NCBI GenBank assembly: GCA_965112735.1
Contig: OZ218951.1
Span: 5,022,001-5,086,000, forward strand
Source: Phaeosaccion multiseriatum
Taxonomy: Eukaryota; Protista; Ochrophyta, other classes
Direction of reading: 5' to 3'
Length of the DNA: 64,000 bases
Shown: positions 1 to 64,000 of the stretch, piece after piece
Layout of the letters: every line of letters begins with the position of its first letter
Numbering within the stretch: position 1 is the stretch's first letter
Made by a program: the position numbers and the translations under genes
The notes under the pieces: generated by a model
The model's input: only the letters and a program-made list of their open reading frames with translations
What the model was told of the DNA's origin: nothing
Database searches by the model: none

Positions 1-1351
1 GCTTTTGCCTCTGATTCTTTGCCTTTAGGCACAGGGAACACACGAATTTGAGCTTCTTGAGTGCAGACTGAAGCGAGATTGGAGGAGAGAGATGGCAGTG
101 GAGGGGCGTCGGAAGGGAGGGGAGGGAGCGGGCCGACATGCGAGACAAAGCAGGGGGAAGCGGGTTTAATCCAGGAAGGGGGGGAACAGAACAAGAAATT
201 GAAATGAAATAGTGGGCACTAAAGAGCGAGTTGCAGCAAGGATGGCTCTGCAACAGGGGAGGGGTGTTAGTCTTGCGTCTGACTGTCTATCTTCTGTGCG
301 TCTGGTCTCTATCGCTCCTGCTTGAAGTATCTTCCTGCCTCCTTCCTCCTCGTGCCTCTTTCTCTCTCTCTCTCTGGCCCCTCCCCGCCCCTCCCCTCCC
401 CTCCATCCCTCCCTGTCCGTCCGTTCGGCTTACCTCCTGCTTCTGCTCCTCCGTGAGCTCGAGGCCGCAGCACTCGGGATGGAATTTACCATTACAACCG
501 CCCGTAGCGTCTGCGCACGCCACCAAAAGGCCTGAACCACCGCCGGATGGGAGGGTGGGCGGGGGTGGGGGTGGGTGTGAGGGGAAGGAGCAGAGTTTAG
601 CTCAGCAAACAGCGAATGGCGGTATGTGGAAATGACAAACCACATTCCGGCGATCGGAGAGGATATGAAAGGTGCATTCCTGTGTGCGCATGGGGAGGAA
701 GCTCGGGAGCGCTGCGAATGGCGGACACTGATGGCAGAGGTTGCATAGTTCAGACCTTCCAGCAGAGCACCAACAACACCACCAGCTCCTCCTCCTCCTC
801 CTCTTCGAGTGGCTTCCTTCGAGGGGCGACACTCGCTTCTGACCAAGGCAAGCAAGACAACATGCATGATGCCTCCGCTGGCGTGTCCGCTAGCCCCTTT
901 CCTTCTTCCCTTCCCCATTCTTCAAGTGTGCTGCTGCTACTGGTGATGAACAGCTTCCGAGTCCACACCAGCAGCCCTAACTCCCTCAATTTTCTTCCCC
1001 CCTCACTGACTCACCCGTTTTCTTCCCCTGACAAACGCAGACCTTCTCCTGCTGTTGCTGCTCCTTCGTCCTGCCCTGCTGCTGGCGCTTGCTGCTCCTC
1101 CTGCCGTCACTCTGGCCTGGCGTCTCGGCACTCGAAGCAGCAGAGGCCGCAGCAGGAGCTACTTTCTCACCACCAGCACTCCCGCTGCCGCTGCTGTCTC
1201 CGTCTGGCTGACCACTCTTTGCAGAAGCGGGCTTTCGGCCCCTCTTTTTACCGGCGCTCCTGCTGGTGCCGGCGCTGCCGCCGCTGCTGCCACTGTTGCA
1301 GTTGCTGTTGGCCGCAGCAGCACCAGAAGCAGCCGAAGCAGTGGGCACCAT
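1..1351 (-). CDS. PHD-finger protein, 3' part runs off the window start
   Basis: Joining minus-strand exons ~1351-1015, 531-434 and 67-1 at GT-AG sites gives KVCVCQGKKTGLLVACADATGGCNGKFHPECCGLELTEEQKQESALKKLKFVCSLC, a complete C4-H-C3 PHD pattern. The start codon is uncertain. Confidence 0.75.
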
Positions 1352-1859
1352 GCCCCCCGGGCGCGATATCGCGCAGACTGCCCTGCCTCCCAACCCCTTA
1401 CCTACTTTCCCCCACCCTGCACCGTCCGCCTTTCTCTAATTCCGGCCTTTTAGCAGGAGGCTTTTTTTTTCCAAAGGCGAAAGATATTGGCCCCAAGCCG
1501 GGGCAGTCTCTACGAGTGCGCCTTGCGATGCACCCCCTTCCGCCACCCCTTAGCCCTGGCCGTAGTCCTTTCAACTCTTGCGCACAACTACACCCCTTGC
1601 ATCCTACCTTAGCCCTCTAAATAATCCCCACGGGGAGGGGCAACTCTTCCAACACGTAAGCTTACGTAGCGCCAGCAATTTCTCCCCTCGCCTGACATCG
1701 CAAACAAGAGAGAGAGGAGAAGAGGGGAGACAATAGCGTGGTAGCTACGTAGAACTGCTGCTTGCTGTTGCTCTTCTTTCTGCCCGCCGCGCTCAGTCGC
1801 ATAGTATTGCCTCAGAGGGAGCGAATTGGCCACGGGAGAGCATCGATCTATCGAGCAGG

Positions 1860-2348
1860 ATGGTCTTCGGTGGGCAGGACGCATGGAGGAGGCATCCGAT
1901 GCTGACCAAGTGTGCCAATAGGCCTTTCCCCATGCTGGGGACCGCAGTGGTTATCTTCGGCGGCTACATGATCATCGACTACGTTGCGAACAAGGCATTG
2001 GCCGAAGGTGGGGAGCAAAAGTTGTGGGGGGGGGGGGGGGGGTGGATTGTAGAGGGGAGGGGGGTGGCGTGGAATGATAGAGACAAGGGCACACACAAAT
2101 CTGGCTCTGTGCTGTGCTGTGCTGTGCTATGCTGTGCTGTGCTGTGTTGTGCTGTGTTGCTCTTTGAACAATATGAGCTTACGTGCTTCCTTCCTCCCTC
2201 AACTCACAACACATGTCCCTTCCCCGTCCCCACCCCTCCCCTCCGCTTTCTTGCAGAGCAATACTTCAAACCCATCAAGTTTAAGGAGGGATCACCTGGA
2301 GAAGGCCCAGAACGAGCGACTCCATCACACGCAGCCGACCACCACTGA
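1860..2348 (+). CDS. NDUFB3: NADH:ubiquinone oxidoreductase B12 (NDUFB3)-like subunit, 2 exons (1860-2007, 2257-2348)
   Basis: DAWRRHPML...PFPMLGTAVVIFGGYMIIDY matches the fungal/protist B12 subunit pattern with one TM helix. The GT-AG intron is phase 1 and the protein ends in a His-containing tail. Confidence 0.75.
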   Translation: MVFGGQDAWRRHPMLTKCANRPFPMLGTAVVIFGGYMIIDYVANKALAEGGEQKLWGGGGGWIVEGRGVAWNDRDKGTHKSGSVLCCAVLCCAVLCCAVLLFEQYELTCFLPPSTHNTCPFPVPTPPLRFLAEQYFKPIKFKEGSPGEGPERATPSHAADHH

Positions 2349-3719
2349 AGAGAGAGAGAGAGAGAGAGGCCCGTAGTATGAAAACAGCAGCAGCAGCGGC
2401 AGCAGCGGCAGCAGCAGCAGCAGCAGCCGACCGCACGATTGGTAAGGGTGGGTTGGCGGTTCTCTGCTGCCGGGGCAGGGAGGAATGGAGGGAGGGATGA
2501 AAGGGTTAGGAGGGATACGCGGAGGAGCACCGGTCATGGGGGAAGCAGCAGCAATTGGTGATGCAGCACGTGCTCTTTCTTTGACTATGCTTTGACGAAG
2601 CTTGACTTCTCAGTTAGTGTCAGGGGATCAACGAGGAAGCCACGAAAGGGGGCGAAAGGGAAGGCAGAGAGGGGAAAGCGTGTGTGCAGAGCGCAGATTT
2701 GTGGCTGCTCCCCTCACTTGTCTGCCCCATTGTCTGCCCCAACCCCCCTCTCCACAGAGCGTAGCAGTGGTCTTTTCTTTCACCAGCGCAAGGAGCGAAA
2801 CAATGAGAGTGTATGCCAGCCAGAGGCGTTTAGAGGCCTGACCTCCAGACTCAGCTGGTTTGACCATTGGATCGAAGCTCGGCAGGGAGGGGGGGAGGCT
2901 GCTGGTGACTGGCGGGGGTGAGGGGCCAAAAGGAAGAGAAGGGATGAGAGATGTTCCGTGGTCGGTGCTTCCATTTAAGCCGGAGGGCGGCGGCGGGGGG
3001 GCAGTGGAGCGAAGGAGGGATGTGAATATGGGGAGGAATAGAAAACTGAGAGAGCGGGAATGGGGGGTGGGGCTTTTCTCATCGAGGAGGTGAGATGGAA
3101 GCAATTTAATAACATCTCCTTCTCCTTCTCACTTCATCCATATCTTCATTTGATCAAAGAGAGAAGCAGCAAATGGGCTCAAAAGCATGTGAGCAAGTTC
3201 TCCTTCTCTATAGGGAGAGGAGAGGAATTAGCAGCCCAGCCTCCAGTCTGCTGAACCATTCCAAGACCATTCCCAACGCACTGTTCTGTTCTCTCGGATG
3301 AACTCTCCGTCCGAGGTGCTGCTGCTACTACTGCTGCTTCTACTGCTGCTAGTATTGACTGCTGTTTAGCCTGCCTCTCTCTCTCTCTCTTTCTCTCGCC
3401 GTCGCTCCCTCCTCCCTCCCTTCCCCCCCAGCCCCGCATTACGTACGCACAATGACGCACCATTTTCCTCTCCGAATCGATATCGATATATACATCGACA
3501 AGAGAATGCATCCATCAACAACCTTGTCATCGACCATGAAATCCTCTGTACATCGAGAAAATCCCTCCCTTCCTCTGTGTGATATCCTTGCAATTATAGA
3601 AGGGATTTAATCGCCCTACAGCTACCCTACCCGTTGAGGCAAACACCGGGGCGGCGGGGGCAAGCACCGGAGGGCGGTGAAGAAGGTGGACAACCAACAT
3701 GCCAACACGTCCAGTATTA

Positions 3720-5171
3720 CTACTTCTTGCCGCCACCAAAGCCTCCGAAGCCCATCATTGCCATCATGGCACTATCTTCCTCCCCTCCCTCCTCCTCCTC
3801 CCCTCCACCTCCTCCTCCTCGTTCCTTCTCCTTCGCACCCCCCCCCCCCCTTCTTGCTCTTCTTGGCCGCCTTCCTTGCGTCCTTTATCGCCTGCACCCT
3901 CTTCTCCTCCTCTTCCTCGGCCCGCTTGAGCTTCTCTTCATACGCCTTGAGCTCGTCCTCCTCAGAACTGATTTTGGGCCTCTTCCTCCTCGCTTCCTCC
4001 TCCTCTTTCCGCCGATTGCCCGCCTCTAACCGATCCTTCACCTGAGCCACACAGACACACACACAAATACATAAACACACACAGATTGAATGATTGATTG
4101 ACAACCGTTGGGAAAGGAAGGGAAGGGGACGCTGCCAAGTGAGTACCGAAGACACACACAAGCATACGTAAGATTAACCGGGAAAGGTTGTGTGTGCGCC
4201 TCGCTCAACGGACTGAAAGGTAAGAAGGGTCTAGCAATAGCATCATCGAAATCGAAAGCCATACTCTCTTCCCCCTCTTCCCTAATCTGTCGTTCCCTCA
4301 CACATCCGCCCTCCCTCTCTCCCCCTCCCTCCCTCCCCTCTCCCTCCGTCTCTCCCCCCCCCCCCCCCTCCCTCCCTCCCTCCCTCCAACGAACACACCT
4401 GCTGTGTGGTGGACCTCTCTACCCGCATGCTAAAGCCCAAGGTCCTTTGATGCTTCTTGCCATTGATGTGGTCCAGATACGCCATGGAATCTTTTAACAC
4501 GCACTGACACACATCGCAAAAGTAACCCCCTGCTGCCGTCTGGGCCATTGCGCTAGTGACTAAGTTGGACTTGTTGAGTTTACTTTTGAGGTCTACATCT
4601 TCTCTTCGGTGGTGGAGGTATGACCGGGCGGATCCCGCGGGGCCTGAACGGGAGAGAGAGAAGGGCGGGGGAGGGTCGGAGCCACCAGGGGGAGGGTGAG
4701 AGGGAGAGAGACGAGAGGGGGGGGCGAAAAAGAAGAGAGAGGCAGACACAGAAACAAGAGAGATTATCCCCATCAACGGTGGAGGACAGAAGGGTAGGGA
4801 GAGCGGGAAATGTAGCTTGTAACCCCACACCTTCGCCCTACTCTGCTCCCTGCCTCTCTCCCTCCCTCCCTCCCCGCTCCCCGTGCTTCACCACGCCACA
4901 CTTCTATCACTCACTACTCGACTACTTACTCACCTATGGCTCCTTGCTCCGCCTTCTCGAACTCCTGCTTCTTTCGCGTGATCCTATCGGCGACCGACTC
5001 CTCCTCTTCGTCCGAGCCCCTTTCTGCTCTCTCCTGCGCCTTCTTGGCATACTCTTCCGTGTCCCACTGGCGTCTATCTACTTGATTCACAGCCTTGAAA
5101 CCACGCACATCGCTCTTGCTGCTGCTGCCGCTGCCGCCGCCGCCGTCATCTGTCTTGTCGGATGAAGACAT
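3720..5171 (-). CDS. ZMAT2: Zinc finger matrin-type protein 2 / Snu23 (U4/U6.U5 tri-snRNP), 3 exons
   Basis: RRQWDTEEY, GGYFCDVCQCVLKDSMAYLDHINGKKHQRTLGFSMRVERST and C-terminal MAMMGFGGFGGGKK*. Exons ~5171-4934, 4643-4399, 4041-3720. There is an apparent frameshift in the C13 run at 3838-3850. Confidence 0.93.
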
Positions 5172-5900
5172 TGCTTCCCTATGTGCGATTAATGACGACC
5201 CTACACTCTCTCCCCCCGTCCAGAGCCTTGTGGCGGCGGTCTTTTATTGCCTCTCCCTCACTGCTCTGCGTCTACTTCTGGTAGGGTGATCGTGGTGCTG
5301 GTAGCTGGGCACTCGCCCCACTCCTGCAGCCGCAGGGCTGCCACAGCTCTGAGCTTTCCGTCAAACGCGAAGGACCGGGCGAACGAGTGTTTGTGTTTGT
5401 CGAGTCAGTGCGAGATACGAGAGAGAGGAGAGAGGGGGAGAGAGAGAGAATATAGAGAGATAGATTGAGAGGAGAGGGAGGGAAGGGGGAGGGAGAGGGT
5501 GGAAAAGAGAGGAGTCAGAGAGAGATAGAGAAAGAGAGAGAGAGAGACAGAGAGAGAGAGGAGAGAGGAGAAGATATGCGAGAGGGAGGGAGGGAGGGAG
5601 ATCAAAGAGAGAGAGACAAAAGAGAGGGGAGAGAGAGATGAGAGAGAGCCAGCGCGCCTCGGGAGCGGTACCAGAGTGCTTGGAAGAAAAGTCGAAGAGC
5701 AATTCCTCACTTCAGTTGTTAGTCCTCCTCTGTCCTCCTCTGCTGCTGCTTATGCCTGCTTTGCAGCAGCTCGAAAAGGGGTGAGGGATCAGGGATTGTT
5801 GGGAGGGAAGAGAGAATTGCCCCAGGCCCAAGCAATGCTGGTGAGAGAGAAGGGGGGAGGACCGAGAAGGATCATCCAACAACCCATCGTTTACGCCAAG

Positions 5901-6139
5901 ATGCACTCCTTCATTGAGTTGGTGTGTTTCCTCTCCTTGCTCGCCTGTGCGCAGGCCTTCACCTGTTTGCTGCACACCAGCAGGCTCAGGACCTTCCGAA
6001 CCGGCGTGAAGCCAACAAGTCATAGTCGCAGTGGATCGTCCCCCTCTCTTCAGATGAAGGACTCCAGCACGGTGGGGTTCTACAAAGTGGGAGATAGAGT
6101 CATCGTCACCGAGGAGCTCTACTCCCGAGTACCGCGGCT

Positions 6140-6185
<46 letters not shown>

Positions 6186-6425
6186 GAGGAGGAGCAGGAG
6201 CACCCGGTGGAGGAGGAAGCCGTATCTTTAAACACAAAGGGCCTGGAGGGCGAGGTGGTGGCGCTTTGGGAGAAATGCGAAGTGGACCCGACTTGTTGCT
6301 GCGCAGAATTGGCTTTCGATGCGCCCATCACGGTCCGCATGGACGCAGGAAGCTCCTACGGCTCCTTCCTCGCGTACTATGCGGAAGACGAGTTGCTCGT
6401 GCTGCGAGATGGAGACAAGTCATGA
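5901..6425 (+). CDS. Plastid-targeted ferredoxin-thioredoxin reductase variable-chain-like protein (SH3-like fold) with poly-Q insert
   Basis: Signal peptide ending AQA|F followed by a S/T/R-rich transit stretch; YKVGDRVIV...LNTKGLEGEVV...PITVRM...AYYAEDEL resembles FTR variable subunits. Confidence 0.65.
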
Positions 6426-6554
6426 GCGAATCCTTGACAAGCCTTGACATGCGAAGCAGGCGGAGGCGGAGGCGGAGGAGGAGGAGGAGGAGGAGGAGGA
6501 GGACCAGTTGAGGAGCGCACACGCGGTTGCATCTGCTCAGCTCAGCTCAGATTG

Positions 6555-7330
6555 GCTGGCGCGAAGGTGAATTGGGCGAGTGGGAGAGGGCGCACGGCAC
6601 TCCATCTAGCCTCATATGGAGGGCATGAAAGATAGTGCAGCAACTGGCTACTGTCAGCCGGCACGGAGGTCGAACAGACAGATTTGAAAGGCGGCTCAGC
6701 CCTGCGCGTTGCCTCCCGGAACGGACAGACATCACGCGGTGGTGCAGCAGCTGCTGTCGGCTGGCACTGATCCCGACCACGTGAATGACAGAGATGTTGA
6801 AGGCCGCACCCCCTTAGTGAACGATACAATGCGGGAAACGGCTGAATACATTCTCCACGAGAGTGGTGATGGCAGCTGATGGTAGCTCATCACAGCCCAT
6901 GGGCAGAGAGGAATTCGTTTGCTCCAGGCGTCTTCCGCAGGACGCCGAAGCATTGTGTGCAAGCTGCTGAGGGCTGGTGCAGCAGTGAATGCGGTCAGTG
7001 CTGGCGACGCTTCGCTTGGCATCTCAGGAAAGTCATGCTCGTGTCGTGGAGGAACTCATCTGCTTGAGTACTGAGGAGGCTACACGAAAGAAGCTGCTGC
7101 CAGGGAAAGCTTCACTGGCAACGGCTCTGACAAGAACACGAGAGCTAAGCGATGCAGGGATCTGTAGTGAATTCCTCCCGGCTGCGGACAGGCAGCACTT
7201 TGCGTCCCAAAGCGCGTTGGACCTGATGCGGGGCACTGACCGTCTCTTTGGCAAGGAAGGGAGGCTGAAGGTGTCGCAGAGAGAGCTTAGCCCTGAGGTG
7301 CTGCAGGAGGTGGCGGAGGAGATGGCATGA
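6555..7330 (+). pseudogene. 5'-truncated, frameshifted ankyrin-repeat gene of the same family as 26315-28023 and 34781-36576
   Basis: AGAKVNWASGRGRTALHLASYGGHER is followed by frameshifts and stops, fragments such as HARVVEELI, and the intact family tail DRQHFASQSALDLMRGTDRLFGKEGRLKVSQRELSPEVLQEVAEEMA*. Confidence 0.85.
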
Positions 7331-7423
7331 CAAGCTCACTACGTACACTGTCGGGGAGGAAAGCGGGCCGTTTCGAGCTAGTCAGTCACACGCAGTCGAG
7401 CAGAGGGAGGCTGGAAGATGCAG

Positions 7424-7521
7424 TCAACCCCTGACGCACTATCCGCTATCCGCTATCGCCGGCGCCAGCCGATCCGCTATTCCGCTATCGAGAATGTGGG
7501 CGATAGTGCGTCAGGGGTCGA
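7424..7521. mobile_element. MITE-like element (98 bp)
   Basis: Terminal inverted repeats TCAACCCCTGACGCACTATC / GATAGTGCGTCAGGGGTCGA, flanking direct repeat ATGCAG (7418-7423 and 7522-7527), and internal CCGCTAT repeats. Confidence 0.75.
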
Positions 7522-7827
7522 ATGCAGTGGTGGGGTGGGTGGGGCGGCGCCCCAATGGTTTGGGAGGTCAGAGCGAGGGGGGGGGGAGGTAGGAACATCG
7601 ACACCTTAGCCTCTTCACCAACAATGGCCCCGCCAAAGTGTACATTTCACAGTTCAGACTCCATTAAGAGAGAGAGGGAAAGGGGTTAAAAGAAAAGTCC
7701 CCCCACTTGAAACTGGACACTGAAACGTGTTCCCTCCCGGCCCAAGAAGAGGAGAACCCACAATTACATAGGCCCGTAGAGAAACCACAGAGATGCTTTG
7801 TTAGGAGGAGGAGGGGCAGGACAAGTC

Positions 7828-10800
7828 ATGGCTGCTCCCAGGGGCGGCAGCGGGGGCAATGGCTCTGCACTCAACCAATTTACGGGCATTGTTGGTGACA
7901 TGGAGGGTGCCGTGATTAGTCGGGGACAGGCTGCCCAAAGGAGTAGAAGGGGGGGGGCAGGAGTAGGAGGAGGAGGGTACAAACAGCGAGGGTTTGCAGG
8001 AGCTAGCAGAGGAGGCGGGATCTGCAGCTCCAGGGTAGGTGTGCTGGTGGTGGCGGGCGGAAGCTTCCTCCTCGGCTTCTGGGCGCTGCTGGTGTTCCGC
8101 TTCGTGGTTGACAACCCAGGGGCAAAGGTGAGTGTGTGAGGCGCGATATGCATTGACAAACTTAGCGTTGGGTAGAGAGAACAAGGAAGGGCGTTAAAGA
8201 GTGCGCAGATGTTGGATGGAAGCAGAGTCCCAGGGAACGGAAGGAAATGGGTGGGTACATGAAAGTGGTGAGACGGATAGGAGGGGGAGAACAGACAGTG
8301 TAGGCGGCGCTACTAGACCAGCTATCGTCGGGCCTCCCCTCCAGTCCTCGTGCACTGCCGCATTTTTGGTGTCGCTGTCGCTCTCGCTCTCGCTGTGGGC
8401 CGCATGCCACACCCCCCTTGCGAGAGTGACTGCGACGCTGCTTGGCGCAGCTCTGAATCACCGCCAAGCGAAGCACCTGCCATCGCTCTCCACTTGCCCA
8501 CACATCCCCTCCAATAGTCTTCACTTCCTCCCTCCCCCCCCCCCCGCTCTCCTTATCCCCTCTACTCCCGAAACGCCCCCCCCCCCCCCCGCCCATCCCC
8601 ACAGGACGGCCCCGAATCAAAGCCAGACACCCCGTCCCTAGGGGAGAAGGCTCCGATACCCCCCCTGGAGACTCTGCAGCAGCTTGTGGCCCTCGGAAAC
8701 CGCAGCCCTGCGGAACTGGCACGGCTGCTGAGCTCTTCTGACCCCTTTGGTGTCCTCATGGCCCACCCCGATGACTTTCAGTGTCCAAAGGCTCCTTCTC
8801 CGGCATTGGCAGTGCAGGGGGGCGTGGCACAAGCGGTAGCGAGCAGCACTGCCAACGACCATTTGCTGGCAGAGCCGAGAGACAAGCAGGCGCTCAGGAA
8901 TCGGGAGGCGGAGAGGGGTTTCAGGGAGGGAAAGGGCTTTATTTACTTTCAGCACTTGAGAAAGGCCGGTGGGACGGGCTTTTGCGACTTGGCGTCGAGG
9001 TGGGTGAGAGGGAGGGGGAGAAGAGGGGGTGGAGAGGGAAAGGAGAGGAGAGGAGAGGGGAAGGGAGGGACAGGAGATGTAGAGGAGATGTAGAGGAGAT
9101 GAGAGAAGAGGGGAAGAGAGGAGGGGAGAGGAGAGGGGACGAGAGGAGAGGAGAGGGGAAGAGAGGAGAGGGAAAGGAGAGGAGATGCGAGAAGAGGAAA
9201 GGGAAAGGAGAGGAGAGGAGTGGAGAGCAATTGGTGATACGGTGGATTGATTGAGTGGGTGAGGGTTAAACTTTTGTGACTTGGCCTCGAGATGAGAAGG
9301 GGAGGCAATGGGAATACGGTTTGTTGGATTGACTTTGATTGAGTTACCCTGACGAAAAATCTGAAACTGGAACTACCTCCCTCCCTCCCTCCCTCCCTCC
9401 ATACCTGTCTACCTACCTACCTACCTCCCGCCCTCCCTCCCTCTCTCCACGCTGGCTGTTGCCTTTCTCGCACACCTCCTCCTCCTCCTCCTCCTCCTCC
9501 TCCACCACCACCACCACCACCCCCTCCCTCCCCATGCAGAAACATGGCCAAAAGCGAGGTACCCCGCTACTACTGCATGCCCGACAACAAAGGTGCCATG
9601 GCCACACCCCCCTGGTCCGAGCCCGCCTACCTCGTTGACACTCTCAAGGGCAAAGGACATCGTATCACTTCCAACGAATGGGACGCCTTCCCTGCTTCTC
9701 ACCTCAGTATGGCTCCGCCAGACGCGGGTGGGGCGGTCTTTGCCACTTCCATGCGGGACCCAGTGGAACGGTGGTACTCACAGTACCGCTTTGAGCACCT
9801 TGAGGGCCGGGATGGGAGCAATAAGAAGGAGGGTGACCTTACACCCAAGCGACCCTTTGGAAAGTGGTATAGGGGGATTAGACCCGGCAGCATGGGGGAT
9901 AACTATTACGTCAAGACGTTCAACGGGTTGGAGAACCCGCCAAAGGAGGAGCTTATGAAGATGAAGGCTCCCAATGGGGTGAGTGGAGTGGAGTGGAGTG
10001 GAATGAAGTGCGTAGAGTGAGGTGGGGAGTGGAGTGGGGTATCTTTTGTGTATGAATCCTCCTCCTCCTCCTCCTCCTCCTCCTCCTCCTCATCCTCATC
10101 CTCATCCTCCTCATCCTCATCCTCCTCCTCCTCCTCCTCCCTCCTGTTTTTGTCTTTTTATATGTGTGTAGAAGCTAAAGGTGGAGCAGTCGCTGTACTG
10201 GAGCTACCACAAGTTCGGGCCGTGGAAGGAGCATGTCCGGTGGGAGGACTTCCTGAGCGCTGTGCAGGTGATGGAATGGGTGGAGGGCATTATGCGTGCA
10301 GCACAAGCACCTTGTTATAGTTTCAGTTTCGGTTTCATTTTGTTTCCTCTCTGCGCAACCAAATCACTTTACGCCCTCTGTGGAAGGAAGAAGGGACCAA
10401 GCAATGATAATGCCATGCATTGCCACCCCACCCACACCCACCCACCGACCCACCCGCACTTCTTCCGATCCACCCACCCATACACACATACCCACCCGCT
10501 GTTCTGACACACACTTAGGTGATGCATCACTTCAACGTGATTCTCATCCTCGAGTTTATCGACCACTCAGTCCCCATGCTGAACACTCTCCTTGGGTGGC
10601 ACGAGAAGCCCCAGCAGGTTGGTGGGTTGGTCAGCACGTGCACCTATCTACTTTGGCTCCGCGCCTATCCCCCCCCCCCTCTCTCTCTCTCTCTGTGTGT
10701 TAGTGCGTGTGCAATGTACCGGTGCCTGCTTACATGGTTTCCGTCTATTTTCTCAGTGCCCCGCAGTGGGCGCTCTCTCTTGTGTTGTTTTGCTCTCTTT

Positions 10801-11264
10801 CACGGCCTCTGAGAGCACCCCCTTCCCTTCCCTGCGAAGATTTCCCCCACCCCGACACCCATCCCAAACCCCCCCACCCCCCTTTTCGCCGAACGTCTCA
10901 CTCCTTTCTTCTTTCTTCTTGACCACTAACACTAGCTACCACATCAACATCAACCACTCTCTCTCTCTCTCTCACACTACCTCTAGCCTCTTTGAGCACC
11001 ACACCGAAACACCATATCAACTCACACACTTTCTCTCTTGACCTCAACTCGCTAACTGCCATTGTGTCTCACTCTCTCACCCCCAAGGTTCTGCCGCACG
11101 AGAAGCAAGCCAGCAGAGAGGTTAAAAAGAGCAGAAAGGCGCGGGAAAACATGGATGACGAGGAGTGGAAGCTCATCACGGAATCCAACGCCTTTGATAC
11201 GCTCTTCTACCATTGGACGAGAAGGATTTACCTCGAGCGGAGGAACTGCCAGCAGCAGCAGTAG
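7828..11264 (+). CDS. Type II membrane (Golgi) sulfotransferase family protein, ~6 exons
   Basis: N-terminal TM helix (VLVVAGGSFLLGFWALLVFRFVV), 5'-PSB motif FIYFQHLRKAGGT and 3'-PB motif TSMRDPVERWYSQY, with C-terminal NAFDTLFYHW. Exons join in frame at GT-AG sites. Confidence 0.85.
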
Positions 11265-12740
11265 GAGGAACAGTTGGTGATACAGCAGCAGCGGTATCGG
11301 TTTGTGATACAGCAGCAGCAAGCAACAACAGTCGCAGTTGGTGATACAGCAGCAGCAGCAGCAGGTCTTGCCTTTGCCCTTGCCCGTGGGGGACAGGTCC
11401 AGCCGATATCGTAGGGAGGGAGGAGGGGGACGTTACCAGAGGTGGACAGGGCTGACGTCAGATTCAGGGGTGGTGGCAAACAGGTGCGGGCAGAGGCCTG
11501 GATGCTCGGATGCTCAGTCTCTCACTCACTTCATGAGCCGAGCCGCATGAGCCAAGCGCTGTGCTGATATTGCGCAATTATTGCCAATATCAGTAGAGTC
11601 TACCACGCTTCTACCCACCCCACGTGGGGTGTGCTGGGCCCGTCGCCGCTCCTCCTATAAGCCAGCCGCAGCAGAGCAGTTGGTGATACAGCTGAGGCAG
11701 CACCAGTTTAGGGATACAGCAACAGCAACAGCAGCAGCAGCGTCAGCGGAGCTCTCCGGCGACGGTGGCGGCATACTTCTGGCTGCTGCTGCTGCTGCGG
11801 CTCTGCGGCAGACGAGAGTGCTTCAAGCAAGCCGTGATGAACCAGTCGTGCGTCAGTGACGCGTACCAAGCAGAAGTTGATGATACGGAGAACCAGCAAG
11901 GAGGAGTCACAGCAAGAGTACTCAGTGGCTTCTTTGGCCTCCCTCCCTCGCCGCCCTCTCGGGCCATGGCGGTTTCGATGATGAGTGAACACGTTTGGAG
12001 CATAGCCGAGCTGTCTCTCTCTGTCTGTCTCTGTCTCTCTCTCTCTCTCCCTCTCTCTGTGTTTGTCTGTTCCTCTCTCTCTATCTGTTTCTCTGTCCTT
12101 CTATCTGTTTCTCTCTCTCTGTCTGTTTTTTTGTCTGTCTGTTTCTCTCTCTGTCTGTCTGTCTGTATGTCTGTCTGTTTCTCTCTCTGACCAGAGTGAA
12201 GCTTGTGAGTCTGTAGTGAGGGATTGCCGCGTTATGCGGCACGTCAGCGTGTCTGGTGAAGGGGCGAATGAGGGGCAACGCTGCCGCTGTGCGTCACCCC
12301 CTCCCATAAGAAGAGTACACAAGAGACAGGGAGAGGAGAAATGAGAGAGATGGGAGAGAGGGAGGGAGGGGAGAAGAAGGAGAAGCGGCAATTTAACGTA
12401 ACCTCCCCAATGGAGTTGGGGCGTACTGTAATGAACAATTAGACAGGTATGGAGGACCTTGCCTCTGGTGTCTGTCGTCCTATCTCAGCTCATCCCATGT
12501 GGTCTTGTAGGGGGGTCTCGAGCGGCCCATCTTCCATCATGTGGTTGGGGTCAGGACAGGAGAGAGAACCCTTACGTATGAATACCTACGGTATGAGAAC
12601 GAGGGACATGGACAAGCGGGGGCCAATCGAGGACATGCAAGCCTCTAACACCCATTTCACGCACAAGGAGGGAGAGAAATAAGTGAAGTAAGTCATTAAA
12701 TAATGTCCTGAATCGAGAACCTTAAGTAACCTCACTTAGC

Positions 12741-15071
12741 TCAAGATAAGAGCTTACCCTCTCGCAAGTCGTCCCTGAGGGGCTTGAGGAACTGCATGAG
12801 AGGCGTGCCCCCCGTGCCCTTTCCCCCGGCGGCGTTGCCCGGGTGGTAGTCGTCCTTCTCCTCTTCCCTCCCTCTCCCTCTCCCTTTCCCACGCCCTCCT
12901 GAACCCCCCTTTCCCTTCACCTCCTCCTCCTCCTCCTCCTCCTCCTTGATGGTCTTCTTCTTCTCGCTCTCTTTGTTGGGCTTACCCTGCTGCTGCATAA
13001 TGTACTGCGTAACGATGGAGAGGTGCGCTGTGCGAAAGTCGTCCAAGGCCTGCAGACATTCGTTGTACGCTGCTCGAAGAGACACCCCACTCACACTCAC
13101 ACTAACCGGAGCAGCAGCACCAGCAGCAGCGCTCTCCTCCCACTGTCCCTGTCCCTGCCCCTCCTCCTTCTTCCCCTCCTTCGTCGGCCGCCCCTCCCCC
13201 TGCCCCTCCTCCAGCTCCTGCTCGAAAGACAGCACAAAGTCTCTAATCATAGACCCCCTCTCCTGGCCGGTCACAAGGCCTAGGAACCTCGCGTGATCTG
13301 GAGGCATATAGTCACGCATGGCCCTCAGAAAGCCGCTGCTCTGATGGCGACTGTGGTCGATGCCCAACGCGCCATCAAACGCCGGTACGAGAGAGCTCTG
13401 AGCAGCGCTTCCTCCAAAGAACATCATCCTTGTCCCGAGGGGGGAGAAGACCGCTGGGCTAGTGCTTGCTTCTGCTGCCGACCTATCCCCCACACCCCCC
13501 TCCTCCTCCTCCTCCTCCTCCTCCTCCTCCTCCTCCTCCTCCTCCTCCTCCTCCTCCTCCTCCACAACAAGAACCCCTTCGTACAGCACACCGTCGGGGA
13601 GGGTGGGGTTCTCCTTCCAGCCGGACAGGAAGGGCCGCACACGCTGGTAGAAGATGAATGGATGGCAGCTGACGGTCATGCGCAGCAGAGCGCGGCGCAT
13701 GCGGCGGATGGAGTAGGCGATGAAGAGGAGGCAGGCGTGCACCACTTCCGCCGCCTCTGCCACCATCGCCTTCGCCGCTTCTGCCTCCACCGCCGCTGCT
13801 CTTCTTCCCTGCTGCCCCGCCCCTCCTCCTCCTCGTCCTCCTCCTCGCGCTGCAGAGGCAGAGGCAGAGGCAGCCACTCTGAAGCCAAGTCCCTCCTCCT
13901 CGTCCTCCTCCTCCTCCCTCTTGCTCGCAGAGGCTTCATCCTCATCATCACCATCACCACCATCATCATCATCATCATCATCATCATCCCCACCAACACG
14001 AGCAGTCACGGCTCGACGTGTGCGAGCCGAAAGGATGGCCTCCTGCGCCTCCAGAATAACTGCCATGGAGGGACCGCCCACGGCCTCAATCTCCACTGTC
14101 AGGAGGTAGAACCAGGCCTCGTCCACGCCTCCGAGAAACTGGTACAACGTGGCCAGATTCTCCGTGGCAATTGGTCCTTCGGGGTCGAGCCGGCGCCAGT
14201 TGGAGAGCACAATGGACATGTGCGTGAGGATGGGAGGTATCTTCATCACCCTCGTCGCCAGTGTGTATAGTGGCACCGCCACACCCGGAGGGAGCGAGGC
14301 CTCGGGAAGTGGGGAGGAGTGGGCAGAGTGGCCCCACACGTAGGCATGGGCCAGCATGGATAAAAGAGCGAGGGCACGGCGCTGCTCAGACGTGGTGGGC
14401 AGCAGCGTCGCCGCCTCACGGGCTATCATCGCGTCAGTATCACCCCCATCACCACCACCACCCTGGCCTTGTTCGCCTGTCGTAAAATCTCCTCCTCCTC
14501 CTCCTCCTCCTCCTCCACCTCCACCTCCTCCTCCTGCTGCTGCTGCTCTGCTGCTGCTGCTGCTGCTGGGGAAGAGAATGGGCAGGCTCCGAAGGCGCCG
14601 TCTGATCTGACCGGACGCGATGAGGGCAGGCAAGTCCGCCACAAGCTCTTCCCAGGGGTCCAGGGCGGGATGAGAGAGCCGCAGCAGAGGGTCCTCGGCG
14701 GGCAGGAAGCCTCGCACAGGGTCTACAGACAAGTCGCGGAGCAGCCTCCGCGTTGATTCTCGCAGCGGGGGCGCTTTCATCGACGGCTCTTCTACCGCTA
14801 CTGCTGCTGTTGCTGATCCTGCTGTTTCTTTTTTTCCTCCTTCTGCTGATCCTGATGCTAAGGACGGCGCCATCTCTCTTGGGGCTCCATGGTGGATGGA
14901 CGAGGTGCTATCCATCCTGCCCTCATCCCAGCTCCTTCTCCTCCTCCTCCTCTGTCTCTGGTAGTAGCAGTAGTAGGATGCGACAGAGGTGGCTCCTAAG
15001 AGAAGCAGCAGTACTTCGTAGCGAGAGGGCTCACGCTTCCCTCCGCTTCTCCTCCCCGCCCATCTATACAT
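12741..15071 (-). CDS. IDO: Indoleamine 2,3-dioxygenase family heme enzyme with low-complexity insertions
   Basis: RGFLP..DPL, LAHAYVWG, PPILTH...NW, GGVDEAWFYLLTVEIE, FYQRVRPFLSGW, GGSAAQSSL, MRDYMPPDH, FRTAHLSIVTQYI and GTGGTPLMQFLK are the canonical IDO motifs. The ORF is uninterrupted. Confidence 0.95.
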   Translation of the reverse strand: MYRWAGRRSGGKREPSRYEVLLLLLGATSVASYYCYYQRQRRRRRRSWDEGRMDSTSSIHHGAPREMAPSLASGSAEGGKKETAGSATAAVAVEEPSMKAPPLRESTRRLLRDLSVDPVRGFLPAEDPLLRLSHPALDPWEELVADLPALIASGQIRRRLRSLPILFPSSSSSSRAAAAGGGGGGGGGGGGGGGDFTTGEQGQGGGGDGGDTDAMIAREAATLLPTTSEQRRALALLSMLAHAYVWGHSAHSSPLPEASLPPGVAVPLYTLATRVMKIPPILTHMSIVLSNWRRLDPEGPIATENLATLYQFLGGVDEAWFYLLTVEIEAVGGPSMAVILEAQEAILSARTRRAVTARVGGDDDDDDDDDGGDGDDEDEASASKREEEEDEEEGLGFRVAASASASAARGGGRGGGGAGQQGRRAAAVEAEAAKAMVAEAAEVVHACLLFIAYSIRRMRRALLRMTVSCHPFIFYQRVRPFLSGWKENPTLPDGVLYEGVLVVEEEEEEEEEEEEEEEEEEEEEGGVGDRSAAEASTSPAVFSPLGTRMMFFGGSAAQSSLVPAFDGALGIDHSRHQSSGFLRAMRDYMPPDHARFLGLVTGQERGSMIRDFVLSFEQELEEGQGEGRPTKEGKKEEGQGQGQWEESAAAGAAAPVSVSVSGVSLRAAYNECLQALDDFRTAHLSIVTQYIMQQQGKPNKESEKKKTIKEEEEEEEEVKGKGGSGGRGKGRGRGREEEKDDYHPGNAAGGKGTGGTPLMQFLKPLRDDLREGKLLS

Positions 15072-15605
15072 CTTCCCTCACGGACGGGGTATCGACTGAA
15101 GCACACAGACTTCCACCTTCGTTAACAAAGAAAATGCATGTGGAAACAAGGAAGAAGGGGATGAGGACGGAGGCGGGTGAGGTTGCGAGAGAGAAGGGCG
15201 TACCTAATTGCTTAAGGCCCTCTGCATGGTACCGTCGCCCGTTGAGCTAGGCAAAAAGAGGGAGGTGCGGTAGAGCATCAGCACAGAGAATTTTCTTGAC
15301 TGGAAAGTATACAGGGCGAAAAGAGAGGGAAGGAAGAGGGAGGGAGAGGAAGGGAAGGGGGAGGGAGGAGGGAGAGGGGGGGGGATCCATAAGTCAATGG
15401 GGAAAAAATTAGAACCTTTTCCTGTCCGTGGTACCTCCGCCTTTCCCCCTCCACCAAGAGGATCAACGCTGCCTCATGCTCGGTGAGGCTAGGGGGATTG
15501 GACATCCTGCAAGGGGCGGGCATTGAGGTGAGGTACCCAGCTTGCCCTACGGGGAGGTGTTATAGGGAAAGCGTGTGCTGGCCTCGCTCTCTTGTCGCCC
15601 GCTGA

Positions 15606-17027
15606 CGCTCCCTCTCCTTTTCGCTTCCCACAACAACAAAAAATCTGGCTGTGTGTGACCAGGTGATTAGAGATGAGGGATTCGGTGCCGGCCTTTGCTC
15701 TCGCCATAGGACAGTCGATGTTGGCGACATCGAGGGGGCAGCATTTCAGAGAAGCCATGACCAAAGATGGCGCACATTCACGAATGTTGGGCTCCTCCTC
15801 CCATCTTCGGCACCGACGAGCGGCCCTGTCTACCGGAGCCTGCTTGTGGTCACTCTAGCGGCGGCATTCAAGGGGGGTGGCCGCAGCCGCAAGAGTGATC
15901 GAGAGGGGCAACAGCAAAGGTTCGCATGGCTGATCAGCGGTTCGGCTCAACCCCCACCAATGCTCATGGTGGGGGGGGATGTGCTAGTGTTGGCTGCGGG
16001 GGCTGAACAACCGGCTGCTCATGCTGCTGCTGTCCGGTCGCTCCCTCTCCGGAACCCGGCTGGCTCACGCGTGGTGGCTGGCTATCAACCCTTCTATAGG
16101 AATGCGAACGGCCAGCTGCAGCCTTGGGGTCAGCGTCTCAGATCTGGCATGCCATTCTCCTCTTCGTTGGTGGAGCAGGGGGCGGGTCTCCACCCACCCC
16201 TGCAGGTGGCTGTGAATGAGGAGCAAAGAATGGAGAGGAAGCGGAGAGCGCTGGAAGGTCGGGAGAAGCAGAAGCAAGTGATCCGCAGGCAGGAGCAGGT
16301 GAAGATACGCACATCTTCACCTGCTCCTGCCTGCGGATCAGTTGCTTCTGCTTCTCCTGAGGGACCTTCCAGCTTTCTCCGCTTCCTCTCCATTCTTTGC
16401 TCCTCATTCACAGCCACCTGCAGGGGTGGGTGGAGACCCGCCCCCTGCTCCACCAACAAAGAGGAGAATGGTATGCCAGATCTGAAACGCTGACCCCAAG
16501 GCTGCAGCTGGCCGTTCGCATTCCTATAGAAGGGTTGGAAGCCAGCCACCACGCACGAGCCAGCCGGGTTCCGGAGAGGGAGCGACCGGGCAGCAGCAGC
16601 AGCACGAGCAGCCGGTTGTTCAGCTCCCGCAGTCAACACCAGCACATCCCCCCCCACCATGAGCATTGGTGGGGGTTGAGCCGAACCGCTGCTCAGCCAT
16701 GCGAACCTTTGCTGTTGCCCCTCTCGATCACTCTTGCGGCTGCGGCCACCCCCCTTGAATGCCGCCGCTAGAGTGACCACAAGCAGGCTCCGGTAGACAG
16801 GGCCGCTCGTCGGTGCCGAAGAGGGGAGGAGCAGCCCAACATTCGTGAATGTTCGCCACCTTTGGTCATGGCTTCTCTGAAATGCTGCCCCCTTGATGTC
16901 GCCAACATCGACTGTCCTATGGCGAGAGCAAAGGCCGGCACCGAATCCCTCATCTCTAATCACCTGGTCACACACAGCCAGATTTCTTGCTGTTGTGGGA
17001 AGCGAAAAGGAAGGAGATGAGGGAGCG
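15606..17027. repeat. Long inverted repeat (fold-back): arms ~15606-16306 and ~16313-17027, loop ACGCAC at 16307-16312
   Basis: Manual alignment of the left arm with the reverse complement of the right arm gives about 24 substitutions and 2 short indels over ~690 nt. The mirror ORFs 15651+ and 17119- encode nearly the same peptide. Confidence 0.95.
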
Positions 17028-17484
17028 CGCGGCGAAGAGAAGGAAGAGAGAGGGAGCGGAGAGGAAGCGCAGCCAAGCAGCCTTCCGCAAGGGCTCGAAA
17101 CAGACTGAGGAGCAGACAAAGGAGAAGAGGCGTCGGATCGTGGGTAATCTGCCGGAGGGAGACTGGACGGTGGAGGTGGACCCGAGAGAAGTGAAGAAGG
17201 TGCTGCGGCTCCTCTCGGGAGACGCGGCGTACATGGGTCAAGAGGAGGCCGTGGAAACCGAGGTGAACGAGCTCCTTGCTTCCACTGTGCAGGAGGGGCT
17301 GCCTTTCGTGACCGTCTTGGGTTCTGACCCAGCAGACCGGCCCCCAGGACGGCTCCGGGAGAGAGATCACCGAGAGTTTGCTGCCAAGCTCTACTCCTTC
17401 CTTACGGGGAGTCGCTATGACCGATGCCGCAGCAGACTGAAGGGAGTGGATGCAGAATCAGCGATGCTGCTGGTGGCGGGGTGA
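17017..17484 (+). CDS. Hypothetical ORF or gene relic at the outer edge of the inverted repeat
   Basis: Protein-like composition: basic NLS-like N-terminus, then GNLPEGDWTVEVDPREVKKVLRLLSG...EFAAKLYSFLTG. No family recognised. Confidence 0.35.
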   Translation: MRERAAKRRKREGAERKRSQAAFRKGSKQTEEQTKEKRRRIVGNLPEGDWTVEVDPREVKKVLRLLSGDAAYMGQEEAVETEVNELLASTVQEGLPFVTVLGSDPADRPPGRLRERDHREFAAKLYSFLTGSRYDRCRSRLKGVDAESAMLLVAG

Positions 17485-18013
17485 TAGGCTCTGCGGGCGC
17501 CTTCCCTCCCGCCGCTCTTCCCCACTCCATCCCTCCCTCCCTCTGTCCTCCAGCAGGAGCACACCCCGGCAGGGCAGAGCGATGCAAGCAGTTACGAGGT
17601 GTTGAAAGTCAGTCGTCAGTCGTATGTGTGCAGTTGGCCCAGGCCTAGGCAACACAACACCAACAGAGGATACTGGTGCTTTAATGGGGTGGGAGGCGGG
17701 AAGTGGGAGCGCAGGTGGGGAGGTTCGTGAGACTGGTACCTTCGGCAGAGAGAATTTGCTCCTCCTGTTGCTCGGTATGGCTGTCTTGGCTGGTCGTGGG
17801 AGTGAGTGATGTGAGGGAGGAGAGGATGGCGATGGTGGTAGGGGGGGGGAGGAGGGAAGTGACATGACGAGGATTGCTAATGTTTTTGTGGTGGTCATTT
17901 CAAGCCCAACACTCTTCTTCTGCGCCTGCCTGCCCTATGCCTAACCGCCGACAAGGGGTACTAATAAGGAAAGGGGCCGACCAAGGTTGGTTACTGTCAC
18001 CAGGCACCAGTCA

Positions 18014-19478
18014 TCAGAGCAAGATATCTTCTCCGTCCTCCCCCTCCCACCACCCCATCTTTCTCGCTGCAGCGAGCGCTGCTCTAGAGCTGCGCAGAGC
18101 CGCCTCAAGCGTGGCCCTCGTCACCCTTTGTTCGTCCCGTCCTCCTCCTCCTCCTCCTCCTCCTCCTCCTCCTCCTCCTCCTCCTCCTCCTCCTCCTCCT
18201 CCTCCTCCTCCTCCTCCTCCTCCTCCTCCTCCTCCTCCTCCTCCTCCTCCTCCTCCTCCTCCCCGTGCATGGGCTTGATCTCTCAGGGTGGTTCGGCCTG
18301 CGTTGCCTCTCTCCCTCGACCCCAGTGCCAGCTTCAGCTTCTCCTTCTTCGTGATACGCTCCTTGCCCTTGCCGGTGGCAGTCGTGGTGGTGGTGGTGGT
18401 GGTGGTGGTTGCCGGCTCGTAGGAAGGCGCGGCGGCGGTGGGTGGAGAGCTCCTCTCAGGAGGCAGCGCCCACGACAGCCTCGAGACTCCCCCCCTCCCA
18501 AGAGAAGAAGGAGGATTCCCGGCAGCAGCAGAAGGGGGAGACTTAGTTCGCCCCACGCCAAGACTGTCGTGGCTGTAGCTCAGCCTCCGCTGCGGCTTGT
18601 GGCGTGCGGCGGCGGTGCCGATCGTCGCTGTACTCGTGGTGGTAGCTGTACTAGTGGTGGTAGTGGTGGTAGCTGTCTGCCGCGTGCCCCCAGACGGTGT
18701 CCGATAGATAACGTGGTCGCTTGTACCTCGCTCCCCCGTCGTACTACGAAGTAGCCATCCTCCACCACGTCCTCCTCCCTCTGCTGATGCTGCCCTGGAC
18801 CCATGCAGCGTGTCCCCGCTGCTATAGTACTCCGACGGCGTCACACCAAGAGGGGCTGGCGCGAGCGGAACTCTCCAAGGATACGCCTGTTGACAGAGCG
18901 ATGTTGCCACTGCTGCTGCTGCTGCTGCTGCTGCTGTTTCTCCTTCCACCGCTACGTCCCCTGCTGCCTCCCCCTCAGTATGAGAGCGTAACCGTCCTCT
19001 CGTGCGGAGCGAGTCCACGCCTGGCCCTGACCCAAGCACCGCTGTGGGTGGAGCTTCTGTCGCCGCTCTGAGCGGCTCTGTGTCCCTCTCTCGATACCCC
19101 TCGATGGAAACACCGTCCTCGCCATCCCTCGCCTTGCGGCTCTGAGGCAGCGCCCGTCTGCGGGAAGAGAAGGATCCCCCCTCCCGCCGCTCTTGACCAC
19201 TCGCCTCATCATGCGCATGAAGAAGGAGGGGGTCGGGTTGTAGCTGCCTCTCCTTGTGCGTCCCTCCTTCGCTCTCCTCCTTCTTCCTTCTCACCACCAC
19301 AACCGCCCTTTCCGACTTCGTTCGCTCTTGCTTTCGGTCCGCCCCTCTACGGTTCTGCTGCTTGTGCTGAGGCTGCTGAAATGGGATGCGCTGCTGGTTC
19401 TCCTCCTTCTTCTTTTCTTCCTCCTCCCGCAGCAGGAGCTGGCGCTGCTGTTGCTGCTGATGTTGGTGTTGGTGTTGG

Positions 19479-19545
<67 letters not shown>

Positions 19546-20230
19546 CTCCTCTCCCCCACGCCTCCTCCGTCTCTGCCCGCTTGGCATCAACATGGCGCTC
19601 CCCAATCAAGCAAAGATGCTCATCTCCGGCTACGGTGGGCGACAAGCAACGGGCATGGCACTTCTGTTGGCTACCAACGCTCGCCTGGCCCTGGTGGGAA
19701 GGAAACAACGGCCCCTTGTCGCCCCCCTCTTGCTTCTCCTCCTCCTTCTTTCCCCTTGTTGTTGCCAAGCCGGGCACACTGCCACTGCTGTGGGTGTGAG
19801 GCGGGTGGTGCGCAGCTGCAGCACCGAATGATAATGATGATGATGGTGATGGTGATGATGATGATGATGATGGTGATGATGGTGATGGTGATGATGATGA
19901 CGATCGCGAAAGCGACTTCTTTGACTGCACGGAAGCACCAGTGGCACTGACACGAGTTCTCTCCCCACCTCCACCCCCCCCCACCTCTCCAGTCTCGGAC
20001 GCACTAAAACTGCGCCTCGTTCCCTTTGGAGGAGCAGCAAGGTCGGCCGCCCACCCTCCACCGCCGGCAAGAGGAACACGCTTTTCTTCTTCCTCTCCTT
20101 CCCCTGCACCACCAATCCCACCCAGTCTGATGAGGTTTCCGGCCGGTGACGAACCGCGACCACCACCACCACCACCACCACCACCACCACCACGACCACC
20201 ACCATCATCATCATCATCATCATCATCATT

Positions 20231-20290
<60 letters not shown>

Positions 20291-22502
20291 TTCGTCATCC
20301 TCGTCATCGTCATCACCATCGTCATCATCCTGATCATCAACATCAACAACAACATCATCCGACGGCGGCTGCTCACGACGCCTCACATCCCAAAGTGGCA
20401 TACCTTCTCCTCCTCCGGCTCCTCCTCCTACCGCTGCTCCTTCCTCGCCGCTGTCCTCCTCTCCCCAGTCCCCCCACTCGGCCTGTCCGTCCTCAATGAC
20501 GCTATCCCACGCGTCTAAACTCTCCAACGCAGGCCACAGCACCGCTTCGCGACGCACGCGAAGATCAATATCATCCGCGTCGTCATCACTACCATCACCT
20601 CCCTCTCCCTCTTTCTCCTCCTTCTTCCTCCTCCTCTTCTCCTTCCCTCCCTCCTCCTTCGCTCCCTCTCCCTCTCTCTCCTCCTCGTCGTCGTCTGCCT
20701 CACCCTCTCCTCCTTCACATCCCCTGCTGATGACGCCTTCGTCGCGCAGTACCACCACCTTATCAACATCACCCCATCTGGCCAGCCTGGCCAGCCTTGC
20801 CTGTTTCACTGGCGGGGGCGCCGCATCGGACACGTTCACAAGCCCCCGCACGCCCCGTGCGTACACCTGGTCCAGGCCCACGAGACCATCATCATCACCA
20901 TCCACTGCCATCCCTCCTTCTCCTCCTCCTCCTCCTCGTCGTCGTCGTCGTCGTGCTCGCTCTCCTTCTCCACCACTATTACCGCGATGAAGATGATGAA
21001 GATGATGAGAAAGGCCGTGAGGTTGCACAAGGGTCGGCGAGGAGTGCCACAGAGTGCCAGAGGGGGGCCACTCCGAGAGCGGCGAGGGCGAGAAGCAGCA
21101 CCTCTCCAGTTCCTCCTGTCGCACAATGTAGGGGGGCTCCTCCACCGCGCGGAACGCTCTGCGCAAGGAATGTTCTTGTACGGCCGTCGCCTGCGGACAG
21201 CGCTGTCTCGTCATGATGAAGGGGGCACTCGCCCGCCTCTGAGCCACCCCTGCCGTGGATTCCCATCTACTACTACTGCTACTACCACACAAGCCGGCTT
21301 CTCCCGATGAAGTAGTACCACCAGCAGCATCAGTTGGTGATACAGCAGGGCCTCCTTCGTCCCCCTCTGCGCGGGACACCCTACCACCCCCTGTAACCGT
21401 CTCGTTGTGCCCCGCCCGGCCGGCAGACGACAAGGAGGAGGAGGAAGAGCGAGAGATGGCAGTCGACGGGGAGGAGAAGGCGAGCTTCAAGCTGCTGACG
21501 GTGTGCATCATGAGCCGCTCTCTCACATCCCGACAGGCCGCGGCGGGGATGAGCGGTAAGGGCGCGTTGTTGCTCGTAATGGCTCTCCACAGCGCCAAGC
21601 CACTCCTGTACCGCCCCCACCCGCCCCGAAACACTCTCCGCTCCACGCGCACCGCCTCTGCGCCGTTGCCGTCGCCACCCTCTTCCCCCTTCTCCCCGTC
21701 CTGCTCCTCCTGCTCCTCCTGCTCCTCCTCCTCCTCTTCCTGCCCCCCCTGCTCCTCCTCCTCTTCCTCCTCGTCTTCCTCATCCCGTCCCTGGTGCATC
21801 AATCCCGAGGGGGGAAACACAGGACCCCCCTCATATACGGACACCTTCGCAGTCGTCGTATCCTCCATCGCCGCCGGAACGGGCAGGGGCACCCCCTCCA
21901 TAACGGTCGCATACACGTCGGCCGTCGTGGGGTGTAATAGAGCAGGCGGGTGCACCTCAGGGACGTTGATCAGCGGTCGCTGGGGAAGGAGAGCCTCGAG
22001 GCTCAATGAAGGACCTCCCATTTGAGAGCGGAGCTTTTGTTGCATGTGCTCTACCTGCTCGCGACTCATGGACCAGCGCTCAAGGTCCTATATGTCGATG
22101 TGTCCGTGCCGGGTCCGGTCAAAGGGGGCAGGGGGGTAAAGTTGAAGTTGAAGGGGCACATAGGAGGGCAAAGGGGGGGGGGGTAGGGGATCAAAGGGTG
22201 CACGTCAGGCCCGTGGGGGAGTGGCGGGGAGCAGGATGGGGTGGAGCACAGCGGGGTGGGTCGAAAGTGACAGGCTTCAGGCGTAAGAAGGAGGGAGGAG
22301 AGGACTACTTTCTCACTGCCTCCCCCAACACCACTATATATATATACATATATACATGTATAATATATATACATCCCCCTCTGTCTCTCTCTTCCTCGCT
22401 TCTCTGCCACCCCTTTCCTCCTCTTCCCTCGGCTCCACTGCGCGATGAAGACCAGCCACCAGCCCACTCGCTCAGAACCGCACGAGCGACAATAACAACA
22501 GC

Positions 22503-22591
<89 letters not shown>

Positions 22592-23947
22592 TCACAACTA
22601 CAACTACAAAAGATAAGCACGCAATAAACGCAAAGTCCTCAAGTTGCCTTCTTGCCTCCCCTCCCCTCCCCGCGCTCCCCAGGCCTGCTTTACTGACTTA
22701 CTGACTCACCTCTTGCGTCGGCAGGGCTGCGGCTACGCTGGAGCCGAGAAGGCAAGGCGTGATGACCTGCGGTATGAGCGGGCGGGAAGGGGGCGAGGGC
22801 GGCGCGGTAGGCATGTGACTCCCCCTCTCCATCCTCCTCCTTGTTCTCCTCCTCTTTCTCGTACTGTGCCGCTGGAGCCGCTCCATATGGTACTCGCCAT
22901 CATCCGAAGACGACGAAGAGTACGCCAGGGAGGACGGGGAGGAGGAGGAGGAGGAGGAGGAGGAGGAGGAGGAGGAGGAGGAAGAAGACGAAGAACAAGA
23001 CGACGGAGACAGTGGCGGCGGGAGTAGAGGTGGCACAGCGGGAGAGAGCGCCCCCCACGGCGTAGACGAGACCGAAGATGGCGGCGGCTGCAGGCAGATG
23101 AACGGGTAAGGGTGGGCGAGAATCTCCAGGATGGCGTCAGGAGGGACAAGCCGCGGAGGCGGGCAGCACGCAGCACGCCAAACCACGCGGCCCGTGGGTG
23201 GCTTGGGTGCGGGTGGAGACAACGACGACGAAGCTGCTGCCGGATTACCAACTGCTGCTGCTTCTCTCCTCGCCCTCCTCGCCAAGGCCGAGCCTGATGA
23301 CGATTTGTCCGACGGCGCCTCGGTGGAGGGCAGGAGGGCTGGCCGCACCCGTCGAGGCGCGGGGTAGGAGTGGACTCGAGGACACTTGGGGGGGGTGGGG
23401 CCTCTGGTAGGGGGAAGAGAGGGGGAAGGGGGGCAGGGGATGAGGGGAGGTCAGGAGATTCCTGAGAGAGAAGTGGAGACTGTGGGCAAGCATAAGGAAG
23501 GAGGAGGACATAGGAGAAGGAAAGGTACGGAACGGGTGGGTATCAAGAAAGATGGGGGCAGGTTCACGGCGTGAATTCCGGCACACTGTGCTGCTGCTAC
23601 TCTACTGCTCCTCCTCCTCACCTCACGTCCAAGAATACCTCTCGGTAGACTCCCGTAGTGCTGTACGCATGCCTCACTACAGGAGCAGCAGTCGCAGCAG
23701 CAGCAGGAGAGTTATTCCCAACCACGACCACTTCTCCTTCATCGTCTCTCTCTGGACCTGCGGGGGGCTCTCCCGCGCTCTTGCGACTGCCGCTCGTGCT
23801 CAAACTTCTACTCCTGCCGTGTCCAGGCTCATCCTCTCGCCGCCTCCGCCGTCGGCGCCGTAGCCGCTGCTGCTGCTGCTGTGGCTTTTGCACATGTATC
23901 TTCTTCACCAGACCTCCTCTTCCTGCGGAGGAGGCAGCAGCAGTCAT
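18014..23947 (-). CDS. Large hypothetical low-complexity protein (multi-exon; main exon >4 kb)
   Basis: 1351-codon open frame (18014-22069) with islands of ordinary sequence between poly-G/D/Q/E runs. Upstream open segments at 22698-23348 and 23618-23947 end in GT donors. Gene ends are uncertain. Confidence 0.55.
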
Positions 23948-24939
23948 CCCCCAGCACTCGGGCTAGCATTTGGTCTCCCCTACCCCACCCGTTACTTCGA
24001 TTTGATTTCAGTGAGCGTGCTCGTTAATCACCGTTCCAGCACGCGCTTCTCGCTGGCCCCTCCGTCAAGATGATTATTGACTGCGTATCCAAGAGGGAAC
24101 CGACGCAGGACTGAAGGTAACAGTCCCTGAAGGGAGAAAGAGAGGAGACCCCAAGGCGGCCCTTCTGTTCAACCATTGACTTATGGTATGGACTGACTTA
24201 CATATGCCTGCAGCATATATGGAAGGCATCATACGAGGAGGCCTCTCTCTAGGGATGTATGCATGTATGCAAGTATGCAACTACTCCATTGGAGGTCGGG
24301 CCCTCATGTCTCGTGTTCCCCACAGTTGGTTGTTCCCCCCCCCTCCCTTTTCTTCTCTCTTCCGCGACTCTAACGTTCAAAAAGCCTTGGTCATCGATGG
24401 TCAGGTGCTGAAGCGTTGGTCGGCGGGTCAAGTGGAGTGGAGAAGCCTCTCGGGCGGTTGGGCGGGCGCCACGACATGCCCTCCCTCAGCAGCCTGTGGG
24501 AATTGGGCATGGGATTGGGTATACAGCTGCCTGGCCAGTCCAGCACTATCCCTGCCCGCTGCTGCTGCTGCTGCTGCTCCTCCTGCTGCTCATGCTGTTG
24601 CAGCAGCTGCTGCTACTACTGCTGCTACTACCAAAGGATGGCACCATCCTCGAAGCCCACGCGAGAATGCAAAAAGTGCTCTGCTTTGGGTACGCCATGG
24701 AGCGCGCCCTGTCGAGAAGCAACACAGCAACACCAACAGGCTCCACATTTTGGCCGCCCATGTTGATGGGTAGCATAGCAACGGCTGCCGTGACTTTTCC
24801 TTCCGATGCCGCAGGGGTGGCAGTGGTTGTGGTCGTGGTCGTGGTGGGTAGTAAGATGAAGGCATGAGTAATTCAGCACCCCCGCCAGCCAAATCCCACC
24901 CAACAATTTGGCCGGGACAGGGCACAGACAACAGAAGCT

Positions 24940-25754
24940 TCAGATGCCTCTCGCTCTGCGCTCATAGAGACTCATGCTCTTGGTCCTTTGTCGCTTGATG
25001 CCCAGGCAGGACAGTACGCCCATGACGAACATGCATACCTGCAGCGGACAAGAGAAAGACAACAAGCACACAGGGGAGGAGGGAGTGGAGAGAATGAGAA
25101 GAGAGAGAAGAGTGTGAGAGATAGAGAGTGTGGAGAGAGAGAAGATGAGGAATATACGCAATATGAGAGACAATCACTGAACTGAGCCTCGCCTCTTCCA
25201 ATGAATATCACTGGCCCTCCCACTTCCGCCCCCCCCCCCTCCGCCCCTCTCTCACCATAAAGACAGCAACGTCCCGCTTGTCGTCCTCGTGCGTGTGACC
25301 GCACTGTCGCCACTTTATCTCCACCTTCACTCCCCCCCCCGCGGTCGCAGCGCCCAACCCGCCGACCCCGCTCTGTGTTGTCTGTCCCCCCATGGCGTCC
25401 TCCTGTGGTCGTGACGAGTGGTGGTGCTGCTGCTGTGATGAAGTGCCGGGTTTGTGGTTTGACATGGTGAAGTGTCGGCCGGCCTCACACGTCCATTCCT
25501 GCCGCCGACCCGTTACAAGGCAGTAGGGCTCGTCCTTTGGGGGGAGGGGGTTCCGTGGATGAAGAGAGTAGGAAAGAGAGAGAGGGGGAGGGAGAGAGGC
25601 AGAGATAGGCAGAGAGAGAGAGAGGGAGAGGGACAGAGAGCGAGGGAGACAGAGGGAGTGATACGGAGACGTAATGGGAGAACGAGAGCGAGAGAGAGAA
25701 GCAGAGACAGAGAGAGTGTGAAAGATGCAGGGAGAGAGACCGAGAGAATGAAAC

Positions 25755-25789
<35 letters not shown>

Positions 25790-26098
25790 GAGCGTGAGGG
25801 AGACAGCTGGGCAATCACAGAAGAAGAAGAGAAAAAGCCCAACGACTGCAGTGAATCCACGCACCCGTTCACTCTCCTTACACGCCTCGCAGTCTCCGGA
25901 GGCGAAGCAGTCGCCCCACTCGCTCTCTTCGTCCAGCTGCTGCTCTGCCGGGTCACCAACAACGTCCACTTCTTCCTCTCCGGCGTCCCCGCCCCCTCCC
26001 GCATGCCCGCCCAACACCAGGGACATGGTCTGCGGGTCCAGCTCCCCGGCCGGCCTCTCCCTATCGACACCTTTCCCACCGCCCATGGTGTTTCGCAT
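24940..26098 (-). CDS. JTB (jumping translocation breakpoint)-like small Cys-rich membrane protein, >=3 exons
   Basis: Spliced product CFASGDCEACKESER-DEPYCLVTGRRQEWTC...WRQC...VAVFM-VCMFVMGVLSCLGIKRQR shows six Cys followed by a C-terminal TM helix and a basic tail, as in JTB. The start is uncertain. Confidence 0.6.
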
Positions 26099-26314
26099 CT
26101 GCGGACTCGTGACGAAGGCTGCAATTCAAGAAGAATTTTCAAGGCTGTAGCTCAACCTCGTATATGAAGTCGAGGAGGGCTTCTAGGGCTTTGGGGGAGA
26201 GGTTGGAGAGTTGGAGGGAGGCGAGGAGGATTAATGACTTACGCGACCGGATTTTTGGATTTTTCTCATCCTCTTCCTACCCTCCGTTCTCTCCGCACCT
26301 ACTCTCTCCGAACC

Positions 26315-28023
26315 ATGCAGACGGCCTTCAGCACCGAGGTACAGATTGCGACACCTCTGAGAGTGTGAAAGTAGCGATGATGATGGGGTGATAGCGGCGC
26401 CCCTTGTCCCCTCACTCAGACGACGTACTCACTCCCTGTCCATGCATGATCCCCCTTACTCTCGTGCTGTTGCGGTGCGTCTCCGAGAGGCAGGCTACCC
26501 GCCTTCGTCAAGCCATCACCAGCGATCAGAGCATCAAGAAGGTGCAAGCGGCTATGAGAGCCCTAGTCGCTAAGAACGGCGGGAGGAAGGCATGCTTGGA
26601 CGAGGCCCTCGATGAGACAGGGTCTGTTCCCCTGACGGTGGCTGTACAGAAAGGGAGGGGTGACGTCATTGCTCTCTTGCTGCAGGAAGGGGTGTCGCCG
26701 AATGCTCGAGTGCTTCCAAATCACCTGACCGCGTTGCTGGTTGCGTGTCATGAATGTGATGCTGCCGCCGTACAGCAGCTCCTCTCTGCTGGTGCTCATG
26801 TCGATGCACCGGATAGCAATAATCGTACGCCGCTTATGATGGCATCTCTTAAAGGGAGCGTTGTCGTGGTGCACAAGCTGCTGTCCGCCGGTGCCAGCGT
26901 GAACTTGACTGACAGTGCTGGCAGTACGGCGTTGCACTTCGCCTCCGAGATAGGCCATCATGCCGTGGCACAGCAACTTCTGTCAGCAGGCGCGGTGGTG
27001 ACTTGGGCGAATAAAGAGGGGGTTACGGCGCTACATTACGCCTCATATACAGGACATGGGCGGATAGTCCAGCAGCTGCTTGCTGCTGGCGCGGAGGTCG
27101 GCAGAGCCGGTCTGGACGGCGCAACTGCATTATTACTATCGGCACAGAAGGGGAGTCATGCGGTGGTCCAGGAACTGCTATCGGCCGGGGCTGATCCCAA
27201 CAACGTGCATGACAGAAATGTTTCAGGCGCCACCCCCTTGGGGATGGCCACACAAAATGGACACCACAGGGTCACGCAGCTGCTGTTGACCTCCGGAGCA
27301 AATGCGAATTTGCCGAGCCAGGCAGGATGGTTTCCGCTTGGTTTGGCGAGCCAGCAAAATCATGGCCTTATTGTAGAGCAGCTGATAACAGCCGGCGCTG
27401 ACCTTGAGAGCCTTAGCGGCGAGAAGGAGAGAACTCCGTTGAGGGAAGCATCTGTGCAGGGACACCGAAGTGTTGTGCGAAAGCTGCTCAGGGCTGGTGC
27501 AGAGGTGAATGCGATGAAGAGTGACGGAGGATATGGAGCGATAGGAGCCATACACTTGGCAGCTGCAAAGGGCCATGGTGGTGTCGTCGAGGAGCTCATC
27601 TCGGGAGGTGCCGACTTGGAGATGCAGACTGTTGATGGGAACACACCTTTGCTCATGGCTGCTGGGCAGGGCCATAGGGCAGCGGTACGTCAGCTTCTGT
27701 CGGCGGGTGCGGATCCTGAAAAGGAAATTGACTCCTTCACGGCCTTGTTTTTTGCTGCCGTGGACGGCAACAGCGGGGTGGCGCTGGAACTGCTCGCCGG
27801 AGGAGCCTCACTGACAAGGGCTTTGTCTCAGGCGCGAGCTGATAACGATGTAGCAGCGATGGAGTTCCTTCTGGCCACGGACAGGCAGCATTTTGCGTCA
27901 CAGAGCGCGTTGGACCTGATGCGGGGCACTGACCTTCTCTTTAGCAAGGAAGGGAGGCTGAAGGTGTCGCAGAGAGAGGTTAGCCCTGAGGTGCTGCAGG
28001 ACGTGGCGGAGGAGATGGCATGA
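26315..28023 (+). CDS. Ankyrin-repeat protein (~12-13 repeats) with conserved family C-tail; exons 26315-26338 and 26494-28023
   Basis: Repeated G.TALH.A...GH..VV..LL.AGA units. Short first exon MQTAFSTE is spliced to ATRLRQ..., the same structure as the paralogue at 36576-34781. Confidence 0.92.
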
Positions 28024-28384
28024 TGAAAGGGGCACCTCTCGCCTGCAGTGTGGTCAGGGTGTTGGGAAGGTGGGATGGCGATGGGTTGAGGTCGAGGAGG
28101 AGGGCGAAAAGCCCGGAGAGCATCAGTTCCACTGGCAAGTGGGGCGATGTGTCGAACGCATAATTAAAATGGATTATTGGTAAGCTGGGTGCAGTAGAGA
28201 GCACTGGCGGGGCGGTGCTATTTTATACAAGTAAAATTGTTGAACGATAATGGAAATGGGGGGACGAATTTTACGCACGGGATAGTGTCGAGCGTTACAG
28301 AAAATTGGCGGCGGCCGAGTTGCATTAGACCCCCCTCTGACAAAGGCGTGGGCAAGAGACGAGAAGCCAGAAGGATAGTGAAGG

Positions 28385-28719
28385 ATGCAAGGCGATGGAG
28401 GCGTGGAGGAGGAGGAGGAGGAGAAGGAGGAGGAAGGGGGGAACGGAGACCAGACCGGATGGGGGGTGGATGAAGGCGGCCAAGAGCTCCTGGTAGAGCG
28501 TGATTCGGGTCACCCTAAAGAGCATGATGAGCTGGCTCCCAAAAAGGATGAGCATTTAGCAGAGAGGGAGGGGCAGCAACATGCGGGAGGGGTGGACAAT
28601 AGCAAACTTGCGGGAGCTGAGCAGCCGCGACAGGAGCAGCAAGAGGAGCAGGTGCTGCAGGAGCAGCTCCATCTGCGGAATCTCCAGCAGCAACAGCAGC
28701 AGCAGCAGCAACAGCAACG

Positions 28720-28753
<34 letters not shown>

Positions 28754-29199
28754 GAACAACTGCAGCAGCAGCAGCAGCAGCAGCAGATCCTGCTTCGCGA
28801 GCAGCTTCAGATGGAAGCGCAGAGGCAAGCTCAGGCTCAGCACGACGTACACCTGATTGCAATAGCGGGGGGAGAGGTCGTGGACACGCAGCAACAAGAG
28901 GACAATGCAGCCCTGCTGGCCCTACCCCCACCTATGGCCGAGTACCACCAGAACGACCCCTGGGTGCAGCGCTTCGTGTCCAAGCAGGGCGACACATATG
29001 TCTTCGATGTCGAGTGAGTAGCTATGGGAGACTTGTCGGGAGGTTTCGCGGAGCAGCAGAGGCCGCCCACGTTGTTTGACGTTCTAAAGAGGGACACATA
29101 TGGCGGCTGGCTGGCCTGGCACAGCTTCTAGGTGGCTGGTGGGCAATGCGCAATGAGCCTCTCGGGCGAGTGGAGGGGGCAGGGTAGAGTTCACACACA

Positions 29200-29238
<39 letters not shown>

Positions 29239-32200
29239 GAGAGAGAGAGATTCAGTTTTTGGTGCCCCTATGCATCTGGCGCCAAGTTGCGAGGCTCCTT
29301 CGCTTTCCTTGAGAACAAGCGAACGTCCAGACTATGCGGCAGAGCATTCTCTTCTCAAATACCTCTGATGCCCCGCCCCCTCCCTCCCCCCCCCCCTCCC
29401 TCCCTCCCTCCCGCCCTCCTGCCCTCCCTCCCTCGCGCCCTCCCTCCCGCTGCCCAACCCAACCCTACCCCTCCCCATCCCTCCCAAAGAGCAATGGCCG
29501 GTCTGGAGAGCGTCGCTGGAGAGATGTTTATGCATATGGTGCAACAGCACGCTCAGCAAGCCGCCGCTAGAGACGACTTTGGCCTCAGCCTCGCGCCTGT
29601 CGGGCCTGTGGGTACACAGGCCAACCCTCTGATCAGAGGCAAGCAGCACCCGACCTCTCTGCTGGATAGGCCTCTTGCGGGCGAGGACAGTAGAAGGCAC
29701 TATACGGCTTTTCGAAAAACCTTTCTGGACGACGTGAAGTCGGCTTCGGTCCAAGTGGAGGAGGCATATGCTGAGCAGTATGCTTGTAGGGAAGGATATA
29801 GGTGAGAGTGGGAGGGCGGGGGGGTACTTGCAAACAACACACACATACACATTCACACACACGCACACAAACAAACACGCTGTTACTGCTGTATCACCAA
29901 CTCCTGCTGCTGCTGCTGCTGCTGCTGTTGTTGCTGTTCCTGCCAAGGCATTGGCGCAAGCCGGGCAACACGTGGTCACGGCAACCTCGCTTCAAGAGGG
30001 GGGGGCAAGGAGGGCTTGAGCACAACCCCAGCAGGAGGGGCGTGGGGGGCATGAGGGAGACCTTCTACGATACGAACACGGGCAGCAAGTCCTCTCTCGC
30101 CAGGGTGGGTGGGTGGGTGGGTGGGTGGGGGAGTGGGTGAGAGGATGGAGGGTTGGGTGGGTGGGTGGGTGGGTGGGTGGGTGGAGGAGTGGGTGAGAGG
30201 ATGGAGGGTTGGGTGGGTGGGTGGATGGGTGGGTGGGCGGAGGAGTGGGTGGATGGTTGGGTGGGCGGGGGAGTGGGGAGGGATAGTGTGGGTTTGGGGT
30301 CGGGCCGAGTCAAAGTGATCTCACTGCAGCTACTGACAAGCGAGAGAGCCGAAGCCTCCCTTTTGGATCGGACTTCGTAGTGCTTACGGTTCTCCTTAAT
30401 TCTCCCGTACTCCCATCACTCGCTTGCTTGCCTACTCCCTCGCTAACTCTCGCACCCACTCCCTCACTCCGTATTCAGTCAGTCACTCAGTCACTCCCTC
30501 CCTCCCTCCCTCCCTCCCTCCCTCCCTCCCCCCCTCCCTCCCTCCCTCCCTCCCTCCCTCCCTCCCTCCCTCCCTCCCTCCCTCCCTCCCTCCCTCCCTC
30601 CCTCCCTCCCTCCCTCCCTCCCTCCCTCCCTCCCTCCCTCCCTCCCTCCCTCCCTCCCTCCCTCCCTCCCTCCCTCCCTCCCTCCTTAGGCCGTGCGAAC
30701 GTCGCGCATAGGAGAGTCGCTGAGCAGGCGACAGCCCCGCTTCGTTAACAAGCCCACAGAACAGCTCACCCCGGGGCCCACTGCGTACGTCAAGGCCGAC
30801 AGATGGCAGGCACGTGGGGCGGACGAACAATCACACCCTCCTCCAGCACGACTACAGCCACAACCCTCCTGTTCTTTTGCTTTCTCTGACGACACCTTCT
30901 TACTGCCCTTTGTGTCCGCTCATCCGCCTCTTCCCCCCCCTCCGAACCCACTTCGCTTCCCCACCTTTGCTTTGGATGTTCTCGTGGCCCCGTCCTCGAT
31001 CGGAAAAACAACACACACACAAACAAACAAACGAACTACCAAACGAACTAACAAATTAACAAACCAACTGACTAACAGGTGCACCCGGTGTGCGGGGAGA
31101 TACCCAAGTCTTCTATGTTTAGGGAACCCACGCCAAAGCCCCGCCCGCCCCGCTACTGGGTCCCGCCTCCCGAGGACCCGTCTACAGAGCTCCACATTGA
31201 CGCGTTTGGTAGAAACAGGGTCAGCAGCAGCAGAGAGCAGCAGCAGCAGTTGGTAGTACAGCAGCAGCGGCCCCACACTGTGAACAGCATATGGTAAGAG
31301 CGGGGGGAGCCTATGAATGAACTACGTGTGAGGTGTGTTGCTGTCGATCAGTCAGGCCGTCAGTCCTTCCTTCAGTCAGTCCGTCAGTCAGTCAGTCAGT
31401 CAGTCAGTCAGTCAGGCCGTCAGTCAGTCAGTCAGTCAGTCAGTCAGGCCGTCAGTCAGTCAGGCAGTCGGTCAGTCAGTCAGTCAGTCAGGCCGTCAGT
31501 CAGTCGGTCAGTCAGTCAGTCAGTCAGTCAGTCAGTCAGTCAGTCAGTCAGTCAGTCAGTCAGGCAGTCAGTCAGTCAGTCAGTCAGTCAGTCAGTCAGT
31601 CAGTCAGTCAGTCAGTCAGTCAGTCAGTCAGTCAGTCAGTCAGTCAGTCAGTCAGTCAGTCAGTCAGTCAGTCAGTCAGTCAGTCAGTCAGTCAGTCAGT
31701 CAGTCAGTCAGTCCGTCGATGGGTTGGTCGGTGGGTCGGTCGGTCGGTCGATCAGTCACTCATGCGGTTCAGTTGGTCCGTCGCGTAACCCCCCCTCCCT
31801 CTCTGTCTCCCTCGCCCTCCCCTTCTCCAGGCCTATGACCACTCGGAGCATACAAATGGCGCCGTCTGTAGTGAGTCGGCCCTCCTCCTACGCCCCCAAC
31901 CCGGCCGGCCACACCAGCAACCACTTCGGGACAACGAGGCCTTGCCCCAGCCCCAACCCGAGCACCTGCACCGGCCAACAGGGCGATGACGTCACTGAGT
32001 GGCGAGGCGCTCGACGAGGAGTATCGGCTCCACCGGCCCGGCCAGGGACAGAGGGGGGAGGAGAAGGAGGAGGAGAATGGAGACGAGCAGGGGGGGGTGG
32101 GGAGGGTAAAGAGAACAACAACGACCGGAGGGGCTCCTGCTCTTCGCTGCGGCTGTCGACAGGCGTGGCAGGGCACGTCAGTATACGAGGAGGGAAGGGC

Positions 32201-34554
32201 AGAGGGAGTCGAGGAGGGACCCCAAGTCGAGGTAGGAGGCGGCCGCTGACGTCACACAGGGGGGCAGATCGGGGGCGCCCCACGGTTTCTTCGTTCGGCA
32301 AGTCCATGAGAGTGGTAAGTACGCCAGCGGGGATGGCAATGGATGCAATGGGTGGCAATGGATGGCAATGGATGGATGGATCTCCCGCCTCCTCCCTCTT
32401 GCCTCTCCTTTCTCCTCTCTCCTCTCTCCTCTCACGACCCACCCACTCACCCGCCCTCCCGCCCCCCACCCACTGACCCACCCACTCCCCCCACCCACTC
32501 ACCCACTCACTCACCCACCCACTCACCCACCCACTCACCCACTCACTCACCCACTCACTCACCCACTCACCCACTCACTCACCCACTCACTCACTCACCC
32601 ACTCACTCACCCACTCACTCACCCACTCACTCACCCACTCACTCACCCACTCACCCACTCACCCACTCACTCACCCACTCACTCACCCACTCACTCACCC
32701 ACTCACTCACCCACTCACTCACCCACGCATGCACCCCAACCACCACACATGTGTCACCAATAGATGTTCTCTGAGGACGCCCAACGCCGGCAAGAGAGTT
32801 ACGTAAAGCACTACGTAAGGGAGACCGTCGCTGTGGCCCCCTCCGACCAATCCATCGTCTCATTAATGCACGGGTCCACCGTCCCCATTATCCGCTGCCG
32901 CACCTCTGGCGCGGTGGGCATGCCTTCTCATCACTCTGGAGGTGGCCCTGGTGGTGGTGGTGGTCGTGATCGGGGTATACGGTCGCCATGTCACAGCGGC
33001 GCCGCTCCTCCTCTTCCTCTTGCTCCTTCTTCTCCTGCTTCGCCTTCTTCTCCTTCCTCTCCTTCCCCTCCTTCCGCTTCTTGTCCTTCTCCTTCTCCTT
33101 CTCTCATCCGCCTGGGCCAGCAGCCGCAGCACCAGCACCAGCAGCAGCACCACCAGCAGCAGCATCCGTACCAGCATACACATATCCATAGTGCCAATGA
33201 CCCCCCCGAGAGTGGAGGGGGAAGCGGACGCGTAGTATTAGGAGGAGAAGGGGGAAGCAGCGTCTCACCACCATCGGAGTCGCGCTTCAGCGCCGGTGGT
33301 GGGCCTGTTGGTTCTCCGACGAGCGGCGGCGGTGCCAGTGGGTCGGCAGCACCACCCTCCTCCATTCATCACCATTATGAAGGCAGCGTGGGAACAGCAG
33401 CCAGCAGCAACGGGTATGTCTGGACAGAGGGCTTCAACTTTAACACTGGTGGGCTCGAAACGTCACTCTCCGGCGGCGGGCAGGCAGGAGGGGCTGGGGG
33501 TGGAAGCTTGTGGAGCAGCGTTCGTCTGGGGGAAGAGGAGGAGGGGGGAAGGGAGGAGTGGCAGCAGGGTCAGGGTCAGGGTCAGGGTCAGGGTTATCAT
33601 CAATTTCAGCAACCACTAGGTGCTTTTGACTCATCTGCGCGTGTGTGCGTGCGTGTGCTGAGTCCCTCCCCTCCAGAGGGGGCCAGAGGAGACCGTTGGG
33701 GGGGGGGGTCAGGACCTGGAGCAGGAGGAGGAGCAGGAGAAGGAGAAAGAGGGTGGGGAGGAGGAGGAGGAGGAGGAGGAGGAGGAGGAGGAGGAGGAGG
33801 AGGGGTGGGGGGAAACTCTTTATCAGCTCGCGATGGAGACAGAGAGGGCCGGGACAGGGACAGAGACAGAGACAACGCGAGGGGCAGACACAGCAGCGAC
33901 ATGCCGCAGATTATTGAGGCCCGACGCGCACCCACTGCCAAGCGTTTCATGTCAGCCACCGCCGAGCAGAGAGAGAGGGCGGCGCTCGCAGCGAAGAAGG
34001 CGAGAGAGACCGCGGCGGCGGCGATGAGAAGGAGGAGGGGAGAGGGAGAGGAGGCAGCTGCTGCTGCTGCTGCTGGTGGTGGTGGGACTGGGCCATCTTC
34101 TCATCCACACGTGTTGTTCTCCACCTCCCCCGCCTTGGCGACGACGATGGCGAGACCGCAGACGTGCCCGACGATGCTACTCACTCCGACGGCGACGGGG
34201 AGGAAGAGAGGGATGGCAGTAGATGGGAAGAGGGAAAGGGAGGGGGAGGGGGAAGCAGGCGATGGAGGGGGAGGTGAAAGGGGACATGTGGGAGAGGGAG
34301 GAGGAGGAGGAGGAGGAGGAGGAGGAGGAGGAGAAGAAGAAGACGAGGGGTCTTTGTCTCTTTCTCTTCTCACCAGAGGTGCCAAGCAAGGAGGCCCAGG
34401 AGCGTGAGTCACAGTTAGCGAAGGTTCACCACCCTACATGGGACAACATTCGGCCACTCTCAAGACCTTGCGCCATCCGTGGGCCGTTTCGAGTGCTTCC
34501 GGGACCCTCGCTGTCCGAGTACAAGCCAGGCGCGCCGCGGCAAGGTAAAGGACG
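28385..34554 (+). CDS. Hypothetical multi-exon low-complexity protein (Q/G-rich)
   Basis: Frame-compatible exons ~28385-29013, 29489-29801, 29949-30104, 30690-30809, 31079-31292, 31831-32314 and 32764 onward. One TPGPTAY motif resembles the PGP.AY repeats of axonemal proteins. The 3' end is uncertain. Confidence 0.5.
30495..30685. repeat. (CCCT)n microsatellite at intron 3' end
   Basis: Direct reading; it ends immediately before the TTAG acceptor. Confidence 0.95.
31349..31712. repeat. (GTCA)n microsatellite in intron
   Basis: About 360 bp of GTCA units with a few GGCC interruptions. Confidence 0.95.
32470..32725. repeat. (CACT/CACC)n compound microsatellite in intron 3' half
   Basis: Direct reading. 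Confidence 0.9.
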
Positions 34555-34780
34555 CCGAGCACTATCCGTTTTCTTTACTACTACGAAGTATTACATAATT
34601 ATATATATGTACTCTTGGTCAAGAGTCGTCTAGCGATCGAATGCCTGCCCACCTATCCGAAGAGTGTGACAGACGAGTACCCTTTTCTCGTCCTCGTCGC
34701 TCCTCGTCGTGGCCCTCTCGCCCTCAGACACCACCACCACCACTCCTCCTTCCCAACGCCCCTGAGAGGTGCCCCTTCCA

Positions 34781-36576
34781 TCACGCCATCTCCTCCGCCA
34801 CCTCCTGCAGCACCTCAGGGCTAACCTCCCTCTGGGACACCTTCAGCCTCCCTTCCTTGCCAAAGAGACGGTCAGTGCCCCGCATCAAGTCCAATGCACT
34901 CTGTGACGCAAAATGCTGTTTGTCCGCGGCCAGAAGCAGTTTCACACAGGCTGCATCCCTATGTTCTCGCGCCAGAGACAAGGCCGTCGCCATTGATGCC
35001 CCTGCTGCGAGAAGCTGCAGGGCGGTCCCGCTATGCCCACTGAGCGCCGCACGAAACAAGGCCGTCCCTATACAAGCGCCTCCGCCATTGTCAGGCTCAG
35101 CCCCCGCAGACAGGAGTGCACGGACGACTTCCTCAAAGCCGAAGCCCGCAGCCAGCAACAATGCCGTAAAACCCTCAGCAGCCAGTATCTCTATGTTAGC
35201 ACCTGCTGCGATGAGCTCCTCCACGACACGAGCATGACCCCTTCCAGACGCCAGGTGTATAGCTCTATTGCCGAGCCGACTCATGGCATTCACCTCTGCC
35301 CCAGCCCTGAGCAGCTTTCGCACAAGCTTTCGATGCCCTCCGAAGCACCCCACCATGAGCGCTGTTCTCCCCGCCCCACCGCTACGGCTCTCGAGGTCAG
35401 CACCGGCTCTGATGAGTTGCTCCACCACAGAAATGTGACAGTTCTGCGTCGCTAGAACGAGCGGAAAGTGTCCGTCGAGGCTTGCCACATTCACATCTAC
35501 CCCGGAGGTGATGAGCAGCTGCGTGACCCTGTGGTGTCCGTGTTGTGCGGCCATCACTAAGGGCGTACGGCCATCAACATCTCGAACATCCGCGTGGTGA
35601 GGATTCGCGCCGGCCGAAAGCAGCTTCTGCACCACAGCATAATGCCCGTTCTGGGAGGCAAGTGGCAAGGCTGCAACACCTTCGAAATCTGCCTTTTCGA
35701 CCTCCGCGCCGGCAGCGAGGAGCAGCTGGACGATCCTTTCATGTCCTCCAAGTGAGGCTTGATGGAGGGCCGTACGCCCCGTCCTCGTCACCCAGTCCAC
35801 CTCTGCACCCGCCGACAGCAGCTGCTGCGCCACTGCATCAAAGCCGTGGTCTGCCGACAAGATCAATGCCGTAACACCACCCTTCCTGGCCAAGCTCACA
35901 TCGGCACCGTTGGCGAGCAGCTTGTGCACAATCACAACGGATCCGACTGAGGCGGCCCACATCAGAGCCGAATATCCGTCTTTCAGCACAGCATTCACGT
36001 GAGCACCTGCAGAGAGGAGCTGCTGTATGGTCGCAGGGCAGGCAACAGCACATGCAGTCATCAACGGAGTAACACCGGTTACAGGCTCCCGGGCATTGGC
36101 CGACGCCCCCTCCTGCAGCAAAAGAGTGATGATGTCACCCCTCCGTTTCTTGATGGCCGAGTGCAAACCCAGATGATACCCTGCCTCATCGAGAGGCTCG
36201 TCCAAGCACGCCGTGCTCCCTCCGTTCTTAGCGACGAGGGCCTTGACGGCCGCGTGCACCACATGGAGGCTCTGACTACCGGTAATCGTATCGTCGAGGC
36301 GCGTGCCCTGCCACATGCAGCACATAGCATCGCAGAGAGCGAGGGGCAAGAGAGAGAGAGAGAGAGAGAGTGGAAGCACATGCAGTGCATCTGTTGAGTA
36401 GGGTCGAATGCGGTTGGGCTAAGGTAAGGGGGAGGGCGAAAAGAAGGGAGAGGACCAAAACAGAAGGGATGGAAGGAAAGGAGGACTGATTTAATTTCCC
36501 TCCCTTCCCTCACCTCGTCGCTGAAGGCCTCCTCCAAGGGGCTCGAGTCCTTAGAGCAAGGAGAGGATCTGGCCAT
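34781..36576 (-). CDS. Ankyrin-repeat protein (~12-13 repeats) with conserved family C-tail; exons 36576-36514 and 36307-34781
   Basis: Ankyrin consensus repeats. First exon MARSSPCSKDSSPLEEAFSDE is spliced to GTRLDD...; tail DKQHFASQSALDLMRGTDRLFGKEGRLKVSQREVSPEVLQEVAEEMA*. Confidence 0.92.
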
Positions 36577-37421
36577 GATGCAGCAGCGGCAGCAGCAGCG
36601 GCTACTCAACCAGTCAAGATACCAGAGAAGAAGGAATAAAGAGAAGAGAAAATCGTAGTACCACAGCAGTCCCCCTCCTTGTCCCTCTCCCTTGTCGCTA
36701 TCCCTGCTTGCTGTGTATCCTTTGCGCTGGTGAGGTGTATGCGCCTGGCCTGCTGCTAAAGAGAAGACGATGGAGCGGTTGCACAGAAGAAATGCCCGGC
36801 CCGAACTCCCCACGAAGAAGCAAATAAAAAAAAAAAAAAAAATTTTGTTTGTTGTCCCCCTTTTTTCCTTTTTTCTCTTTTTCATTCTATTTTCTCAAGG
36901 TTCACGACTTCTCAGGGGCTTTGTGTTGTGTCTCCTGCTGCTCCTGTTGCCTCTCTCCCTACTCCTTTCGCTGCTCCTTTCAGTCAGTCGCCCAACCCCC
37001 CCCCCCCCCCCCGGACCGTCCCTTCACCGCGAAGACCCTTCCCTCCCATTGCAAGGCGAACTTTTACTTTTATGAAGCCCACACGCTCCAGCCGTGCTCA
37101 GCCTTACATCAAACCCGAGGGGAGGCAGCGAGCGAGCAGAGAGGGACCACTCCGCCCAAGAGCACGGCTCCTGCCTCCCTCCCTCCCTCCCTCCCTCCCT
37201 CCCTCTGTCCCTCTCTCCCTCCCTCCCTCCCTCCCTCCCTCCCTCCCTCCCTTCCTCCCTCCCTCCCTCCCTCCCTCCCTGCGTCCGTCAACCTCCTCCC
37301 TCCCTTCCTAACCCTAGGCTTAACCCCTTGCTCCTTCCCTCCCCACCCCCATAGGCCTACCACCTTGCTCCTTCCCTCCCTACCCCTCTCTATTCCTCCG
37401 TTCCCTCTCTTACACGCCCTC

Positions 37422-38703
37422 CTACGACCTTCTCCTCTTGCTGCCCTTCCCTCTCCTCCTGCCCTTTGTCCCTCCGGAAGCTTCAATATCGTCCACCACA
37501 CTCTTAATCCCGCACAGCTCATTGTAGCCCACCCCGCCTAAGATGAGCGTCTTGAAGGCCCAAAATGCCGCCGGTTGACGCAATTCACGAGCCTTGATGA
37601 AGGCGAGAGGAGCCATGAGAATGTTGATAGCGTACACCACCCCCAGACCCTTTTGGAGGAACTCTCTGATCTCGAAGGGGAGCTCTGTCAAGGGGAAGCC
37701 TTTGGGGCCGAGGGGGAGGAAGGGGTGGAAGGGGGGGGGGGGGTGCAGGAGAAAGATTAGAAGGGCGGGAAGGATACAGAGGGGGGGGGGAGAGAGAGGG
37801 AGAAGAGTATACACATGCACACACGCACATGTACACACACACACGCGCGCGCACACACACACACGCACGCACACGCACCTGGGTAGGAGACGAAGCCGCA
37901 AAGGAGACAGAGGAAGAGGAGGACAGTGTGGCCTGACTGGAGGAAGCTGTTGGGGATGCCCAGGAACGTCGTGGTGCCTTCGCCGAGGATGGAGGCGATG
38001 AAGTCGTACCTGAGGGGAGGGAGGAGGAGGAGGAGGAGGAGGAGGAGGAGGAGGAGGAGGAGGAGGAGGAGGAGAAAGAGGGGGAGGAGGGGGGGGGGGT
38101 GGCAGTAGGTGGGGGTCATGGGTGGAGGGGAGGGAGTGAGTGAGAGGGAGGGACGGGAGGGGGGAGAAGGGGGCAGGGCAAAGAAGCAATGAAGCGCCGC
38201 CGAACAAGCACATCGAATGGACCCGACGGCATGGAGGGAGCTGAATGTACTTGAAAGAAAAGAACGGGAGATTCGCAGCCCCGCGACCGGTCCTCACCCC
38301 CCTTCCATTGCCTTCCTTTTCTCGACGACACCCTTCGCACACGCACGCACACACCCACCCACCCACCCCCCCTATTTCCCATCCACTGCCATCATTGCCA
38401 TCCCCAGTACTCCATCCACTGCCATCCATCCATGCACTCACTCCTCCGTCTCGAAGAGGTCATCTCCGTCCGCCTCCGGGTCCTGCTCGAGCAGCTTGGT
38501 GAAGGCGGCGATGTCGTCTCTGCGCACCTTGGTCTTGGGAGTGGCGCTCGCCTTCACCTCCTGCACGGGGGGTGGCAGTGGATGGGGAGAGAGAGAGAGA
38601 GAGAGAGCAGGGAGGGAGTGAGACAGAAAGGGAGGGAGGGAGGGAGGGAGTGAGGGACGTGTTACGGGTGTGTGTGTGTGTGGTGCACACATAACGTTAC
38701 GTG

Positions 38704-38737
<34 letters not shown>

Positions 38738-40618
38738 AAGGGGCGGGGGCGGGGGTATCCTCGTCTACCTTCCCATCTTAGTCTCAGCTCTGCCCACTTG
38801 CACCCCCTTCCCCATACGCCTCTACTCTACCCACTCGACACCACCTTCCCCCCTATCGCCGTGTACCCACGCTCTCCTGCTCCCCGACCCCCCACCCCTC
38901 CCCCATATGCCTGCCCATATATCCCCACCCACCTTCTTCTTGGCAGATTTGGCCTGCAAGTCCTTAATATCAGGCAGGGGCATGACTCCATCGGCCCTGG
39001 CCGCGCCCTTCTCGCGCTCCTCCGTGGCCGGGCCAGCGGAGGCGAAGGGGCTGCGAGCATTGAAGTCCGACTCCTGAGGAGGGAATGGAATGGCAGTGGA
39101 TTGATGGAAGGACGAGGGAGTGGAAGAAGGGGGTGGGGGGTTGGGGTTGGGTTGTAGTGGGCGTGTGGGTCTTAGCTTCGAGCAGAGCGGGCTAGGACGG
39201 CAGTGGAGGGTCATGGCAATCTGTCCAAGCGAGAGAACCCCCTCTGTCTATACGGTAGGCAGCCATCATGCAGCCCGTCTATATGCCTCCATGATCGGCC
39301 ACAGAAATGTGGCGGTACCACCAGAACTGACCCCAGGTAACTGCTCTACTTGTCCTACGCAGCTCGATCCTCCCTCCGTTACGTACTCTCTTACGTAACG
39401 TACCCCGATATTCTCGCTCTCGACGGGCAACTCAATGTCGAGGTCAAACGCGTACTTGTTGGTCCTCTTGACACCTCCCTCCTTCTTCTTCTTCCCCCCC
39501 TCCTGCCCCTCCCCCCCCCCTTTCTGCTGCTGCTTGACGCCGGCGAGGTCAATCCCTTCTCCGGCTACAAGTGGCCGGGATGGCGTGTAGTTCGCACCCA
39601 GGGCCGCGAAAGGGTTCTCCTCCTCCTGTGGGGGTGGGGAGGTGGTGGGGGGGGACCAGGACAACAAAGATAATAATGTCGGCGTATTAGGAAGAGAACC
39701 ACATCAACCAGGAGAAGGTGCGAGGGTCTAGGGACATGCTGGTGTGGTGTGATGCAGGGAGGGAGGGAGGGAGGGATGGGTGGGTTGGGAGGTCCTGTTG
39801 GGCTGGCAGAGTAGACGAGGGGGGAGCAGTAGAAGGGAGGGGCTGATCGATCCATGAGTGGGCGGATCGATGCATGGCACCACGTGGACCGAGGGGGGGA
39901 GTGGGATGACTACTCTTTCCCTCCTCCTCTCCTTCTCTTCCTGCTCTTCCTCCCCACCTCATCCTCCTCGTTCCTCTCCTCCTCCTCCCCTCCTTAGTAT
40001 CACAAGACCAACACACCCAGCTCCACACGACTACGCCCCCCCCACTGGTAATGCTCTTGATCCTTCCACCCTACTCTTCCCCATCAACTTCTACCCAGCT
40101 CATCCCTCCTTCCCTGGGTCACTCACCTCCTCAAAGGTCTCTCCAGCCTTGCTCATGTCGTCCGTCGTTGGAGGGAGCAGCACTCCTTGTTGCGGCACTT
40201 CGTTTTCATCGACATTGCCTTGGCCTGTTGCTGCTTTTGGTGAAGATGGCGGTGCCGCCTTGCTTGCTGCACCCCCCTCTGGTACCCTCTTCCTCCTTCG
40301 CTTCTTCTTCGCGCCACCCCCTCCTCCCTTCGATCCTGCATATCTGACAGTCAAACTCTGCTGCTGACCCCATGCGCCTCGCCCTCCTGCTACTATCCTT
40401 CGGCGTCCCTTGCTGCTATCAAATGATCCCACAAGTCGTGTGGCCGCCGAGCGTCTTGCTTCTGCTGCTGTCGAAGACCCCGCCTTCCCTGCTGCACCCC
40501 GACTACTACCTGACATTGGAGAGAGTACCCCAAAGCCCTCCACCAGGGGAGCCACCCAGAGACAGCAGCACAGCAGGCCTAGCGCCACCCGACTCTCCCC
40601 TCCCAACGAGGCGACCAT
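37422..40618 (-). CDS. Hypothetical plastid-targeted membrane protein, ~6 exons
   Basis: Signal peptide ending VEG|F then an S/R/A-rich transit stretch. Exons join in frame to a C-terminal hydrophobic domain (FLGIPNSFLQSGH...YPGFPLTELP...GLGVVYAIN...QPAAFWAFKTLILGG). Confidence 0.75.
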
Positions 40619-41387
40619 CCTGGTCTTCGTTTTTGGGGTGTTTCAGCTTCCCTGCTGCTCCTCCACGTCCTCGTCCCTTCGCAACGCGGCTTCACCTCCT
40701 CAGCTTTACCTTCTCCACCTCAGTCCGTCTCTCTATCTGCCTCTGCTGTCTGATTTGCTGTAGTAATCTCCGAGGGACGGAGCGAGGGAAAATCTGAGGG
40801 TTTCCATGTCGTCATTGTTCTTCCCTTCGCCCCTGGGCCTAGAAAAATCGCCGTTAGGATTTAGACGAGGCGCGCGGGGAGAGAGGAGAGAGCAGCAGGG
40901 AGAGCAGCATCATCACTGCATCATCAGTAATACTTGAATAATTACAAGCAGCAGCAGCAGCAGCAGAGAAGCAAGGGAGGAGAAGTGAAGGGAAGGAAGA
41001 GGAAAGAGGAAGGGAGGAGAGGGAAAGTAGGTTGGAGACTCCAGTTTTGCTCTGCGATCAGGAACGCACGCACAGGTCATCACCAGGAGCAGCAATACGA
41101 CAAAGGGAGAGAGGGCCCGCTCGGTTCTGCTCAGAGGGGAGGGGTAAGCTGATGCAGCAGCAGGCGCAGCCATCGTAATCGACTGACCGCGTTTGTGCAA
41201 GGGGGGAGACTTTGCAGCGGGCAGGCTTTGATCAGGCTTTTGCACACAAGGTGGGCATCGACAGAAGCATTCGGAAGCGCGAGGAACTCCCTCACATGTG
41301 GCAAGAGGGCCTTGACACGCACTGACGCAACACACGCGCTAAGGCATAGGGGTTTGGAAAGGGAGGGGGTGGCGAGGCGGGAGAGCC

Positions 41388-41686
41388 ATGAAGAGGACCT
41401 ATGGGCATGCGCAGCCAACGGGAGTCTTCAGGAAACCGGCACTCACTGGCTACAGTGGCACACAACACAATGGCGACAAAGGTGAGGAGTAGAGAGAGTA
41501 TCCTTGGCTGCACAAGGCTCATGGCAACGCGCGAGCGAGTGTCGTGGGCGCCGTGTCTTGCCCTTTCTGTCATTGAGAGACGGCCACTTATGAGGCTAGG
41601 CGAGAAGCTTAGCATCACCGGCCTTCATTTTCTCTTGTCTCTTGATCGGGTGGACAAGGCGGCCGTATCTGAAGCCCGACCCGGCC

Positions 41687-41759
<73 letters not shown>

Positions 41760-42929
41760 TGTGTGTCCCCAACCCACCCCCCGCTCTCTGTCTCTCCCGT
41801 ACCCATATTTCATGCCTGCGTAGAAAACGGCCCATTTGGTAGGGCAATACATGGCGGGGGCAAGGCCGGGACACAACCAAAATCAGCAACATCATCATCA
41901 GTAGCAGCATCTGCAGCAGCGGCAGCGGCAGCAGCAGGGGGGGCGTCAGTAGGGCAAAAAAACGCCTCTCTCCCTAGAAAGCTCGGCACAACCACCACGA
42001 AAGGCAGCACTGTAGCCGCCACACCATCCTCCAGTAAGCTCCCCACCTCCTCCTTCTCTCTTGGTAAGACAGGCCAGGCACATGCAGCAGGGGCAACAGC
42101 GGCAGGAGGAGCAGGGGCAGCAACCGCGGCAGGAGGAGCAGGAGCGACAGCAGTGGGAGGAGGAGGAGGAGGAGGAGGAGGAGGAGGAGGGGAAGGCTCG
42201 GCAGCAGGGGGTGCCAAGCGGGTACCCGTCAAGGTAAGGAGGGGGGCCAGGTAGAGGCCTATGGGAGAGGCATTGGGAGGAGGGCCAGTTAGAGGCATAC
42301 GGGAGGAGGACGAGAAGGAGGAGGCGGCGGGGGGGGGGGGGCGGGGCTTACCTGTTATCCTGACCTACCTTCTCCTTAGCCTCACTCTTCCTCACATTGC
42401 ACCGGACCGGGAGGGAAAGTCACCCCCCTGCCTCCCGTATGCGTGACCATTTGCCGTCGGATCCCTACGCCCCATTCTCCCTCCCTCTCTACCCTTGCAC
42501 TGCTTTGGTTGGTTGATATGTATGTTTCGTCTATGTGCATGCCATGGTGATTCCTTAGATCAAGGCCGGACGCACGGACGCAGCCAAACGGGGCAAGCTG
42601 TGGACACTCAACGACTTTGAGATCGGTCGGCCCCTCGGCAAGGGCAAGTTCGGCAATGTCTATCTCGCCAGGGAGCGAAAGAGCAAGTACATTGTGGCAC
42701 TAAAGGTGAGAATGGTCATGATGAAGCGACAGAGTGGCTGAGCACTGAGCGACTCTCTCACTCTCTCGCGTATCTTTCGTTCTTCTCTCTCTCTTCTCCT
42801 TCCGTCACTGATGACACTGAAACAAATGCCATGGATGCGATTATGCACATCTCTCCTCTCCCTCCATCCGTCCCTCCCTCTCTCTTTCATCCCTCTCTCT
42901 CTCGTCTCTCCTCCCCGCACCCGCCCCCA

Positions 42930-42969
<40 letters not shown>

Positions 42970-44580
42970 ATGTGTCTGTGCGTGTGTGTCCAGGTGATGA
43001 TGAAGAAGCAGCTCAGCGAGGCTGCAGAGGGCATGGAGCATCAGCTCAGGAGGGAGATTGAGATTCAGAGCCACTTACGGTAAGTCAGTGAAGGGAGGAA
43101 GGAAGGAAGGGGGCATGGAGGGAGAGGCGGAGAGAAATGGATGATGGGTCTGTAGGCCTCTTCCCCTCTGCCTGTTGCCGTGCCCCTATGCCTGCCATCT
43201 ACCCTGGCGAGCGGAAAGGCGGAAGGAGGGGACGGATGTTAAGGAGCGAAGGAGGGGAAGGACTGCTCGTGGTGAAGGAGGGGAAGGACTGCTCGTGGTG
43301 AAGGAGGTTCCGCGTCACCATATGCTTGGCAGGGCAAGAGCAGATATGGGCTTTGTGGCTGTGGCTGCTGTCGCCTTCGTCCTGTCTGCTACCGCTGCCG
43401 TCTTTGTTCTTACCCAGTGCATAATGCATACATACACATACCCACCCCTTCCCTGCTCCCCTCCCCTTAGTAACCGGCACATTCTGCGGCTGTACGGTTA
43501 CTTCTACGACAAGACAAGAGTGTTCCTCATCCTCGAGTTTGCTCCAGGGGGGGAGTTCTACAAGAGGTTGCAGGCAGCGGGCCGCTTCACTGAGAAGCAG
43601 GTTTGTGTGTGTGCGTGTGTGTGTGCATGTATGTATGCATGTATGTACGTGATGACGAACGCTAATGTGACTTCTTTCGCTTCAGAGTTCCTTAGTACTT
43701 GAAACAGGCCTGAGCTATTCGTGCACCCCTTCCTTCTTTCTGTCTTGCTTGACATTGCTTGACACTCGGCACCCACTCGGCACTCACTGGGGGCGCACTT
43801 GTCTGTCCTGTCCTATCCTGTCCTGTTCTCTGCATGTGTGTGGGTGCGCGTGTATATTTCTTCTTGTCGCTCATGCCCCTCCCTCCCTCTCACCCTCCGT
43901 CCCTCCCTCCCTCCCTCTCTCCCTCCCTCCCTTCGTCCCCCTCTCCCTCCCTCCCCCCCTCCTTTCTTCCACTCCCTCCCTCTCTCTCTTCCACCAGTCG
44001 GCCGCCTACATCCTTCAAATGAGCCACGCCCTCCTCTACTGTCACTCCAAGCACGTCATCCACAGAGACATTAAGCCTGAGAACCTTCTCCTGGGGGCCA
44101 AGGGCGAGCTCAAGATTGCTGACTTTGGTTGGGCAGTGCACGCCCCAAACACACGAAGGAAGACCATGTGCGGGACTCTGGACTATGTGCCGCCGGAGAT
44201 GGTTGAGGTGAGTGTCAATCGGACTTTTGGCATTTGGGCATTTCGAGCCACCCCCCCCCCCTCCTCCTCCTCTCTCTCTTTCTCTCTCCCTGTAAACTCT
44301 TTCTCAGCCTACCCTCGACCTCCCATCCACTGCCTTCCCCCTGTTATCCCCTCTCTTGTGTTCTCCCCATCCAACGCCCCTCCCACCTACCCATGCACCT
44401 CCAAACAACACCAAATGCCAATTCCCCACCCGCCCGTGTTTTATCGACTCTCTCAAACCACTTCCCTCACTGCAGGGACGTGCCTGCTCACTCCACTGGT
44501 GGTTATGTAGCTTGTGCCATGCCTCTCTAAACCCAGCCCATATGCCTGCCTCTTGTCTCTCTCCCTAACCCCCGCCCATT

Positions 44581-44635
<55 letters not shown>

Positions 44636-45406
44636 ACCCAACGCCCTGATGCTCTCCCTCCCCCAGGGGCGTGACTACTACACAGGAGTGGATGTGTGGG
44701 CCCTCGGAGTACTCATGTATGAGTTCCTGGTAGGAGACCCCCCCTTCCTCACCGCCTCACACACCGCAACCATGCGCCGCATTAGCAGGATTGACTTCGA
44801 GGTACGATGCGTACGTTAGTTACGTAAGCTTTCTTAACGCAAGGATGTGTACTCCGCACGCACGCTCACACACCACCTCATCCGCGATGTTTTCCCTCTC
44901 CGGATGGCCCTACGCACTCATCCAGTCCCTCACCTACTCCCCGCCCTACGCACTCATCCAGTCCCTCACCTACTCCCCGCCCTACGCACTCATCCAGTCC
45001 CTCACCTACTCCCCGCCCTACGCACTCATCCAGTCCCTCACCTACTCCCCACTCTCTCTCTCTCTCCCTCTCCCTCCTCCCTCACCCTCTCCCTCGCCCA
45101 ATCCCCTCTTCCTCACCCACCCCCACTCCCTCAATCCATCCCCTCTTCCTCCCTCTCTCTCCCCCTCTCCCTCCCTCCCTCCCCCTCCCTCTCTCTGTGT
45201 GTACACAGGTACCCGACTTTGTGTCTCCTGAAGCAGCCGACCTCATCACCCGCTTGCTCAAGAAGGACCCGGAGGAGAGAATGCCCATTGAGGATGTACC
45301 TAAACATCCCTGGATCCGGAAACACTGCGGAGGAGGAGGAGGAGGAGGAGGAGGAGGAGGAGGAGGAGGAGGAGGAGGAGGGGGTACAGGAGCGGGCAAA
45401 GGATGA
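41388..45406 (+). CDS. AURK: Aurora kinase, ~8 exons
   Basis: [77 protein letters not shown] and [15 protein letters not shown]. The first exon splices to form a KEN box (GDK|EN). Confidence 0.96.
44908..45051. repeat. 36-bp minisatellite, 4 copies, in the last Aurora intron
   Basis: CCCTACGCACTCATCCAGTCCCTCACCTACTCCCCG repeated four times. Confidence 0.92.
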
Positions 45407-46773
45407 CGGGCCTACTGCTTCATTCTTCTGCTTGTGCTGCTTCTTCGTCTTTGTCTTCGTCTTCCTTGTGTTGGGAGCGCTCACTCCCACATGATTAATT
45501 AAAATTAATAAGGGGCCCGTGGGAGAGAAGGACATCTTGCACCGCCTCTAACCAACCCTTGTGTAACCGTTATGTAATAATCTTATCTTCCTTCTGTACT
45601 TCATTTCATCACTGTGTCGGGAGGGCGTCAGTTTACTCACTCCATGTACAAGGAATCCTCTTCTACTCTTGTTGTACGATGCATGTATGTAGTGCTGTCT
45701 TCGAGAGAGAATCCATTGCGACGGTAAAGGAGGTACACTTACTTCAGCGAGTGCTGTCAAAAGGAGAAAGGCAGAGACAGAGGAATGTTCCGAGGAATGC
45801 TCCGTGCCTCAGTACTGACGGCTCTCTGCAAGGCTAGAATCGCGCTATCGTACGGTAGCTCAAGCGGCGGGCATGTTGGGAAAGCGCACTTCTCCTGCTG
45901 CTTGTTGTGGACCATGTGGTGCCATCTGTACTGCCTAAAAGGAACGAATTGAATCGGCGAAGGCATCATTTTGACGTCACTCACGCCGTAGGATCAGACG
46001 ATAAATTTAAAAAAGAGTTAACTCAATCGTGCAATTCAATATATAGAGACCCCTCGTCCCTCCTCCCTTCTCTTCCAGCCATTGCTCGCAGCTGATCTCC
46101 TCTAATCCTCTCTCCTCCTCTCCTTTCCCCTTCCTTCCATTCCCTTCCCTTCGCTCTTCATCTGTGCCTCAGCTGACTAAGGCACCAAGGGCCAAGTCAG
46201 GTCAGCTCAGCAGTTGGTGATACAGCAGCCGGTCTGCTCATCCCGTACCACTCAACTACTGACTGCTTGTCCTACACACACGTCACACAGCTGCCTTCCC
46301 TCCTACCAACAACTTGCATTTATCACTTCCAGTTTGGACTCCAGTTTGGACGCCTACTCATACAACGCCAAAACTAAAGCAAGCCGCCCCCCAGCCCACT
46401 GTAAGCCGTCCGCCCCGCCCTGCGGCCGCCCCGAGGCAGCAACAACAGCGCAACAACACCTCAACGCCAGCTCAAGCGCAGCCCGTCTCTCATCACCGCC
46501 ATGCCACCACAACACCAGCCCAAGCATACGCACAGCACATGCCAAGCCCATGTCATCGTTGCCATCCCACCTCTTGCCAGGCTGGAGCTACCCTGCCTGT
46601 TGATGCCCGCGGCCCTACCACTTCCCCGCTGCCCTGCCGCGCTGCCCTGCGCCTCGCTACTTCCCTGGGTGAGCCACGGACCGACAGACACGAGGCAACC
46701 ACGACCCCACGACGACAAGGAGGAGGAAGGCAAAGGACGCCGCTGCCGCTGCCCTGCCCCCTACTTCCTTTAC

Positions 46774-57549
<10,776 letters not shown>

Positions 57550-57920
57550 GCGTGACAAACCTTTTGTCTGTGGATTGCGTTGGTTGGCGTATGTGTGTTG
57601 ATGGCAGAGCAGGGTGGGTCAAGGCAAGGGGAAGGGAGAGGGAGGGAGAGAGGGGGACACACACACACACAGAGAGAGAGAGGAGGGGGAGGGTAGGAGA
57701 GAAAGGAGTGGGGGAGGGGATGAGCAAGAAAGAGAGGTAGCGAGGAGAGAAGGAGGGAGGGAAAGGAGGGAGGGGAGTGTGAGACATGGGGTGCCAACAC
57801 TCAGGGCGCGCCAACAAAACTATGATGAAAGAAGCCTGTAATGGGCAGAAGGGGGAGGAAGGACAGACCCGTGCAGGAGGGCAGCACCCAGGTACCGCGG
57901 CACTTCATATCAGCAGACAC

Positions 57921-57944
57921 TTTGCCGGAAATTACATTTCCCGC
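57921..57944. promoter_or_regulatory. Putative E2F/DP sites upstream of POLA1
   Basis: TTTCCCGC (57937-57944) is the canonical E2F consensus and TTTGCCGG (57921-57928) is a variant. They lie ~390 bp upstream of the Pol alpha ATG, a classical E2F target. Confidence 0.45.
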
Positions 57945-58487
57945 CCCCCTTCCCCTCAACATCGGGAAGGCGGCTTACTGGCTACAGACTCCAGAGCTAG
58001 TCCTGCCCTGGTGCTGGTCGCTACCTGCTGAGCAGTCTGGTTTCCCCCTGGTCTGTGGCTGTGCTAAAGCTGCTGGTTTCTTTTGCGTTGTGCTCTCTGG
58101 TGGCAAAGCACGTTCAGGTTTTTGAAAAGCAGTCCCCTGCAACGACCCACGATATCGACCCTCCTTGCTGCTCTACACTGCCAATCGCTACGGAGGAGGC
58201 ACACATGCATCTGCGCAAAGGACAAGCCCAAGACCGTCAATCCCTCCTGACTTCCTCTCCTCCTCTCTTACCTATTTTTTTCTTTCTATTGTTGCTTCAC
58301 TCTGAGCGCGATTTCGATTTCAAAAATGAGGTCGATCTCGATCTCGACTTTTTTCCCGAGGGGACGGAAAAAAAATAATGTCGAAGCTGGCGGGAGGAGG
58401 GGGGGCGATTTATTAAACCGCAGTCTATATCATAATTAATTAAGGAGAGAGTAGGCTCCATAGAAGGAAGAAGGAGGAGCGTAAGAA

Positions 58488-61400
58488 ATGGTGCGCTCTG
58501 TCTCCTCTCTCGCCGCGGCGGCGGCGTTGCTGGCGGGGACTGTGCCATGTAGAGTGGAGGGCTTTGCGCCGTTGGGGGTGGTGCCGGCTTTCTCCGCGTC
58601 CAGCAGCGGCAGGGCTAGCAGCAGCAGCAACAGGGCGATGAGCATGAGGACTGCAGTGGTCGTCCCTACTTCAGCTGCATCTGCCTCCTCCATGCCCCTG
58701 CACCTCCGCTCCATGCTCGTTCAGCCATCGTCTTCCCTTCCCACCACCCTCAGCAGCAGCAGCCTCGCGCCGTCGGCTCACAGCCAACGCAGCGCGTCAG
58801 GGCCTCTGGCAGCGGCATCAGCGTCGGTAGAGATTGATGTGCCGAAGGAGAAGGGCAAGCTTATGAAGGCATACCTCGGCGCGAGCACATGGTTCACCAA
58901 CCTCTTCCCTGTGTGGCTGGCGCTCTTCAGTGCCATCGCCCTTAAGAGGCCGGACGCCTTTGCCTGGTTTACCACGGAGTACTTCACCGGAGGTGAGGGG
59001 GGGGAGGTGGTGTGTGTGTGTGCCGAGAGGGAGAGAGAGAGAGAGAGGGGGGGGGGGGAAGGGAATACAGCAGAGAAAACATGTGTTGATCAGACGACGT
59101 AGCGCAGGGCGAGGGGAAGAGAGAGAGAGATATAGTGGGGATTGGGAAAATTAGTTGCTCTTTTTTTGTTCTCTCTCTGCTCTCTTGCGGTCCTGTGCAC
59201 AGGCGAGAGGCAGGTGCTGCTTGGGCCCCGGAGCAAAGGGATACGCAATGCCAAAGGAGACAGACTGTTGTGTGCATGATTGAGTGGGACCGGTCTATTA
59301 TGCCGCCTGACTAAGCGCTGATTGCAAATATGGGGATAGAGAGGGAGAGAAGTGCGAGAGAGGACGAGTGGGAGGCGAGCGTGGGGCGGAAGCAATTACC
59401 TACCAAAACGTGCACACACTTGTTCACACGCTAGTACGCAAACTTTACACACACACGCACCCCTTGCCCCCTCTCTCTCGCCCTCTGCCCTCCATGCTGG
59501 CTACTGACTCCTCTTTCTCCCTCCCCTGTCATCCACCCACCCACCCGCTGCCATCCGCTGCCATCCTCTCTCATCTCCTTTGTCCATCCAGGGCTTGCGG
59601 TGCTGATGCTTTCCATGGGCATCACGCTCTCCCCTCGGGATTTCCAGAACGTGCTCAAGCGGCCTAACGCGGTCCTCGTCGGGTACGTATGATTACATAA
59701 GTGAGGCGCAGGCTTGCTTTGGGTTGTCAAAAGAAGACACCATTCACGATGCCCGCTGCCCGCTTTGCCCGCTGCCCGCTGCCTGCTGCCCCTGGCGCTG
59801 CCCCCTGCCTAACAACTGCCCATATACGGTTGGGCCCGTATGCCTGCTACTGCCTGCCCCTGTCCCTAACCCTTCCTTTCAGCTTCATCTTCTGCTACGC
59901 CTGCATGCCCGCCCTGGCCTACGGGCTCGGACTCGCCGCAGGACTCAGCCCAGCCATGCTTGCAGGTGCGTGGGTGTAGTATGTCAATGGGTGCGTGGGT
60001 GCATGGAGCGTTACACTACAGCGGTTATAGCACAGGGGGTACCTAGGGGGTGGGTAGATGGGTGAGTAGAACGTTGGTAGATGGGTGGGTGGAGTAAGTG
60101 GGTGAGTGGGTAGGTCAGTGAGTGAGTGAGTGAATGAGTGAGTGAGTGAATGAGTGGGTCTGATAGGGAAATAATGTGGGTGGGAGAGAAACAAGAGAAA
60201 GAGCAGGGAAGGTGGTAAGGTGATAAGGGGCTGGGCTGGGGTGGGGTGTGTGTGTGTGTGTACAAAGTAGAGCAGAGCTGTCACATCAGTCGCATCCCTT
60301 TCTTCTCCTCAACCCCCTACCACCGCCTCCTCTTCTCATCCCTGTCCCTCTCCCCTCCAGGCCTGGTGCTCGTAGGCTCCATCAACGGCGGACAGGCTTC
60401 CAACCTGTGCACCTACATCGCTAACGGCAACGTCGCCCTCTCAGTCATGATGACTACTGTCACCACCCTGGGCGCCATTGTTATGACTCCTCTGCTCTGC
60501 AAGTTCCTGCTTGGAGCAGTGGTGCCTGTTGATGCTGCGGGCATTGCAATGTCCACCATTCAGGTTAGGATGGGCACGGGGGAGAGAGGAGACAAGGGGA
60601 GGGAGAGGGGTTCGAGGAAGAGGTGGTATGGCCACGAACAGGATCGACTCTATCCCATTCACTGCCATCCCCTAACCCATCCACTGCCATCCATCCCCTA
60701 ACCCATCCACTGCCATCCACCCGCTTACCCGTCCACTACCATCCCACCCCTTTTCCATGAAGGTGGTGCTGGCCCCTATCGCTGTGGGCATGGCCACCAA
60801 CAAATTCTTCCCCAAGGCAGTCAAGGCGGTGCTGCCCGTCACCCCCGTGGTGGGCGTGCTGTCCACTTGCTTTCTTGTGGCCTCGGCAGTGGCGCAGGTG
60901 TGTGTGTGTGGGGGGGGGGGGGGTCGGAGAGAGAGGGAGAGAGAGAGGGAGAGATAAAGAGGGCTCAGAGGTTGAGAGAGCCGGACAGGAGAGATGGAGA
61001 GAGGGAGGGGAGAGAGAGAGGCACAAGTGCACACAGGAGACAACAGGGAGAGGGGTAAAGGCGCCTCACCACCATTGGAGAGGAAGGGACCAGCAGCAGC
61101 CGTGCAGCAGGCGTGAACACTCTCATTACATTACTCCTCCTCCCCCTCCTCCTCCTGCTCCTCCTCTCCCACCCCAAACCCGTCCTCCTCCTCTTCCTCC
61201 TCTTCCTCCTCCTCCTATTGCCTCCTCCTCCTCCTCCTCCTCTTCCTCCTCTTCTCTCCTGAACACACACCAACCCATCCTGTCCTGACACCAGGTTGCA
61301 GACACGATTATCAGTGCCGGCTGGGGACTGCAGATCCCCATCATCCTGCTGCACCTCGTCGGTGGACTTGGCGGTTACTTCCTCCCCAGACTGATGGGCT

Positions 61401-62437
61401 TCTCGGAGACCACAAGCCGGACCATGGCCATTGAGACATCCATGAAGTCATCTGTGAGTGTGTGTGTGTGTGCATGTGTTGGTGATACGCAGAGGGAGGG
61501 GGGTAGGGAAGGGAGGAGGGGGGAAGGGGAGCGTCCGTCGATGCAATTTTCTCCCCGCACAGACACGGACATTCACTCACCCATCCACCCACCAACCAAC
61601 CCATCCTCCACCCACTCACCCCCTCTTTTGTTTTGTTCATTCTATGAATCAACCAATAAAGGCGTTCGGTTTCCTGCTGGCAAAGCTGCACTTCGGTGCT
61701 TTCGATGCTCGTGTGCCCGCTGCTGTGTCGGTTGTGTGGATGGCCATCACAGGCAGTCTCTTGGCCATCGTGTGGAGGTACATCCCTGTGAAGGTAAGCG
61801 ATGACGGAGATGAAAGGGTTGAGCGTTGAGGGGGGCTTACGGACGGATACGTGAGAAGGGTTACGGATCGGTGTTTTGAGTAGTGAGTGAGTGAGTGAGT
61901 GAGTGAGTGAGTGAGTGATTGTCAGGACCTACCGATTGAGTGAGTGAGTGAGTCTGGGGTGTTAGGTAGCGAGTGATAGGGGAGTCAAGATATGGAGTCA
62001 AGATATGGATCCCAAGTGAGGGATACGCAGAGGAATAATTGTGTGATTACGTAATTTCTGTGCGTTTCATCCATGTGTGCGTGTAGGCTTGCGCTCTCTC
62101 TTAACTCCCCCTCCGTCCCACCCTTCCTCCCTCCTCCTCCTCCTCCTCCTCCTCCTCTCTTCCCCAGCGTCTCGAGATTGACTTCAGTGTGAAGGAGAAA
62201 TTCGACAAAGTCAACTTCCTCAACATCTTTAAGTGGATGCAGAGGAAGATCACTGGAGGAGCTGACACAGTGAAAGATGAAGCAAGCTCAGTATCAAGCT
62301 CGGTTAAGGAAGGAGGAGACGGATTGAAGAACTCTCTCAAAGGAGGAGTAGACGCAGTGAAGGCAGGAACAGACTCCGTGAAGAGCGCGGCTAAGGAAGG
62401 AGGAGACGCAGTGAGCGATGCAGCGAAAGACGCGTAA
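58488..62437 (+). CDS. Plastid bile acid:sodium symporter family transporter (BASS-like), ~8 exons
   Basis: Bipartite leader (VEG|FAP), [73 protein letters not shown] and [10 protein letters not shown]. Confidence 0.93.
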
Positions 62438-63298
62438 GGTGCTTAGGAAGGGAGAGAAGGCACCCACACACACACACCCACACACAGAGAGAGATAGAGG
62501 GAGAGGGAGAGACGCACAGAGCTAGAGCCATCAGGGAGCGCCACATATGCCTGCTGATGGTGCGACCGTATCAACATCAACCGCTGGAAACGGTCCTCCT
62601 TGGCGCATCACGCCACCGAGCGGGGGTCTTGTGTCCAGGGCTATCTCTCGCATGGTGCGAGGGGAAGGAACTGACTGGGTCGGTGGGGTGGGGTCGGTTA
62701 CGTTGGCGGTTGCGTTAACGGTTGCGGCGTTGGTTTGGCCTTGGTTCATCTCTCGCCCGCCTTGGGTCTGCCTGAGAGAGAGAGAGAGAGAGAGGTAGCA
62801 GAAACGGAGGAGGAAGGAAGAGGACAGGAAGAAGGAGCCGACACAAGTTGATAAGGTTCCCTTGGAGGTGGAGAGAGTGAGGGAGAAGAGAGAGAGAGAG
62901 GCGAGAGTGGGGAAGAGAGGGGGAGGGGTCGAGGGAGGGCCGAGTGAGTAACGAACAGATACTTAGTTATTGGTCCGTATGTGACTGTGGACGCGGCTTC
63001 CCAGGGGTGGGGGGTGGGGGAGGGGGGTAGGTCTCTGCTGGCGCAATCAGCAGCAGCAGCAGTTGGTGATACAGCGGGGCCCAAGGTAGTAAAATGGGTT
63101 TATTTACCCTTGGCAGGGCAGGGCGTCCAGGAGAGAGGACTGGAATGGCTCGCTCACGTTGTTTTCTCAGTTTTGTACTCCCATTTTATGTATTAATTTT
63201 TTTTAATTTATGTTGAAAGGCGTCACATACAGAAAAATATATACAAACATACATGTCTCCCTCTCAGAAGGAAGCTGATACGGTCCAATCAATCTCAC

Positions 63299-64000
63299 TT
63301 GGCATTGCGTGGCACCGCTCCTCCTCCGCAGCTCCCCGACCCTTTCTCCGCGGCCTGCGGAGGGAAGGTCGAGGAAGGGAAAGGAATGGATCGATGGATG
63401 GCAGCTGACGCTCTGTGGCTGTGGCTGAATGGAATTGTCGACCCCTGACACTTGCTTATTGGCCCTTCGAGCCCAACAATAGCGCGCTATTGGCACACAT
63501 CAATAGAGCTGAGTGCAGGCCGGCCGCTGGCGCCCCCCCCCCCGCGTCCGCCGCCGGGGGCAATAGTCCAATACCTGTGAGGGGTGAGGGCCGGTGGGGG
63601 AATAGCTGATAGCGTACCGGCTGATGACGCCGGCAACAGTGATAGCTCAATAGCGCGCGTCAGGGCTTGATGGAATGGCTGCATGGCTGGACGCTGGGGC
63701 TGAACAGGGCCGGTTGGGTATTCGGGGCTGAATGGTTGGTTGGGTAGCTTCCACTGCCTTTCCTCCACTGCCTTTCATCCACTGCTGCTCATCCACTGCT
63801 GCTCATCCACTGCCAGCCATCCACTGCCATGGCCCCTCGCTTGCTACTAGGCTCACAGCGAGGAAAAGCCCGGGAGACGTCCTTGCTGAGACGGAGACGC
63901 TCCTCCCTGCCCATATGCCTGCCCTTCCTGCTGCCCGTACGCCTGCTGCTTCAGCTGGTTCAAGCTGCTGGTCGCCGCAGCAAGCGCACCACCACTCAAT
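63299..64000 (-). CDS. Fragment of an unidentified gene entering from the window end
   Basis: Open frame LSGGALAAATSSLNQLKQQAYGQQEG...GFSSL reaching either TGA or a GTGAGC donor near 63856. A possible small exon lies at ~63354-63299. Confidence 0.35.
63438..63670. mobile_element. Second MITE-like element of the same TIR family (233 bp)
   Basis: Ends TCGACCCCTGACAC and GCGTCAGGGCTTGA, many internal ATAG/CTAT motifs, flanks TGGAATTG and TGGAATGG. Confidence 0.65.

Follow-up and report, generated by a model that had tools for sequence, protein, structure and literature searches.

Two ankyrin-repeat genes and a decayed third copy, found in a 64,000-nt window (the whole stretch of DNA analysed) of the Phaeosaccion multiseriatum genome, have strongly diverged repeats and end in nearly the same 47 residues. 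This combination of variable binders with a constant end, already recognized in the initial annotation, raises the question of what keeps the end constant and what purpose such proteins may serve.

Genes A and B and the decayed copy C

Gene A is located on the forward strand. Its short exon 1 (26315–26338, encoding MQTAFSTE) was read from sequence only, protein searches having used exon 2, and is directly followed by a GT donor and a predicted intron of 155 nt (26339–26493, GT...AG). Exon 2 encodes an N-cap head (ATRL...ALVAKNGGRKACLDE), around 12 ankyrin repeats and a C-cap at 26494–27879 (Pfam Ank/Ank_2, E 1e-62), then the 47-residue tail at 27880–28020, assigned by sequence comparison, and the gene ends with a TGA TGA double stop and a conserved 3′ motif of around 30 nt (28021–28050). 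Gene B lies on the reverse strand and has an exon 1 of 21 codons (36514–36576) ending in ...AFSDE followed by GT, a predicted intron of 206 nt (36308–36513), an exon 2 with the head and ankyrin repeats (34925–36307, from Pfam and comparison with gene A) and the tail (34784–34924) with its stop codon at 34781–34783. The junctions, AFSTE|GT...AG|ATRL in gene A and AFSDE|GT...AG|GTRL in gene B, bear out the intron position proposed earlier as common to both. Since gene B has TTG at the family's usual ATG site, it probably starts at an upstream ATG.

The open-reading frames of genes A (26404–28023, forward) and B (34781–36379, reverse) contain ankyrin repeats as the sole Pfam domain type when searched over their whole length, with Ank_2 scores of 209 and 268 bits, respectively (cut-off 27.3). 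Ankyrin matches are present in 39 of 40 family members. Without the tail, exon 2 of gene A is 67% identical to that of gene B in nucleotides and 56.6% in amino acids.

Copy C (forward strand) lacks the head. Its ankyrin part (6534–7186) has an internal deletion and consists of pieces in three frames, matched by tblastn at 6534–6728, 6703–6996 and 7064–7327. Despite the missing 5′ part and at least two frameshifts, the tail (7187–7327, with the stop codon to 7330) is open. Per 141 nt, the tails differ at 11 positions between A and B, seven between A and C and 12 between B and C, as expected from the near-identity first noticed for these three copies.

The similarity between genes A and B extends beyond the stop codon, with four differences in 23 nt, and belongs to the ~30-nt motif TGATGAAAGGGGCACCTCTCGCCTGCGGTG, common to at least 27 copies. 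This motif is not an independent repeat, because all 26 of its genome matches directly abut a tail. The initial annotation described a post-stop stretch shared by the two intact genes, which holds. In copy C, TGACAAGCTCAC directly follows the stop codon. Seven other copies have the same type-2 flank, and an intact gene located on contig C5 shares it with copy C.

A gene family with a hypervariable binding face

A 23-nt tail probe has four matches in the window against 0.01 expected and 74 matches in the genome against five for a reversed control, which excludes a chance origin of the matches. The majority of the 74 are located within 1.5 Mb of the contig of genes A and B. A search of the genome with a tail profile gave 239 candidates, and diverged, weaker tails (33–55 bits) likewise terminate ankyrin open-reading frames in other arrays. 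Arrays with diverged tails are located at 0.56–1.78 Mb of contig C6, 2.34–2.49 Mb of C15, 1.79–1.81 Mb of C9 and 4.80–4.86 Mb of C2, and also on C3. The three copies first counted are therefore part of a family of around 70 members with near-identical tails, inside a superfamily of at least 150–239 tail-bearing ankyrin open-reading frames.

Family genes follow one plan: an 8-codon exon 1, the shared intron, a constant N-cap, 5–24 ankyrin repeats and the tail, with the entire repeat array in one exon. Among 25 paralogues with the N-cap motif, 17 have the 8-codon exon 1 with its GT donor, and exon 1 is 84% identical between copies versus 51–59% for the introns. Repeats within one protein share on average 43% identity and at most 65%. 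The proteins show no evident signal peptide or membrane segment and no PTS1, CaaX, KDEL or tail anchor signal, and the GRAVY value is −0.54.

Forty-four of the 66 strong tail matches end open frames of 400–1007 amino acids and the remaining 22 end frames shorter than 400, with about one third of the copies broken or truncated. Broken copies retain open tails with little change. Some pairs of copies are 99.9% identical over 1.5 kb, so that both the birth and the death of genes, as initially proposed, are observed.

The divergence of the repeats is concentrated on the binding face, in agreement with the earlier suggestion. Over 404 repeats, positions 2, 3, 5, 9, 10, 13 and 14 have entropies of 2.9–3.8 bits, positions 17, 18, 21 and 22 are intermediate (2.2–3.3 bits) and the framework is mostly below 1.5 bits. 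In 11 independent close pairs the pN of the face is 0.253, as compared with a framework pS of 0.123 (Fisher p 1e-20) and with the face's own pS of 0.181 (p 0.013), while the framework has a pN/pS of 0.39. Binding-face codons evolve about two times faster than framework silent sites. With a pN/pS of 1.39 within the face, the excess is modest, and some of it could be produced by small-patch conversion instead. The contrast with the tail, where pN/pS is around 0.3, is that anticipated in the initial annotation.

Conservation of the tail and the search for its relatives

Over 276 pairs, the median dS/dN is 0.10/0.037 for the tail, 0.58/0.20 for the head and 0.52/0.28 for the ankyrin repeats. The invariance of the tail is largely a nucleotide-level effect, a point missed earlier.

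The silent sites of the tail are around five times less diverged than those in the remainder of the gene, which indicates gene conversion. The tail distance is almost independent of the head distance (rho 0.13), reaches a plateau near 5% and increases with the physical distance along the chromosome (rho 0.67). All four gametes were observed in 101 of 406 informative site pairs within 141 nt, and in some close pairs the divergence of the tail exceeds that of the framework. Close paralogues are mosaics with identity tracts stopping around 25 nt past the stop codon, and homology between paralogues ceases 0–30 nt past it. Conversion had been raised as a possibility at the outset, and from these comparisons the tail is read as being kept by gene conversion together with purifying selection.

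The low silent-site divergence could instead mark a function at the nucleotide level, the tail block being invariant mainly as a target of a small RNA or an RNA-binding regulator, or as a homology anchor for recombination. In at least 27 copies conservation reaches ~30 nt past the stop codon into the 3′ UTR, with the motif found only there, and broken copies have open tails, both of which would fit such a role, but in at least eight copies the similarity ends at the stop codon. Folding of the tail RNA is no better than that of shuffled sequence (z −0.45 and −0.63), and structured RNA was rejected. An overlapping antisense gene as the source of silent-site conservation was also rejected, since the sole open antisense frame has no fixed ends and, in 17 of 50 copies, is closed within the tail. 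Moreover, the tail pN/pS of 0.3 and the protein-level relatives in other arrays indicate a protein function, and a mainly nucleotide-level role is considered unlikely.

Recent amplification of a repeat mostly devoid of function, with tail identity due only to youth and conversion and ankyrin variability due to relaxed constraint, is a very improbable explanation of the family. It would account for the 22 short frames, for the near-identical duplicates and for the all-copy comparison, in which pN and pS of the face are about equal (0.53 and 0.56). It does not agree with the 44 long open frames, the framework and tail pN/pS of 0.39 and 0.3, the retention of exon 1 and its splice donor, or the silent divergence of 0.58 in the head, which indicates that the family is old.

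Searches of Pfam, the PDB, 1.84 billion proteins, viral contigs and metagenome contigs gave no match to the tail. As initially supposed, the 47-residue module appears to be undescribed, since no relative could be detected in the other organisms searched. In the AlphaFold2 (AF2) model of gene A the last ankyrin repeats form a confident stack (pLDDT >90), and the tail is predicted with low confidence as a helix-loop-helix, with pLDDT of 46–64 within the protein and 75 for the tail modelled by itself. Foldseek found no match to the tail-only model below E 5, the best hit of a PDB profile search was a retroviral TM-like motif with a non-significant E of 0.15, and ESM Atlas features for the tail reached at best 0.84, which is under the usable level. 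DUF1843 gave one match of 21 bits, below the cut-off and in only one of 40 members, and is attributed to chance, as is a similarly weak match to Xre_MbcA_ParS_C. The predicted helix-loop-helix aligns, through FGKEGRLKVSQRE, with an EF loop. An EF-hand was rejected, the canonical 12-residue loop pattern being absent from all 40 members and no Pfam EF-hand match being found.

The ASB proteins, which combine ankyrin repeats with a SOCS box, and the poxvirus ANK/PRANC proteins with their F-box-like domain join an ankyrin array to a short C-terminal helical module. This layout resembles that of the present family, and the tail might be a new, very divergent adaptor box (SOCS-box, F-box or PRANC-like) of cullin-RING ligases, in which case the proteins would be substrate receptors delivering varied targets to ubiquitination. 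The predicted helical tail, poorly ordered alone as adaptor boxes often are, is compatible with this, while the resemblance in layout is one of analogy. The boxes that define ASB and ANK/PRANC proteins are, however, absent from the 40 members. The Pfam SOCS_box (PF07525), F-box and PRANC (PF00646, PF12937, PF09372) and BTB models found none of the 40 members, even at E 0.1–10 (for the SOCS box, E up to 10 with the tail and 0.1 with the 40 members). BTB/POZ was not matched in the whole open-reading frames of genes A and B or in 40 C-terminal parts, the tail having only 47 residues. The SOCS-box patterns used were [STP]Lxxx[CSA]xxx[AILV] for the BC box and LPxP for the Cul5 box. The BC-box and cullin-box likeness proposed in the initial annotation was not recovered: no member matches the BC-box, Cul2-box, Cul5-box or F-box LPxE consensus, and the LPxE(I/L)(I/L) start of an F-box is absent from all 40 even in a loose form. 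Only 13 residues follow SPEV, the stretch likened to an F-box start. With no SOCS-box or F-box consensus in the tail, and nothing from the PDB profile and Foldseek searches, the adaptor interpretation is unsupported and appears quite unlikely.

A putative recognition repertoire and known systems

The explanation somewhat favored over all others together is that the genes encode intracellular ankyrin-repeat binding proteins and form a multigene family restricted to one lineage, each protein combining a constant N-cap, 5–24 repeats with a hypervariable concave face and the constant 47-residue C-terminal module. The tail would be a shared docking or effector peptide, possibly folding on binding, that couples all the variable binders to one common partner. 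With such a partner, the family would serve as a recognition repertoire. The tail is under purifying selection and is also homogenized among the copies by ectopic gene conversion.

In plants and animals as well as in fungi, the hallmark of innate immunity and of self/non-self recognition is a repertoire of repeat proteins that join a hypervariable binding face to a constant signalling end. To our knowledge, such repertoires are far less known in algae, brown-alga candidates aside. The variable positions of the family cover what we take to be all five DARPin-randomized positions tested (2, 3, 5, 13 and 14). Unlike DARPins, the family is natural, has the additional variable positions 9, 10, 17 and 18, varies in repeat number and carries a constant tail.

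The nwd/HET-D/E family of Podospora consists of NOD-like receptors with highly conserved ankyrin, TPR or WD repeats, and shows variation in repeat number, a hypervariable concave face, positive selection and concerted evolution within and between members (PMC4986451). Variable repeat number, a hypervariable binding face with signs of positive selection, and concerted evolution through exchange between members are shared by the ankyrin family, but NACHT, NB-ARC and N-terminal effector domains are absent from the whole open-reading frames of genes A and B, and the constant part is instead a C-terminal tail without known relatives. The repeats are also less alike, with the mean of 43% and maximum of 65% given above, as compared with around 85% for the Podospora WD repeats.

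The LRR-ROCO and NB-ARC-TPR candidate receptors of Ectocarpus have fast-evolving repeats subject to birth and death and to diversifying selection, with each repeat encoded by one exon, variability arising from exon shuffling and a signalling domain attached (PMC3341825). The ankyrin family is similar in its rapid evolution, in birth and death and in signs of diversifying selection, and differs in its single-exon array, in exchange through conversion tracts and in having no signalling domain.

The slimmest chance is given to a bolder extension, that the moderately conserved head and the near-invariant tail with its 30-nt 3′ motif act as homology arms for directed conversion. Face cassettes would then be shuffled among the ~70 copies, whether intact or broken, and perhaps be moved into a small number of expressed sites or even exchanged somatically. 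The alga would then possess a VSG- or VLR-like repertoire together with a new effector peptide, and directed conversion of this kind would be relevant to a long-standing question, whether receptor diversity in algae can arise by recombination. The family supplies dozens of natural ankyrin binders and a clear case of concerted evolution restricted to one short coding block, and the partner of the tail would reveal what the entire repertoire feeds into.

Ankyrin copies of the window and their family

The window contains two long open frames in which Pfam recognizes ankyrin only, that of gene A (26315–28023, + strand; frame 26404–28023, Ank_2 209 bits) and that of gene B (34781–36576, − strand; frame 34781–36379, Ank_2 268 bits). 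The genes are convergent, lie 6.7 kb apart and share 59% identity across 513 aligned residues, the final 47 residues (the tail) being near-identical. Copy C (6534–7330, +) is without the head, the N-cap region of exon 2 before the ankyrin repeats; it is spread over three frames and carries an internal deletion, and its tail is still open. When the DNA of the three tails is aligned, the conserved block starts sharply at GACAGGCAGCA; in copy C it stops with the stop codon, and in A and B it continues for about 20 nt beyond. The near-identity of tails on diverged copies, described in the initial annotation, is confirmed: the 141 tail nucleotides show 11 differences for A-B, 7 for A-C and 12 for B-C, against 67% nucleotide (56.6% amino acid) identity of A and B in the remainder of exon 2.

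As read from the sequence, the predicted exon 1 of gene A (+) begins with the ATG at 26315 and comprises eight codons, MQTAFSTE; the putative intron opens with GT at 26339 and closes with the AG ending at 26493, followed by ATRL. The putative junction of gene B (−) has AFSDE followed by GT, and an acceptor directly before GTRL. The intron position proposed as common to both genes can be read in each, and 17 of 25 paralogues with the N-cap motif have MQR(T/A)FS(T/S/N)E, followed by GT, at the expected distance. Identity across copies is 84% in exon 1, 51–59% in the intron, 35–64% in the upstream DNA and 71–92% in the head.

The A-B interval (28685–33803) is packed with microsatellites, (CAG)34, (CTCC)48, (TCAG)92, a 12-nt unit repeated 24 times and (GGGT)44, which produce long spurious low-complexity ORFs. 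Among the ankyrin copies lies an ordinary cellular gene, whose 776-aa frame (12744–15071, −) carries a domain of indoleamine 2,3-dioxygenase (E 1e-92). A 732-aa frame (47591–49786, −) encodes a domain of family-B DNA polymerase (E 3e-36, covering part of the profile), and the long ORFs neighbouring it have no Pfam match.

All three of the dispersed copies first listed are present, but their number was too low. In the 67-Mb assembly of 22 contigs, a 23-nt tail motif has 74 matches with at most three mismatches (5 with the reversed control), the majority in C2:4.13–5.66 Mb, on the contig that carries the window (C2:5,022,001–5,086,000), with minor clusters on C1, C2:2.0–2.24 Mb, C3, C5, C6, C9 and C10. 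The tail-ending open frames of the 60 copies retrieved range from 28 to more than 858 aa. A six-frame profile search gave 239 candidates, 150 of them scored; 66 match the tail at 89 bits or more, of which 44 end frames of 400–1007 aa and 22 shorter ones. Many diverged tails match at 33–55 bits over tail positions 4–46 and close frames of 390–770 aa in arrays on C6, C15, C9, C3 and at C2:4.80–4.86 Mb; for 13 of these matches, the open frame also contains Ank_2 shortly before the tail. Because diverged tails end ankyrin frames in other arrays, the tail is, as judged by sequence, a C-terminal module shared across an ankyrin superfamily much larger than the set of near-identical copies. The ankyrin expansion of this genome is extraordinary, with about 2200 candidate Ank_2 matches in a six-frame search, and the tail-bearing superfamily is only one part of it.

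Six copies at C2:2.00–2.24 Mb (L063–L066, L082 and L083) form a diverged subgroup whose tails have a variant of their own, MRDIDPVF...IGPDV. The subgroup includes several truncated frames of 170 aa, near-identical and starting MPWVATGGGRYQ, which seem to be one broken copy duplicated several times.

Variable repeats and uniform tails

A repeat HMM, trained on the family's own repeats, counted 5–24 repeats per open frame. Across 404 repeats, entropy peaks at positions 2, 3, 5, 9, 10, 13 and 14 (2.9–3.8 bits), is intermediate at 17, 18, 21 and 22 (2.2–3.3 bits) and is below 1.5 bits at most remaining framework positions. In the last 250 residues of 45 copies, nonsynonymous and synonymous diversity are 0.53 and 0.56 at positions 2, 3, 5, 13 and 14, 0.14 and 0.29 at the other ankyrin positions, 0.22 and 0.38 in the C-cap, and 0.036 and 0.12 in the tail. 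Saturation is less of a problem in 11 independent close pairs, where pN and pS, compared between binding face and tail as suggested, are 0.253 and 0.181 at face positions and 0.022 and 0.073 in the tail, with 0.048 and 0.123 in the framework. Face pN is higher than framework pS (Fisher p 1e-20) and also than the face's own pS (p 0.013). This excess is consistent with diversifying selection of binding-face residues, and patchy conversion could contribute to it.

Three neighbouring copies at C9:2.562–2.572 Mb (L060, L061 and L073) contain 17–21 full-length repeats (19–24 repeat-model matches). The frames of the three are 806–1007 aa long, with 59–65% identity among each one's own repeats, which suggests a recent amplification of internal repeats.

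Over 276 pairs from 24 full copies, median dS and dN are 0.58 and 0.20 in the head, 0.52 and 0.28 in the ankyrin region, and 0.10 and 0.037 in the tail. The proposed reading of a variable binder with a constant end is supported. As silent and replacement changes alike drop about five-fold, selection at the protein level is insufficient as the only explanation. A structured RNA was rejected, the tail folding no better than shuffles, as was an antisense gene, none being conserved; the tail block may have a sequence-level regulatory role.

The gene conversion check proposed earlier did find signals of conversion. Tail distance is poorly correlated with head distance (rho 0.13), tails differing by about 5% with heads that differ by 5% or by 35%, and it increases with physical distance on the contig (rho 0.67), from 0.036 for copies under 10 kb apart to 0.051 at 0.5–1.5 Mb. 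Among 406 pairings of informative sites in the tail, 101 show all four allele combinations, and in the close pairs L032/L080 and L073/L084 the tails have diverged beyond the frameworks. Close paralogues are mosaics in a sliding window, with blocks of 95–100% identity beside blocks of 37–63%, and their similarity is usually lost about 25 nt past the stop. The flank behind the tail, TGATGAAAGGGGCACCTCTCGCCTGCGGTG, is common to at least 27 copies, TGACAAGCTCAC is found in eight and further copies differ; all 26 genome matches of the TGATGAAAGGGGCACCTCTCGCCTGCGGTG-type motif adjoin a tail. In two copies, L012 (C2:5132180–5132345) and L041 (C2:4963808–4963973), the junction of ATGGCATGA with the flank is partly duplicated in tandem right past the stop, which may be a recombination footprint where the unit ends on its 3' side. 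Ten short-frame copies all have open tails, with 3–12 differences from the majority sequence as compared with 1–8 in long copies.

Taken together, these signals form the sequence pattern that ectopic gene conversion leaves, the exchanged unit having the tail at its 3' end. Conversion appears superimposed on purifying selection of the tail (pN/pS about 0.3), a component supported by the existence of protein-level tail relatives in other arrays. The birth-and-death evolution first proposed is likewise supported, and concerted evolution is added to it.

The tail and comparable systems

The search for a known unrelated domain in the tail found none in Pfam, PDB profile, protein or contig searches. 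Pfam gave no match for the tail, the one sub-threshold DUF1843 match among 40 members being dismissed as chance. No PDB sequence was significant with the tail profile; the best (E 0.15) was RGLDLLFLKEGGL, a stretch in gammaretroviral TM proteins, aligned with MRGTDLLF(G/S)KEGRL at 27919–27978 (tail residues 14–33), a likeness probably due to chance. The tail was absent from 5.8 billion proteins in a word-indexed search restricted to it, from 1.84 billion cluster representatives in a profile search at E 0.001, and from viral and metagenome contigs, and ESM Atlas features gave no usable match. It thus appears to be without detectable relative in any other organism in these databases.

AF2, given 40 paralogues, modelled the last 180 residues as an ankyrin stack of high confidence (pLDDT above 90) followed by a low-confidence tail (pLDDT 46–64), for which it predicts a helix ALDLMRGTDLLF, a loop of 12 residues and a second helix, PEVLQDVAEEM. 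Folded alone, the tail reached pLDDT 75 and pTM 0.28, and Foldseek found no analogue of this model. The tail is hydrophilic, with a GRAVY of −0.54 and a net charge of −3, and its ending shows no PTS1, CaaX or KDEL. The supposed resemblance to E3 adaptors is not supported, as none of 40 members fits the BC-box, Cul2/Cul5-box or F-box consensus; an EF-hand loop fits none either. ASB and PRANC proteins are alike in outline of layout, but their defining boxes were not found in this family. The best reading is that the tail would serve as a partner-dependent docking peptide.

Fungal NLRs with ANK, TPR or WD repeats vary in repeat number, have positively selected residues on their concave face and evolve in concert within and between genes (PMC4986451). 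The ankyrin-tail family shows the same evolutionary regime; however, it stands outside the fungal NLR families because no NOD or other signalling domain was found by Pfam in genes A and B.
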